This document shows positions 1 through 64,000 of a stretch of DNA of 64,000 nucleotides, piece after piece. Each line of letters opens with the position of its first letter. The first letter of the stretch is position 1. The translations under genes were made by a program, and so were the position numbers. This stretch comes from an uncultured delta proteobacterium (GTDB taxonomy: Bacteria > Desulfobacterota > WTBG01 > CAIYCZ01 > CAIRTM01): positions 160,001 to 224,000 of the forward strand of contig CAWDSQ010000014.1 in the NCBI GenBank assembly GCA_963804955.1, written 5' to 3'. The notes below the pieces were generated by a model. The model had not been told where the DNA came from, searched no databases, and worked only from the letters and a program-made list of their open reading frames with translations.

Positions 1-2
1 TG

Positions 3-1334
3 GCAAAAAAAGCCGTCGAAGCCGGACTGAGCGCAAAGCCCTGGGTCAAGACCAGCCTTGCCCCAGGCTCGGTCGTGGTGACGCAGTATCTTAAAGAGTC
101 AGGGCTTCTGCCCTATCTTGAAAAGCTCGGATTTCATGTGGCGGGCTATGGCTGCGCCACCTGCATCGGCAACAGCGGCCCCATTGCCGAAGGGCTGGAA
201 AAAGCAATCCATGACAATAAACTTGTGGCTGCCTGCGTAGTGTCCGGCAACCGCAATTTTGAAGGCCGCGTGCACCCCAGCGTCAGGGCGGCATTTCTGG
301 CATCCCCGCCGCTGGTGATTGCCTATGCCCTTGCCGGCACCGTTGACATCGACCTTGCGCGCGATCCTCTGGGCATTAATGCCGAAGGCCGGCAGGTCTA
401 CTTCAAAGATATCTGGCCGGCAGACGATGAAATCGCAGGGCTTCTTCACCATGCCCTGAACGCCGGCATATACAAAAAAACCTACGGGGAAATTGAGCAG
501 GCAAACAGCCTCTGGAACAGCCTTGCAGGCTGTGAGGGCGAGCTGTTTGCCTGGCAGCCCTCCAGCACCTATATTCAGGAGCCGCCTTATTTTATCGGCA
601 TGGCACAAGCTCCTGCACCCATCACGGCCATTACAGGTGCCCGCGTTCTTGCCCTGCTCGGCCACAGCATCACGACAGACCATATAAGCCCGGCAGGCTC
701 TATCGCAAAAACAAGCCCTGCGGCCGGCTATCTCATGGAACATGGCGTACAGCCCGTTGACTTCAATTCCTATGGCAGCCGCCGGGGCAATCATCATGTC
801 ATGGTACGCGGCACGCTGGCCAATATCCGGCTGAAAAACGAGCTTGCCGCAGGCGCCGAAGGCGGCCTGACGGCACATCTGCCGGAAGGCCGGATCATGA
901 GCATTTTCGAGGCTTCCGCGCAGTATATCGCCGCCGGCATACCGACCATCATTATCGCGGGCCGAGACTACGGCATGGGCAGCAGCCGCGACTGGGCTGC
1001 CAAGGGCACGCAGCTGCTGGGCGTGCGGGCGGTCATCGCCGAATCATATGAGCGCATCCACCGCAGCAATCTTGTGGGCATGGGCGTGCTGCCCCTGCAG
1101 TTTCTGCCGGGCGAAAACGCCCGCAGCCTTGGTCTCACGGGCCGTGAAACCTATACTCTGACTCTATCCGAGACCCTCCCGCCTGGAGAAAAAATAACGG
1201 TGGAAGCGCGCAGCGACAATGGGGAGGTGAAATGCTTCAGCGTACTCAGCCGCCTTGACACCCCCATCGAAATCGACTACTACCGCCACGGCGGCATACT
1301 GCCCCGCGTTCTGAGGTCATTTATCAAAGCTTAA
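3..1334 (+). CDS. acnA: Aconitate hydratase A, C-terminal part (5' end outside window)
   Basis: Frame open from the window start (AKKAVEAGLSAKPWVKTSLAPGS). AcnA motifs GYGCATCIGNSG, SGNRNFEGRVHP, ITTDHISPAG, YGMGSSRDWAAKG, ESYERIHRSNL. Confidence 0.97.
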   Translation, partial: AKKAVEAGLSAKPWVKTSLAPGSVVVTQYLKESGLLPYLEKLGFHVAGYGCATCIGNSGPIAEGLEKAIHDNKLVAACVVSGNRNFEGRVHPSVRAAFLASPPLVIAYALAGTVDIDLARDPLGINAEGRQVYFKDIWPADDEIAGLLHHALNAGIYKKTYGEIEQANSLWNSLAGCEGELFAWQPSSTYIQEPPYFIGMAQAPAPITAITGARVLALLGHSITTDHISPAGSIAKTSPAAGYLMEHGVQPVDFNSYGSRRGNHHVMVRGTLANIRLKNELAAGAEGGLTAHLPEGRIMSIFEASAQYIAAGIPTIIIAGRDYGMGSSRDWAAKGTQLLGVRAVIAESYERIHRSNLVGMGVLPLQFLPGENARSLGLTGRETYTLTLSETLPPGEKITVEARSDNGEVKCFSVLSRLDTPIEIDYYRHGGILPRVLRSFIKA

Positions 1335-1490
1335 GGCCGTTTGCATGGGTTCTACTAATACTGTTCGGGGTGGGCGGGCAGGCATATCGATCATCCGGCT
1401 TTTGTGACTGCCCATGTCCTGCCGGGAGATGCATCGCGTTTTCAGCTGCTGAAGCGGTTTCTGAAAAAAGACTTTATACATCCAATCCTC

Positions 1491-4400
1491 TCAGGTACAT
1501 TTCAGGCAATTGATGCCCGCAAGCGGAATGCTCCGGTCAACAGGGCCGCAGAGAAAGCTGTGCAGCAGAACCTGCTGCTGCCCCAGGCAGAACTGTTCCC
1601 GCAGCCCCTCAAAACGCATGGCTCCTATGGGGCATACGCCCATGCCGGATTCGGCCTGATGGTCCATGAGCACCTGGCCGATACAGCCCGCCTCGATCAT
1701 GGCAAGCTGGGGCCCCTGGCTGCCAAAAAGCGGCTCCAGCCTGCTTAGATCAGCTATGCAGAAAATGCTGAATCCTGCTTCGGCGAAATACGAGCGGTTG
1801 CGGGGGAAATGAGCCTGGCGCAGCTCAGCTGCGCCAGCAGCGCTTATCCGGCGCAGCGTGTGGACCGCCTGATCATACAGATAGATGACCTTCCGGCACC
1901 TGTTCGACCGCCCCGGGCTGAATATGTACATACACCTGTACGGCATAAGCGCCTGAGGCCGACTCGTACAGGGCCGCATACCCGCCGTCCTGAGGCACAA
2001 GCCGCAGCAGGGCCATGAATTTTGAAAAAGCGGCAAATGCTGCGGGCCGTCGGGCAAAGCTTCGCTGCGTTGAGCGCAGCATATACTGATTATGCAGAAA
2101 GCCGGCCGGCTGCAGCGATAGCGTTTTCTGCGGCCGGAGAAATTTCCGGAGATGCGGCTGCGAGAGATGCAGCTCTTCATGCTGCTGCGGCGTTAAAACA
2201 TTGAGGCAGTCAAGAGCGCCGACAGCGACAGCCCGCAGGCAGGCCCAGTCCGGGGCAGGCCCTGTAAAATGATCGGTAAGATTGCCCTGAAAAATATCGG
2301 CAGGGCTGCCGGCGCTTTCGGCACTGCTGTCCGGCAGGCCGCCGGCCAGGCAGGCCATGAAAAGATGGGTTTCCTCAAGCTCAAAAAGATGCCGCACGCT
2401 GCCGAAATCCGTCCCGGCAAGCGGGCACAGCCCCAGTCCTGCAGCGTCCTGCCTGCTCATGAGCAGCTGCTGCATATAGCCTGCATCAAGCAGAGCGAGA
2501 GCCGGGCTCAGGCAGTCATAAACCGGTCGAAGCGCCGCCAGCTGCGCAATGAAAAATATGCAGAATCCGGCTTTTTCAAATACCGGCCGGTTGGCAGGAT
2601 GCATAATCTCCTGCGGTATGGCACCTTCGCCAACTGCCATGAGCTGATGCGTTGCGGGATGATAGTAATAAATTCCCGCCGGCACAGCCTCGACGCGGCC
2701 CGCTTTAACATAGACATAGGTCTGCACGGCATTGAGCCCGCCGGCAGAGGGGTAAAGATATTTCGGCTCGCCGCTCACGGTTTCCTGCTTGAGAAGCCCC
2801 AGCAGCCGGCTCAGGTTGCGCAGCGGCACAGGGTCTGCTGCAAAGCTGCGGCAGCAGGCACGGCTTGAGTATTCCTGCGGGGCAAAGGATACCGGCTCAA
2901 GGGCAATGACTGCCGCTCCGGACGGAGCTGCAGTCGGCCGGGTCGAACTATGTCCGGAAGCCGGCAGCACAGCTTCCACGGTCAAGGGGTTTACCGCGGG
3001 CAGCATGTCTTGCAGATACTGCGCCAGACTGCGCAGGGTCGTATGATCCAAAAAAACCTCAACCGGCACATCAATGCCGTGCTGCTCATGCAGCAGCTCG
3101 GCTATTTCGATAAGGTTAAGCGAGGTGACGCCCAGATCGAAAAAGTCCGCGTCCGGCGCTATTGAGGCGATGCGGAGCACTGATGTAAAAGCAGAGGCAA
3201 GAAAGTTCTGCTCCGCCGGTACTGATGCGACGGCAGTCTGAGCCTGCAGCACAGCAGCTGCTGAGCGTGGGGGGGCGCCGGGGGAGGAGGAGTCCCGGCG
3301 CCCACAGTTATCCGGCTTTCGGCGAATATCTGCCGCACCCGCGCTGTAACCTCGTCAAGCATGGCACTGTCGGTAAACGCCTCGACAGGCAGCACAATCT
3401 GTATTTTTCTGAGCATATCCTGAACAGCCGCAGCTTTGGCCGCCGGCGCGGCGCAACAGGCTACCGCAGCCTGTTGCGGGACGCAGGGCTCCTGAACCGG
3501 CAGCTGCCCGGCAGGGGGTGCGACCGTGGAGACGGGCAGCTGCACCCCTATAGCTGCTGCAAGGGCGGCAATGCTGGAATGGTCCAGAAAGGTTTCAACC
3601 GTCACATCCAGGCCGTGCTCTTCGTGCAGCCGCTCGGCAATCTGTATGAGGTTGAGCGACGTGACACCCAGATCAAAGAAATCGACTGTCGGCGCGATCA
3701 CGGTCACACCGAGAACTTCCCTGAAATACGCGCTCAGGACGGCAATCAGATCAACCTGCGAAGCATGCTGCGCTTCCGGCGGGGCCTGCTCCTGCGCCGC
3801 TGCCGCCTCGTTTATGGGCCAGGGCAGCTTCTTGCGGTCAAACTTGCCGTTTGCGGTAACCGGCAGATATTCAAGCGAGCACAAATATATTCGGCACCAT
3901 ATAGTCCGGCAGAAAGCGGCCGGCAAAGCTGCGCAAGTCTTTTGACGGCGGCAGTGGAGTGTCGGCCGCTGTCAAATACGCGACCAGCTTCTGATCGCCG
4001 GCAGCGCCCTGCTGCACCGCTACCACAGCCTCTTTTATTGCGTCGTGGCGCCGCAGCACCTGCTCGATTTCGCCGAGCTCGATGCGGTAGCCCCGCACCT
4101 TGACCTGAAAATCGCTGCGGCCGAGAAACTCCATGGTTCCGTCGGCAAAAAACCGCGCAAGATCGCCCGTGCGGTACATGCGTTTGTCAGGGCCCTTTTG
4201 GAAAGGGTCGGCGACAAAGCTGCGGCCGGTCAGCTCCGGCTCATTCAAATAGCCCATGCTCAGGCACTCTCCTGCAATATAGAGATTGCCGGTAACCCCC
4301 GGCGGGCAGACCTGCAAGTGCTCATCCAGAATATAGTAGCGGCTGTTCTGTATGGGCCTTCCGTAGGGAATGCTGCGCCACTGCGGCTCGACGCGGTTGA

Positions 4401-7050
4401 CGGGAAAGTAATTGGACCACACCGTTGCCTCGGTCGCTCCGCCAAGGCTCATCACCTGTGCTGCAGGAAAAATCTCCCGTAGATCATCGGGCAGGCTTAC
4501 CGGAATCCAGTCGCCGCTTAAAAATATCTGCCGCAGCTTAGTATTGGCAACAGGCCTCGGCTGCGCCTTCAGCGCCGGCACCAGCAGCTGCAGGGCTGCG
4601 GGCGCTGAATCCCAGAAAGTAATCTCCTGCGAGCAGAGGGCGCGGGCCAGCCGGGAGGCATCCCTGCGGAGGGCATCGCTTGCAATATAAATCCTGCCGC
4701 CGCAGCCAAGCATGCCGAAAATATCAAAAACCGACAGATCAAACCCGAGCGATGTGATAAACAGCACGCTGTCGTCAGGGCCGAATCCGCAGCTGCGGCA
4801 GCACCATTCAAACAGATTGGCAAACGGCTTATGCGCCACCATGACCCCTTTGGGAGCGCCCGTGCTGCCGGAAGTATAAATAACATAGGCAAGATCATCG
4901 GGGCGGTTCACGCGCGGCGGATTGCCGGTTTTTTGCGCGGCAATGACGCTGCTGGCAGCACCGTCGATACTGACAGTCTTCACGCCGGCATGCAGGCTGA
5001 GCCGGGCATGCCTCTCCTGCGACACGATCACCTTGACCCCTGCGCTGCGCACAATCGCCTGAATACGCTCTATCGGGTAGGAGGGCTCAAGAGGCACATA
5101 GGCGCCGCCGGCTTTAAGAATCGCAAGCAGTGCGGCAATCATATCATGAGAGCGGTCAAGACAAATGCCAACCAGAGAGCCGCTGCCGACGCCCTGCTGC
5201 CTGAGATGCCAGGCCAGAGCATTTGCGCGCCTGTTGAGCTCGCCATAAGAAAGGCTCGTGTCTTCATAAACAATTGCCGTACTTTGGGGCCGAACCTCCG
5301 CCTGGCGCTCAAACAGCTCATGCATGCAGACATCCCCGGCAAAGGGGGCAGCGGTCGCATTCCACGCTTCTATAATCCTGCGCTTTTCCGCTTCCGAGGC
5401 AAGCGGCAGCCGGTCAATCGGCTGATGCATGCTGCCTGCGGCGGCATGCAAAAAAACTGTCAGCTGATTTTTAAGGCTTTCGCCATAGGCCGCATCAACC
5501 ATAGCGGTATTAATGCGCAGCCGGCAGGAGCCGTCATCGGCAATCAGCAGCTCAAGGGCTGCACCGCCGGCAGGCGGCAGGCTTGAAAAATCCCGCAGAT
5601 GCCGGACCCGCACAGGCATGCTCCGGCCCGCCTGCTCCCGCAAATCGGGCTGGCGGGCGATCAGGTCGCGGGGAAAGGTGCCCGAGCGTTCAATGGCTGA
5701 GAGTTTTTCAACAGCAGCCCGGCAGCATTCCTCAAGCGGCCTGCGGGCGTCAACCGTCAGGCGCAGGGGTACACAGTCGGCAAAAAAACCTTCCAGGCCT
5801 TTAATGCTTTCCGTAAGCTTGGCCTGCCCGAAGCCCACATGAATCTCGGTTGCTCCCGAATGCCTGGCAAGAAAGGCGAAAAAGAAGGCGGCCATAAGCT
5901 GCCAGGGCTTTGCCGCGGGCACAAGCAGCAAAGCCGCCCGCAGCAGCTCCGGCTGCAGCTGCAAAGAAAAAAGCTCCTCCCCCGTGGGCTCGGCGCCCCG
6001 GCCATGCAGGCGCATGTCAGGCAGCGTCAGCGGCTGCAGGCCTCGAAGCTGTTCATGCCAGAACGGTTCATGACGGCAGGTAAAGTTATACAGCTCTGTC
6101 AGGCTATCGGCAAGCCCCGCATCGGGCTCGGTAAACCGGTAGCCGGGCCTGATGCCGCAGTCACGCTCCAGCTGCACGGCATCACAGGCGCAGCCTTCGA
6201 TTGTCGCAAGGCCGGAAAGGCGCATGTCGTGGCTGGCCGTTGCAACCGTGATGCCGTCCGCATCTGCCGCCAGCACTGTGCCGGGCGCAGCAGGTGAACT
6301 GGTGGCAAGCGCACTCAGCTTCTTTACAATGAAAAAATTGCCCCGCGCACAGATCTTCGGCACCCCGAGGGCGTTCGGGTAGGGGCCGAAATCAAGGCTG
6401 CGGACAAAAGCGTCAATTTCCTCTGCGGTGCGGTTCCAGGGAATCATGCAGCCGCGCACAGGCCGCCGGTAGCGGGCGAAATATGTGCGCTGGGAGAGAT
6501 TTTGCGGCATTTCGGCTGCGCCGCCCGCTGCCAGCTCATCGACCAGCTCCCCGAACGCTTCAAGGGCTTTCTGATAGCAGCGCATATTCAAGCTCAGCGC
6601 TGTATCTGCTGGCGACACGCTGAGCGTCTTCTGCTTGAGCACGCCTCCGGCATCTATTTTCGGAGCCATCACATGCCAGGTTATGCCATGGGTCTGCTCG
6701 CGGTTCATGATGGCCCAGGAGGTGGCATGTATGCCGCCATAGCGCGGCAGGGGCGCGTCGTGAAAATTGATGGCCATGCGGCGCGGAAGCGCCAGAACTT
6801 CGGGGGGCAGCACGGCATTGTTGACGATGCTGAACAGGTAGTCGCAGGGTCTGGCGCGCATAAAACCGTTTAAAGCCCCGGTAGGCTCATCCCAGGGTAT
6901 GCACCTGCTCTCTGCCCAGGCCCGTATGTCGGGGTTGGGGGATAGTATGCCGAGAATGCTATGCCCCCGCTCAAGCAGCTTTTCGCAGCACTGCAGGGTA
7001 AGGGTTGTTTCTCCTATCACATAGCAGCTGAAAGTACTTTTTGGGGTCAT
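1491..7050 (-). CDS. NRPS-like protein: formyltransferase - partial condensation-like segment - adenylation (Cys-type) - PCP - PCP - oxidase - oxidase; split into 4 ORFs by frameshifts near 3880, 3250 and 1885
   Basis: F domain INFHDAPLPRYGG...HGITWH...IDAG. A-domain motifs YTSGSTGAPKGV, FDLSVFD, LSGDWIP, SLGGATEATVWS, YRTGDL, QVKVRGYRIELGEIE, with A10 LPVTANGKFDR in the next frame. Two DFFDLGVTSL carrier motifs. Two SagB/nitroreductase-type Ox domains (KYLYPSAGGL; ALYESASGAY). Confidence 0.85.
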
Positions 7051-7068
7051 TGCATACTCATACAGAGG

Positions 7069-8064
7069 TCAGTGAATGTCAGCAGGCCCGAGACCTATAC
7101 AATCAAGGGCTCGTGCAATATCGTTCCGGGTTATCGGTGTTTCTATAATTTCAAGAGCGCGCTGCCGTGTCATTTCGCCGCGGCGCACCAGCATGCTTAT
7201 TTCCGCCTCATGCTGTGAATAGCCGAACCACTCCAGCGCGAGCTTCTGGCACACGAAATTAAACAGACAGTTTGTCGAGCCTGCGGGCCAGCTGATCTCG
7301 GGCAGGGCATATCCCATATCATGGGTGATGGTCGCAAGTATGTCCGACTCTTCATAGTCCAGATAGTGAAACGGCGACAGGAGCGTCAAAGAGCCGAAGC
7401 GGCGGTGAAAATACAGGGTCAGGCTGGCAAACATCTCGGCGACGAGAGAAAATTCGGGCTTGTCTTTGACCGCCTCCAGCAATGCCGCATCAGAGGCGCG
7501 ATATATCCAGAACAGCTCCGTGCCCTTTAAAAATTCCTGCCCCTTGGTATGGCCGCTGATGAGCAGCTTTATGCCATGCTGCAGCGCAAACTGACGGATA
7601 TAATAGTCGATCAGAGCATTGCAAATGCGGCAGAAATACACCCTGCTGCCCGTTTTCAACAAATGCCGGAACAGATCCTTAATAAGGCGCGGCTTGAACG
7701 TCAGCAGATCAACACCAAGGCTGTCTGTTGCGTTTTTAACATTGCGGTACATGGCCTCAACGCAGAATCCGTTGTCGATAAAAACGGCAAGGGGCTTCAG
7801 GCCGAGCTGCTTCACAGCGATATGCAGCGACATGGTGCTGTCCTTGCCGCCGGACAGGGCGACAAGGCAATCATACGGCCCCGTGCTCGCGCCGCGCAGC
7901 GCATCGACTTTTTCCAAAAGCTCGGGCAGGCCTGCTGCCGCTGCCGGCGATTGCCCGGCCCCTGCATCGCGATGTTTTGCGCACAAATTGCACAGACCGC
8001 TTGCATCAAGCTCTATATGGCCCTCAACTTCCGGCATGATGCAGTGCGTGCATCTGTTGGGCAT
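7069..8064 (-). CDS. N-type ATP pyrophosphatase (PP-loop) protein, OzmP / N-acetyl-sugar amidotransferase-like
   Basis: N-terminal CTHC...CNLC, YDCLVALSGGKDS PP-loop, FIDNGF, FCRIC, STNC. Ends 18 bp upstream of the NRPS on the same strand. Confidence 0.85.
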   Translation of the reverse strand: MPNRCTHCIMPEVEGHIELDASGLCNLCAKHRDAGAGQSPAAAAGLPELLEKVDALRGASTGPYDCLVALSGGKDSTMSLHIAVKQLGLKPLAVFIDNGFCVEAMYRNVKNATDSLGVDLLTFKPRLIKDLFRHLLKTGSRVYFCRICNALIDYYIRQFALQHGIKLLISGHTKGQEFLKGTELFWIYRASDAALLEAVKDKPEFSLVAEMFASLTLYFHRRFGSLTLLSPFHYLDYEESDILATITHDMGYALPEISWPAGSTNCLFNFVCQKLALEWFGYSQHEAEISMLVRRGEMTRQRALEIIETPITRNDIARALDCIGLGPADIH

Positions 8065-8141
8065 AGTACTCCTTTGAAATGCGGTCTCCGTGTTCTGTTC
8101 CGGACTTTCAAACTATCCAGGTCTACTCAACTTTAAGGCAT

Positions 8142-8184
8142 AGCCGTGCAGGTGCCTCCCGTTACGGGAGGCATCTGCACGGCT
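8142..8184. terminator. Long GC-rich hairpin between the PQQ-repeat gene and the NRPS operon
   Basis: AGCCGTGCAGGTGCCTCCCG-TTA-CGGGAGGCATCTGCACGGCT, near-perfect inverted repeat. Confidence 0.6.
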
Positions 8185-8191
8185 TTAGTGT

Positions 8192-10132
8192 TTAGTTTAC
8201 ACTGAGGCCTATCACAGGCACACAAGCCTTCAGCAGGTATTTTGCCGCGCTCCCGGCTGCAGGATACCTGCCGCAGAACTCACCCATCTGGTCGCCATAG
8301 GTATAATACAGGTTGATGAACTTTTTCCCCACGCTGCTTTTTGCCAGCACCCGGTCGCGGAACAGGCGCAGGGTGTTAAGATCCTCATCATGCTTGCCCA
8401 GCATTCTCTTTGCGATGCAGGAGCCCTGGCGCGTGCCGGTGCGGGCGGTATTGCCCCGGAACATGGTCCAGGCGGCATCCTCATCATCGGGGGCATGCAG
8501 GCAGTAGACATTATTGTCCTGGCTGCCGACATACACGAGACCATGGGCCACGGCAGGCGAGGAAAAAATCGCGCCGCCTGTTTTATAATGCCAGATCAAG
8601 GTGCCCATTTCCACATCAAGGCAGTAGACATTGCCGTCAAAGCTGCCGATATAGAGATAGTCACTGGTAGTGGCAGGAGAGGAATGGACATCGAAACCGG
8701 TAGCAAACTCCCAGATTTTCTCTCCGGTCACCGTGTCCAGGCAGTACACCTTGCCGTCAAGGCTGGCAAAATACACAAAGCCTTTTGAAACAGCCGCCGA
8801 ATTATACACTATGTCGCCCGTGAGGAAATCCCATTGTTTAATGCCCGTTTCAGCGTCGATGCAGTAAAATTTGCCGTCCTTGCTGCCGACATACACATAC
8901 CCGTCCACAACCGCCGGCGACGGGGGAATATCACCCTCGGTTTGAAAATGCCAAAGCTTATCCCCTGTTTTCGCATCCAGGCAGTATAGCTTGTAATCAA
9001 CCCCGCCTACATACACGCGGCCGTCGGCAACGGCCGGGGTTGAGAAAACGTCCTGATCGGTCTGAAAATCCCACTGCTTGATGCCGGTTTCGGCGTCAAC
9101 GCAATAGACTTTGTCGTCAAAGCTCCCCACATAGACAAGGCCGTCGGCAATGGCCGGCGAGGACTGAATATTGTCGCCGGTCTCAAACTCCCAGACCTTC
9201 TCGCCCGTGGCGGCGTTCAGGCGATACAGCTTATGGTCGGCGCTGCCCACATACAGGGCATCGCCCGCTATCAGGGGGCTTGAAAGCACGCTATTGCCTG
9301 TCTGATAGCCCCAGACTTTCTCGCCCGTCTTTCTGTTCAGGCAATACACATAATTATCTGCACTGCCGATATACACATAATCGCCTTCAATGGCCGGCGA
9401 TGAGGTAATGATGCCGCCAGTATTAAAGGTCCATGCCAGACGCTCAGGGTCGCCTGCTCCTCTGATTTCCAAAGTACAGAGTGTTGTGATCGAGCCCGTG
9501 GCTGTCGTGACCGTACATTGCTGGTCCGAGGCATTGTCGGCCACCGAAATAATGGCCCTGATCTTCGTGGCATTATCGACCGTTATGCCGGCAACAGTAA
9601 TATCCGTGCAGCCGAAGGCAACTGTGGTGGTATTGTCAAATGAAGTTTCCTTACCGTTGATAATAAGCTCCACCAGGTTTCACCTCCGGTTACATAGGTG
9701 GGCTCCACACCGCCGCACCGGGGCCCGGACACGCGCTTCGTGCCGCTTTCAATATTATAATCGGTAAACAAGGTGCCGCTTACAAAAGACTCCCCCATCA
9801 TCATCCATCTCCAGGATATGCTTGTCCATTTCTTCGCCCAGCCTGGTCCCTTCGGTATAGGCGAAAGATCCGGGTAAAAAGCTAACCTGAATGATCTGAC
9901 AGAACACAGTAGGGCCGCCCGCGGTCGGCGTGGTGGTTCCCTGGGCCTGGCACAGAATATTGCCGGATGTGCCGGTCACGATATTGGTTATAACCCACAC
10001 ATAGGTCGACCCGTCGGTTTTGGTCATGTCCCAGGTGCCCAGCCACACGTCACAGTCAGTTTCAGCGGCCGAAGCTCCGCTGCCGGCCCACAGCAGGCAC
10101 AGCGCCATCATTAGCAGTTGTAGTTTTTTCAT
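8192..10132 (-). CDS. Secreted PQQ-like (BamB-type) beta-propeller protein with a C-terminal CFI-box-CTERM-like domain; frameshifted around 9700-9800
   Basis: Signal peptide in ORF 9755-10132. Eight ~40-aa repeats W-x-F-x-T-G-x-x-I-x-SSPA-x4-VYVGS-x-D-x3-YCLD. Tail CIAKRMLG...LNTLRLFRDRVLAKSSVGKKFINLYY. Confidence 0.8.
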
Positions 10133-10162
10133 ATGCGTCTCCTTTGCTTCTATGGTTTACCC

Positions 10163-10922
10163 TTACAGCGACTCAAGAAATAAAACCGTCGCATCGACGA
10201 TCTGCGTCATCTGATTATCCCGGCTGATCGTGGCATCTTTATCAACAGGCTTATGGTCGCCCGTGTACCAGCCGAACTGCTGGTGATTGCCGCCGTCTAT
10301 GACCACATAGACCGTATCCGCCGGCAGCATGGCCCTGGATTTCTCGATGGTCTTCGGGGGATAAATGCCGTCATTGGTGGCCGAGATGGACAGGGCCTTC
10401 ACCTCCGTCTGATCAAGCTTGTTTTTATTGGAGGGATAGGATGCCCAGAGCACCACGGCGGCGATTTCCGGCAGATGCTCTTTTGCGAATTCGCAGGCTG
10501 CAATGCCGCCCATTGAGTGCCCGCCGATCGCCCAGGTGGATATGGCGGGAAAAGCTTCCATAACCACGGCGGCGCGCTCAGGAGCCCGCAGGGCCCAGTC
10601 CTCCGGCATTTTCACCAGCACCATCATGTACCCGGCGCGGGCAATTTCGCGGGCCATGGGCGCATAGGAGCGGGCATCGCAGTTTGCGCCGCCGTAAAAA
10701 ATCAGGGCCTGTTGACGCCGGCCCGGCTTTCGGCTGAAAAATATAATAGCTGTCATTGTCCCAGGCCGCTACCGGAACATGGCTGCACAGCACATCATTG
10801 TCGCTCTGCAGCGCGGCAAGCGCCTCGGGCAATGGTTTATGGCCTTCATCCGGCTTGCACGCCGCCATGCACAAAATGACAATTATCGGCAAATAAAGAT
10901 ATAAAAAGCTGTTGTGCTTCAT
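10163..10922 (-). CDS. Alpha/beta hydrolase lipoprotein (frameshift near 10715)
   Basis: Lipobox-like LCMAAC in ORF 10578-10922. GGHSMGG nucleophile elbow, Asp in NDG and His in GGNHQQFG in ORF 10163-10756. Confidence 0.85.
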
Positions 10923-11104
10923 ACGCGCTCACCCCGGTATACTGTTTTTATAACCTATCCCATTAGGGGGCTGGCCTGGCGTATTTCAGGCTGCGCCGGC
11001 AAAGGGCACTACCGGCATGTCGGCTTTTACCAGTGCGCTCGAAACCTGGAGCAAGACAGACCCCTAAGGGGATAAACTCCTGGAGCTTATTTTAAAAGCC
11101 CCAC

Positions 11105-11145
11105 ATTTGTCATCCTGAGTCCGCGGCGGACTCAGGATGACAAAT
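11105..11145. repeat. Perfect 20-bp palindrome, REP-like
   Basis: ATTTGTCATCCTGAGTCCGC-G-GCGGACTCAGGATGACAAAT, intergenic. Confidence 0.75.
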
Positions 11146-11208
11146 ACAGTATTTTTTCTTTTAAGGTTCGCTTTATAGTAGCGACGGCATGCCGCCACTG
11201 GGCCTTTT

Positions 11209-11839
11209 CTACTTACCCGCAGTGAATATGCCTATAAGGTTAAAGAACAGGCTAATGTAATCGCCCGCGCTTGGCGCCTCAATGCACAGAAATACTTCCA
11301 AAGCATTGGTGACAAAATCATAGGTTTCGATGCCCTTCAGCTTCGTGACCAGCGCTTCCCGGTCACCTGCGCCCCCTGCGTCATCAATAAGGCAGATCTG
11401 GTATTTGGTTTGCGCCGACATGATATCGGCGGCCTTGTTGGTTAAATTGATGACCATGCAGCCGGCGGAATTGCCTGAGGCCACTTCCTGTATCATCCCC
11501 ACGACAGCCATCGTCGTGCTGATGGTAGGGGAAATGGCGCATTTGGTGGCATTGTCAATGGCCTGAATCTCCTGCACATCGGCGGCATACTGCGCAACGG
11601 CAAGCTGCAGGTCCGCTTTGTTGTTTGCCAGCCCTGCAGCTAAAATATCATCCAGAAACTGTATCGTTATGGCGCTCAGCCCTGAATCATCCTCCGCGGA
11701 AATCTTCTGCTGCAGGCCTGTTATGCTACGCTGCATCAGTTTCTGACTGGAAAGACGGCTGCGCCGCATCTGCCAAAGCGGGCAAGGCTGCAAACAGAAA
11801 AAATGCTGCTGTCACGATTGCGCATACTCTTTTCACCAT
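11209..11839 (-). CDS. Secreted Cys-containing hypothetical protein (frameshifted near the 5' end)
   Basis: ATG at 11839 after an AGGAG RBS gives the signal peptide MVKRVCAIVTAAFFLFAALPALA. The body continues in ORF 11209-11793. Confidence 0.6.
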
Positions 11840-12077
11840 GTCTCACTCTCCTTCTTTTAGTGGTTAAACTCCCCCCTGCCATGGCTGACAGGTTCACGAA
11901 AGACACTATCCAAGAACATACTCTATTAAACAACCGGGAAGCAACAATATCCCAAAATAAAAGCTACGTCTTACGGATCCCCGCCTGCGGGCGCCGGGCA
12001 TGAGCGGCTGAAACCATCCCAGCAGCTGCACGCGCTTTTAATGCCGGAGCCGCCCCGAGGCGGCTCCGGATATTCTT

Positions 12078-15000
12078 CTACTCTCCGGGAAAACCTTCCG
12101 GACAGGTATCCGCGGATTTCTTCAAAGTTACGTTGCCTTTAACCTCCTGCTCTTTAACTATGAGCTGGCCCTCCCATTGATCCGTGGTGAGATTGTACTT
12201 CATGTCCGTCATGGTGAGATGGGCCGTTATCGCGCCAAGGGTCACCAGAATGGTCCCGTTCACCGAGCTTACCTCATCCACGGTAATATTGCTTGCGGCC
12301 GTAGCATCAGGGTCACTGGCAGCATCGGCGGCATCAGCAATTTTGCCGTTCATATGCTCATTGGTAGCCTCGATATCAATGCGCGCGGTACCGGTGACGA
12401 CAGTGCCCGACTGGTCAGCGCAAACCTTGAGAGCTGCGGCGATAAAGCCGAAATCGATAACGCCTTCATAATACCCGTCAAATTCGGCTTCGCCGAAGGT
12501 CGGGCAGTTTGCCGCATTTTTGTGATAGTAGTCTTCAACTTGCGCATAATGCCGCACGGCCATGCTGAAGCAGTACAGCGCCCTGGCAAGCCTGCCGCTG
12601 TCCCCGGCCTGCTTGCCCTTTTCAAAAGCGCTGTCGCCCAGTGACAGATCGCGGTTAATGCGTTTCTGATACTCATCGCAAATGCTATCGGCCATGACTG
12701 CTGCTTCAGCCTGCGCGACCTGCACTTCCCACAGTGCCGACTGATAGAGCATCTCTTCGGATGCTGCCAGCGCCCGTGTTGCAGCGCCTCTGCCGGCCTT
12801 GGCAATGGCCAGGGCCGAAAGCCTCAGCTGCCCGTCAAGATCGGTCTGCTCAAGAGCCTTTTTCATCATTCTTTTAGCTCTTCTATAGTGCCGCTTTTGC
12901 GCGCCGCTTGACGAGGCGATGGCCGAGGTGAGACCGGTGTCCATAGTCGGGGCGCATTTTTCATACGACAGGAGCCCGCGCTGGGTCGTAAGGGCAAGGG
13001 AAACGCCGGCAATTTCAAGAGTGCCTGCCGTCATCGTGCCCTTCAGGCCGCTGCCCGACTTTTTAAGATTGATTTCGCCGGTGCCGCCGGCATACACAAA
13101 CGTGCCCTTCACAAAACTTTCATTGTCGGCCGTCGAGGCGGTGACCGTGCCGTCAAGAACCGTAGCGCCATAGACGGTAAGCGTGCCGGTCACATTGTCA
13201 TGGGCCTGATAGAGATCGGCAACAATGCCGATGGTGCTGTTATCGGCTGCATCCAGACCGGTGCCGTACCAGATGCCGCTTGCCTGAGTTGCCGGCTTCT
13301 TCGGCACGGCAACTTTAAACGTGTATAAACCGCCGACACCGCTTGAAACATAGGCAATACCCTGGTCCGCTGCATAGGTGATTCTCAGGGGATCGATCAC
13401 GCTGAAGGACTCGTTGTCAAACTCCTGCGGACTGTCGGGCACCGCAATATCAAACAGGCGCACGGCCCCGGCCGTATCGGCCACGAGCAGATACCCGTCA
13501 AAGGCCTCGACAGCTCTCATCATGCCGGTTTTATGGCGCACGGTGATGGGATCAATGAAAGATGCATTGTCATAGGTTGGCAGATACAGGGGGTCGAAAT
13601 GTACCATATGCAGCACGTCGCTTGCGGGCAGATACATCCAGGTATCCCAGACCGCTATGTCAAGGACATTGCCCAGATCATAGCCCAGGGTATAGCTGGC
13701 GGCGATCTTCTGGGGAAAGCCGGGGTCTTGTATGTCAAGGGCCGTAAACCCTTTAAGCCCGTCTGCCACCATACTATAGCTTTCGCCCCATACAACCGGG
13801 GCATAGCAGATGCCGGCGGTGTTATAGCTGCCGAGCAGCTCAGGGTTGGCGGTATCAGAAACATCCACGATCGCCAGGCCTGCGGTCTGGCAGGCGACAA
13901 AGGCAAGATTCCCCTGCACCTGAACCGTGTAGGGCTGACCGGAGAGGGCTACTGACCCGAGAATGACCGGCGCCAGCGGGTCTGCGACATCCACGATTTC
14001 CAGCAGCCCGCCTTCCTCCCCTTCATGATTGGTCTGGGCGACATAGACGGTTGAGCCGGAAACGGCAAGGCCGTTGGCATAGCCCGACAGGGTCTTCTGC
14101 ACGACCTGCAGGGGCTGCAGCGGATTAGTCATGTCAAGAATCGCAAGGCCTTTGGTTCCCACGGCGGCATAGGCAAAATCGCCCGCGCCCTTGCAGTCGA
14201 CAACCCGGCCCATGGAGAGGATTTCGCCGACCTGCTGTATGGCATTAGAGCGGGTGTCAAAAATCCGTATGCCGTAATTTGAATTGGCAAGCGCCACATA
14301 GTTGCCGATTGTCGAAATGCCCAGGCTGTGCTGTCCGAGCAGAAAAGCCTGTACCTGTATCGGGTTTGCAGGATCGGTCACATCAATCTTGTAAAAATCC
14401 GCGAACTCGGTGCACAGATAGACATACCCGTCCTTTGCCTGCACAACCCCGATGACACCCTGATAATTATTATTCAGCGGCTCGCCGACAAGGGTAATAT
14501 TGTCAAAATCGGCTATGTTAAGGACTGCAAGGCCGGTGCCGCCGGCTGCCACATAGAGATAATCGCCGTCACGCGCTACGCCATAAGAATTGGCCCAGTG
14601 ATTGTGATAGAATCGAAATAATAAGCCACCGGCTCCAGCGTTTTGGTGGTGTTATCGATGCCGTCGAAAATGTACAAGCCGTCAGCCTCGCAGCTGAAAA
14701 AAAGCGTATTGCCGTCGATATAGGCGTCATAGGCATGGTGTTCGGGGTTCACAAAATCCGTAAATGACTGCACGATATTCGGGGATGAGGGGGTGGTCAC
14801 ATCAAGAACAAATAAGCCTGAATAATCGGCAACATACACATAGTTGCCATTGACCGCCACACCGAAGGTCTGGCCGATGGCGTCGGCCTTGTCGAAGTTC
14901 GTTACCGAAATGATCGCCGGCTTAGCCGGGTCGGCAACATTAACCGCCGCAAGGCCGCCGTAGGAGCAGGAGATATAGAGGATATCACCGCTTTGAGCTA

Positions 15001-15268
15001 TGCGGCGTGCTATGCCCGGAAGGGCAAGCGTGCCGATCTCAACAGGCGCGCTCATAGTGGAAATATCAGAAACAAAAAGTCTGCTGCCTGTGAGACTGAA
15101 CAGCAGAGGGTTTCTGTACTGAGAAGTTCCATCCTCGTCTATCAAGCCATACCGGGACGAGCCCCCAAGGCTATACTGAAAATCAACGGTCTGGGCAAAT
15201 GCCCCTGCCGTCATGCTGACTGCAAAAAGCAGAGCGAAGATGGTATAGTAAATGTTTTTTCTTTGCAT
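12078..15268 (-). CDS. Large secreted LVIVD-repeat beta-propeller protein (frameshift near 14590)
   Basis: Signal peptide and many repeats of the form YxYVA-x4-GL-x-IVDVSDPxxP across ORFs 14576-15268 and 12078-14552. Confidence 0.85.
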
Positions 15269-15517
15269 AACATGCCCTCCTTGTGAACTGTTTTCTCTGA
15301 CTGTTTCTGTATGCTCAGGCTGAAGGGGAGCTCAAATCGACATACGATACGGCAGCACCCCACCGGCGCACACAGCCCTGTAAAAAAAGTTCAAAGCCCT
15401 CTGCATCTGCCGCGGCAGAAAGCTTTAATCACAGAAAAAATGTTTAGCTGAAGCGTCATGCTTCCGGCTCAACCGGACACTTTTTCCAATGGGCAATAAT
15501 TCGATAAATATTTTAAA

Positions 15518-15533
15518 TGCTTAAATCGTGCCA
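15518..15533 (-). promoter_or_regulatory. Sigma-54 -24/-12 promoter for the LVIVD gene
   Basis: Minus strand TGGCACG-ATTT-AAGCA versus consensus TGGCACG-N4-TTGCW. Confidence 0.7.
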
Positions 15534-15637
15534 TGATGTCCCGCACTGGAATGGATAAAAAAACGTCTAATATTAAATAGTTAGAACCTCAGAACTGGAT
15601 ACTTCAGCCGCAACAACCCTCTTGCTACTAAACAATT

Positions 15638-15672
15638 TGTGCAGATATGCACAGAACGTGCAAATATGCACA
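15638..15672. promoter_or_regulatory. Tandem palindromic enhancer (UAS) sites
   Basis: TGTGCA-GATA-TGCACA (15638-15653) and CGTGCA-AATA-TGCACA (15657-15672), about 105 bp upstream of the sigma-54 site. Confidence 0.7.
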
Positions 15673-15686
15673 GTGCACCTCCACCT

Positions 15687-15730
15687 AAAAAAACGGCAGG
15701 CTTCAGAATAACCCCTGAAGCCTGTCTTTT
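15687..15730 (-). terminator. Intrinsic terminator after DUF1329 copy 1
   Basis: GGCAGGCTTCAG...CTGAAGCCTGTC hairpin flanked by A and T tracts. Confidence 0.7.
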
Positions 15731-15755
15731 GTAGAAACGTTAAAAAAACGTCTGC

Positions 15756-17012
15756 TTAATAACCGTGCTTCTGCAGGTAATCAAGGGTGAACATAGTCTC
15801 CGGAAGATCTGCGCCGAACTTCAGTTCGGTGGTGCCGACCGTAGCAGTGAATGCGCTGAATATCGACGGTCTGGGTGCCGTTGAAATGAGGAACGACAAC
15901 TGCCATTATGCCCCTTGCCGACAAAGCCCAGCTGATCAATCCACTTCCAGAGCTTGCCCGAGCGGTCATAGCGGTCGGAGTACAGCATCTGCCAGGTTTC
16001 GGGATCAAGATACCAGACCATTTTGCTGTACAGAAAGTTGGGGTCTTTGCTGGTGGCCTCGACAACATGCATTTTCACGCGCTCGCGCTGCGTTCCGTCA
16101 AACAGGCAGTCGCCCGGCGTATGCACGAGCTTTTTGGTGTCGGTGTGGCGGCCCATGAGCATGTCTTTCTGGCCGAGATACTTATAGGTATTGACCTGCA
16201 CCGGGCCGTCCCATCCCATATTATCGAAGGCGCAGTAGTCGGCGCCGCCCTGGGCGTCCTGACGCTCCGAGGTCGAGCGGCGGCGTACGCGGCGGATGGA
16301 AGGCATCCAGAACCAGGAGTCATAGGCCTTGAGGGTATCCTTGTAGTGGATTTCCATGATGCGCATATTGCGGGTTTCCGGCGGCTGCAGCTGCAGCATG
16401 CTGAATGCACGCCATATCTGCTTGGGATTTTTCGTCAAACTCGGGCACCGGCGGCGTATCGGTGCGGCCGGAAAAAAAGCACAGGCTGTTTTTGATTTCG
16501 GAATTCATGTCATACTTCAGGCGACCGTCGACGATCCAGGCATTATCATGGTTCTTATAGGCGTCGCCGAATGCTGCGGGTGCGGAAATTATGGGCCATT
16601 TCTGTGGCATCCTTGGTGTCGGGAAACGGCACGCCGGAGACATAGCCCAAGAATCTCGCCGCTTGGGTCCGAGCTTTGCTCTGACCATAATACTTTTTGG
16701 TCATTTCAATATTGCCCGGCGTGGGGGAACCGGTTTGATAGGGAACGATTTCAAACCAGCTGTCGCCCCATTTGCCGGCATCCTTCATGGTGTTGTAAAA
16801 GCTTTCCGGCAGAAAGTCCTTCACCTCGTCAACATTGGCGCTGGTAATTTTCTTGCCGACCCACTTGGCTTCCCAGGCCTGAAGTTTTTTCAGCTCATCG
16901 CCCTGATAGCAGGCACAGGGTACTGCAGCTCTTTGGCCGAAGCTGTTGATGCAGCCATCAGCGCACAGGCGACTGCTCCCAGAACACACAGTGCGGAAAT
17001 TTTAAGTTTCAT
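15756..17012 (-). CDS. DUF1329 family periplasmic protein (LolA-like), copy 1, several frameshifts
   Basis: Fragments WEAKWVGKKITSANVD, GVPFP, WFWMPSIRRVRR, YSKMVWYLDPETW, YDRSGKLWK are collinear with the intact paralog at 54422-55687. Confidence 0.85.
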
Positions 17013-17028
17013 ATGCGTTCCTCCGTTA

Positions 17029-18596
17029 TTAGAATTCATAGGTGTATTCAAAGGTCCACGTATCTTTATGATTTACATTTGCCGGGTTATCTTTAAGCCC
17101 GAAATAATTAAGATACCGCACCAGAAAAGTGTGGCCGAAGTTGGGCTTGAAGCCGATAGCCGGAGCATAGTAGCCGCCGCCCTGATTGGTGTACCAGGCG
17201 CCGTAAAAACCCGGCAGGATGCGGCCGTTCCACAGTTCATAGCTCAGCTCCTGGGTGACAACCGTCCAGGACTTGTGATTTTTGCCGTACGTGACCCAGG
17301 GAAAATAAAAATCATTGCGGTGCTTCTCGGGCATGAACTCCATGAACAGCTGCGTTGTGGAGGACAGGTACTTGTTGCGCGCCCAGGGCGTGATATAGGG
17401 CAGAAAAATCTTGGTGGCCCATGAGGCGCAGAACGCATAGCGGTTCTGCTTGGTTATGCGCGACTTCAGACCGCCAAGCGCCAGCGCTTCAAGGCCCGGC
17501 TTGTTATGCTCCCAAATGGCCTCCAGCCGTGCAATATTGCCCGACATGGCAAGGCTGGTGCCCGGTATGATCGGGATGGTGATATCGACGGGCTTGTTCA
17601 CCGTAAAGCCCACGGTGTCCTGCCAGGGATACTTGTAGATATCCTTTCAGGGGATACAGGTTCAAACGCCGGGTCAGACCGGTGTTGCCCAGCGCCGGCC
17701 CCAATCCCTGTGCTAAGAGCACTGTTGGGACCCAGGACGCCATCGTCAACGCGATGGTGAAAGTACGACACGGTCCAGTCATAGCCTGCCAGAAATCCGC
17801 GGATGCGGCCGCCGAACTCCATTTTGTGCCAGCTGTCATCAGGTGCGTCGCGGTAATAGGCCTCAAACATTTCATTCGGATTAGCCAGAGCTGTTGTACG
17901 CTCTCGGATGCAGAAGGTGATAGCCCACGGGCCAGTTCACGGTGGGCTCGAAATCCGGAATCAGGAGCAGTTCATAGGTCATGTCCATGGGCTGATCGGG
18001 CGGGGTAAAAAAGAAACGGCCCATCCAGAGGCCCTGCTTGAGTTCGGCAAAATCCGGATAAGCGGGGTTCAAATTGCCGCGCAGGTCAACCGGGTTGATA
18101 TTATCAACCATGCGCTCAAAGCCCGTCTCGCCCCATGATCACGATCTGCTTGCCCAAACGCACCTGAAACATGGGCCCGTTCAATTCCGTATACAGCTCG
18201 CGGCAAATGTCCTTGAACTGGTTATACGTACGCAGCTCATCTATGGATTTGGATGAATCCTGGGCGGCATTTCTGAGCATACGCTTGTACTCGCCGTCGA
18301 CATCGTGGGCTGCATCATAGAATTCCTTCCAAACGCCGTAAAAATTAACCTGGTATTCAGGCCCCTCATAGGCATGCCACATGGTTTCGAGCTTCAGCGT
18401 GCTGCGGGCATTGAATATTTCATAATCGTAGTCCTCATAATGCTGCGTATCATTGGCGCGCATGAGCAGCTGCTCTGAAATCTTGCCGTGAATGACGACC
18501 TTGCCGTCAAACAAATCAATTGCGCTGGCCCTGCCCGGCAGCAGGCACAGGCCGGCGGCAAAACCCAGATAGCACCAAAACAAAATTTCTTTTCAT
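17029..18596 (-). CDS. DUF1302 family outer-membrane beta-barrel protein, copy 1, several frameshifts
   Basis: Signal peptide, RELYTE, VRLGKQIV, DNINPVDLR, ELKQGLWM, C-terminal FEYTYEF. Parallels 52773-54386. Confidence 0.85.
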
Positions 18597-18645
18597 ACGG
18601 TCCTCCCTTTATGATTTTTATGCTTTTCTCCCCGTTCTTCAGCTG

Positions 18646-19096
18646 TTAATCAACCACGATCGTGCCATTGACATCGGGCAGATCCGTCTTCACGGCCGCT
18701 GTGGCTGCGCGGGCCGCGCTTGAGCACATAGTTGTAGGTCCCCTTCTCTATAAAGCACAGGCTTGCCACGGAGCTCGGCGGAATGCGGTCTGAAACAAAG
18801 GAGCCTTCTTCATCAACGATGAAATGCGTGGGGTTCTTGCAGGCAAGCGTTACCGCCTTGCCGGTAAACTGAATTTCAGCAATGCTGTCTGTACGGTTGA
18901 ACCAGATGACCGTGGTGCCGGGCTTGACCATGGCAAGCTTTGGATCAAGACCCGATATTTTATCCATTTGAATGACCTGATGGCCTTCAACTTTTTTCTC
19001 CGGCGCCACCTTGCCCTCGGTTTGAGCCTGCACGCTGCAGACTGCAAACAGCATCAGGCATACACAAACTGCTAGTGCTTTCATCACCTGTTTCAT
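18646..19096 (-). CDS. Secreted cupredoxin-fold protein, copy 1
   Basis: VKPGTTVIWFN, VTLACKNP, SVASLCF, GTYNY. The likely true end DVNGTIVVD* lies in an adjacent frame. Paralog at 59428-59883. Confidence 0.7.
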
Positions 19097-19154
19097 GCAT
19101 TCCCTCCTTCTGTTATATGGGTTTATGAAAAAAAATTATTCTGTTGTATTGTCG

Positions 19155-20091
19155 CTAGCCATACCACCCGGTGCGCCAGAAGCCCTTATTGAAATACTCC
19201 GGAAAATCCTTCTTCCCAAACAGCAGCCTGCCGATCTTAACCGCGATATCTTCGGATTCGAACAAAGCCATGAATGAAGCCGTCGCAGTCGCCCTGCCCT
19301 CAACGGTGTCGCCAGCATCATCCTGCGTGGCATTGTCAAGAGCGGCGAAATAGGCGTCCTGATACAGCTTGAATGCCTCAAGCGCTGCGGCAGCATAGGC
19401 CTCGCGCGCAGTCTCATTATCCTCGGGAGCAGCAAGCTCAAGCCGGTAGGGTGATTTGTAGGGATTGAGATATTCGGTCAGGCCTCCGCGGTCGCCTGCG
19501 GGCGGCTCAGGAATCTGGTATCTGGCCACAAGAGCCATGGCCTGATTGATCTTCTCAAGCTGCTCTTCGCCGAAAAACTCGTCGACGTCGACGCTGGCAT
19601 TATCATAATTGTAAAAATCCATGCTGAATTCCTCGTCCGAGCCGGACATGGCCGCGCGGGCATCGCCATGCATGATCGGCGCGCCTATTTTTGCCGTGGG
19701 ACGAACGACAAAAGCGCAGTCCGTGTAATTGCCCGATTCGGGCGGCGCCTCGAACTGGCTGATAGAACCGACGGCTATCTTATCGCTTTCATATGACTGC
19801 AGATATACCTGCAGCTTGCTGCTGCCGAACACCAGGCGAATCAGGCCCCTGAGCCGCTTGACATACTCCGTACCGGGAGCGAAGATGTGCGGGCATATCT
19901 GTGCGCACAGTGGCGCCGGCATCGACAAGCTTGCCCTTCATATAGTCGCCCATGTTTTCGTACAGATCATAATCGGGCGCAGGGGGCTTGCAGGAAGGCA
20001 GCATCAGCAGGCATGCCAGAAGGGCAAGGGGAAGGAGCGTGAGGGAACATGTCGGTAACTTTTTTCCTGAACATTCATTCCGGTGAGCCAT
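19155..20091 (-). CDS. Lipoprotein with a ferredoxin-dependent bilin reductase/RCCR-like fold (frameshift near 19900)
   Basis: Lipobox LLMLPSC in ORF 19789-20091. The body has RP...APIMHGD, FSMDF, YKSPY, AFKLYQDAY, EDIAVKIGRLLFG...YFNKGF, following the FDBR motif order. Confidence 0.6.
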
Positions 20092-20790
20092 TGCGTGATC
20101 CTCCTGTTTTAGTTATTTTATATACAAAAAACCGAGTTGTTCACATCGAAAAAAAATACTTTAAAGCCGACGGGCAATTCCTTCAGTTAAAAAAAGCTAA
20201 TAAAAATTAGCACAATAAATTAAATATATGAAGCTAAAATTGTTTGTTTTACAAAACTTTTTTTGAAAAAAAACCCCTGAAAGACTGCGTCATCTGCCGG
20301 TTGAAACACCCGCAAAAAAGCTCCAGCAGGCGAGATTCAAAACAAACAAACCAAGACAAAAAATCCCCAGCAGAAGGATGTCTTTCACCTCTCCATCTCT
20401 ATAGTCTTTGCCATTTCGCAATTGTGCTTTATTCGTGTAGCTGTTTTTACGCCTGTATGCTGATTGAAATCTTTTTTTATTGCAGTCTTCCGCGACTCCC
20501 CAAGCCGATGCATGCAGCACAGGCTGCGTATGCCGTCCATATTCCGCGGGAAGATATTCCCAAACATCGGGTTTTTTACACAGCCCTTCTATAAAATTTT
20601 CACAATTGCGGCAAAGCCTGGCTGGGTTTTCGGTTCGATTATCCACATCTGTTCTTCCTTCAATTACATGTCCGGGCATTTCCGGTCAGACGCTCCCTGC
20701 CTCCGGATATTCGTATGGCGGGAAGGAAAACACCTGTCTTCCTTCCCGCCGTACGGGGTCTCCTGGAGGAGGAGAGAGAAAAAAGCTGTA

Positions 20791-23196
20791 TCAGCTAACC
20801 GCCGGGGCCGCCTCAGCCGGCATCTCTTTGCCGTCAATCTTTTTTGTCAGAAACTTCGGCTTGAACATCAGGATCAGCACCGGCACAAAGAACACCGCGC
20901 CCAGGCAGTTGAAAAACAGAATGACCGCCAGCATGATGCCCATCTGGGCCTGAAATTTCAGCGGCGACAGGGCCCACACCAGCAGCCCCAGCACCAGGGT
21001 GCCGGCGATATAGATAATTGATTTTGAATAGCTCGTAATGGTGCGCAAGAGCGCGGTTTCCATGGATATGCCCGGAGCCCTGCTCTTCTCCTCAGCGCAG
21101 CGGGCAAGCAGGTAAATGCCGTAGTCGACTCCCATGCCGATGCCCGAGGCGGACACGGGCAGCGTTGAAATCGACAGGCCGATGCCGTTGATGGCCATAT
21201 AGGCGAATGCCATATAGTTTGACAGCAGCAGGGGAATGGTCAGTATCAGGCCTGCCTTGAGCGATTTAAACTCGATGGTCACGCAGATGAAGCACGCCCA
21301 GCAGCGCATAGATCAGGGTTTCAAGCTGCTTGCGCGCAACCATTTCATTGATGGCTGCCTCGGTGCCGATCACGCCGCCGCACAGCTTGTACTGAAAGCC
21401 TTCGGGCAGCTCTGGCGTATTTTTCTATATACTCCTTGGCCGCGGCAATGGCACTTCTGCAATGGTCGGGCCGGTTTTATCCATATAGTACAGGGCGATA
21501 TTGGTCTGCCGCAGCTTGGGGTCGAGATACTTGTTCATATCGCCGGGGTCGCCCGACTGGGTGAGGCCGATCGAGATAGGTATTGGCGGTTGCCGGGTCC
21601 TCGGACAGGCCCGCCCACTTGGGATCGTCTTCATGGAATTTCTGCGGCATGGCCATGAGCGGGCCGATGATATTCTGCGCGCCGACCGCGCCTGAATTGC
21701 GCATCATATGGGCCGTGAAATTTTTCATATCCCGCATGACTTCAAGGTTCGTGAGCGAGCGGACTTTTTCGCCCTCCAGCACTACATACAGCGGATTTAT
21801 CAGGGGCAGGTTCTGATTGATGCGCACGCTGTCCTGATTATAGCGCGACGAGGGGTACAGCAGGTTTGATCCCACCTGCGCATCGCCGATGATCATGGTT
21901 TCAGAATAATAATAGGACACCACCATCACCGCGGCAACGATGCCGAAAACCCACCACCGGCCATGGCCGATAATCCAGGGGCCCAGCCAGTCGGCAAATT
22001 TATTGGCAAAGCCCTGGCGCAGCTCGTCCTTTTTCTGCTCGCGCTCGATATGGGCAAGAAATTTTGCCGAGACCGGCACATAGGACATCAAAACCGGCGT
22101 CATGAGAAGGCCGATAATGACCGTGATAAAGGCCCAGAACGCGCCGGCGATGGCCATATGCTGCAGCATGGGCACGGGCGTGATGGCCACGATGGCGATG
22201 CCGAAAGCATCGGTAACAATGCTGGTAAGGCCCGGCAGGAACATCTGCGTGATGATGATGCGCACGCAGGCCTTCGGATCTCTGGTCTTTATATATTCTT
22301 CAAAATAGCGGTTGTACAGCTGATGGCTGTGCCTGAAGGCCATGAGCGAGATGAGAAAAGGCATGACGAAAATGAGGGGATCAAGATTATAGCCCATGAA
22401 AGCATAAAACCCCAGGCCCCAGACGCCCGACACCACTGCTGCAAGGGGCACGAAAATAGCTGCCATGATGGAGCGGTAGGCGATAAACAGCAGAATGGGG
22501 ATGAGTATGCCCGTGCCGATCATGATCTAGTTCATCATCTCTATATAGCTTGCCACCACGCCCAGATGCATGGGATGCCCCACGATGGATACGGTGGTGT
22601 TTTCGTCTTCGGTTTCCAGCCGCAGCCGGTCGAGCTCATTTTTTATTTTGGTATAATCAAGCTCCTCCTCGAAAAAGTCGGCAAATATGAGGCATTTTTT
22701 CGAGTCAAATGACACATAGGAGCCGTAATATGCTTCATTTGAGTAGATCGCCTCTTTGAGCTTTTTCATATCCTGCTCGGTCTTGGGAACCTCGGGCCAC
22801 ATGAGCGGCGTGGCCTCCATGCCCCAGGAGGTGATCTTGGGGTTTTTGATCTTGCGCGATGCCATGGAGATAATTTTATACCGGTCAACGCCCGGCACCT
22901 TTTCAAGCTCATTGGTGATATGGCGCACCTTTTCAAGAGTCTTGGTATTGAAAATATCGCCCTCTTTCACCGACACCATCATGACCAGGAAATTGGCGCC
23001 GCCGAAAGTTTCGCGAAATTCATTGTGTATTTTTATGTATTCATGATCCTGCGGCAGCAGTTCATTGAAGTTGGTGGAGATGGTGAGCTTGCGACATTTG
23101 CCAGCCGAAGGCAAGGGTAATAGCGCCGATGATGCACAGCACCAGCAGGCGATGCCTGATAACAAAATCGGCAAATTTTCCCATTATTTTATCCAT
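20791..23196 (-). CDS. MMPL/RND family transporter, copy 1, several frameshifts
   Basis: LLPQDHEYIKIHN, FGGAN, LDPLIFVMPFLISLMAFRHS, GLTSIVTDAFG, GMGVDYGIY, SPLKFQAQMG. Collinear with 50312-52699. Confidence 0.9.
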
Positions 23197-23221
23197 GATA
23201 GTCCTCTCGTTTTCTCAAACT

Positions 23222-24285
23222 TTAGTTCTTTGCCACCGGTATGCCCGACAGCATGGTCCAGGTGCGCGCACCGTCGGCAGTCTTTAATATCGTGCCGCGC
23301 GCCCCGACGGCAAAGCCGTTTGCTGCATCGGCCATGTCCATATCACGAAGCCATGACTTTGTAGTCTCCGAGCTCACTGTCATCTGCCAGGTCGCGCCGC
23401 CGTCGGCGGAAACAAGCGACATGCCCTTCTGTCCCGCCACAAGGCAGGTTGTGGAGCTGCACTTGATTTTATACAGGGTCACCTTGCTTGGCTCGGCGGG
23501 GTTTTTGACCTTTTTCCAGGTTGTTCCGCCGTCAGCCGTTGAAATAATCGTTCCGTCCATGCCGCAGGCAAGCCCGTTTCTGGTCATCGCTGAAATGCAC
23601 GCCATACAGCGACGGCGCGAATGCTTCCCATTCGGATTCGCTCACCACGGGAATAATATCCTTGCACTCCTGCTTCTGCCAGGTCGTGCCGCCGTCAGCC
23701 GTTGCCTAGAATGGTGCCGTATTCTCCCACAACACAGCCGTGCTGCGCGTCGGCAAAAAACACATCATTATAGATCTTATCTTCGCCGGCGCCCTGCTTC
23801 TGCCAGGTCGCGCCCGCCATCGGCCGTTGCCAGAATGGTGCCGAAATCGCCCACTGCCCAGCCATGGCGCGCATCGACAAAGGACACGGCAAACAGATGG
23901 TTCGCATCGCCCGATATTCCTGCTTAACCCAGGTTGTTCCGCCGTCGGCAGTATGCAGGATGGTTCCGGCTCGACCCACGGCCCAGCCGGTTGCAGGATT
24001 TACAAAAACTATATCGCACAGGCTGTTGGCAACGGGGCTTTTCTGCGGCGTCCAGGTCGCGCCGCCATCAGCGCTATGGACAATAGCCGAATCAAAGCCG
24101 ACAATCCAGATATGCTGCGGATCAAGGCTCACGATACCCAACAGGTGATTGGGGGTTACAAGGTTGAAAGGCGGTTTGGCCGGCGCCGGTTTAGTATCTT
24201 TCTTGCAGGCGGCAAGCCCAAGGCAGCAGACGGCTGCGATGAGAAGCACTGCCGAAATCTTACGGTCTGGGAAATATATTTTCAT
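23222..24285 (-). CDS. YCF48-like (BNR-repeat) beta-propeller lipoprotein, copy 1, frameshifted
   Basis: Lipobox LGLAAC and repeated GW-AVG-x-x-GTILxTADGGxTW. Confidence 0.85.
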
Positions 24286-24355
24286 AGTTGTATCCTTTCC
24301 TGCTTTTTCTGCTGTATGCTTTGTAGCTGCGCCTGACCAGGCTGCAACTCTTTTT

Positions 24356-24371
24356 TGCAGGAACCATGCCA
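24356..24371 (-). promoter_or_regulatory. Sigma-54 -24/-12 promoter for the YCF48-MMPL operon
   Basis: Minus strand TGGCATG-GTTC-CTGCA, about 70 bp upstream of the start codon. Confidence 0.75.
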
Positions 24372-24471
24372 CTGTTTTCGGACAATAGGGCAAAAACTAA
24401 AATACAAAGCAAAATAAGGTGGTTAAGGTTTTCAAAGCCTGCCTCGGCCCTGTGCCTGCACATGCCCAGGC

Positions 24472-24506
24472 TGTGCACATCTGCACAAAACTTGCAAATT
24501 CGCACA
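24472..24506. promoter_or_regulatory. Tandem palindromic UAS, same motif as 15638-15672
   Basis: TGTGCA-CATC-TGCACA (24472-24487) and CTTGCA-AATT-CGCACA (24491-24506). Confidence 0.7.
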
Positions 24507-24561
24507 ACTTCCTTTATAGGTGGTATGAGAAACTATCTACATATAGACATAGGAGCATATC

Positions 24562-25608
24562 ATGAGGTGCACATATTGTGCTGTAATCAGTGCGGTTCTG
24601 GTGCTTGGCCTGAGCGCACCGGGCCATGCCCGCGAGCTGCGGGAGCTGTACCGGGCAGCGGCCCCTGCCATCGTGCTCATAAAAACCATGCAGACCGACA
24701 TGGTGCAAACCTCGCGCGCTGAAGATCAGCCCCAGTTTACGACCTCCGGAGGCCTGGGCTCTGGTGCGCTTATTTCGGCAGACGGCAGAGTGCTGACGGC
24801 AGCCCATGTGGTGCAGTCGGCTGATACGGTGGCCGCGGTATTTCAGGACGGCACGCAGGTGCCTGCCCGCGTCATAACATCCGCCCCGTTTGCCGATGTG
24901 GCCATCATACAGCTTGAGACCGTCCCTAAAAACATTGCGCCCCTTAAAATGGGCAATTCCGATGAAATGGAGCCGGGGGATGAGGTATTTGTGATCGGAG
25001 CGCCCTATGGGATCAGCCATACGCTCACGGCCGGGCATATCAGCGCGCGGCACAAGCCCAGGGCCCTACTGGGCAATCTGCAGAGCGTGGAGCTGCTGCA
25101 AACCGATGCTGCAGTAAATGTTGGCAATTCCGGCGCTCCGCTGCTGAACATGAAAGGCGAAATTGTCGGCGTAGTGAGCCACATCGTGAGCCAGTCGGGC
25201 GGCTCGCAGGGGCTGGGTTTTGCCGTTACTGCCTCCGTGGTGCAGCAGGTGCTGCTTGAGCAGAAAGCGCTCTGGACGGGCATTGATTTCTTCCCGCTTG
25301 CCGGCAATCTTGCCCGGGCCTTCAACCTGCCGCAGGACGGGGGCCTTTTGGTGCAGCGCGTGGCGGCTGATTCTCCCGCCGACAAGATGGGCCTCAAGGG
25401 CGGAGCCATACGGGTGCTTGTTGACGACCAGGAATTCCTCGCAGGAGGCGACGTGATTTTGGAAGTGCTGGGCGTTGCCGTGGCAGGGGATGAGGGCGAC
25501 GGGCAGCGCATCATGCCGCTCATGCGCAGGCTGACATCGGGCGATAAGCTTAATATAACCATACTGCGGGACGGGAAAAAGAAAAAGATTTCCTATGTAC
25601 TGCCGTAA
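24562..25608 (+). CDS. HtrA/DegP-like periplasmic serine protease with PDZ domain
   Basis: GLGSG, LTAAHVV, DVAII, LQTDAAVNVGNSGAPL, C-terminal PDZ (DSPADKMGLKGG...GDVI). Confidence 0.93.
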   Translation: MRCTYCAVISAVLVLGLSAPGHARELRELYRAAAPAIVLIKTMQTDMVQTSRAEDQPQFTTSGGLGSGALISADGRVLTAAHVVQSADTVAAVFQDGTQVPARVITSAPFADVAIIQLETVPKNIAPLKMGNSDEMEPGDEVFVIGAPYGISHTLTAGHISARHKPRALLGNLQSVELLQTDAAVNVGNSGAPLLNMKGEIVGVVSHIVSQSGGSQGLGFAVTASVVQQVLLEQKALWTGIDFFPLAGNLARAFNLPQDGGLLVQRVAADSPADKMGLKGGAIRVLVDDQEFLAGGDVILEVLGVAVAGDEGDGQRIMPLMRRLTSGDKLNITILRDGKKKKISYVLP

Positions 25609-25634
25609 TTAATTTTCGACAGGGAGAAAACAGC

Positions 25635-27262
25635 ATGAAAAACATCATCAAAAAACTTGCGGCCTGCGTGTGCGGATTTCTGGTTTTCTGTATAGCCTCA
25701 AACACCCAAGCAGCCGGAATGGCCGGCACATGGGAAGGCCTGTGCAATAACAGAGAGATAAAGCTGGTTCTTACGCAGACCGACCTGCAGGTTTCAGGAA
25801 CGCTTGAGCTGGGCAGGGAAACATTTACCGTGGAGGGCTCGACGGACAATTCTTCGGACAATGGAACCCTGACCCTTGAGGGCACGGGCGGCAATGGCAT
25901 ATTCCCCCGCTCCTGCACGGCTGATTTTACTAATACCCTCTCCGGGCCATATGACCGGCACCGTAACCGTGCGGACATCGTTCGGACTGAACACTGTTTT
26001 CCGGTGAGGCCAGCCTCCTGAACCCTGACGTGCAGGTCGACTTCACGCTGGTCATCGGTCATGCGCAAGCGCCGAGCAATATCTATCTCTTCTTCACCGT
26101 GCAGGACGGCAACGGCAAGCCTGTAACCGGGCTTGAAAGATGACGATTTCGAAATCTATGAAGACGATATCCCCATTTCCAACTCGAAAGCTCCCAGACC
26201 ATATTCCCCAATCCTTCGATTTATACCATGGCCACGGTGCTGCTGCTTGACATGTCGGGTTCGGTGCTGGAAGCGGACCCACCGGTATTTGCATCGCTCA
26301 AGGACTCGGCAGCGGCATTCCTGGACAATGTCGTCGGCGAGCAGGGACAGGAAGTGGCTATCTACTACTTTGACGGACAGGCGCAGATACACAAGCTTGC
26401 CGAATTCAGTAAAGACATCGACTCGCTCAAAACGACGGTCCAGAGTCTGACGGTCAGCGGCATACAAAACGCGGTAGGCTATGACCCCTCGACCAATCTC
26501 AACGGCGCGGTGCAGCAGGGGCTTGCCGCTCTTGACGCGGCTCGAACTGCTACCGGCGCCGACAAGCTGTTTATCGGCACGCTGGTTACCTTCACCGACG
26601 GCACTGACCAGGCACACCTGGTCACCGATGATGCCGCCGTTGCATCGGTGATGGCGTCAACCCATTATTCTTTCACCATAGGCCTTGGCGGAGAGATAGA
26701 TGAAACTCATCTTAAAAATCTCGGCAAATCAGGCTTTGCCTGGGCACAAGACAGCGATGATCTCAACGGCGCCTTTGCTGAAATCGCCGCCACCATCTAC
26801 AGCCAGAGCGCCAAGCGCTATATTCTGGGCTACTGTACGCCCTCCCGCAAAGGCGACCACAGGGTGACGCTCAAGATCAAAAACCGTCCCGGCGAGCTTA
26901 ATTTTGCCTTCAGCGCCGATGGATTTTCAGGCGGCTGCGATCCCACCGATATTCTGGGGGGCGGCATAATACCGGGCGATGCTGACCGGTGCCTGTTCCA
27001 GGTCGAACCCGGCAGCGTCTTCCGGCCGCTGTTTGCCCGAAGCAAGCGTATACACCTGACCATAACCAGCGACGAGCCGATCCTTTCAAAAAAAAGCACT
27101 GTCGAGATCAGCGGCATGACCGTGCTGTCGACCCGCTATGCCTGGGGCAAACTCCTGGTGACGGCGGTTTTGCCGCCCAAGGCTGCCAAAGACGACTATG
27201 ATATTACGATCACCAACACCGAAGCCAAATTCGTCTGCTTTGACGTGCTGACCGTCAAGTGA
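25635..27262 (+). CDS. Secreted von Willebrand factor A domain protein (frameshifted N-terminal part)
   Basis: Signal peptide at 25635. Fragment VQDGNGKPVTGLKDDDFEIYED. MIDAS LLLDMSGS, STNL, VTFTDG, YILGYCTP. Confidence 0.75.
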
Positions 27263-27275
27263 GCGTCGGGGCGCC

Positions 27276-27977
27276 ATGACCATCCAGGCTTTTCTTGAAC
27301 GCTTTGAAGGAGCGCCGCTTGACGAGCAGGCCCTTTCTGCATACGAAATCTGGGCGCTGCGCCACTTCCACGACCGGGCCGAGGTCGCCGCGCCGAATCT
27401 TGAAGTGACCCTGCAGCTTGACATAACGGCTGCGGACGCCACATTTCGTTCCGCCTGCGCCGATGCCCCCGGCGCAAGCCTCACGGCATATCTGTGCTGG
27501 CGCCTGCTTAAGGCTCTTGAGCTGCACCCCTGCTTCACCTGGCGCAAAATAGGCGGCCGGTGGTATACATTTAAAAATCTGCCCCTCTTTTTCCCGGTGG
27601 CTGTCGGCGGCAGGGAGCGCTACAATGACGTGCTGCTTGAAAACGCCTTTGGCCTTGAGTGGGAGGCATTCTGCGGCCGCTACCATGAGTCGGTTGCAAG
27701 CGCCCTGCAGCTGAGGCTTCCCTTCGATCCGGTCGGCTCAGCAGTCTGGAACTTTGCCATTTTCATCGGCAATCTGCCCACGCTGCAGTTTACCTCGTTC
27801 AGCATTCACACGCAGACGGTCTCGACGGGCAGGCCCGTCTTTTATTTCGGCAAGCGCTACCGCGCGGGCGACGGCCTCTACATACCGCTCTATGTGCAGT
27901 TCGACCATGCCAATACCGACCCCTATGTGCTCAATCTTTTCCTTGAGGATTACCAGCGCCTGCTTGAAAAGATTTAG
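27276..27977 (+). CDS. CatA-like O-acetyltransferase (chloramphenicol acetyltransferase fold)
   Basis: VTLQLDIT, GNLPTLQFTSF, PVFYFGKR, IPLYVQFDHANTDPY (HxxxD catalytic motif). Confidence 0.8.
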   Translation: MTIQAFLERFEGAPLDEQALSAYEIWALRHFHDRAEVAAPNLEVTLQLDITAADATFRSACADAPGASLTAYLCWRLLKALELHPCFTWRKIGGRWYTFKNLPLFFPVAVGGRERYNDVLLENAFGLEWEAFCGRYHESVASALQLRLPFDPVGSAVWNFAIFIGNLPTLQFTSFSIHTQTVSTGRPVFYFGKRYRAGDGLYIPLYVQFDHANTDPYVLNLFLEDYQRLLEKI

Positions 27978-28025
27978 CATGGCGCTACTATTCCTCTCGA
28001 ACGACGGGTGTAAAGGGAAAAAGGC

Positions 28026-28538
28026 ATGTACGCTGCAATCCATACAACCTTTGATGAAATAAGGCGCCTTTTCTTCCCTCAATGGGACAGGAGCGGCGCA
28101 TGGCGACTTGCGGTGCGTGAGGAGCTGCCCTGTTTTGGCTGCTGCGATTTTGAGAAAAAAACCATAACAATCCGGTCCCTGCCAGCAGGCGACGGCCTCC
28201 GGCTGCTGCTGATTCACGAAATCTGCCACTGCTGCGCAGGAAGAAGTCATGGCAAAAAATGGCAGGGCCGCATGCTCATGGCTGCTGCAGCAGCATCCAC
28301 TGCAGGCATGCATGATCTTGCAGGGATGCTCGCCGACGAAGCAGCGACCACCGGTGCGGCAGGAGCAGCCATACGTGCCGGTGCTGTCTATGCGGCTATC
28401 AGGGACTGCGCTGCCGATTATCCGACTGCGGCATTTGATGAAATAAAGGGGATGGTCTGCCGGCGGCTGGGTCTTTGCACAGAGGAATTTGAAAAGATTT
28501 ACCGCTGCGCGAGGAAGGTCTTTGAGCAAAAATTGTAG
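28026..28538 (+). CDS. SprT-like zinc metalloprotease domain protein
   Basis: LLIHEICH followed by SHGKKWQ. Confidence 0.7.
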   Translation: MYAAIHTTFDEIRRLFFPQWDRSGAWRLAVREELPCFGCCDFEKKTITIRSLPAGDGLRLLLIHEICHCCAGRSHGKKWQGRMLMAAAAASTAGMHDLAGMLADEAATTGAAGAAIRAGAVYAAIRDCAADYPTAAFDEIKGMVCRRLGLCTEEFEKIYRCARKVFEQKL

Positions 28539-28569
28539 GGGCAGGTTTGAGCTGACAACCTGCCCCTAC
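28535..28569. repeat. GTAG-type REP palindrome between convergent genes
   Basis: GTAGGGGCAGGTT...AACCTGCCCCTAC. Confidence 0.7.
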
Positions 28570-28576
28570 GAAAATT

Positions 28577-29140
28577 TTACCCCGCAAGGGACTTGCCAAG
28601 CTCGAAAGCTTCCTTCATAACCGCTTTGTTCTTGAGTATATCTCCGGGCTCAAGGCCCGTGCCGTACACAGAGCCTACAAACGGGGCTTCAAGATACGCA
28701 AAGGCATCCTGAAATGTCCGCAGGGCATTGACAGCGCCGGAGCGGAAGGGATCATTGTCGCCATAGGTCAGAGCCACGGCCATCTTCTTGCCTTTCAAGG
28801 CATAGCCCGATGGGCCGCCAAAGCCGTAGCAGCGATCCATAAAAAGCTTCAGCTGCGCCGACATGGTGAAAAAGTAAATCGGGCTGGCAAAAATGATCCC
28901 GTCGGCCGCCATTACTTTTGCATACAGCTTCTGCATGTCATCCTTGATGATGCAGAACGTGTCGTCGGCTGCGTGGCATTTGTCGCAGGCTGTGCAGGGC
29001 TTGATTTTAATCCGGTGCAGATTCACAAACTCTACCCGCGCGCCTGCAGCCTTTGCGCCGTCGGCTATTTTCTGCGCCAGCAGCGTACTGTTGCCGTTTT
29101 TGCGGGGGCTTGAAATGAGTGCAATGATTGACTTTGCCAT
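28577..29140 (-). CDS. Flavodoxin family / iron-sulfur flavoprotein-like protein
   Basis: SSPRKNGNS, PCTACDKC...CIIKDDM, ADGIIFASPIYF, LKLFMDR. RBS AGGAGG before ATG 29140. Confidence 0.9.
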   Translation of the reverse strand: MAKSIIALISSPRKNGNSTLLAQKIADGAKAAGARVEFVNLHRIKIKPCTACDKCHAADDTFCIIKDDMQKLYAKVMAADGIIFASPIYFFTMSAQLKLFMDRCYGFGGPSGYALKGKKMAVALTYGDNDPFRSGAVNALRTFQDAFAYLEAPFVGSVYGTGLEPGDILKNKAVMKEAFELGKSLAG

Positions 29141-29324
29141 GACTTCCTCCTTTATAAATGGCGCCTGGTGTTGGCTTTCTTTTGCTTTCAGCCGCGGCTT
29201 AATTGCAGACAGGGTCCAGTCTGTTCGCCTGCCGCAGGGAAACATTTCAACTTTCTGTTTTTTCAAGAATCCACCTGTTTCCTTTTCGATCTGCTCAATT
29301 ATTTTTTCAGCACCTAATCAAAAT

Positions 29325-29384
29325 GTGGGTGCGCGCAGCGCACCCTACTGACCCCTGGCTCCTGAATTCTGGCTACTGACTTCT
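29325..29384 (-). repeat. GTAG-type REP next to five heptamer tandem repeats
   Basis: Minus strand AGAAGTC AGTAGCC AGAATTC AGGAGCC AGGGGTC, then GTAGGGTGCGCTGCGCGCACCCAC. Confidence 0.6.
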
Positions 29385-30725
29385 CTCCTGTGTTTTTGCA
29401 AGCGCATACTCCGCCGCCTGCCGCATATATACAATAGCCTGCCGTATCCCGGCAAGCTCTTCAAAACCGAAAGAAAGACGCAGCTGCCTCCTGCCGGCCT
29501 CTACCAGATCGCCCTGCGGGTGCACGCAGAACTCTCCGGGCACATAGATGACGCGCGGAGGCTTGCTGTCTGCCTGGCCGTCAATGGCCGGGTCGCCGGT
29601 TGTACGGGCAAGAAATCTGTAAAAAGCTGCGCCCTCGGCTGTTTCGATATCTTTAAATGTTAAATAGAAATAGAACCCTGCCCTGCCCCCGCAGCACTCG
29701 GAAAGATAGGGCCCAAGTTCCTCGTCGATCCAGCCCCGAACAGCCGCCGCCTTTTCCCGGTAGCCCTGCCGGACTTTTTCAACCTGCCTGCCCATATGGT
29801 GGTCCAGCAGACAGCTTGCAACTTCCTGCGAAATAAGCGGCGCGCTGAACCCCACATCGCTGGTCTTCTGCACCATGGCATCCAGAAACGGCCCGGCAGG
29901 CCCGGTCATGTAGCCGATGCGCAACGCAGGGGAGAGAATCTTTGAAAGCGTTCCAACCTCAAAGACCTGCCCCAGCCTGTCAAAAAGCAGCGGCGACTGC
30001 GGGGCCTCAACTGCCGCATCATGCACCAGGTCTTCATAGGCTTTGTCGAATATGAGCGGTATCTTTCTGCCAAGCTCATGAGAAAGCGTTTCCGCCAGGG
30101 CAACGATGGCCCGCCGCCGCTCATTGGCAAGTATGCTGCCCGTGGGGTTATTGACCGTAACGATATAGAAAAAGCTGATCTCGTTTTTACGAGGGCCGAG
30201 AGCATGGAGTTTCTCCTGCAGCAGATCTGGCCGCATGCCGTCATTGTCCTCAGCAACGGCAAGCACGTCAAAGCCCAGCCGCTCAAGGCAGTTGCAGTAA
30301 ATATAATACATGGGGTCTGAGGTGACCACGATGCCCCGCCGCAGCACATGGGCCGCGCCTTCAAGCAGGCTTGTGGCGCCGCTGGGGCCGATGATGATGC
30401 GCAGCCGGTCGAGCACATCAGCCGTCAGCCCGCCGATGCCGTTCTGCAGGTGATACTTTCTGATGGAGGCGATAAGGTTTGCCGACCCTTCCGGCCCGCC
30501 GTAGTTGAACGGCACGCGGTACTTCTCGGGTTGTGCAATGACCTGCTGCACCGCCTCAAGAATGAGGCTGTAGGGTATGGTGTTTTCGTTCACATACCCC
30601 ACGCCGAGATTAATATCGACGCCGTCGCGGAAATCCTCGGCAAAAGAGGCCATCATGCGGTTGACCGGCGATGGCCTGCTTGAGGCAGCGCCGTAGTCGG
30701 AGAGGGAAAAATTTTGAGGTTCCAT
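29373..30725 (-). CDS. PLP-dependent class I/II aminotransferase (2-aminoadipate transaminase / MocR-like catalytic domain)
   Basis: NNPTG, FDKAYEDL, GTLSKILSPALRIGY, LRLSFG. Confidence 0.9.
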   Translation of the reverse strand: MEPQNFSLSDYGAASSRPSPVNRMMASFAEDFRDGVDINLGVGYVNENTIPYSLILEAVQQVIAQPEKYRVPFNYGGPEGSANLIASIRKYHLQNGIGGLTADVLDRLRIIIGPSGATSLLEGAAHVLRRGIVVTSDPMYYIYCNCLERLGFDVLAVAEDNDGMRPDLLQEKLHALGPRKNEISFFYIVTVNNPTGSILANERRRAIVALAETLSHELGRKIPLIFDKAYEDLVHDAAVEAPQSPLLFDRLGQVFEVGTLSKILSPALRIGYMTGPAGPFLDAMVQKTSDVGFSAPLISQEVASCLLDHHMGRQVEKVRQGYREKAAAVRGWIDEELGPYLSECCGGRAGFYFYLTFKDIETAEGAAFYRFLARTTGDPAIDGQADSKPPRVIYVPGEFCVHPQGDLVEAGRRQLRLSFGFEELAGIRQAIVYMRQAAEYALAKTQERSQ

Positions 30726-30773
30726 AGTCTATTTATGTTGGGTGAGCTGCGTCTGTTTCGATAAAAAACAGTT

Positions 30774-31544
30774 TCATTTCTGCTCTATGCTGTCAAGCTC
30801 GGCCGTGAAGCTGCCGACAACGACCTCGCTTTTAACCAGCACCGGTATCCTGCGCTTGTCGGCCGTTACCCATATCTGGAGTTTTGCATTCGGGCTTTTT
30901 TCAAATACCCCGCCGATCTGCCCCAGCTCAGGCTCCACAAGCCAGGTGTCAAACTCTTTGCCGCTGACCAGAACCTTCTGTCTGCCGACCACGCGCGCTT
31001 TGCCCATGACGCAGCGCTTGCCGTCTGACACGGGCCGCGCTATCTCCATGTTCTGCTGAAGCTCCTGGGTTCGAAAAAAATAAAAGATGGAAAGTGGGTC
31101 AAACGCGCCGGGCAGCAGGGCAACAGGGGCTCTCTTTTTTCGGTTTTTGCTGTAGGTTACCTTCTGTGCTTTCCAGTCGAACGTGACGGACACATCCTTT
31201 ATTTTCCGCGTTTCTTTCCTCTCCTTATACAGCAGGGCATGCGTCATGTCAGCATCGGCATAGGCGTCCATGCGGTCATACACGGGGTAGATATGTTCAA
31301 CCAGGGGCGATGTTTTTGCCGTCATGACAAAATGCCAGGCCGCCTTGCCGTCAATCTTTTCCATGGGCAGAATTTCAAGCGTTGCTTCCGCTGCCTCGAT
31401 TGTGGTCCAGTACACCGTGTAGTGAAACTTCTCGCCGGGCCGAAATGGCAGGGGCTCGGCAGCCATTGCCGCATGGCACGACATGCTGAGACAGGATAAT
31501 GGAGTATGCTTGAGCACCAGCTTTGTGCGCAACAGCCGGAACAT
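30774..31544 (-). CDS. DUF3108 family secreted protein
   Basis: FRPGEKFHYTVYW, AFDPLSIFYFFR, IWVTADKRRIPV, VGSFTAEL. Confidence 0.8.
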   Translation of the reverse strand: MFRLLRTKLVLKHTPLSCLSMSCHAAMAAEPLPFRPGEKFHYTVYWTTIEAAEATLEILPMEKIDGKAAWHFVMTAKTSPLVEHIYPVYDRMDAYADADMTHALLYKERKETRKIKDVSVTFDWKAQKVTYSKNRKKRAPVALLPGAFDPLSIFYFFRTQELQQNMEIARPVSDGKRCVMGKARVVGRQKVLVSGKEFDTWLVEPELGQIGGVFEKSPNAKLQIWVTADKRRIPVLVKSEVVVGSFTAELDSIEQK

Positions 31545-31565
31545 TATTTCGATACCTCATAAATT

Positions 31566-32180
31566 TTACGTACGGCCGTGTAGGGTGCGTTCCTTTTCTT
31601 TTTGCCGCGGGCGCTTCTCGACCGACCAGCCGAACTTGCCGATCAGCCTGCCCAGGGTAAAATAATTGCCATGCAGGTAGCAGATGGGCCCGGCTTTTGA
31701 AAGCTTAAACGCCCCGGTAGCAGGGTTGATGAGCCCTTCATCGGCGTTGATGGCCACGACCTCGGCAAGAAACATATCATGCGAGCCCAGGGTCCTGATG
31801 TCCACAACCCTGCACTCAATGTTGAGGGGCGACTCTTTGATAAGCGGCGCTTGCACCTTCTGCGCCGGTACCGGGATAAGGCCCATTTCCTTGAACTTGT
31901 CGAAATCGCGGCCCGACTTCACGCCGCACCAGTCGGTGGCGCGGGCAAGCGCCTCGGTGGTGAGGTTGATGACAAACTCACCCGTCTTCCTGATAATATC
32001 GTGGGAATACCGCTCCGGCCGGATCGAAATGGTGCACATGGGCGGGTCCGAACAGACCGTGCCGGTCCAGGCGATGGTGATAATGTTCCAGCCTGTCTGC
32101 TGCGTGCCGCAGCTGACCATCACGGCGGGCGCGGGATAAATCATGGTGCCGGGCTTCCAGACGACTTTCTTATTCTTCAT
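31566..32180 (-). CDS. Flavin reductase-like (DIM6/NTAB, flavoredoxin-type) protein
   Basis: YPAPAVMVS, NIITIAW, GEFVIN, SGRDFDKF, ESPLNIEC, GSHDMF. Confidence 0.9.
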   Translation of the reverse strand: MKNKKVVWKPGTMIYPAPAVMVSCGTQQTGWNIITIAWTGTVCSDPPMCTISIRPERYSHDIIRKTGEFVINLTTEALARATDWCGVKSGRDFDKFKEMGLIPVPAQKVQAPLIKESPLNIECRVVDIRTLGSHDMFLAEVVAINADEGLINPATGAFKLSKAGPICYLHGNYFTLGRLIGKFGWSVEKRPRQKEKERTLHGRT

Positions 32181-33558
32181 ACAATTTTTTTCTCCGGTGC
32201 CGGAAGGTATAGTAATTGAGATTAAGCAGCCGTGCGGCCTCGCTTTCGTTCCCCCCCGACATGCTCAGCGCTTCATCAATGTAGTTTTTTTCTATGGCCT
32301 TCATCGCAGCAGGCAGGTCAAAGCCCGATGAAGTCAGGGCAGGCACGCCGGGACCCGGAGCGGACGCCCCGGCCTGCGCTTTTGCCAGAAACGCTTCAGG
32401 CAGAATATTCTCCAGCGCCAGCAGCGGGCCGCGGCCGGTCAGCACGCCCCGCTCGATCACATTGCGCAGCTCGCGCACATTGCCCTTCCAGTCGCGATTG
32501 AGCAGCGCCTGCTCGGCCTCGGCTGTGATGCCGGTAAATTCTTTGCCGAACTTGGCGCTGAACCCGATCATGAAATGGCGGGCTATGGGCAGTATATCCT
32601 CCGTGCGTTTGCTGAGCCGGGGGATATCGACTTTTATAACGGCAAGGCGGTAGTAGAGGTCGCGGCGGAACCGTTCAGCCTCGATCATCTGCTCGACGTC
32701 GCGGTTGGTGGCTGAAATGACGCGGGTTTTCACGCGCTTCTTCTGCGTGCCGCCGACGCGGTAATATTCGCCCTCCTCGAGAAAGCGCAGCAGCTTTGCC
32801 TGCGCCTCCAGGCTCATGTCCGCCACTTCGTCTAAAAACAGGGTGCCGCCGGCGGCCTCCTCCACAAGGCCCCGCTTGCCCTTTTCATGGGCCCCGCTGA
32901 AAGCGCCTTTCTCATAGCCGAAAAGTTCGCTTTCGATCAGCTCCCGGGGGATGGCGGCGCAGTTGAGCGTTATGAACGGGCCCTTGAAATTGGGGCTTTT
33001 GTAATGAATTGCAGCCGCCACCAGCTCCTTGCCCGTGCCGGTTTCGCCGCAGATGAGCACCGGCGTGTCCGGGCTTTGCGCAACAAGATTCACAAATTCC
33101 ATGACGCTCTGGATCGACTGGCTCTCGCCGATGAAACAGGGGATGTTTTCTTCGAGATAGCGCTCCTGCAGGCGCTGCACCTCCTTGCGCAGGCGCACGG
33201 TTTCAACGGCGTTGCGGATGGTAACCAGCAGGGCCTCCATATGCACCGGCTTGACAATATAGTCATAGGCCCCGAGCTTCATGGCGGACACCACGGTTGC
33301 TATATCCTCGAATGCCGTGATCATGATCACGACGGTGTCCGGCCTGAGCTTTTTTACCTCCTGCAAAGCCTCAATGCCGTTCATGCCCGGCAGGCCGATA
33401 TCCAGAAGGATCAGATCGGGCGCCTGCGACCTGACGGCCTCCAGCGCCTTTTCAGCGTCTTCAAAGCTCTTCACGTCATACTCTTTCTGCAGCGCCAGGG
33501 TCATGCCGTTGCGCGCTGTCGCCTCGTCATCGACGATAAATAGTGAGTAGGTAAGCAT
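32170..33558 (-). CDS. NtrC-family sigma-54-dependent response regulator
   Basis: REC (IVDDE, LLDIGLPGMNG), GETGTGKE, ESELFGYEKGAFSGA, FLDEV, GNVREL, C-terminal HTH. Confidence 0.95.
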   Translation of the reverse strand: MLTYSLFIVDDEATARNGMTLALQKEYDVKSFEDAEKALEAVRSQAPDLILLDIGLPGMNGIEALQEVKKLRPDTVVIMITAFEDIATVVSAMKLGAYDYIVKPVHMEALLVTIRNAVETVRLRKEVQRLQERYLEENIPCFIGESQSIQSVMEFVNLVAQSPDTPVLICGETGTGKELVAAAIHYKSPNFKGPFITLNCAAIPRELIESELFGYEKGAFSGAHEKGKRGLVEEAAGGTLFLDEVADMSLEAQAKLLRFLEEGEYYRVGGTQKKRVKTRVISATNRDVEQMIEAERFRRDLYYRLAVIKVDIPRLSKRTEDILPIARHFMIGFSAKFGKEFTGITAEAEQALLNRDWKGNVRELRNVIERGVLTGRGPLLALENILPEAFLAKAQAGASAPGPGVPALTSSGFDLPAAMKAIEKNYIDEALSMSGGNESEAARLLNLNYYTFRHRRKKLYEE

Positions 33559-33585
33559 GTCAGCCTTTGCTTGAGGTTTTTGATT

Positions 33586-36219
33586 TCAGGTTTTTGATTT
33601 TGAATTTTGGGCCTTCGGGTCAGCCGCCGGCAGTTCGATGCGGAATTCGGCCCCGCTCCACCTGCTGACCCCGATGCTCAGCGTGCCCCGATGGTCGGTA
33701 ATGATGCGCTGGCACAGGCTCAAACCTATACCAGAGCCGTCCGACTTTGTCGTGTAAAAAGGGTCGAAAATCTTCGCGCGATCCTGCGGCGGAATGCCCG
33801 GTCCCGAGTCGCCCACAGTCACCACAAAATGCCCATCGCTGGCAGACGAGCGCAGCTCAAGATATTTCTCCCCACTCATGCCCTGCATGGCCTGAACGGC
33901 ATTGGTAATCAAATTAAGCATCACCTGCTCGATCATCTGCAGATCGGCGCGGCACAGCGGCAGGCTTTCTGAAAGCTCCAGGTCCACAGTAATGCCGCTC
34001 TTGCGAAGCGTGGCGGTTGAAAGCTTCAGGGCCTCTTCTATGGGCTGGTTGATGTTTATCAGCGAGAGCTTGGGCATGCCGGGCCTGGCAAAATCCATAA
34101 CGCGGCGGATGACGCCCTCGATTTTGTTCGACGCCCCCTCTATCTCATCGGCGATTGAGAGGAGCATGCCGCGCTCCGGCCCGTCGGCGATGCCGGCCTC
34201 GATGCCGTTTTTCAGGGAATACATATAGGAGTTGATGCCGGTAAGGGGATTTCTGATCTCATGGGCGATACCTGCCGTGACACGGCCGAGAGACGCCATT
34301 TTTTCCTGCAGCCGCAGGAGCTGCTCCATCTCGACGCGTCCCGAGATATCCCGGACGATGGCAGTATAAAAAACCCCGTTGCGCGAGCGCCAGGATGAGC
34401 GGGACAGCTCCATGTGAAATTCGCTGCCGTCTTTGCGCAGGCCCACCATCTCCGACTGCGCTCCATCACTGGGTTGAGGCATAACCTGATCAGCCATCTG
34501 CACATACAGGGCGCGAAGGCCCTCGGGAAGCAGCACGGCCGCATCTCTGCCGATCACCTCATCGGCGGTGTAGCCAAAGATATGCTCAGCAGCGCGATTC
34601 CAGAAAACAATATGATCCTGGGCATCGACCGAGATAATAGCATCGCTTGCGGTCTGCACGACCGAGCGGAAGCGCTCCTCGCTGCTTTCAAGAGACTCAA
34701 GCATGCGGCTGTTCAGAAGCGCAACGGAGGCAAGCTCGCTGAAGGCCGAGGCCATCCTGAGATCATTGTCGGTGAAGCCGCCGGGCTTGTTGACAAGGAC
34801 AAGCAGCGCCAGCACCTCTCCGCCGATAATAAGGGGCGAACACAGCACAGTGTCAACGGGCGGATGCTGCGCCGCAGCCGGGCCGCCGGAAAAATTCAGC
34901 ATATCATTTCTGAAGCGGGGAGTGCGCGCTTTGACGGATTCAAGGTATATGCCGGCCAAAGGCATCCCGCCGCTTGATAAAAACCCCGCGGGCAGCCTGA
35001 CGGCCCCATACTGTAAAGATTGTGCGCCATCAGGGCCGGAGACAATCCTGGCTATGAAGCCCGAGGTTGCGCCGGCAAGCTGCATGCAGAGGTCAAGGAT
35101 CGATTGAGAAGCCTCAACAAAGCCATGATAGGAGAGCACGGCCCGGGATGCCTGCAGCAGGGCCGCTGTTTCGGCGCCGCTGCGCTGCGACTCCTGCAGG
35201 GCTACGCGCAGGGCCGCCTCGGCCTGCTTGCGCACGGCCACCTCCTGGGTAAGTTCCTCCTGCTGCAGGAAAAAATTGCGGACCAGACGTGCAAGGTTTC
35301 CGAACTCGGTCTCAGATGAAACAAGACCGCCGATGAGCGATGGGTCGTGAAAATGCAGGCTTGCAGATATGCGCCTCAGAGGAAGGTTGACCCAGAGAAT
35401 CAGCAGCACCGACAGCAGCAGTATGACAGCCGAAACAAAAGCAATAAGCAGAATAAGCTGATTGCGCGACGTGATCTGTATTTCGCGGGTTAAGGTCGCC
35501 TCGCTGCGCACGCGGATCTGCGCAACGGGCCTCTTGTTCCAGCCGTAAACAACCCGGTAAAAGCCGATAACGCCGCTCTTTTCCTCATAGGTCGCCTCCC
35601 GGCTCTCCTCCCCCTTGATGGGATGAACCTCGACCTTGCTTTCCGTAATCAGAGAAAGCTCCGTTATATAGTCGCTGTTCCAGAGGCGGCCGACAAACAG
35701 ATACCCCATAGGCTGAGATGATCGTTCGGTGTCGGCGGCAGGCTGAACCGGCGCGCTGCGCACCTCCAAAAGCCCCTGCGGCGTTAGTACGAAAAAATTA
35801 CAGAAATAGCTCATGGCAAAAAGGCGGGGAAACATATCACCCTGGGCCGCGATGTCTTCAAAACCCTGCATCTCTGCCGGATGTGCGTTATAGACGGGCC
35901 GGAAAGAGGCATCGTAGAGCCACAGGCCGCTTACGTTGAAGCTGGGCATGAAGGCCGAAAAGAAAGATGGCTTTATTCTGCCTCTGCCGGCCACCGCAGC
36001 CACTATTTCGTCGCGGCAGCTGAAGTCGTAGGCAAACATCTCCAGGGATGCCTGCTCAAGGCGAAGCACGCGGTCAAACAGCGTGTTTTTCTCGTAAATT
36101 TTGCTGCGGATAAGCAGCAGCTCCTGCCGCGCCTCATGTTGCCCGAGCATGACAAACCCGGCCATAAACAGCAGGGTGATGACGACAAGCAGCAGCGTAA
36201 TGCGGGTCTGTGTTTTCAT
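33586..36219 (-). CDS. Membrane sensor histidine kinase (periplasmic CHASE4-like, GAF, PAS, HisKA, HATPase)
   Basis: Two TM segments, GAF (NKPGGFTDND), PAS, AHEIRNPL, NLITNA, DSGPG, FDPFYTTK, GIGL. Confidence 0.92.
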   Translation of the reverse strand: MKTQTRITLLLVVITLLFMAGFVMLGQHEARQELLLIRSKIYEKNTLFDRVLRLEQASLEMFAYDFSCRDEIVAAVAGRGRIKPSFFSAFMPSFNVSGLWLYDASFRPVYNAHPAEMQGFEDIAAQGDMFPRLFAMSYFCNFFVLTPQGLLEVRSAPVQPAADTERSSQPMGYLFVGRLWNSDYITELSLITESKVEVHPIKGEESREATYEEKSGVIGFYRVVYGWNKRPVAQIRVRSEATLTREIQITSRNQLILLIAFVSAVILLLSVLLILWVNLPLRRISASLHFHDPSLIGGLVSSETEFGNLARLVRNFFLQQEELTQEVAVRKQAEAALRVALQESQRSGAETAALLQASRAVLSYHGFVEASQSILDLCMQLAGATSGFIARIVSGPDGAQSLQYGAVRLPAGFLSSGGMPLAGIYLESVKARTPRFRNDMLNFSGGPAAAQHPPVDTVLCSPLIIGGEVLALLVLVNKPGGFTDNDLRMASAFSELASVALLNSRMLESLESSEERFRSVVQTASDAIISVDAQDHIVFWNRAAEHIFGYTADEVIGRDAAVLLPEGLRALYVQMADQVMPQPSDGAQSEMVGLRKDGSEFHMELSRSSWRSRNGVFYTAIVRDISGRVEMEQLLRLQEKMASLGRVTAGIAHEIRNPLTGINSYMYSLKNGIEAGIADGPERGMLLSIADEIEGASNKIEGVIRRVMDFARPGMPKLSLININQPIEEALKLSTATLRKSGITVDLELSESLPLCRADLQMIEQVMLNLITNAVQAMQGMSGEKYLELRSSASDGHFVVTVGDSGPGIPPQDRAKIFDPFYTTKSDGSGIGLSLCQRIITDHRGTLSIGVSRWSGAEFRIELPAADPKAQNSKSKT

Positions 36220-36334
36220 GGGCAATGCTCTCTTGAGTCTCATTATACACGGAAGCAGACGCAAAAAAATAGTTTCTTTTTTTTTTATTTATGGTAACTT
36301 CCATTGTTATTTTATAATCATAAAGGAGATAAAC

Positions 36335-36682
36335 GTGTATTTTCTACTGACATCAACAGCCTATGCAATGGCTCCCGGCGCCGACGGCGGACAGGGCGGT
36401 GGCTTCACAGCCATTATCCCCCTGGTTCTGATGTTCGGCATCTTCTATTTTCTGCTTATCCGGCCGCAGCAGAAAAAAGCAAAAGAGCAGCAAAACATGA
36501 TCAATGAGTTGAAGCGGGATGACACTGTCGTTACGACAGGCGGCATCTACGGTAAAATAACCGGAGTTACCGACACCATCATCACCCTTGAGATCGCGCC
36601 CAACGTGCGCATCAGGGTTACCAAGAGCAGCATTGCCGGCAAGGCCTCGACAGAGGTAAAACCGGCTGAAGATAAAAAATAA
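36335..36682 (+). CDS. yajC: Preprotein translocase subunit YajC
   Basis: FYFLLIRPQQKK, VVTTGGIYGKI. GTG start after AAGGAG; directly upstream of secD. Confidence 0.95.
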   Translation: MYFLLTSTAYAMAPGADGGQGGGFTAIIPLVLMFGIFYFLLIRPQQKKAKEQQNMINELKRDDTVVTTGGIYGKITGVTDTIITLEIAPNVRIRVTKSSIAGKASTEVKPAEDKK

Positions 36683-36706
36683 ATAAATACATTATAAGGA
36701 GTTCCT

Positions 36707-38305
36707 GTGATGCAGAGCATGAAATGGCGATCGCTACTGTATGCGGCGATTCTCGCTGTGGCTGTAGTGTACCTGCTGCCGACCTTTGTTAAAATGCCGG
36801 CGGGGCTGGAAAAATATCTGCCGAAAGACAAGATAGCGCTGGGCCTTGACCTGCAGGGCGGCATGCACCTTGTCATTGAAGTGGAGACGGAAAAAGCGCT
36901 TGCAAACAGCCTTGATCGCTACGCCTCAGATCTCGAAGAATATCTCTATAATGAAAAGATTCCTTTTGACTCGGTCAAGGTCATTGGAGAAACCTCCATC
37001 GAGGCGAAAATCACCGAAGCCGAAGCTAAGGAAAAGGTTCGGCAGGTGCTGCAGAAGAATTTCCCCATGCTCAGGGAGCAGAATCTTGATGAGACCAAAG
37101 ACGGGGTGAACTTTACCCTGCAGATTGATCCCAAAGAAGCAATACAGCTTAAAAAGACGGCCACCGAGCAGGCCCTTGAAACTATCCGGAACCGCATCGA
37201 CCAGTTTGGCGTGGCCGAGCCCACTATTCAGCTCCAGGGCGAAGACCAGATCGTTATTCAGCTGCCCGGCATCAAAGACCCCAAGCGGGCCATCGAGCTC
37301 ATCGGCAAAACCGCGCTTCTGGAGTTCAAGCTTGTTGACGAGGGCAACAGCGTTGAGGATGCCCTGAAGGGCGATATCCCGGCAGACTGCGAGCTTCTGT
37401 ATCAGCGCGAAGTGAATCCCGCAACCGGCGAGGTCAAAAAAACGCCCTTTCTTCTGAAAAAGAAGACCCTCCTCACCGGCGATCGGCTGGTGAATGCACA
37501 GGTGCAGATCGACTCGCGCTTCAATGAACCCTATGTTTCTATGGAATTTGACGCGCGCGGCGGCAAAATATTTGAGCGCATAACAGCAAAAAACATCAAA
37601 AAGCGCCTCGCCATTATCCTGGACAATAATGTCTATTCCGCCCCGGTCATTCAGGACCGCATCGCAGGCGGCAATGCTCAGATAACAGGCAGGTTCGACA
37701 TGGAGGAGGCACGCGATCTGGCTATTGTGCTGCGGGCCGGGTCGCTTCCGGCGCCTGTGAAAATTCTCGAAAAACGCTCGGTAGGCCCCTCCCTTGGTCA
37801 GGATTCGATTAATCAGGGCATCCGGGCCATGCTTATCGGCTGCCTTGCGGTTATTGTTTTTATGATCCTCTACTACCGGCTTTCGGGCATTGTGGCAAAC
37901 TTCGCCCTTGTGCTTAATATCGTGCTGCTGCTGGCAGCGCTTGCCGGCGTGAAGGCAACACTCACCGTGCCGGGCCTTGCCGGTATCGTGCTCACAATCG
38001 GCATGGCGGTTGACGCCAATGTGCTTATTTATGAACGCATCCGGGAGGAACTGCGCAACGGCAAAACAACCAAGGCCGCCCTTGATACGGGCTATTCCCG
38101 GGCATTTATGACTATTTTCGACTCGAACCTGACAACGATGATCTCGGCTATTTTCCTTTTCCAGTTCGGCACCGGGCCGGTCAAGGGCTTTGCTGTCACA
38201 TTGATCTTCGGACTTCTTGCAAACATGTTCACTGCGGTTGCCGTTACGCGGCTTATCTTCGACTATTTCGTGCTGCAGCGCCGCGTAAAAACCATTAGCA
38301 TATAA
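36707..38305 (+). CDS. secD: Protein translocase subunit SecD
   Basis: LGLDLQGG, RIDQFGVAEP, LRAGSLPAP, VGPSLG, GMAVDANVLIYERIREE. Confidence 0.97.
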   Translation: MMQSMKWRSLLYAAILAVAVVYLLPTFVKMPAGLEKYLPKDKIALGLDLQGGMHLVIEVETEKALANSLDRYASDLEEYLYNEKIPFDSVKVIGETSIEAKITEAEAKEKVRQVLQKNFPMLREQNLDETKDGVNFTLQIDPKEAIQLKKTATEQALETIRNRIDQFGVAEPTIQLQGEDQIVIQLPGIKDPKRAIELIGKTALLEFKLVDEGNSVEDALKGDIPADCELLYQREVNPATGEVKKTPFLLKKKTLLTGDRLVNAQVQIDSRFNEPYVSMEFDARGGKIFERITAKNIKKRLAIILDNNVYSAPVIQDRIAGGNAQITGRFDMEEARDLAIVLRAGSLPAPVKILEKRSVGPSLGQDSINQGIRAMLIGCLAVIVFMILYYRLSGIVANFALVLNIVLLLAALAGVKATLTVPGLAGIVLTIGMAVDANVLIYERIREELRNGKTTKAALDTGYSRAFMTIFDSNLTTMISAIFLFQFGTGPVKGFAVTLIFGLLANMFTAVAVTRLIFDYFVLQRRVKTISI

Positions 38306-38323
38306 AATAGAAGGGATACCACC

Positions 38324-39257
38324 GTGGCATTCTTTGAACTGATAAAACCTAATACCAAAATCGATTTCGTCGGCATGATCCGCTACACGCTGGCGCTGTC
38401 ATGGATAGTGATTCTTGATCGGCATTGTCTCCCTGGTCGTAAAGGGCGGACCGACCTATGGCATTGATTTCAAGGGCGGCACGCTGTTTCAGGTAAAATT
38501 CGCCAGGCAGGTCTCAGCGGCGGATATTCGCGCAACCGTTTCCGGCATGGGGACTGAATCAAGCTCCGTTCAGGATTTCGGCGCTGCCACTGAAAATGAA
38601 TATCTCATCAATATCGAATCCAAGGTAGAGGACCTCGAACAATTTTCCGACCAGTTTAAAGCGGCTTTCGAAACCAAATTCGGCAAAGACAGCTTTGAAA
38701 TCCGGCGCAGCGAGGCTGTCGGCCCCAAGGTCGGCAAAGACCTGCGGCAAAAAGCCATGCTTGCCGTCCTCTTCTCCTGCATCGGCATGCTTATTTATAT
38801 GTGGTTCCGGTTCGAGTTGCGGTTCGGCCTGGGGGCGGTGCTCGGGCTCGTGCATGACGTGCTGATCGTGATGACTTTCCTTTCGCTGACCAATACGCCC
38901 ATCGATCTGACGGTTGTGGCAGCGCTGCTGACCATCGTCGGTTATTCGGTCAATGATACCATTATCATCTGCGACCGCATCCGTGAAAACATGCCCAAGA
39001 TGACACGCCAGAAATTCAGCGATATTATCAACGTCAGCGTCAACCAGACCCTGAGCCGCACGGTTCTGACCGTCGGTACGACGCTGCTGGCTGCACTGGC
39101 GCTTTTTCTTTTCGGCGGCGGCGTTATTCATGATTTTGCCTTTACCATGCTTGTGGGCGTCATCACCGGCACCTATTCATCCGTCTTTGTGGCCTGCCCG
39201 GTTGCCATCTACTGGGAAAAGATGTTTATGAATAAAGCGGCAGGGGCCAGAAAATAA
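38324..39257 (+). CDS. secF: Protein translocase subunit SecF (frameshift near 38416)
   Basis: GTG 38324 gives MAFFELIKPNTKIDFV, continuing in another frame as GIDFKGG, VGPKVG, GYSVNDTI, DRIRE, GTYSS. Confidence 0.93.
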
Positions 39258-39441
39258 ATGTTTGCGGCCATGTAAATAGTTCCGGGCATTTTACAGCCTT
39301 GCCAACGGGGGCAGCAGACTCTGCAAGCAGCAGAACCCCGCATAGGCATTCATGTTGCAGGAGCGTTTGATTCCGCGAAAAAACGGCGGAGACATACGCT
39401 TCTGTTTTTTTAGAACACAGGTACTTTTAGCGGTATTATTT

Positions 39442-40681
39442 ATGATTACTGTTGAACAGGCACTGGAAACAATACTGGCTCATATAAGCGTACTCGGCAC
39501 CGAGCGCGTGGATATACTTGCAAGCCGCGGCAGGGTGCTCTCTGAAGATATTATTTCAATCCTCAATGTGCCGCCCCTTGATAATTCCAGCATGGATGGC
39601 TATGCCGTGCGTGCCAACGATGTGCTGGGGGCTGCACCTGACCATCCGAGAGCTCTTACAGTCGTAGGCGATCTGCCTGCAGGCTACACCGCTCAAGAGC
39701 CCCTACAGCCGGGTGAGGCCCTGCGCATTATGACGGGAGCGCCGATTCCGGAGGGTGCAGATACGGTCATTATGCAGGAAAATACGCGGGCACGAGGGCT
39801 CGCAGGTTACGATCCTGCAGGCCGAAAAGCCCGGAACCAATGTACGGCGCGCAGGCGAGGATATTAAAAAAGGCGCTCTCCTTTTTCAGGCGGGAACCCT
39901 TGTGCGGCCGGCACATATCGGCATCATGGCATCCATCAAGCGGGCCATGGTTTCGGTGTACCAGCGGCCGCGCGTTGCCATACTGTCAACGGGCGACGAG
40001 CTTGTTGACATTGATGAGGAGCTGGGGCCCGGAAAAATTGTTACCAGCAACTCCTACTCGCTGGCCTCCCTTGTTGAAGATGCGGGCGGCATGGCGATCA
40101 TGCTGGGCATAGCCCGCGACACGAAAGAAGCCCTGCGCAGCCGTATGCTTGAAGGACTCCATGCCGACATCATCATTTCTTCGGGCGGCGTATCCGTCGG
40201 CGATTATGATTTTGTAAAAGACGTGCTGCAGGAACTCGGCGCGGACATGAAATTCTGGAAAGTGCTGATGCGGCCGGGTCAGCCGCTGGCCTTCGGCGTC
40301 ATCGGCGGCAAACCCGCCTTCGGACTTCCCGGCAATCCCGTGTCGGCCATGGTATCATTCGAGCAGTTCGTGCGGCCCGCCATGCGCAAAATGAGCGGTC
40401 ACACAAAGCTGTTCCGTCCGCTCATTGAGGCTGTGGCACAGGAAGATGTGACGGGCAGACCGGGAAGAAAATTTTTTGTTCGCTGCAGGCTGGCGCAAAA
40501 GGATGGGCAGTGGCATGCCACCACCACCGGCGAGCAGGGCTCGGGGATATTAAGGTCTATGGCAGAGGCTTCAGGCCTTATGGTCGTGCCGGAAACAGCC
40601 GAGCGCATTAAGACAGGCGACCGGGTGAAGGTGCAGGTGCTTGATCCGGAATTGGGCTACAGCGAAACGCCGCAGTATTAA
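39442..40681 (+). CDS. moeA: Molybdopterin molybdenumtransferase MoeA (frameshift near 39790)
   Basis: SSMDGYA and RIMTGAPIP in ORF 39352-39867. [29 protein letters not shown] in ORF 39755-40681. Confidence 0.93.
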
Positions 40682-40754
40682 GTCCGGCACGGTCCTTCAA
40701 GAAACTCGAACGTATAAACCATGTATCAGCATTGATCACTACAGGAGACAGGTC

Positions 40755-42554
40755 ATGGCAGAACCTTTTGTAAACCTCAAACGCACCAGTTACTGCGGCG
40801 ATTTGCGCAAAAGCCATGTGGGGCAGCAGGTTACACTCCTCGGGTGGGTGCACAGCCGTCGCGACCACGGCGGCCTTATATTTGTCGATCTTCGCGACCG
40901 GACAGGACTGGCGCAAATCGCCTTTCACCCCGACGCAAGCGCTGCAGCCCTTGAAAAGGCCCATGGCCTTCGCAGTGAATATGTTATCGCCGTGAAGGGC
41001 ACGGTCAATACCCGGCCGGAAGGCACGGTTAACCCTGATCTTCCCACCGGCGAGATCGAGGTGCTTGCAACCGAGCTCGTTATTCTCAACGAATCGCTGA
41101 CGCCGCCATTTGAGATATCGGACCGCTCGGAAGCCACGGAAACCCTGCGCCTGAAATACCGCTTTCTTGACCTGCGACGCCCAAAAATGCAGCAGATTTT
41201 TATTGCGCGGCACCGCATGTGCCAGCTCATCAGAAATTATTTGAGCGCTCAGAATTTCATGGAATTTGAAACGCCCATGCTCACCAAGAGCACGCCCGAG
41301 GGCGCCCGCGACTATCTGGTGCCGAGCCGCGTCGAGGCCGGCAGCTTCTATGCCCTGCCCCAGTCGCCGCAGCTTTTCAAGCAGATACTCATGGTGTCGG
41401 GCTTTGACCGCTATTTCCAGATCGTGAAATGCTTCCGCGATGAGGACCTGCGCGCTGACCGGCAGCCCGAGTTCACGCAGGTTGATCTTGAAATGTCCTT
41501 CATTGATGAAGAAGATATTTACGGCTTGCTTGAAGGGCTGATGAAAAATCTGTTTAAGGAAATTCTTGCCCTCGATGTGGCGACGCCTTTTCCGCGCCTC
41601 TCATATCAGGAAGCCATGGACCGCTTCGGTTCAGATAAGCCCGATACGCGCTTCGGCCTTGAGCTTGTCGATCTCAACCCGGCTCTCAAAAACTCCGGGT
41701 TCAAGGTGTTTGCCCAGGCAATCGAAAAGGGCGGTGTTGTAAAGGGCATTACCGTGAAGGGTGCGGATTTTTCCCGCAAGGACCTCGACGAGCTTGTGGA
41801 AGTTGCCAAAACCTACGGCGCAGGCGGCCTCGTCTGGATTAAAATCAATCCCGACGGCTGGCAGTCGCCGGCGGCGAAATTTCTCTCCGATACGGAAAAG
41901 GCCGATATTGCGCGCATCATGGGCGCCGAAACAGGCGACGTGCTGGTAATGGTGGGCGATGCGTCCTTCACCACGGCCTGTACGGCTATCGGCTATGTGC
42001 GCCTGCATCTTATTAAAAAGCTCGGGCTTGAGCCTTCGGAAAAATTCAAGTTCACCTGGGTCAACAAGTTCCCCCTGCTTGAATACAGCAAGGAAGACAA
42101 GCGCTGGGTGGCCATGCACCACCCCTTCACCTCGCCCCTTGAAGAAGATATGGAGCATCTTGACTCTGAGCCGGGCCGGGTGCGCGCGCGGGCCTATGAT
42201 CTTGTCATGAACGGCAGCGAAATCGGCGGCGGCTCTATTCGTATCCACCGCCAGGACGTGCAGTCGAAAATGTTCAGCCTGCTCGGGATTCAGCCCGATG
42301 AGGCAGAGGTAAAATTCGGCTTCCTGCTGGATGCGCTCAGGTTCGGCGCGCCGCCCCACGGCGGACTTGCACTCGGGCTTGACCGCATGGTCATGCTGAT
42401 GACCGACTGCGAATCGATCCGCGATGTTATCGCCTTCCCCAAAACGCAAAAGGCCGCCTGCCTCATGTCGGGCGCGCCGTCGCCGGTAGACAACAGGCAG
42501 CTTCGCGAGCTGCACATTAAAACAAATCTCCCGCCGAAAGAAGCAAAGGAGTAA
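40755..42554 (+). CDS. aspS: Aspartyl-tRNA synthetase, probably the non-discriminating type
   Basis: [57 protein letters not shown]. His in WVHSRRD and Gly in PEGTVN match non-discriminating signatures. Confidence 0.97.
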
Positions 42555-42586
42555 AAAAAAGGAGGCCAAAAGGCCTCCTTTTTTTT
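42553..42586. terminator. Bidirectional intrinsic terminator
   Basis: A8-GGAGGCC-AAAA-GGCCTCC-T8. Confidence 0.9.
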
Positions 42587-42735
42587 ACTGCACCTGCTCT
42601 TTTAGGGAAACCTTAGGCTCTCTGGTTTAAGATGTTTCCATTGACTCACAAACACCCTCGTCCTATATTCACCCCAACTTAAAACGCATTCCTATTGATT
42701 GCTTCAAGACATAAGCAAAAAAAAGAGCTGAAATC

Positions 42736-43002
42736 ATGAGCTGCGCTGACGATATTTTTCAATTCCCCTGTGAGTTTCCCATCAAAATCATGGGTAACAA
42801 ATCCGATGATTTCAGTACGATGGTAGTCAGGATTATTAAAAAAAATCTTCATGGTAAAAGTGAAATAACCATTGATAGCAGACTCAGCAGTGGAGACAAG
42901 TACCTATCCATCACCGCGACTATTACTGCGCAAAGCCGGAAGCAGTTGGATGCAATTTATCAGGAATTATAAAATAATACACAGGTTGTGATGCTTTTGT
43001 AA
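42736..43002 (+). pseudogene. ybeD: YbeD/DUF493 family gene with an in-frame TAA
   Basis: FPCEFPIKIMG...SSGDKYLSIT...QLDAIYQEL*, then in frame NNTQVVMLL*, which resembles the usual family C-terminus. Confidence 0.75.
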
Positions 43003-43501
43003 AACGCTCCATTGAAACCCGTGACAATGCCGAGCGATTGGGAATAACGGAGCCGGCAGTCCTTTAACCACAATACCACACTAATTTTATTGCATAATTT
43101 ATGATTGGGAAGCTGTTATTTCCTGGTTTTTTATTTGCCCAGCATGAGAGCCGTAGTGTGGAGTTTTACTGAGCAACCTACCTCCACTACAGAATGAAAC
43201 GATCAGCTTTTTGATAGCCGTTATCTGGTGATAGGGTGGTATTTTTTTCTGGATCATAAGGTCATAATGCATGGTCTCCTTTTGGTTACCTGTATTATGG
43301 TGCAACGATACTTTTTTTACGTTTCGCCAACGGAATCTGTGGATTAAAGGGCGCTATTTTGGGATAATGTCGGGAAATGGCCTTTTAATAGACTACGGCT
43401 CGTCTCCGGTTAACGTTTGTGACAGAAAGTATTGATTACGGCGCACGAACTGATCTGTCAATTGCTTTTTTCTTTCATTAATTTACTAAGGAATAAGGAA
43501 T

Positions 43502-46500
43502 ATGAATGAGTTCAATACGATTAAAGAAACATTTGACAAGATTTACGGCTCATTGCCAATTCCCATCTTTCTGTTTGACGAAAAAGCAAAGCTGGTAAAT
43601 GCAAACCAGGCATTCCTTGCTCTCTCAAAGGCAAGCGCATCTGACCTTTCGAGCCTTTCCGTCTCTTCTTTTTTTGAGGTGCTAAAAACATACCGTTTCC
43701 CGGTTCCAGACCGCTATGTCACGGAGCTTACCAGTTTAAGCGGCGAGGTTATTCCGGTTGAACTCAATTATACAAAATTTATTGGGGCTGACGATTATGC
43801 CAAGGGCTGCATTGTTTTTTTAACTGATTTGCGGGAAAAAAATAAACTGCAGGAACATATACATCAATTATCTATTGAAATGGACGCCCTTAACATTCAA
43901 CTTGCAGGGGAAGAACCGGATCGGGCGCTGCTGGAGAGAAAGAAACTTGAACAGCAGCTAAAAGATGAAAAAGCATTTCTTGAAAATATTCTTGAATCCT
44001 GTGGCGATGGAATAATAATTTTTGATGGCAAGGGAACAATAACTCGCGTAAACGAGGCCTTTACTAAAATTACAGGAAAAGAAAAAAATGAAATAAAAGG
44101 AAATTTTAGTTCTTTGGGTCCTTACGAAGGAACATTTAAATCAACCACCGGTGAAATGATTATCCTGGAGCAGTCTTATCGTGAATATATCTACTCCCAA
44201 GTCGAGACATTCATTAAGCTTAAAGACGGTGAAAAAATTGAGAACTGGGAACTCTATGTTTTTAATAAGAAGGGCGAAGTTGTCCCTTTGGATGCTACAG
44301 CAACTGTGCAACGAAACGCTTCAGGCCTCATGACAGGCTCGGTTTGTGTCTTGCGGGACAGCACTGAAAGGAAAAAAGCGGAGAGAGCCATTAGTGAGGC
44401 GTATCAGTTTCGCAGTCAGTTTTTTACTAATATTACCCATGAATTTCGCACTCCGCTCACACTGGTACTCGGGCCTATCGAGGAAATTCTGCGTGGTGCC
44501 TTAGGGACAATCAATAAATCAATTTCAGGACAGCTCACCGTTGCCATGATGAATGCCAGACGATTGCTGAAATTGATCAACCAGCTGCTTGATTTCAGCA
44601 TGCTGGAGTCAGGAGCTAAAAATATAGTTTTTGAAAAAAAGGATCTGAAAAAATTTACGGCTGCAATACTTGATTCTTTTGCGATTGTTGCAAAAAAGAA
44701 ACATATCAAACTTAATTTTAATGCTGAGCCTGATATTCCTCCTGTCCCTATCGATTCAGGCAAAATGGAGAAAATTCTTTTTAATCTTATCGGAAACGCT
44801 TTCAAGTTTACACCTGCAAGGGGCTCTATCAACGTTACTATTATAAATCAGGTTGGATTCAGGCCTGGGACAGACTGGAATGAAATGGTTGCGAATGACT
44901 CCAATATACGAAGTGCAGTTCCGGAAGGCAATTGTGCAAAAATATCAATTCATGATACCGGCATCGGCATAAAAGAAGAAGATTTGACAAAAATATTTGA
45001 TCGCTTCAATCAGGGCAGTCTCTCTTACAATCATAGACAGGCAGGAGCAGGTATCGGCCTTGCCTATGCTAAGGAGTTGACAGAGTTTATGGGCGGGCAC
45101 ATCACCGTTAAAAGTCGGTATGGGAAAGGGTCTACTTTTTCAATATATCTTCCCATGGATAAACCGTTCATTAATAAAGAAATTGATACGCTGACATCTA
45201 CCGAGGAATTGTCATTGCAGGCTGCTGTAGAGCTTTCTGATATTTATCAGGGAGAAGACAGCATGCCGGATTGTGTCAGCGGTACCAAGCCCCTTATTTT
45301 TATCGTTGATGATAATCCGGATGTTCGCCAGTATATCTCGGGTATTATAATAAAGGACTATGATTTCATAACTGCAAGCAATGGCAAAGAAGCTTTGCAA
45401 AAGCTTGAGACACATCTCCCGGATGTCATTCTGTGCGATATTATGATGCCCGAGCTTGATGGCCATGAGTTATTAAAGCGCGTTAAAGCAACGCCCGGCC
45501 TGCAGGAAATACCCTTTATATTTTTGACTTCCCGGGCAGAAACCACCATGAAGATCGAAGGTCTTGAAAAAGGTGCGGATGATTACATTGTAAAACCCTT
45601 CAACTCTCTTGAGCTCCTTGCGAGGATCAAATCGCTTTTACGAATCAGGGATTTGCTCCGTAATGCTGAGGTACAGGAAAAGCGAATAGATATCCTCACC
45701 CAGAAGCTTCAAAAGAAATATAACTATGGAAACATTATCGGCAGCGCTCCCTCAATGCGAAAGATTTATCAGCTCATCGAGGCAATAAAAGACAGTGATT
45801 CAAATGTGCTCATTACGGGGGAGACCGGCACAGGCAAAGAGCTTGTTGCCAATGCAATCCATTACAACAGTCTGCGGAAAAATGGTCCCCTGGTATCGGT
45901 AAACTGTGGAGCAATTCCGAAAGAATTGATGGAGCGTGAGTTTTTTGGTCATGTAAAAGGGGCCTATACTGGCGCCGCTGATTCTCGCAACGGATATTTT
46001 GCAGAGGCGGACAAGGGAACCCTGTTTCTCGATGAGATTGGAGAATTGGACAAAGACTTGCAAGTGAAATTGCTGCGGGTGTTGGAACGGGGAGAAATGA
46101 TGAGAGTCGGTGATTCCAAGCCAATCAAAATTGATGTTCGTCTCATTGCTGCTACAAACAAAAATTTACTTGCCGAAGGGCAAAAGGGCGCTTTCAGAGA
46201 AGACTTGTATTACCGAATTCATGTAATACCCATACACCTTCCGCCGCTCAGGCATCGTACAGAAGATATACCAATGCTGATCGACCACTTTCTGAATAAT
46301 TTACAGGAAAGATTAAAAAAAGAGATGCCGAAAGTTACAGAAAAAGAATTGACGCTCTTTATGAACTATTCATACCCCGGCAATGTACGTGAACTGGAAA
46401 ACATCATGGAAAGATTTTTTCTGCTGGGCGGTGATGTTTCAAATCTCTTTAATGAGCACTCAGCTGATGCGGATTTGTTCCCTGAAAAGGGGACATATGA

Positions 46501-46693
46501 TGAACTTTTTTCTGCTTCAGACCCCTTGAAAACAGCTGTTCAAAAAGCAAAAGAGCACATTGAAAAAAATATTATTTTTTACACATTAAAAATCTGCAAT
46601 AATAATTATGTACAATCAGCAAAGAAGTTAAAAATAAGCCGTGCGTATCTTTATGAAAAAGTAAAGAAGTATAGAGACGCTAAAGAACAGTAG
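43502..46693 (+). CDS. Fused cytoplasmic PAS-PAS-HisKA-HATPase-REC-sigma-54 AAA+-HTH regulator
   Basis: ITHEFRTPL, NLIGNAFKFT, DTGIG, GAGIGL, IVDDN, CDIMMPELDG, GETGTGKE, FFGHVKGAYTGA, FLDEIGE, PGNVRELEN, C-terminal HTH. No TM segment seen. Confidence 0.93.
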   Translation: MNEFNTIKETFDKIYGSLPIPIFLFDEKAKLVNANQAFLALSKASASDLSSLSVSSFFEVLKTYRFPVPDRYVTELTSLSGEVIPVELNYTKFIGADDYAKGCIVFLTDLREKNKLQEHIHQLSIEMDALNIQLAGEEPDRALLERKKLEQQLKDEKAFLENILESCGDGIIIFDGKGTITRVNEAFTKITGKEKNEIKGNFSSLGPYEGTFKSTTGEMIILEQSYREYIYSQVETFIKLKDGEKIENWELYVFNKKGEVVPLDATATVQRNASGLMTGSVCVLRDSTERKKAERAISEAYQFRSQFFTNITHEFRTPLTLVLGPIEEILRGALGTINKSISGQLTVAMMNARRLLKLINQLLDFSMLESGAKNIVFEKKDLKKFTAAILDSFAIVAKKKHIKLNFNAEPDIPPVPIDSGKMEKILFNLIGNAFKFTPARGSINVTIINQVGFRPGTDWNEMVANDSNIRSAVPEGNCAKISIHDTGIGIKEEDLTKIFDRFNQGSLSYNHRQAGAGIGLAYAKELTEFMGGHITVKSRYGKGSTFSIYLPMDKPFINKEIDTLTSTEELSLQAAVELSDIYQGEDSMPDCVSGTKPLIFIVDDNPDVRQYISGIIIKDYDFITASNGKEALQKLETHLPDVILCDIMMPELDGHELLKRVKATPGLQEIPFIFLTSRAETTMKIEGLEKGADDYIVKPFNSLELLARIKSLLRIRDLLRNAEVQEKRIDILTQKLQKKYNYGNIIGSAPSMRKIYQLIEAIKDSDSNVLITGETGTGKELVANAIHYNSLRKNGPLVSVNCGAIPKELMEREFFGHVKGAYTGAADSRNGYFAEADKGTLFLDEIGELDKDLQVKLLRVLERGEMMRVGDSKPIKIDVRLIAATNKNLLAEGQKGAFREDLYYRIHVIPIHLPPLRHRTEDIPMLIDHFLNNLQERLKKEMPKVTEKELTLFMNYSYPGNVRELENIMERFFLLGGDVSNLFNEHSADADLFPEKGTYDELFSASDPLKTAVQKAKEHIEKNIIFYTLKICNNNYVQSAKKLKISRAYLYEKVKKYRDAKEQ

Positions 46694-46695
46694 CC

Positions 46696-46903
46696 GTCCA
46701 TATTTTATGGACAATGTCCAGGTTTTGTTGAATTTTAAAATATATTGTTAAATCAATTGGTTATATGCAGTATCTTTTTTTTCTGTTCCTGCCAATAAGT
46801 ACATCTTTTGACCTGACCCATTAACACTGCCTGTATCATTCAACCTAACTACCTGTAATACAATTCCATTTTAAACAATAAAGCACTCGGCATGTTTTTT
46901 GAA
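46696..46903 (+). promoter_or_regulatory. Sigma-54 promoter region: UAS-like palindrome, IHF site and -24/-12 element
   Basis: GTCCATA-TTT-TATGGAC (46696-46712); AATCAATTGGTTA, an exact WATCAANNNNTTR match (46751-46763); CGGCATG-TTTT-TTGAA (46888-46903, -12 GA variant). Confidence 0.65.
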
Positions 46904-46947
46904 TCACGACTACATGACTTTGAAATTTTTTTTGTATTTCTTAAAAT

Positions 46948-48915
46948 ATGCAGAAGGGAGCTGTAAAAAACATGAAGTTGTTAGCCACTGGTCATATTGG
47001 AAACGTTGAGATTAAAAACCGTATCGTTATGGCGGCAATGGGCGCTCATGGGCTGCATGAGCCTGACGGAGACTGGGGTGACCGTTATATTGCCTATTAT
47101 GAGGCAAGGGCCCGTGGCGGAGTTGGCCTTATTACAACCGAGGCAACCTTCGTTTCCCAGGCACTGGAGCCTTTTGCAAAAAATTTGTTTAATGTGGCAT
47201 CTGATAAACATCTGTCTTCAATGCGACGCCTTTCAGAAGCACTGCATACCTACGACTGCAGGCTGAGCATACAGCTGACCGCAGGGTTTGGCCGGGTTGT
47301 TCCGTTTCCTACAGTCCCGGAAGGTGTAAAGCCGGTTTCAGCCTCAGAGAACAAGTATTTTTATTTCCCCGACGACCCTGAATGGACAACCAGAGAGATA
47401 ACGACTGAAGAAGCAGAGGCTCTTGCCAAGGCTTTTGGCTACGCTGCCAGACGCTGCCGGGAAGCAGGAGTTGACTGCGTTGAACTGCACGGGCACGAAG
47501 GGTATCTAATGGATCAGTTCATGACCGGCCTCTGGAACCGGCGCACTGACCGGTATGGCGGATCCCGCGAAAATCGGCTCACCTTTGCACGAGAATCAAT
47601 CGAGGCAATACGGCGCGAAGCAGGTGCTGACTTTCCGATTATCTACCGCTATGGCATTACCCATTATCTTGAGGGCGGTCGGGAAGAAGAGGAAGGGCTC
47701 TGGATTGCCGGAGAGCTTGAAAAAATGGGGGTAGCGGCGCTGCATGTTGATGCCGGCTGCTATGAAACGCACTGGTGGCCGCACCCGCCGCAGTATGCTC
47801 CTCATGGTTGTTTAGTAGACCTGGCAGGAAAAGTTAAAAAGGTCAGTAGCCTGCCGGTTATTACCGTGGGTCGTTTACATTACCCAAATGTGGCTGAAAA
47901 AGCACTTGTTGAAGGAAAAGCCGATTTTGTAGCTATCGGCAGGGGACTTCTTTCTGACCCTGAATGGGTAAATAAGGTTCAGAGCGGCAGGACCAATGAG
48001 ATTATTCCCTGCCTGGGATGTCATGAAGGCTGCAAGTGGCAGATGATTGTCGGAGAACCCACAAGCTGCTCGCTCAATCCAACCACCGGGCATGAATTAG
48101 ATCGGCAACTTATTCCGCTGAAGCAGAAACGTACTCTCCTGGTGGTCGGCGGCGGACCGGGTGGTGTTGAAGCAGCCCGTGTTGGCGCAGCGCGTGGTTT
48201 TGACGTTACTCTTTGGGAGGCCTCGGACCGGATGGGTGGTAATCTCTGGATCGCTTCAAAGCCTGACTTCAAGCATGACCTTGCAGATTATGCAACTTAT
48301 CTCAATGGACTCGTACAACGTTTGCCTATAAGTGTTGTGCTAAATAAAAAGGCCACAGCCGGGGACATCAAAAACTTCGGGGCTGATTATGTCATCATTG
48401 CCACCGGAGCCGCCATGGAACCCCCGCCCTTTGACGGTGAGAACATACTGGCGGCAACTCAGGTCTTGAGCGGCAGGGAGCCGCAAGGAGAAAAAATACT
48501 GGTCATGGGCGGCGGAATCATCGGATGTGAAACTGCGATTTATCTGGTGCAACAGGGCATGCAGGTTACCATCAGTACCAGGGGTGATGCTGACGCACTG
48601 GCTAGCGACCACTTTGACCACAATAATCGCGAAATGCTTTTACTAATGATAAAGGATGCCTCTATCAATGTACTGCCGAGAACGTTTCCCGTAAGACTTG
48701 AAAACGATGGTGTGGTAGCCAGGCAAAACGGTACAGAGAAGAAGATTGCAGTGGACAGTCTTGTTTTTGCAGGTCGTTTCATAGCGGAGAATAGTCTTAG
48801 CACTGCCATAGGTACCAGTCAGAATATTTTCAGCATAGGTGACTGCGTGGAGCCCGGTCGGATTATGGATGCCGTGTGGGGAGCTTTTAAGGTCGTACGG
48901 GAAATTGAACAATAA
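46948..48915 (+). CDS. NADH:flavin oxidoreductase, Old Yellow Enzyme family (enoate reductase/BaiCD/FadH-like, with 4Fe-4S and FAD domains)
   Basis: KNRIVMAAM, RARGGVGLI, VELHGHEGYLMDQF, NRRTDRYGGS, CLGCHEGC...CSLNP, VVGGGPGG. Confidence 0.92.
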   Translation: MQKGAVKNMKLLATGHIGNVEIKNRIVMAAMGAHGLHEPDGDWGDRYIAYYEARARGGVGLITTEATFVSQALEPFAKNLFNVASDKHLSSMRRLSEALHTYDCRLSIQLTAGFGRVVPFPTVPEGVKPVSASENKYFYFPDDPEWTTREITTEEAEALAKAFGYAARRCREAGVDCVELHGHEGYLMDQFMTGLWNRRTDRYGGSRENRLTFARESIEAIRREAGADFPIIYRYGITHYLEGGREEEEGLWIAGELEKMGVAALHVDAGCYETHWWPHPPQYAPHGCLVDLAGKVKKVSSLPVITVGRLHYPNVAEKALVEGKADFVAIGRGLLSDPEWVNKVQSGRTNEIIPCLGCHEGCKWQMIVGEPTSCSLNPTTGHELDRQLIPLKQKRTLLVVGGGPGGVEAARVGAARGFDVTLWEASDRMGGNLWIASKPDFKHDLADYATYLNGLVQRLPISVVLNKKATAGDIKNFGADYVIIATGAAMEPPPFDGENILAATQVLSGREPQGEKILVMGGGIIGCETAIYLVQQGMQVTISTRGDADALASDHFDHNNREMLLLMIKDASINVLPRTFPVRLENDGVVARQNGTEKKIAVDSLVFAGRFIAENSLSTAIGTSQNIFSIGDCVEPGRIMDAVWGAFKVVREIEQ

Positions 48916-49037
48916 TTCATGTTTTCATCTTTTTTTTAATTGCAGATAAACACTCGTGCTGCAGGCACAAAAGAGAATATTTTGCCCCTTTAAATGCGAA
49001 TGCTGTTGAACCAATAAACTAGTTTATAGCTTTAATA

Positions 49038-49430
49038 ATGAAAAAAGATCAATCAATCATCGAACGTCATATGGAGCAACTGCTCTTTGATATCAAGCGT
49101 GGTTTTTTACAGTTTGTTGTGCTTTCGCTAATAGCGCAAGGACCAAAATACGCCTATGAAATAAAGCACCAGGTATATCAGGTCACCGGCGGTGCTTTTG
49201 ATATCGATCTTAATAATTTATATAAAAAATTAAGGTCTCTTGAGAAGGAGAAGATTTTAAAAAGCTCTGAAAAACCTTCGGTCCAGGGGGCAAACAGAAA
49301 GTATTACTCGCTTACTACTTACGGAAATAAATTTTTTAGTGAAGTTTTGACACGGATGAAGCCTGTCATTGGTTTATTTTATGGCAGAATGCAAAACATT
49401 TTATCGGACACAACTGAAGGAACAAAATGA
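49038..49430 (+). CDS. PadR-family transcriptional regulator
   Basis: GPKYAYEI, LYKKLRSLEKE, RKYYSLTTYG. Confidence 0.9.
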   Translation: MKKDQSIIERHMEQLLFDIKRGFLQFVVLSLIAQGPKYAYEIKHQVYQVTGGAFDIDLNNLYKKLRSLEKEKILKSSEKPSVQGANRKYYSLTTYGNKFFSEVLTRMKPVIGLFYGRMQNILSDTTEGTK

Positions 49431-50131
49431 TTGACAATACCGAGAACACCATCAGAAAACCAGTTGTTGTAGCGGGCGCTACAGGAAGGGCTGGCAGATG
49501 TATTATAAAAGAATTGTTGCACAGAGGGTATCGGGTACGCGCTCTGCTTGTGCCTCCCTTTGATCCGCCAAATCCATCAGGTCTCATCCATCCCGATATA
49601 GAGTTAGTACAGGGAAATCTTGCTTCAACTGCATCTCTTGAAATGCTTATGGAGAATGCCGACTATGTGATAAGTGCGATTGGGTCAAAAAAACCGTTTA
49701 GCAAAAAGGAAAACAACCAAATCGATAACCTGGGTAATCAGAACATTGCAAGAGCTGCACAGTCAAAGGGATTGCAGCATTTGGTGGTTATCTCTTCAAC
49801 GGGCGTTGGCAACAGCAGGGGGGCTGTGCCATGGCTGTACCGCATAGCAATGGGACCTGTACTTAGAATGAAGGAAAAGTCTGAAAATTTCATCAGGACA
49901 TGCGGCATTACCCATACAATTATCCGACCAGGAGGATATACGGAAAAAGAATTACCGGATACTGTTGTTTTCGGGGAGGGCGGTAAAATTTCCGGGCTGG
50001 TAAAAAGAGAGCAAATTGCCCGTGTATGTGTCGATGCATTATGCAACCCGGCAATGAAAAACAGAACTTTTGAAGTTGTCAATGCGGCAAAGCTCAAGGA
50101 GGAACGACGTAAATTTGTCATAACAGTTTGA
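49427..50131 (+). CDS. Atypical SDR NAD(P)H-binding protein (BVR-B/ChuY/Tic62-like)
   Basis: VVAGATGRAG, VISAIGS, VVISSTG, TIIRPGG, REQIA; no YxxxK motif. Confidence 0.85.
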   Translation: MIDNTENTIRKPVVVAGATGRAGRCIIKELLHRGYRVRALLVPPFDPPNPSGLIHPDIELVQGNLASTASLEMLMENADYVISAIGSKKPFSKKENNQIDNLGNQNIARAAQSKGLQHLVVISSTGVGNSRGAVPWLYRIAMGPVLRMKEKSENFIRTCGITHTIIRPGGYTEKELPDTVVFGEGGKISGLVKREQIARVCVDALCNPAMKNRTFEVVNAAKLKEERRKFVITV

Positions 50132-50311
50132 CGGTAATCTTTTTCATTACAGTCTGATCCAGACTATTAACTAAAAAAGCAGCAAACTCACAGTGTAAAG
50201 GCTGGTTGCTGCCTTATACATAGTTTCCAGGGTATGTGTAAGCCCCTAACAGCAGCAGTACGTAAACTGCTGACATTTTAAGTTAATAATTTCTAAAAAG
50301 GATCAGCGACA

Positions 50312-52699
50312 GTGAAAAAATTTGCTGAATTTATTGTTCGTAAGCGCTTCCTGATTATAGTCATTATCGGTATTGTCACCGGTTTTTTCATGTATGAGCT
50401 TACCAATCTTTCGGTAAAAACAATCTTGTCCGATCTGCTGCCCCAGAACCACACCTACATAAAAGTCCATAATAAAATCAGGAGTATTTTTGGCGGTTCC
50501 AATCAGGTCCTCATTATGGTCCAGGTTCGAACGGGTGATATTTTCAATCAGGATACGCTCTCTAAGATCCAATGGATAACCCGCGAGCTTGAAAAAATAC
50601 CCGGAGCTGATCCCTACAAAATAAGCTCCATTGCCGTATCAAAAATGAAGACCTTTAAATATACCTCGGGAACCATGCAGATTGATCCGCTTATGTACCC
50701 CGACATTCCGGGCAATGAGCGGGAAATGGATACACTGCGCGATAATATATACAGCAATCCACGGTACTACGGGCAATATGTATCCTATGACAGTAAAAAG
50801 AGCCTTATCATGGTGGATTTTCTTGAAGAGGATATCAACTACCGTACGGTGTTCAATGAGCTCAGTCGTATCAGGCAGCATACCGAGGATGGAAATCATC
50901 TCGTCAGCATTGCCGGCGAGCCTATGCATATGGGCTATATTGACCAGCTTATGAGCCAGGTTATGTTTGTGCTCGGCATAACGGTTTTCTGCATCATCAT
51001 AGTGTTATTTATATACTATAGAAACATACGGGCAGCGGTCCTCCCGGTATTGTCTGCTGCAATCAGCGCTGTATGGGGATTGGGCTTTATGGCCCTTGCA
51101 GGATTCAACCTCGATCCCCTTATTCTGGTTTTGCCATTTCTCATTTCACTTATGGCCGCACGCCATTCCATGCAGTGCTTAAGCCGTTATCTGGAAGAGT
51201 ATGCGCACGTTCAAAATACGCAGACTGCGGCAGTAACGACGATTGCAAGCATGTTTTTGCCGGGCCTTACAAGTATTATTACCGATGCCCTGGGCATTGC
51301 CCTGGTTGCTGTTGCGGTCATACCGGTGTATACCAACATTGCCATTGCATGCAGTTTCTGGTTCATTGCAACAGTTATTGTATCCGTGATTTTTACTCCG
51401 CTTACTCTATCATTCATTCCGGAAACAGAACGGCTCAGGAAGTATATGAGGAGAGTGCTGACTCGGGAACGTCAGGACTTTCGTGACAGATTTCTCGGCT
51501 GGCTTGGAGGCTGGCTACCCCGGCGGGGGAAATGGTATGTTGTTGCGGTTACCGTAGCAACGACTATCATAGGACTTTATTACGCTCAGCAGATAACCAT
51601 TGGGGATTTTATGCCCGGGTCTTCCATCTTATGGCCTTTTCATCGATACAACAAAGATGCATTCAGAATTACATTCAGCATGCCTTTGCTCAATCCTCTT
51701 TATATTATTCTGGAGAGCGACGGGGGGGGATTTGATGATGAAAAAGGCGGCGGATTTGTTACACAGGCTTCAACGCTCAGGGAGATGAACAGGTTTACAC
51801 GGTATATGATGCAGCATGACCGCGTGATGTTTGGCATGTCAATAGTCAGTACTGTTCCAAGATATTTAATGTCAACCTATGAGGATGATCCCCAGTGCTT
51901 TCATCTCCCCCGGGAAGATGAAGCCCTTCATTTTATTACCCGCCGTCTTCTGCACTCAGGTGAGCCCGGCACCTGGGATAAGTATGTGGACACGGAAGAA
52001 ACCTATGCAAATATAGTAGTCTATTGCCGCGATAAAATGCCGAAAACCATTGAAAGCGTGTTTCAGCACATACAGGACTATATAGCCAAAAATCCCGGTC
52101 CGCCGGGAGGAAAGTACCGGTTAGCCGGCGGCGCTGTCGGGGTACAGGCTGCAGTTCGCGAAGTCATTGCGGATTCCCAGCTATTGATTCTCATTCTTGC
52201 ATTGACAGGGGTGTGGCTGTTCAGTGCGCTTGAATTCAAGTCAATCACTGCAGGGCTTATACTTACCATACCTCTTGCCATTTCCAATGTCCTTACGTTT
52301 GCCCTCATGGCTGCCTACCAGATAGGTCTCACGGTTAATACCTTTCCGGTTGCTTCCGTAGGCATTGGGCTGGGGGTGGATTATGGCATCTATTTTGTAG
52401 GCCGGCTGATAGAAGAGAAAGAAAAAGGAGGGACACTGACCGAAGCGATATACAGGGCAATAACCACCAACGGCAAATCTATTATTCAGATAGCAACAAC
52501 TCTTACGCTCGGACTTGTTTTGTGGGCATTTTCACCTTTAAAATTCCAGGCAGAGATGGGCATTCTGCTGGCTATTCTTTTATTCCTGAATATGCTCGGG
52601 GCTCTTTTTCTTGTGCCGGCGCTTATCTGCATTCTTAAACCAAAATTTCTAACTACTATTTATCCTCCTCCTCAGACGCAGGAAAAGCAATGTGCATAA
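50312..52699 (+). CDS. MMPL/RND family transporter, copy 2 (intact)
   Basis: Two RND half repeats, LDPLILVLPFLISL, GLGVDYGIY, SPLKFQAEMG. Confidence 0.93.
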   Translation: MKKFAEFIVRKRFLIIVIIGIVTGFFMYELTNLSVKTILSDLLPQNHTYIKVHNKIRSIFGGSNQVLIMVQVRTGDIFNQDTLSKIQWITRELEKIPGADPYKISSIAVSKMKTFKYTSGTMQIDPLMYPDIPGNEREMDTLRDNIYSNPRYYGQYVSYDSKKSLIMVDFLEEDINYRTVFNELSRIRQHTEDGNHLVSIAGEPMHMGYIDQLMSQVMFVLGITVFCIIIVLFIYYRNIRAAVLPVLSAAISAVWGLGFMALAGFNLDPLILVLPFLISLMAARHSMQCLSRYLEEYAHVQNTQTAAVTTIASMFLPGLTSIITDALGIALVAVAVIPVYTNIAIACSFWFIATVIVSVIFTPLTLSFIPETERLRKYMRRVLTRERQDFRDRFLGWLGGWLPRRGKWYVVAVTVATTIIGLYYAQQITIGDFMPGSSILWPFHRYNKDAFRITFSMPLLNPLYIILESDGGGFDDEKGGGFVTQASTLREMNRFTRYMMQHDRVMFGMSIVSTVPRYLMSTYEDDPQCFHLPREDEALHFITRRLLHSGEPGTWDKYVDTEETYANIVVYCRDKMPKTIESVFQHIQDYIAKNPGPPGGKYRLAGGAVGVQAAVREVIADSQLLILILALTGVWLFSALEFKSITAGLILTIPLAISNVLTFALMAAYQIGLTVNTFPVASVGIGLGVDYGIYFVGRLIEEKEKGGTLTEAIYRAITTNGKSIIQIATTLTLGLVLWAFSPLKFQAEMGILLAILLFLNMLGALFLVPALICILKPKFLTTIYPPPQTQEKQCA

Positions 52700-52772
52700 C
52701 AGGAGATATCGCTGAGCGACAGTTGATTTACCAGCATATGCAAAACAAACAATAAGGTAAGGGGGACTTCCT

Positions 52773-54386
52773 ATGAAAAAAAAAGTTTTTATTATGGGTG
52801 TCATCGCAGGGATGCTGGTAATCTTTTCTGTGCTGCCCCGGAGGTGCGCTGCTACTCTATTCTTTTTGAATGAGGACCTCAGGGTAAAGGGGAGCCTGTA
52901 TGAATTCATGATTTACCGAACAAAATTCAACCCGGATGAACACTACTACCGGGATACCAGATTTGGTCTTATGCGTACTAAAGGCACCCTTGAGCTGTTG
53001 TATAAAGCGGTTGAGAATGACAAGCTTCAAGTAAATCTATTCGGGTTTTTTCAGTACTGGCGGGAAGCAGTACCTGACTTTGATGATGAGTACCGTCACA
53101 GTATAGCATCGGATAGCAGAAAAGGATATCAGGGGCCTTTCTTTGATCAGGATGACTGGATCAATGAGGCTTATGCGGATATTTACTCTGGACCATGGAA
53201 CATTCGCCTCGGGAAACAGATCGTGTTCTGGAGCGAGGTAGAGATGGTGCGAACCATTGATCGTATCAATCCCCTTGATTTGCGCTATACCACCCCCGGA
53301 ATTGACCCGTGGGACGAAATGAAGCTTGGGCTGTGGATGATGCGTGGCTTCTATAATTCTACTCTGCCGGGTCAGCTTGTTTTCGAAGGGATATGGATTC
53401 CGGGTGATTTTGAGGCGGTCAGGACTCCCACCGACGGCACCAGCATGGCCGGTGGCGTTGTTAAACCTCAGGGGCCTAAGGGCAGCTGGCCCAGGCCATT
53501 CGGCCAGAAAGCATTATCCGACCTTTTGTTTGAGCGGTCAAAACCGGCTTGGACCCTCAGCAATTCATCCTGGGCTTTAAGAGTCAGGGGCAATTCACCG
53601 GTCAGCCTTTTCAGAGAGGATTATCTGCTTGACTGGACAGTGAGCTGGTTTCACGGTATGGACACCAGTCCCGTCGCCCGCACCAGCACCCTCGGTGAAC
53701 CCAGCGTAACCAATCTAAACCCTAAAACCCTGAATGGCCTTATGGGCAGGAATGCGGTGAGCCGTGTCTTCGGTCTGAAGCTCCCGCAGGCGCCGCATTA
53801 CAGGCTTTTCAACTACAAATTTTTTGATGCACTCGGGGCAAGCTGTCAAAGCTTCGTACCGGCATTAGATTCGGTTGTGCGCGGGGAGTTCTCTTATGAA
53901 ATCGGCGTTCCCATCAACACAACATTTCCAAAGAGCGTTGAACCATCGGGCGACTTCATAACCGGCAACTCCGAACGTAACCAGGTGAATGTCGGTATTA
54001 CTATTGATAAACCCGTTATCATCCCGTGGTTCCAGGAACGCGGGTGGGCCGCATTTGATTGTTCGTTCGGCTGGAGTGCGCAACGGCGGCTCGGCGATGT
54101 CAGTCGCAGATGGTCATCGTTTGGCTGGGGGGACCGGTCCCAGAACAATTTTTCGGTACTGATTAAAGGCAAATTTTATCATGAAGAGATGCGGCCGGTA
54201 ATGCGTTTTTTTTACAATACCCGCAACTGGGGCTACGGCGTTCTAGCCTGTCAGTATGCGCCTGGAGAACATATGCGCTATGAAGGAGGATATATGTGGC
54301 TTTTTGCCAAGGATCCGAGCGATTCAAGTGAAGCCTCAAGCGAAAACGGTGATTTGCTCTATTTACGTATCGGGTACGAGTTTTAA
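52773..54386 (+). CDS. DUF1302 family outer-membrane protein, copy 2
   Basis: Signal peptide, INEAYAD, RLGKQIVFWSE, DRINPLDL, C-terminal LRIGYEF. Confidence 0.85.
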   Translation: MKKKVFIMGVIAGMLVIFSVLPRRCAATLFFLNEDLRVKGSLYEFMIYRTKFNPDEHYYRDTRFGLMRTKGTLELLYKAVENDKLQVNLFGFFQYWREAVPDFDDEYRHSIASDSRKGYQGPFFDQDDWINEAYADIYSGPWNIRLGKQIVFWSEVEMVRTIDRINPLDLRYTTPGIDPWDEMKLGLWMMRGFYNSTLPGQLVFEGIWIPGDFEAVRTPTDGTSMAGGVVKPQGPKGSWPRPFGQKALSDLLFERSKPAWTLSNSSWALRVRGNSPVSLFREDYLLDWTVSWFHGMDTSPVARTSTLGEPSVTNLNPKTLNGLMGRNAVSRVFGLKLPQAPHYRLFNYKFFDALGASCQSFVPALDSVVRGEFSYEIGVPINTTFPKSVEPSGDFITGNSERNQVNVGITIDKPVIIPWFQERGWAAFDCSFGWSAQRRLGDVSRRWSSFGWGDRSQNNFSVLIKGKFYHEEMRPVMRFFYNTRNWGYGVLACQYAPGEHMRYEGGYMWLFAKDPSDSSEASSENGDLLYLRIGYEF

Positions 54387-54421
54387 CCGCACACAACATA
54401 TCCACAGCTAAGGAGGATAGT

Positions 54422-55687
54422 ATGAAAAAAGTTTTCACAGGAATGATTATTTTATTTCTATTCTGGTGTATCAGTCTTACACCGGGTTTTGCCGGGGAAG
54501 TAAATTTTCCAACCCGCAGCTATGAAGGTGAAGAGCTTGCAAAAGTGCGCGAGTGGGAAAAGACCTGGGCCGGCAAAAAAGTATCTACTGAAAATATTGA
54601 TCAGGTCAATGAATTTCTTCATGAAGCTGTAGTAAAAGTCCTCAAAAATCCTAAGGGGTTCGGTGCGGAGTCTTTGTGGTTCACTATTGCGCCGTATCGG
54701 CCATATGCAGTCTCCTCCGGCATGATTGCCGCCACAAAAAAATGTGCGCCTGCAAGCAAGCTTGATAACGAAGATATGCTGGCAGGGTATAGCGATGTTG
54801 CCGGAATCCCCTTTCCACAGCCAAAATCAGGCCTTGAGATGGCATGGAATTTTGCAGGCAATTCCAAAGGTGACAGTCACCGGGAAAAAAATATCGGAGA
54901 TGTTGTTAACTGCGGGCAAAAAACCGAGCGGCATGCAGAAATGACCCGCTCGGAGCTGTACTGGATCGGAAGAGTAGATTCCGATCCGCGCCCCCGCATC
55001 CCTGCACAAGAAAACCCGAGGGGCATAGCACGATCATGGTTTCAGCGCAATCAAGCCCCGGTTGATTTTATTGACATGTCAGTACTTGAACTTAAATATA
55101 TTGACCATAAAAAGCAGGAAGATCTATGGGTCTACACACCGATGTTCAGAAGGATCAGGCGTTATACGGCAAGCCAGCGTACTGACTCAATTGATGGCAC
55201 CGATATGATCTATGACGATCAGGACGGATGGTACACCCATCTTACCGGCAACACCTATGATTTTAAAGGCCGGGCGGATCTTCTTGTTGCACGGCATCAG
55301 GATGCCGGTCAACTCCAGAGGGTCAAAGGCCAGGCTTTCTGGAACGGTATACAGCGCGAACGGGTTAATCACTGGGTCGTTGAAGTTAAAAGCAAGGAGC
55401 CGGGATATGTGTACAGCAGACAAATATGGTATCTGGACCCGGAGAACTGGCAGATGAACTTCAAGGTAATGTACAATCGCAAGGGTGAACTCTGGAAACT
55501 GTATGAACTGTTTTATGATGAGCATGCTACCGCATGTGGTGAAAAAACCTCGATATTTACTGCCGAGCAGTCGCTTGATGTGATTCGCCAACACGGCAGC
55601 CCCAATATCCGTGAAGTGACGGACGTGGGAGCATATATACGGCCTGATTTTTTTCAGACACAGAGCCTTAACCAAAAATCGTATTAA
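54422..55687 (+). CDS. DUF1329 family periplasmic protein, copy 2
   Basis: GIPFPQPKSGLEMAWN, WVYTPMFRRIRR, YSRQIWYLDPENW, YNRKGELWK. Confidence 0.88.
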   Translation: MKKVFTGMIILFLFWCISLTPGFAGEVNFPTRSYEGEELAKVREWEKTWAGKKVSTENIDQVNEFLHEAVVKVLKNPKGFGAESLWFTIAPYRPYAVSSGMIAATKKCAPASKLDNEDMLAGYSDVAGIPFPQPKSGLEMAWNFAGNSKGDSHREKNIGDVVNCGQKTERHAEMTRSELYWIGRVDSDPRPRIPAQENPRGIARSWFQRNQAPVDFIDMSVLELKYIDHKKQEDLWVYTPMFRRIRRYTASQRTDSIDGTDMIYDDQDGWYTHLTGNTYDFKGRADLLVARHQDAGQLQRVKGQAFWNGIQRERVNHWVVEVKSKEPGYVYSRQIWYLDPENWQMNFKVMYNRKGELWKLYELFYDEHATACGEKTSIFTAEQSLDVIRQHGSPNIREVTDVGAYIRPDFFQTQSLNQKSY

Positions 55688-55726
55688 ACAAACAATGAGC
55701 AGTCAAAGCTATTGTCGAAGGTTATC

Positions 55727-56785
55727 ATGGTGAGAAAAATACAAATAAAAATGTTTCTTATACCGACTGTGCTTGTCCTGGTTTTAGGCTGTGACAGGTT
55801 TGACCGTTCCAAGATACAAATGCCGGCCTTCAACTTTGTCACGAGGGAAAATCTGCACAGCATTGCCCGGGTTGATAAACAGCATATCTGGGTGAGCGGT
55901 AATTACGGGACTATACTGTACAGCGCCGATGGCGGAAAGACATGGGAAAAGCAGGTCAGCGGCATCGCCGAGGAGCTGCTGGGATGCATATCGTTTGTTA
56001 ACCCTCAAGAGGGCTGGGCTGCCGGCGTCAGGGGAACAATTGTTCATACGGCTGACGGAGGAAAAACCTGGGCAGTGCAGCCAAGCGGTATTGAACAGGA
56101 TATCCATGATATCTTTTTCCTGGACACGCACTATGGCTGGGCTGTTGGCGAGAGCGGAACAGTTTTGCATACGGACGACGGGGGCAGGCGCTGGAAACGA
56201 CAGAGAGAGCCTGAAGACAAATACTTTAATGATGTTTTTTTTGTTGATAGAAAAACGGGATGGATCGCCGGCGAATTCGGAACAATCCTGCATACTGCCG
56301 ACGGGGGGTTAACATGGCAGCCACAAGAGTGTTCTGACCTTGCTGCTGTTTTCAAAGATGCCGAATGGGATAGGCCGCTGCCGGCGTTGTACGGAATGTG
56401 TTTTATTGATGAAAACCGGGGATGGATCGTCGGGATGGATGGTGTCATCCTGAGGACGGAAAATGGCGGAAAGATATGGTCACTGGAAAAGCCTGTTTCC
56501 GACAAGCCCCTGTACTCTATTATAATGCGTGGCGCACAAGGATGGGCGGTTGGAAACGATGGTTTTTATTTGATGACCGAGAATGGCGGTGATACATGGT
56601 CGGTAAAAGACCAGGCTCTAAAAACCAGATTTTGGCTGCGGGCGGTGTCCTTTCAAGATGATAAGCGAGGGCTTATTGTGGGCGCCCAGGGAACCATTGC
56701 GCTTACTGATGATGGAGGCTTTTCCTGGAAGCTCATATCAGGCTACAGCTACGATATGAAAGAATTCGGGCTGGCCGATTTCTAA
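55727..56785 (+). CDS. YCF48-like beta-propeller lipoprotein, copy 2
   Basis: Lipobox VLGC and repeated GWxxGxxGTILHTxDGGxTW. Confidence 0.9.
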   Translation: MVRKIQIKMFLIPTVLVLVLGCDRFDRSKIQMPAFNFVTRENLHSIARVDKQHIWVSGNYGTILYSADGGKTWEKQVSGIAEELLGCISFVNPQEGWAAGVRGTIVHTADGGKTWAVQPSGIEQDIHDIFFLDTHYGWAVGESGTVLHTDDGGRRWKRQREPEDKYFNDVFFVDRKTGWIAGEFGTILHTADGGLTWQPQECSDLAAVFKDAEWDRPLPALYGMCFIDENRGWIVGMDGVILRTENGGKIWSLEKPVSDKPLYSIIMRGAQGWAVGNDGFYLMTENGGDTWSVKDQALKTRFWLRAVSFQDDKRGLIVGAQGTIALTDDGGFSWKLISGYSYDMKEFGLADF

Positions 56786-56817
56786 AGTTAATGTCCGTTA
56801 TTTTGAAGGAGCATGTT

Positions 56818-58614
56818 ATGAACAGACTAAAGGTGAACAAGCTAATCTGTATTATTCCCTTGGCTGTTTTTCTTCTGCTGGGTTCATGGTCTTGCGGGTT
56901 TCGCAAGGAGAAAATCGGGGTACTGTATGTGCTCCACGGCGGCATGGAGACCAATAATTCTCAAGGCATGTGGGATGCCGTGGTGCAGCAGTTTTCCTAT
57001 GACCATAATCATGCCATTTATCAATTCGTTATCTGGGATCCTGCACAGTGGCCAGCTGTTTTGGATCGTACAGCAACCGATTTTGCAAGGCGGTTTCTGA
57101 TAATGTATGAGTTTGGATATGAGCGCATGGGGGGCACCGATCCTTATCCTGACATCAGTGATAAGCAGTTGGCGCAATTGAAGGCTGAACTGAAAAAAAA
57201 TACTTGCGGCCTGGACATAAAATTTGAAGTCGACTGGGTTGGTTATTTAAGCGCAGACGATGTTGCGCATTACCCGTATCCCCGTTATATTTATAATATC
57301 CCCGATAATACTACCGGGTATCCGCCCGTCTCCGGAGTGTCCAAATGCACCTACTGCGGGGAGGGAGATCCGGACGGCCCCTGGAAGAAATGTGATCCTG
57401 AGCGCTACAATACAGACGGGCCGGTAGAGAGGCTGCTTAAAAAGGGGGTCACAAGTATCATTATGGTTGATACGACTACCGGCGGGGTTCGCTTTTCAAA
57501 AACCTTTGATGTGGTCCAAATGACCAAGCGGGCTCTCAATAAATGGAACCTGGAACACGATACCTCTATTCCCCTGATGTGGGTCAATGACCCCAATAAT
57601 TTAATGGAGCGCTCATATCCAACAAAACCCGAAGGATGGACACGCAGCAAAAAAGCTCCTGAGGTAGACCCGAAGTTTTCTTTGGAGGGTAATCCCAATC
57701 CTGTTGTGGAAGATCCACTGCTGGCTCAATTGCACGTTGAAGGTATAGAAAAGGCCTTTTTCGATTCGGTTCCTGATAATGCTACCGGTGTCATTCTTTT
57801 TAACCATCCAATACACGATTATAATGAGTATTTTGACCCAAAAATTAATGATACCCTTATCGTAAATAAAAATATTAAGGCCTTGCTTATTGAGCGGAAT
57901 CCTGACCTTGAGCCCGCGCATATCATAGGAGCCTATGGAGGGATCCTGGAAATAAATCCGGTTACTGGCCGTGAGGAACGGACCCGGGAAATGCGCGGAG
58001 AAACCTATGGTGCTGCATGGCTTTACGAGAGCGGCAAGCAAATGCCTGGTGAAGAGTGGGGCTACCGGTACTGGGATGCTTTAGAATATTTAAAGAACCG
58101 TGGTGTTAAGCACATTGTTATTGGGTTTCCTCAGATGATTACCGACAACAATTTAAACCTTATTGAAGTGCCGAATCAGTTTGCCAAGGAGATCGGTGTA
58201 AAAACATGGGCGAAATATAAACTGGGGGATTATACTTTGTACCCGGAAGTCGGTCATCCATTTGCAGACTACTGGGGAGTCTGGGTTGATACACAGTGCG
58301 GGCAGGAGGAATGCTGCTTTGAAATGGGCGGCTGCAGCGATGGCCGGGCATACCCACCGCCACGACAGGCACCAATCGATGCATCCCGCGGAGACTTGGA
58401 CCCCTCCCTTGCCTTTGACGGGAGCGCCTACGGGCAGCTGGGGTTTGATGTAACCGGGGACAGCGGATTGCCGGATCCTGAAAAACCAGTACAAGATCAG
58501 TACACCGGCACCTGGGATTTATACAGAGCGGCAAATGCCGACCCCCGGCTGGCAAAGCTGCTGGCGCGCCATGTATTGGATGCAGCTCTTAAAACGCTCC
58601 CACAGGAGGAGTAG
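56818..58614 (+). CDS. Secreted (putative lipoprotein) ferrochelatase-fold protein
   Basis: Signal ending GSWSC. KIGVLYVLHG, YERMGGTDPY...QLAQLKAEL, LLKKGVTSII, VILFNH, DALEYLKNRGVKHIVIGFPQMITDNNLNLIEV follow the HemH motif order. Confidence 0.65.
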   Translation: MNRLKVNKLICIIPLAVFLLLGSWSCGFRKEKIGVLYVLHGGMETNNSQGMWDAVVQQFSYDHNHAIYQFVIWDPAQWPAVLDRTATDFARRFLIMYEFGYERMGGTDPYPDISDKQLAQLKAELKKNTCGLDIKFEVDWVGYLSADDVAHYPYPRYIYNIPDNTTGYPPVSGVSKCTYCGEGDPDGPWKKCDPERYNTDGPVERLLKKGVTSIIMVDTTTGGVRFSKTFDVVQMTKRALNKWNLEHDTSIPLMWVNDPNNLMERSYPTKPEGWTRSKKAPEVDPKFSLEGNPNPVVEDPLLAQLHVEGIEKAFFDSVPDNATGVILFNHPIHDYNEYFDPKINDTLIVNKNIKALLIERNPDLEPAHIIGAYGGILEINPVTGREERTREMRGETYGAAWLYESGKQMPGEEWGYRYWDALEYLKNRGVKHIVIGFPQMITDNNLNLIEVPNQFAKEIGVKTWAKYKLGDYTLYPEVGHPFADYWGVWVDTQCGQEECCFEMGGCSDGRAYPPPRQAPIDASRGDLDPSLAFDGSAYGQLGFDVTGDSGLPDPEKPVQDQYTGTWDLYRAANADPRLAKLLARHVLDAALKTLPQEE

Positions 58615-58656
58615 AAAATACTATACACTATATAAAAACAAACAAAGGAGAGTCCT

Positions 58657-59364
58657 ATGCAAGCAATTCCCTATTATGAACGCATGATGGAACATCTGGC
58701 AAATTTTAATCTGTCTCCCATGAAAGAATATAACGGAGATGATATCACACAGTTTGAATACATTAAGACGGACATGATGACGCAACATCTTCGGGCATAT
58801 AAGGCCGACAAGTTGGACAAAATTGTCACGCTTACCACCGATATCATGGATGGTAAAATATTTGTTTATGGAACCACAATTGTTCCAACAGATGAATATC
58901 CTCTGCCTATTTTTACCTCTGAAATAGTTCCAGCGGTAAACCATCTCAGCTTGCGGGTTGATTTTATTCCCCTTGCAGATTGTGCACGTGACCTTGATTA
59001 TATGGAAAAATACATGATGCCCATGGAAGACCTGTGGGAAAAACACAGACCGATAGAAGGCTCAGGCATTGAGCGCTATACCTGGCAGCGGGTTATGCTT
59101 TCGCCTTTTTATTCGTATGGAAAATATAAATATACTATTGAAAATATCGAGGAAACGGCAATGCAGATTACTATTGACTATTTGAAACTCTATATAAAAC
59201 TCTGGTCCGGAGTGCAAAAGGCGGATCCCGGCTATATGAAGTTGCTCAATGAAAGAAAGAGAGTAATGCTGAATACCATGATGGAGAATGACCCGGGTGA
59301 AGGACCTCTGACAAAAGGCTTTGGCAAAGAAACAGCTCACAAAATTCTTTCACTTCTTTTTTAA
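58657..59364 (+). CDS. Ferredoxin-dependent bilin reductase / red chlorophyll catabolite reductase-like protein
   Basis: PTDEYPLPIFTSE, VDFIPLADCARDLDYMEKY, WQRVMLSPF, DYLKLY, NDPGEGPLTKGFGKETA...LF match the FDBR/RCCR motif series and the typical length (235 aa). Confidence 0.75.
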   Translation: MQAIPYYERMMEHLANFNLSPMKEYNGDDITQFEYIKTDMMTQHLRAYKADKLDKIVTLTTDIMDGKIFVYGTTIVPTDEYPLPIFTSEIVPAVNHLSLRVDFIPLADCARDLDYMEKYMMPMEDLWEKHRPIEGSGIERYTWQRVMLSPFYSYGKYKYTIENIEETAMQITIDYLKLYIKLWSGVQKADPGYMKLLNERKRVMLNTMMENDPGEGPLTKGFGKETAHKILSLLF

Positions 59365-59427
59365 ACAAACCATATTGTTAAGACCATGCCAGGTGGTGTA
59401 TAGGGCAAGGCCAGAAAGGGAAGTCAA

Positions 59428-59883
59428 ATGAAAAAAGTAATTTTGTTACTATCTTTCGTGCTCTTTCTTTATGCATACCCCGGTTTTGCCGGCGAACAAA
59501 CCCCAGCACGTGGGGTAGTTGAAGCAACCGGTGTTGACCTTAAACAACAGGTTGTCAGGATACGCGGATATGAAGGTGTTTCACCCCTTAACCTTTTTAT
59601 AGAACCGGGAACGGTGGTTATTTGGCTCAACCAGTATCAAGGGCCGATAAAAATAACCTTCCTTTCAAAAAAGGTAACACTTGCATGTAAGAGCCCGGTT
59701 AATTTCTTTATTAATGAGCAGGGAGTCTTTGAATCAAGCGTTGTCGGGTTTGGCGCGGTTGCCAGTCTTTGTATGGTTGAATGCGGATCATTTGACTATG
59801 TAATAGAGCGATCACCGGCTGATGCCTCTGCAAGATCAGAGGGTTTCAGGTTTGAAGGAAGGATTGTCGTTAAGAAAAAATAG
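59428..59883 (+). CDS. Secreted cupredoxin-fold protein, copy 2
   Basis: IEPGTVVIWLN, VTLACKSP, AVASLCM, GSFDY, EGRIVV. Confidence 0.7.
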   Translation: MKKVILLLSFVLFLYAYPGFAGEQTPARGVVEATGVDLKQQVVRIRGYEGVSPLNLFIEPGTVVIWLNQYQGPIKITFLSKKVTLACKSPVNFFINEQGVFESSVVGFGAVASLCMVECGSFDYVIERSPADASARSEGFRFEGRIVVKKK

Positions 59884-59897
59884 ATGGAGAATCCTGT

Positions 59898-60440
59898 ATG
59901 ACAACTCATGAAATAACACCGGAAGAAAGAAAAAAGATAGTGGATGAGGCGCTTATAAAGATGAAGATAAAAAGAAAAAACCTCTCCCGCGAAGAACTTG
60001 AAAAAGAAATCATTGATTATCTCAGTAAAAAACAGCCCTGCAGTTTGGCGACCTGCGGCAACGACTGCACCCCCCGCATATCGGTAGTAGACTACGTCAA
60101 TGAGGGTCTTACCATCTATATTCTCAGCGAAGGCGGGGATAAATTCAAAAATCTTGCAGAGAACAAAAAAGTTGCCATTGGAATCGGTACCGGTGCCAAG
60201 GCTTTGAAAACAAGAGGTGTCAATATCCGGGGTATTGCCGAAGTCATTAGCGATGATGCACCCGGGTTTGCCCATGGTATAAAAGTCATGCAGCCTGTAT
60301 TGGATGACATGGCAGAGGCATTGGGGTGCCCTTTTAAGTTACCCAAGGGAATACTCAGGCTGATCAAAGTCACTCCAACTAAAATAGTTTACCATCATAC
60401 AATGCGGGGGGTTAAGCATGCTGTTTGGGAAGCATACTAG
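59898..60440 (+). CDS. Pyridoxamine 5'-phosphate oxidase-like split beta-barrel protein
   Basis: CSLATC...PRISVVDY, KFKNLAENKKVAI, GVNIRGIAEVI, LIKVTPTKI. Confidence 0.85.
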   Translation: MTTHEITPEERKKIVDEALIKMKIKRKNLSREELEKEIIDYLSKKQPCSLATCGNDCTPRISVVDYVNEGLTIYILSEGGDKFKNLAENKKVAIGIGTGAKALKTRGVNIRGIAEVISDDAPGFAHGIKVMQPVLDDMAEALGCPFKLPKGILRLIKVTPTKIVYHHTMRGVKHAVWEAY

Positions 60441-60598
60441 TAAAAAAAAATTGATTTAAAAAAATGAGGGCTTGCTTCCTTGAGAAGCTTTAGGTTGAAG
60501 CCTGCTTAAAGGAAAACCTGGAATGCGGATAATTCCTTTTTCAGAGCTATAACAATAAAAAAATAAGCCCCGGAAGTATTTACAGTGAAGGAGCATTC

Positions 60599-61459
60599 AT
60601 GGCAGATAAGTTCGCTGACGTGCGTATTGTCGATAACTTTTACCAGACATCCAGTTTTTTCCCTATGCCGGTTGTTCTTGTGAGCACTCTGGCTGAATCA
60701 GGGCAAACCAACCTGGGACCCTACTCACTGTGTTTTCCTCATTATGTCACCGGAGGAAAAGATCATGCCATGATGCTTATTGCCCGCGGCACAAGCAATA
60801 CGGCCATGAATATAATACGCACCAGGGTATGTGCCCTTAATTTTATTCCGCATACAAAGAAATTCATGAAAAACTGCGTTATGCTGGGTTATCCGGGCGA
60901 AACCACTGAGGAAAAGATGAAAAACAGTATTTTTACCCTGATGCCATCTCTCAGACAAGAACAACAAAAACCCGGGCACTGGCCTGATATTGTTAAGGAA
61001 GCTGTTCAAATCTTTGAATGCACCTGGGATGACAGCTATCCTTTAAAGCCGCGCGAGGATTTAGTAGAATCCCATTTCCTGCTTCGTATTGATAAAATTG
61101 TCATGAAGGAGAAATGGAAAGATTGCCTGCTTAAAGGTAAAGGTTTCCCCCGTTTGCCGATTGATTATGGATACCGGGATAATGTTCGATTTTGGTTTGC
61201 TCGACAATCGAGGCCGTATGCGGTTCCCATTCCAAAAGAAAAAGGCAACAAAATTGAAACGGTGAAGTATGCCTGTGTCCGGTTTGACCCGAATATCGCC
61301 TGGCAGGATGAAGCCTGCGCAAAAATAGTGAAAGTGCCGAGCATATTTTTAAATAAAGTTATCAGTGGTGTTGTGAAAGCAGCAAAAGAGCAAGGGGTTA
61401 CGGTTATTACCCCCGAGTTTATGGACAAAATTCGAGATAAGCGCTCAAATCAAAAATAG
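60599..61459 (+). CDS. Flavin reductase-like domain fused to a C-terminal PCP_red (BchB/ChlB-tail-like) domain
   Basis: FPMPVVLVST...NLGPYS, NTAMNI, ALNF, FEC. Tail WQDEACAKIVKVPSIFLNKV...AAKEQGVTVITPEFMDKIR. Confidence 0.8.
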   Translation: MADKFADVRIVDNFYQTSSFFPMPVVLVSTLAESGQTNLGPYSLCFPHYVTGGKDHAMMLIARGTSNTAMNIIRTRVCALNFIPHTKKFMKNCVMLGYPGETTEEKMKNSIFTLMPSLRQEQQKPGHWPDIVKEAVQIFECTWDDSYPLKPREDLVESHFLLRIDKIVMKEKWKDCLLKGKGFPRLPIDYGYRDNVRFWFARQSRPYAVPIPKEKGNKIETVKYACVRFDPNIAWQDEACAKIVKVPSIFLNKVISGVVKAAKEQGVTVITPEFMDKIRDKRSNQK

Positions 61460-61699
61460 TGCAGTCCGCTCACCTGCAGGAGACAGTAATAAAGATTTTT
61501 TGAAAAAATTCAGCAAACAAACGGGTGTGGAGTCGACAGGTTGTCTTAAATGCCGTAATTAAAAACTAGACCTTTTAATTTGTTCCAGATGAGGATTTCC
61601 CCTTCGATAAGTGATATGTGTTGGCAGATAGAAAGTTTTGACTAATGTAATCTATTTAGCAGCGATTCCATGACATGAATTTCAACATGAAGGAGTTTT

Positions 61700-63118
61700 A
61701 TGGAAGTCCAGAGTGAAATTAAAAAAGATGTAAAAAAGTTTGCAGGCATAGAAATTCCGCCGGATCTAACCAGGTCGAATTTTTTCTTTCTGTATGTAAA
61801 CACCGTTCTCATGGGTTTGTTAATGGCTGTTTCTGCCATCATCCAGCCGGCATTTTTAAGTGATATTGTTAAAATTAAACAGGATTTCGCCGGCTCCATA
61901 AATGGACTGCTGCAGAATATGAGCCAGATTGCCACCTTTGCGTTTGTGGCCATCATCGGGGTTTTGTCAGATAAACTGGGGCGAAAAATACTGGCATTTT
62001 CGGGATTCATAGTTGTTGCATTTTTTACCTTTCTCATGAGCCAGTCCAATAGCATTGCTTCGTTTCTGAATATTCCTGCCGAATTTTCCTCCCAGATATG
62101 CGCACTGCTCAGCTTTTTCCCGGGCAGGGCTGCTGAATTCACTGATTTCGCTCCCGGGTTGCTCTGCACCTATATCACCCGTTTTGTAATCGGCATCGGT
62201 CTTGTCCTTGCCTATCCTCAGTTTATTACCATGGTGGCTGACTATACCTATGAGAAGGACCGCGGCAAAGGCATGGCAATGAACGGAGCCAGTATGGGCA
62301 TTGCAGCGCTGCTGGTCTTTGTAATTCTCGCTCCAATCCAGAAAAAGGCTGGGGTTCTAAATCTCATGTATATTATTTCAGGAGTTGCAATTGCAGGTGC
62401 AATTTGCACGGGGGTATTTCTGAGAGATAGGATACAGGAATCAAAGCTAAAAAAAATCGGGTTTTTTAATATAATTCCGATGGTACGAAAAAGCCTGCCG
62501 ATTAAAACAAGTTATCTGTGTGCGCTGGTGACCAGGGCTGATATTATGGTTCTCACCGCATTTTTAGTGACTTGGGCTGTTAAATATGGCCAGCAGGTCA
62601 AAATGGCTTCAAACGACGCAACTATGAAATCAGCTATTCCAATGATAATCATGGGTGTTTTTTCATTGATTGCTTTTCCAATAGTCGGCATCATGATTGA
62701 CAAATGGGGCAGAATACAGATAATCATACTTGCTCTTTTTAGCAGCGCATTTGGGATGACTCTTCTCGCTTTGTCTCCTAATCCATTCAGTAGTGTCGTG
62801 TATTTTGCGGTCATATTTATTGCAATTGGCATGGCTGGATCTATAGCAGGAGCCAATGCTTTGGCAGCAGATAATTCCCCCCCGGGTATGGTGGGATCAA
62901 TTCTGGGAGGTCTTAATACCATGCAGCCAGTTGGAGTATTGTTTTTCCTTGGGCTTGGCGGATATTTATTTGACGTGTTTGGACCTGGATGGGCTTTTGG
63001 GCTGAAAGGTGCTGCAAGCTTGATGCTTGGCATATGGGTATTTGCTGTAAGGGGCAACCTTATGGGGGAGCTGCGGCAGGCACCCGGCCATTACCCCCCC
63101 CCCCCCCCGAGCAAATAG
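61700..63118 (+). CDS. MFS transporter
   Basis: About 12 TM segments; motif A GVLSDKLGRK and GIMIDKWGR. Confidence 0.92.
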   Translation: MEVQSEIKKDVKKFAGIEIPPDLTRSNFFFLYVNTVLMGLLMAVSAIIQPAFLSDIVKIKQDFAGSINGLLQNMSQIATFAFVAIIGVLSDKLGRKILAFSGFIVVAFFTFLMSQSNSIASFLNIPAEFSSQICALLSFFPGRAAEFTDFAPGLLCTYITRFVIGIGLVLAYPQFITMVADYTYEKDRGKGMAMNGASMGIAALLVFVILAPIQKKAGVLNLMYIISGVAIAGAICTGVFLRDRIQESKLKKIGFFNIIPMVRKSLPIKTSYLCALVTRADIMVLTAFLVTWAVKYGQQVKMASNDATMKSAIPMIIMGVFSLIAFPIVGIMIDKWGRIQIIILALFSSAFGMTLLALSPNPFSSVVYFAVIFIAIGMAGSIAGANALAADNSPPGMVGSILGGLNTMQPVGVLFFLGLGGYLFDVFGPGWAFGLKGAASLMLGIWVFAVRGNLMGELRQAPGHYPPPPPSK

Positions 63119-63366
63119 TGGCAACTGACAAAGGAATGTTATGAAGCCGTCTCAAATCGCTACAGATACGGCGATGCCCCAATTTTCTGGTTCGGCGAAT
63201 ATCAATAATGATATTTTCATCATAATTAGTGAGCATGAACAACCCCTTTTTATCAAAGCGTAAATGCGTGACTGTCAATAAATTAGAAGCCCCACAGCTC
63301 TCTGGAGATACCTGGTGGTATATAAAAAGCAAAAAGTCTGACTCCTTGCGGAATAATATATAACTA

Positions 63367-63399
63367 CCCAGCGCGCGGACTCGAACCACGGATACTGGG
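63367..63399 (-). other. tRNA-like minihelix (acceptor stem + T-arm only), possible tRNA remnant or att site
   Basis: Minus strand CCCAGT-ATC-CGTGG-TTCGAGT-CCGCG-C-GCTGGG; no D arm or anticodon arm. Confidence 0.45.
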
Positions 63400-63741
63400 A
63401 GCTTACTATAAAGCTTTGATTGCTTTATGTCAGAAATTTTGTAATTTTTTTGAGGAGAGTGACAGGTGTGTGACACGGCTGGGATAGCCGTATAAGGGGT
63501 AAGGGAACCGGCTAATTTTGTGAAGAATCATACAGGCCTAACTACTAGATAGAGTGTTTGGGCCTTTTCTCTAAAAAGTCAACATTACGTGATAGAATGT
63601 GGATATGCGAGACATGCCATGTCTCTGTCATTTAAGGGGTGAAGTCGGAACACAAGACCTCATACTGACCTGCGCCCCCTAACGAAAAAGCCTGCAAAAA
63701 TACGCCCCTCCATTCAAAATAAAGGCGGTCGGGGCGGCATA

Positions 63742-63999
63742 TCACATCGGGTTTTCATAAAAAACGTAGGTCGAAAAATCGCTGATCTCAAAATAAGTCT
63801 TTTTCTCACCCGGGTCCACCTGGTAGTTCAAATTCGCATCGATATGTCCGTAACCATAGCGGTATGAGCGTGCTTCAGGCTCGCCGGTACCGAGGGCCGT
63901 TGACATCTTATCGATTTTGATGAACCGCTTCACAAGCTTGTCGCCGGCATACACATCAACAACGCCGTTGGTGCCGGTCCAGTTTTGAATGCTGCGGCC
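63742..63999 (-). CDS. Hypothetical protein, 3' end (5' end outside window)
   Basis: Frame open to the window edge (RSIQNWTGTNGVVDVYAGDKLVKRF...YVFYENPM); GC-rich codon usage resumes here. Confidence 0.6.
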   Translation of the reverse strand, partial: GRSIQNWTGTNGVVDVYAGDKLVKRFIKIDKMSTALGTGEPEARSYRYGYGHIDANLNYQVDPGEKKTYFEISDFSTYVFYENPM

Positions 64000-64000
64000 C

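Follow-up and report, generated by a model that had tools for sequence, protein, structure and literature searches.

To our knowledge, the thiazoles of natural products are made by heterocyclization (Cy) domains of nonribosomal peptide synthetases (NRPSs) or by YcaO enzymes, either way from the peptide bond beside a cysteine. A route to azoles without a Cy domain has been proposed for oxazolomycin (OzmO/OzmP), conglobatin (CongA/CongE) and phthoxazolin (PtxE/PtxD); in the relevant passages of two reports (PMC4504003, PMC5764310), a small SGGKDS protein accompanies a formyltransferase-adenylation-carrier protein (F-A-PCP) loading module and, by the proposal, uses ATP to activate the formamide oxygen for ring closure. 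Dunbar et al. 2019 found CtaC to accept amides only when they are bound to a PCP and to require ATP and an Fe-S cluster, listed the Pelosinus protein WP_090933233.1 among the CtaC homologues in their Table S5, and predicted thioamidated NRPs for CtaC-like clusters of anaerobes (PMC6772006). The FMN azoline oxidase BmdC is described, in a section of PMC8795117, as acting on a PCP-bound thiazoline.

The window analyzed here, a 64,000-nucleotide stretch of a contig from an uncultured delta proteobacterium, carries a PP-loop gene that ends 18 bases before the start of a single-module NRPS (Table 1). Open reading frames and Pfam domains agree with the initial annotation, which had placed an SGGKDS enzyme directly upstream of an NRPS of the order F-(partial C)-A-PCP-PCP-Ox-Ox. 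As in the passages cited above for OzmP, CongE and PtxD, the small SGGKDS protein is encoded beside an F-A-PCP NRPS, but unlike OzmO, CongA and PtxE the A domain has the code DLFDFSLVWK instead of the Gly code DILQLGLIWK and no PKS module follows. Two Ox domains are fused to the NRPS, a further difference from the OzmO/OzmP systems, and the ring would use a side-chain thiol and oxidation.

Table 1. Features of the PP-loop/NRPS locus in window coordinates
Feature	Position	Strand	Description	Basis
PP-loop gene	7069-8064	-	331 aa; AANH enzyme, CtaC/TtuA-like	NCBIfam profiles, alignment
Single-module NRPS, F-X-A-PCP-PCP-Ox-Ox	1491-7050	-	four frames, three frameshifts	Pfam, tblastn
NRPS piece 1	3871-7050	-	Formyl_trans_N, Formyl_trans_C, partial Condensation, AMP-binding	Pfam
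NRPS piece 2	3159-3926	-	A-domain end and PCP1	Pfam
NRPS piece 3	1873-3252	-	PCP2 and Nitroreductase/SagB (Ox1)	Pfam
NRPS piece 4	1491-2180	-	second Nitroreductase (Ox2)	Pfam
F (formyltransferase) domain	6181-7050	-	NFHDAPLP aa 95-102, IDAGG aa 132-136	Pfam and motifs
X	5620-6075	-	remnant, C-terminal half of a condensation domain, without catalytic motif	Pfam partial match
A domain	3834-5313	-	code DLFDFSLVWK; crosses frameshift 1	Pfam, column extraction
PCP1	3549-3737	-	FFDLGVTSL	Pfam PP-binding 2.1e-16
PCP2	3013-3201	-		Pfam PP-binding 1.4e-16
Ox1	2344-2865	-	nitroreductase/SagB-type FMN domain; P-x-Y Tyr kept (RPVY)	profiles, motif
Ox2	1521-2118	-	BmdC-like; crosses frameshift 3 near 1888	profiles, tblastn
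Frameshift 1	3875-3880	-	context ctcgcttgaa, no homopolymer	tblastn
Frameshift 2	3282-3291	-	adjoins runs of C	tblastn

In all seven relatives whose flanks were fetched, the PP-loop gene immediately precedes an F-X-A-PCP-Ox-Ox NRPS with two or three PCPs, and the same pair occurs on two metagenome contigs (L050 and L054); because of this recurrence the pairing is not a matter of chance, and the linkage assumed in the initial annotation holds in every relative examined. A sample of 401 genomes from across the phylum contained orthologues in five, each of them from the window's own order; the gene set is one kept by a single order of sulfate-reducer-type bacteria. In five of the seven relatives the NRPS is encoded by an uninterrupted ORF of 1792-1939 aa, close to the single ORF of about 1850 aa that had been expected; in the window the gene is spread over four frames. 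The description of a two-gene locus applies to the PP-loop/NRPS pair but omits the E2-like acyltransferase usually encoded 3' of the NRPS, which in this genus is accompanied by a stand-alone C-like (PapA5-like) acyltransferase.

The N terminus of the NRPS combines Formyl_trans_N (aa 80-165, E 2.3e-14) and Formyl_trans_C (aa 201-290, E 2e-07) with NFHD and IDAGG motifs ahead of A-PCP, the features of a formylation-initiated module; the Asn, His and Asp of these motifs we take to be the catalytic triad. The initiation module of linear gramicidin synthetase, LgrA (F-A-PCP), likewise has an N-terminal F domain fused to A, and LgrA gave the best PDB matches for the A domain. Unlike LgrA, the NRPS described here has about 280 extra residues, the C-lobe remnant X, between F and A, a Cys-like code and no downstream C domain. 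Region X (aa 326-477) matched only positions 193-347 of the Condensation profile, with 22.4 bits against a cut-off of 30.6, and in the orthologue L018 the match spans positions 191-455. Cy domains carry the motif DxxxxDxxS, and a Cy module would have a C-type domain with that motif upstream of A; in this NRPS the position holds the C-terminal lobe only, without the motif. In regular-expression searches neither DxxxxDxxS nor HxxxD[G/A], which covers HHxxxDG, was present in NRPS piece 1, HHxxxD[G/A] was absent from all five intact orthologues and DxxxxDxxS from four of them, the fifth (L023) having two chance matches (aa 819 and 1660), which fall within its A and Ox regions, outside any C domain. 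Profile searches found no TE or R domain in the window NRPS or the relatives' flanks, and no KS in the NRPS or flanks. A search for YcaO (PF02624) gave no match in the window's genome, whose completeness is 87%; in 5 of 14 control genomes the protein was detected. These searches sustain the earlier statement that no heterocyclization, full condensation, TE or R domain is recognizable at the locus, and its suggestion of a route without YcaO.

The AMP-binding match covers aa 580-935 of NRPS piece 1, and the signatures that had suggested a Cys-type A domain are located at 4723-4743 (FDLSVFD), 4507-4524 ((F)LSGDWIP) and 4414-4446 (SLGGATEATVWS). Extraction of the code columns from control modules recovered the canonical Cys, Gly, Ser and Thr codes, which validates the method. 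The code DLFDFSLVWK was found in 19 of the 20 complete family rows, the remaining row having DLLDFSLVWK. Nine of its ten positions equal those of DLFNFSLVWK, the code of the nearest A domains outside the family (51-55% identity), which stand behind domains with a Cy-type DxxxxDxxS motif. Canonical Cys codes are of the type DLYNLSLIWK, with Asn at position 278; six of ten positions are shared with this code, and the Asp at position 278 is unusual. The family-wide, Cys-like code is in keeping with the initial annotation and predicts cysteine as the substrate.

The Ox domains are homologous to azoline oxidases. Ox2 matches BmdC with an E value of 1e-23 and 27% identity in structural alignment, and the model of the Ox-Ox region matched the single-chain tandem nitroreductase 3eo7 over 475 columns, followed by BmdC, ThcOx and McbC. 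The nitroreductase fold is shared with the FMN azoline oxidases BmdC, McbC, ThcOx and the Ox domain of EpoB; unlike BmdC-type enzymes, two Ox domains lie in one chain, a pseudodimer like 3eo7 and like that proposed for IndC in the section of PMC8795117 concerned. SagB model TIGR03605 scored 68.8 bits for Ox1 and 29.9 for Ox2, both under its cut-off of 78.4. The active-site Tyr is invariant across the family in Ox1 only, and the PKYG site of BmdC reads PLFG in the window's Ox2, with Phe in place of the proposed catalytic Tyr.

The PP-loop protein has an N-terminal CxxC...CxxC, SGGKDS at aa 71-76 (window 7837-7854), CRIC at aa 145-148 and Cys266. SGGKDS, with D75/S76, is invariant among the aligned relatives and, together with the Rossmann-like alpha-beta-alpha fold of the model, places the protein in the PP-loop/adenine nucleotide alpha-hydrolase superfamily. 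All 24 aligned sequences have C145, C148 and C266. The ATP motif and the three Cys follow the same order as D77/S78 and C154/C157/C284 of CtaC, with similar spacing of the Cys, and the enzyme probably has a [4Fe-4S] cluster. Cys101 is specific to the NRPS-linked clade (10 of 11 rows). In the tree, the NRPS-linked PP-loop proteins form one clade (support 97/94), beside which the aaRS-linked row L066 branches, and this group is sister to an F-A(Gly)-KS-linked clade (joint support 99/95), so that by sequence the protein sits among enzymes linked to carrier-protein pathways. It is 45% identical to Pelosinus WP_090933233.1, whose gene is flanked on one side by trans-AT genes and on the other by F-A(Gly)+PKS genes with the A-domain code DILQLGMIWK, the OzmO/OzmP arrangement. 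Through this intermediate relative the protein is assigned to the CtaC family, and because the Pelosinus protein is among the CtaC homologues the nearest characterized enzyme is an Fe-S thioamide synthetase. The initial annotation had called the locus OzmO/OzmP-like, a likeness that rests on the Pelosinus protein and its cluster; the kinship to CtaC was missed, and the nearest characterized relative is not a cyclodehydratase. Like CtaC, the enzyme is predicted to use a carrier-protein-bound substrate, and its family occurs mostly in anaerobes beside thiotemplate genes. CtaC exchanges amide oxygen for sulfur on poly-beta-alanine in an NRPS-independent pathway, whereas the partner here is an F-A-PCP-Ox-Ox NRPS, the attacking group is probably the thiol of the substrate itself and Cys101 is clade-specific. 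A plasmid search for OzmP/CongE-type proteins returned only PP-loop domains fused into other NRPSs.

From the gene order, domain content, conservation, family placement and Cys-like code, all of them computed, we infer every chemical step of the following route. The A domain would load Cys onto the tandem PCPs, and the F domain would N-formylate it with N10-formyl-tetrahydrofolate as donor. The CtaC/TtuA-type PP-loop enzyme would then adenylate the formamide oxygen of the PCP-bound substrate, whose own thiol would attack, directly or via a transient thioformamide, with departure of AMP (or H2S) to leave a thiazoline. The fused FMN Ox-Ox pseudodimer would oxidize the thiazoline to thiazole-4-carbonyl-S-PCP, and the product of the cassette would be a 2-unsubstituted thiazole-4-carbonyl unit built from Cys and the formyl group. 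The acyl unit might be passed to an acceptor by the stand-alone E2-like acyltransferase, in this genus together with the PapA5-like C protein; offloading by the conserved E2-like enzyme is a guess. We give an even chance to the core of this scheme, the conversion of formyl-Cys-S-PCP through a thiazoline to thiazole-4-carbonyl-S-PCP by a carrier-based cassette with neither Cy domain nor YcaO.

Sulfur transfer would explain the conserved Fe-S triad no less well than cyclodehydration, and CtaC itself inserts sulfur without cyclizing. The PP-loop enzyme could accordingly be a true CtaC-type thioamide synthetase that makes a stable thioamide of the N-formyl group, or of a different amide on the carrier, with sulfide on the Fe-S cluster, no ring being formed by it and the Ox domains having another role such as alpha,beta-dehydrogenation. 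CtaC is the sole characterized member of the neighborhood, the Pelosinus relative is one of its listed homologues, all 31 rows with at least 41% identity keep both the Cys triad and the ATP motif, which are missing in a true sugar amidotransferase, and the predictions of Dunbar et al. for such anaerobe clusters point the same way (PMC6772006). Even so, a stable thioformamide would have no obvious use beside a Cys-like A domain and two azoline-oxidase-type domains, N-thioformyl-Cys is expected on chemical grounds to cyclize to the same thiazoline, and the F-linked proteins form their own clade, separate from most others; we consider this reading unlikely. The same chemistry on Ser, 2,3-diaminopropionate or another small residue, giving an oxazole-4- or imidazole-4-carbonyl unit, would be in line with the Asp at position 278 and with the tandem Ox-Ox also seen after A domains with a Ser code (DVWHFSLVDK) in A-PCP-Ox-Ox-KS hybrids and after one with a Thr code in a Fulvivirga NRPS. 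It is made quite improbable by the near identity to DLFNFSLVWK of modules behind Cy-type domains, by D278 variants (DLYDLSLIW) in modules (P0149, P0170) that combine an Ox domain with a Cy-type motif, and by Ser, Thr and Gly codes that are plainly unlike DLFDFSLVWK. Resemblance to N-acetyl sugar amidotransferases of the WbuX/WbpG type, which share the N-terminal zinc ribbon, PP-loop and amide activation, raises the prospect of an amidotransferase making a formamidine from the formamide and ammonia, and so an N-formimidoyl amino acid. The Legionella enzyme 8wex, which turns an amide into an amidine, is the top PDB sequence match and the top Foldseek match (TM 0.64) to the AF2 model (pLDDT 90.8), ahead of TtuA, NcsA, YcfA and LarE, the GMP synthase fold also being matched, and WbuX (TIGR03573) is the best NCBIfam model. 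The score of 146.9 bits, however, is under the WbuX cut-off of 203.2, which a true member from Paenibacillus exceeds with 351 bits, and that protein has no Cys triad and falls far off in the tree as an outgroup. We therefore rejected a sugar amidotransferase identity; the grouping with LPS amidotransferases that would have counted against the initial annotation is not seen, and formamidine formation, which would also leave the Ox domains without a role, is very improbable indeed.

For this genome, the gene could instead be a decaying pseudogene with real frameshifts, its acyltransferase genes moved away and no product made. Searched by tblastn with an intact 1870-aa orthologue, the window NRPS is collinear over four frames (7050-3880, 3875-3291, 3282-1888 and 1991-1521). 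Two of the three frameshifts lie outside homopolymers, the C-like and E2-like genes are found away from the NRPS at the start of contig C1 beside glycosyltransferase genes, and on contig C14 the end of the NRPS runs straight into an aconitase gene, unlike in the related genome G003. Against decay stand the intact PP-loop gene, the lack of any further stop or deletion by tblastn, and G003, another assembly with few contigs (50), which is likewise fragmented. In contigs 93-94% identical to the window two of the three sites are restored, by one extra base at 3260/3262 for frameshift 2 and by one base fewer at 1888 for frameshift 3; these contigs leave frameshift 1 uncovered. Genes around the locus are split too (a 1060-aa gene over two frames, a 560-aa gene over three and a 493-aa gene in four pieces over three frames), and a TGA codon interrupts the E2-like gene on C1. 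Because unrelated neighboring genes are also broken, the three frameshifts are probably assembly errors and the window copy is probably intact in the cell, and we regard decay as improbable.

With thiazole formation as the preferred reading, we tentatively suggest, while thinking it rather likelier to be wrong than right, that a CtaC-family Fe-S enzyme has been re-used as a carrier-dependent cyclodehydratase: the N-formyl group would be adenylated and the Cys thiolate would close the ring, perhaps while bound to the cluster's open iron and with participation of Cys101. This would be a third enzymatic route to thiazoles, independent of Cy domains and YcaO, the formyltransferase-linked branch of CtaC proteins would make azoles rather than thioamides, and the E2-like enzyme would transfer the product to a glycan or lipid. 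The azole-making branch would then include the Pelosinus F-A(Gly)+PKS clusters and aaRS-like/KASIII clusters with stand-alone formyltransferases. If true, an ATP-pyrophosphatase-type enzyme would assemble a ring from one cysteine and the single carbon of a formyl group, and two separate lines, the unproven OzmP/CongE oxazole hypothesis and the proven CtaC thioamide synthetase, would be joined. The system is compact, comprising two proteins with Cys, ATP and formyl-tetrahydrofolate, and lends itself to studying what decides whether an enzyme of this family inserts sulfur or closes a ring. The many "CtaC-like" clusters known from anaerobes, now predicted to make thioamides, would have to be read anew.

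The initial annotation described a PP-loop gene directly upstream of an F-A-PCP-PCP-Ox-Ox NRPS gene, an observation confirmed by open reading frames and domain matches, and the motifs that it quoted lie where it placed them. Against Pfam and NCBIfam profiles, the NRPS reads Formyl_trans_N, Formyl_trans_C, half a Condensation domain, AMP-binding (450 bits for AMP-binding/AA-adenyl-dom), two PP-binding domains, and two Nitroreductase/SagB-type domains. The absence of Cy, full C, TE, and R domains from the NRPS was borne out by these profiles and a motif scan. The Condensation match covers the second half of the profile only, and reading this region, X, as a cryptic Cy domain was rejected, the C-lobe alone being present and the motif absent; no Cy motif was found in the NRPS regions examined. 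A YcaO protein acting in trans was also rejected, the window's genome (87% complete) giving no YcaO match.

Coordinates of the cassette and associated features (window positions unless a contig is named)
Feature	Position	Strand	Remarks
Large NRPS gene	7050 to 1491	minus	from ORF calling and profile matches
PP-loop gene, 331 aa	7069-8064	minus	stop 18 bases ahead of NRPS start
DNGFC motif with Cys101	7762-7776		PP-loop protein residues 97-101
Region of frameshift-split neighbor genes	12078-18631	minus	
LVIVD-repeat gene, split	near 14.6 kb		1060 aa in relative
DUF1302 and DUF1329 (LolA-like) genes, split	15.7-18.6 kb		
Locus of C-like and E2-like genes (L048)	contig C1:148-12278		window's genome (G000)

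In the window the NRPS is spread over four frames. An intact 1870-aa orthologue encoded by another member of the genus maps collinearly by tblastn to 7050-3880, 3875-3291, 3282-1888, and 1991-1521, which indicates three frameshifts (1, 2, and 3, near 3878, 3285, and 1888) and no other lesion. Contigs from public runs, 93-94% identical to the window, have one base fewer at 1888 and one extra at 3260/3262, differences that fall at two of the three frameshift sites, frameshift 1 lying outside their coverage; the contigs compared come from relatives (~88-99% identical). No public sequencing run contained more than 0.16 of the window's sampled words, and no RNA run was among the matches listed. Three unrelated neighbor genes, encoding LVIVD-repeat, DUF1302, and DUF1329 proteins, are likewise split, and an E2-like gene elsewhere in the same genome has an internal TGA. 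The three NRPS frameshifts are quite likely assembly errors rather than decay. The split neighbor genes point to a generally indel-rich assembly.

Orthologues of the PP-loop protein (55-94% identity: 57-94% by genome search, 55-78% by alignment) were found in 10 other genomes among the 40 relatives searched. Flanking DNA was fetched for seven of these (G003, G004, G005, G009, G011, G013, and G018), the contigs of the remaining three (G001, G002, and G020) stopping at the PP-loop gene. In five genomes (G004, G005, G009, G011, and G013) the PP-loop gene is followed by one unbroken ORF of 1792-1939 aa, which keeps the domain order and has two or three PCPs; in G003 and G018 the NRPS is present, but fragmented or truncated at a contig end. 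Two metagenome contigs, L050 and L054, carry the same cassette. Across an even sample of 401 genomes from the phylum, orthologues (E<=1e-60) occurred in five, all belonging to the window's own order.

The AlphaFold model of the PP-loop protein (pLDDT 90.8) has its closest fold in the Legionella N-acetyl sugar amidotransferase 8wex (TM 0.64), followed by TtuA, NcsA, YcfA, and LarE. Its PP-loop family matches in Pfam and NCBIfam are weak (PAPS_reduct at 26.8 bits). By NCBI's threshold it is not a sugar amidotransferase, the 146.9 bits against TIGR03573 WbuX falling under the cut-off of 203.2. The initial annotation had raised a grouping with the amidotransferases as evidence against its proposal, and no such grouping was seen; a true member from Paenibacillus (351 bits) branches in the tree as a remote outgroup and lacks three cysteines invariant in the window family, C145, C148, and C266. 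Together with D75 and S76, these match in order and spacing the residues C154, C157, C284, D77, and S78 of CtaC that Dunbar et al. mutated (PMC6772006). That article describes CtaC as the Fe-S thioamide synthetase of closthioamide, acting on PCP-bound substrates only, and its table of 100 CtaC homologues includes, as an "NRPS/PKS" entry, WP_090933233.1 of Pelosinus propionicus (PMC6772006), which is 45% identical to the window's PP-loop protein. The Pelosinus gene order, two trans-AT genes, PP-loop gene, F-A(Gly) gene, and PCP-KS-DH-KR PKS, is that described for ozmO-ozmP-ozmQ and congA-congE-congB, where the PP-loop protein is proposed, not shown, to activate the formamide oxygen so that the oxazole can close (PMC4504003, PMC5764310). 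None of the best 120 matches listed in a protein search is named OzmP, CongE, or CtaC. A plasmid search for OzmP-like proteins returned PP-loop domains fused into other NRPSs, not OzmP; at 26-28% identity, these lie N-terminal to a condensation-domain protein in a Streptomyces sp. NBC_01216 plasmid (L101) and inside a 2682-aa NRPS in a Roseovarius pelagicus plasmid (L102).

A first tree of 40 PP-loop proteins, including distant homologues at 25-34% identity, had long-branch joins; seven rows (L031, L033, L034, L075, L076, L078, and L079) were dropped for long branches and the tree was rebuilt by maximum likelihood with 33 proteins of known context. Proteins linked to F-A-PCP-Ox-Ox NRPSs form one clade (support 97/94); together with an adjoining row linked to an aminoacyl-tRNA synthetase (aaRS; L066), it has the F-A(Gly)-KS-linked clade as its sister (joint support 99/95). 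Outside both fall proteins adjoining class-II-aaRS-like, KASIII, and AMP-binding genes. Cys101 occurs in the NRPS-linked clade only (10 of 11 rows), with Ala, Gly, Ser, Val, or Met in the others, and is a candidate determinant of that clade's chemistry. Six homologues (L056, L062, L063, L066, L068, and L074; 41-46% identical) each stand behind a class-II aaRS-like gene, mostly also with KASIII (four of six), AMP-binding, and NRPS genes; a stand-alone formyltransferase is further encoded at L063 and L068, and a BmdC-sized nitroreductase of 342 aa at L063. The aaRS-like loci are a second, unfused form of the formyl, PP-loop, and oxidase theme.

Ten specificity positions, located by reference to the core motifs, were extracted from the A domains through an HMM alignment. 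EpoB-like Cy-A-Ox control modules gave DLYNLSLIWK and variants, and other control modules DILQLGLIWK, DVWHFSLVDK, and DFWNIGMVHK, so the extraction reproduces canonical codes. The code prediction suggested by the initial annotation returned the Cys-like DLFDFSLVWK for the window, as in 19 of 20 complete family rows, the remaining row having DLLDFSLVWK. The closest A domains outside the family (51-55% identity over the core) have the code DLFNFSLVWK, and the C-type domains ahead of them show the heterocyclization motif DxxxxDxxS and lack HHxxxDG; two such modules, in proteins P0149 and P0170, have the Asp-278 variants DLYDLSLIW and DLYDMSLVW. The Pelosinus F-A protein has a Gly-type code, DILQLGMIWK. 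Judged from these codes, Cys is the best predicted substrate of the family A domain.

The second Ox domain matches the thiazoline oxidase BmdC (E 1e-23). An Ox-Ox model from an orthologue (pLDDT 78.6) can be superposed along 475 columns on the single-chain tandem nitroreductase 3eo7, the next matches being half-length: BmdC (27% identity), ThcOx, and McbC. Since BmdC-type domains are dimers or pseudodimers, with a pseudodimer in IndC, according to PMC8795117, the Ox-Ox pair is best read as a single oxidase rather than two. The Tyr proposed there as the general base of BmdC (PMC8795117) is Phe in the window's Ox2 (PLFG) and Phe or Tyr in the orthologues; in Ox1, P-x-Y is invariant. The tandem is not unique to the cassette, as it also lies behind the Thr-coded A domain of a Fulvivirga NRPS and behind Ser-coded A domains. 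The Ser-coded proteins (P0135, P0136, P0138, P0139, and P0143-P0145, from Desulfocucumis, Desulfotomaculum, Rhizobium, and others) are A-PCP-Ox-Ox-KS hybrids without a Cy or F domain.

A ~285-aa stand-alone E2-like protein, comprising a 2-oxoacid dehydrogenase E2 catalytic domain with its DHR motif kept, is encoded behind the NRPS in five of six relatives with downstream DNA (G003, G004, G009, G011, and G013; not G005) and on contigs L050 and L054. A search of the ESM Atlas with this protein returned just generic stand-alone 2-oxoacid_dh clusters. Members of the window's genus encode a C/PapA5-like protein of 445 aa (HQVCDAGG) between the NRPS and the E2-like gene. In the window's genome both genes are away from the NRPS, at the start of contig C1, and on the window's contig, C14, the NRPS stop is directly joined to an aconitase gene; G003 has the order NRPS, C-like, E2-like, ~3.4 kb holding a second E2-like gene and a sulfotransferase, and the aconitase region. 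The C1 placement may reflect either a genuine translocation or an artifact of assembly. The C1 neighbors are five glycosyltransferase genes, an AsnB-like gene, and a GT-methyltransferase fusion, a setting suggestive of a glycan acceptor, or else of rearrangement or misassembly. At the other end of the window (42000-64000), GC falls from ~0.55 to ~0.45 and the plus strand carries every long ORF. This stretch, which may be an island, encodes a sigma-54 hybrid sensor-regulator, an OYE-type flavin reductase, a bilin-reductase-like protein, and an MMPL/RND, DUF1302, DUF1329, and BNR-repeat set that duplicates the DUF1302/DUF1329 pair close to the NRPS.

The most economical route that uses every conserved part leads from formyl-Cys to thiazole. 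The PCPs would be loaded with Cys, which the F domain would formylate; the PP-loop enzyme would then adenylate the formamide oxygen, the thiol would close the ring to a thiazoline, the Ox pseudodimer would aromatize this to the thiazole, and an acyltransferase would take off the product. Were the enzyme instead to form a thioformamide first, as CtaC would, cyclization with loss of H2S should on chemical grounds give the same thiazoline. This makes the predicted product fairly robust, although not the role of the Fe-S cluster. The suggestion of the initial annotation that a thiazole may be built from N-formyl-cysteine without a Cy domain or YcaO is partly supported: the Cys-like code, the BmdC-like Ox domains, and the tree position apart from the amidotransferase speak for it, and its chemistry is deduced. 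As an explanation of the cassette it is the best we have, with about an even chance of being right.

The cassette resembles OzmO/OzmP in its logic, its PP-loop enzyme belongs to the family of CtaC, and its oxidase is of the BmdC/EpoB type. In the open-access literature we found no description of a thiazole made from N-formyl-cysteine, of an F-A-PCP-Ox NRPS paired with an adenine nucleotide alpha-hydrolase (AANH), or of the present combination, F-A(Cys-like)-PCP-PCP-Ox-Ox plus an Fe-S-type AANH without Cy or PKS. There is reportedly earlier work on the inthomycin enzyme Itm15. CtaC homologues beside deltaproteobacterial NRPSs were already flagged, as presumed thioamide clusters, by Dunbar et al. 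(PMC6772006). The cassette is of real interest to natural-product enzymology, but the reading given here rests entirely on inference.
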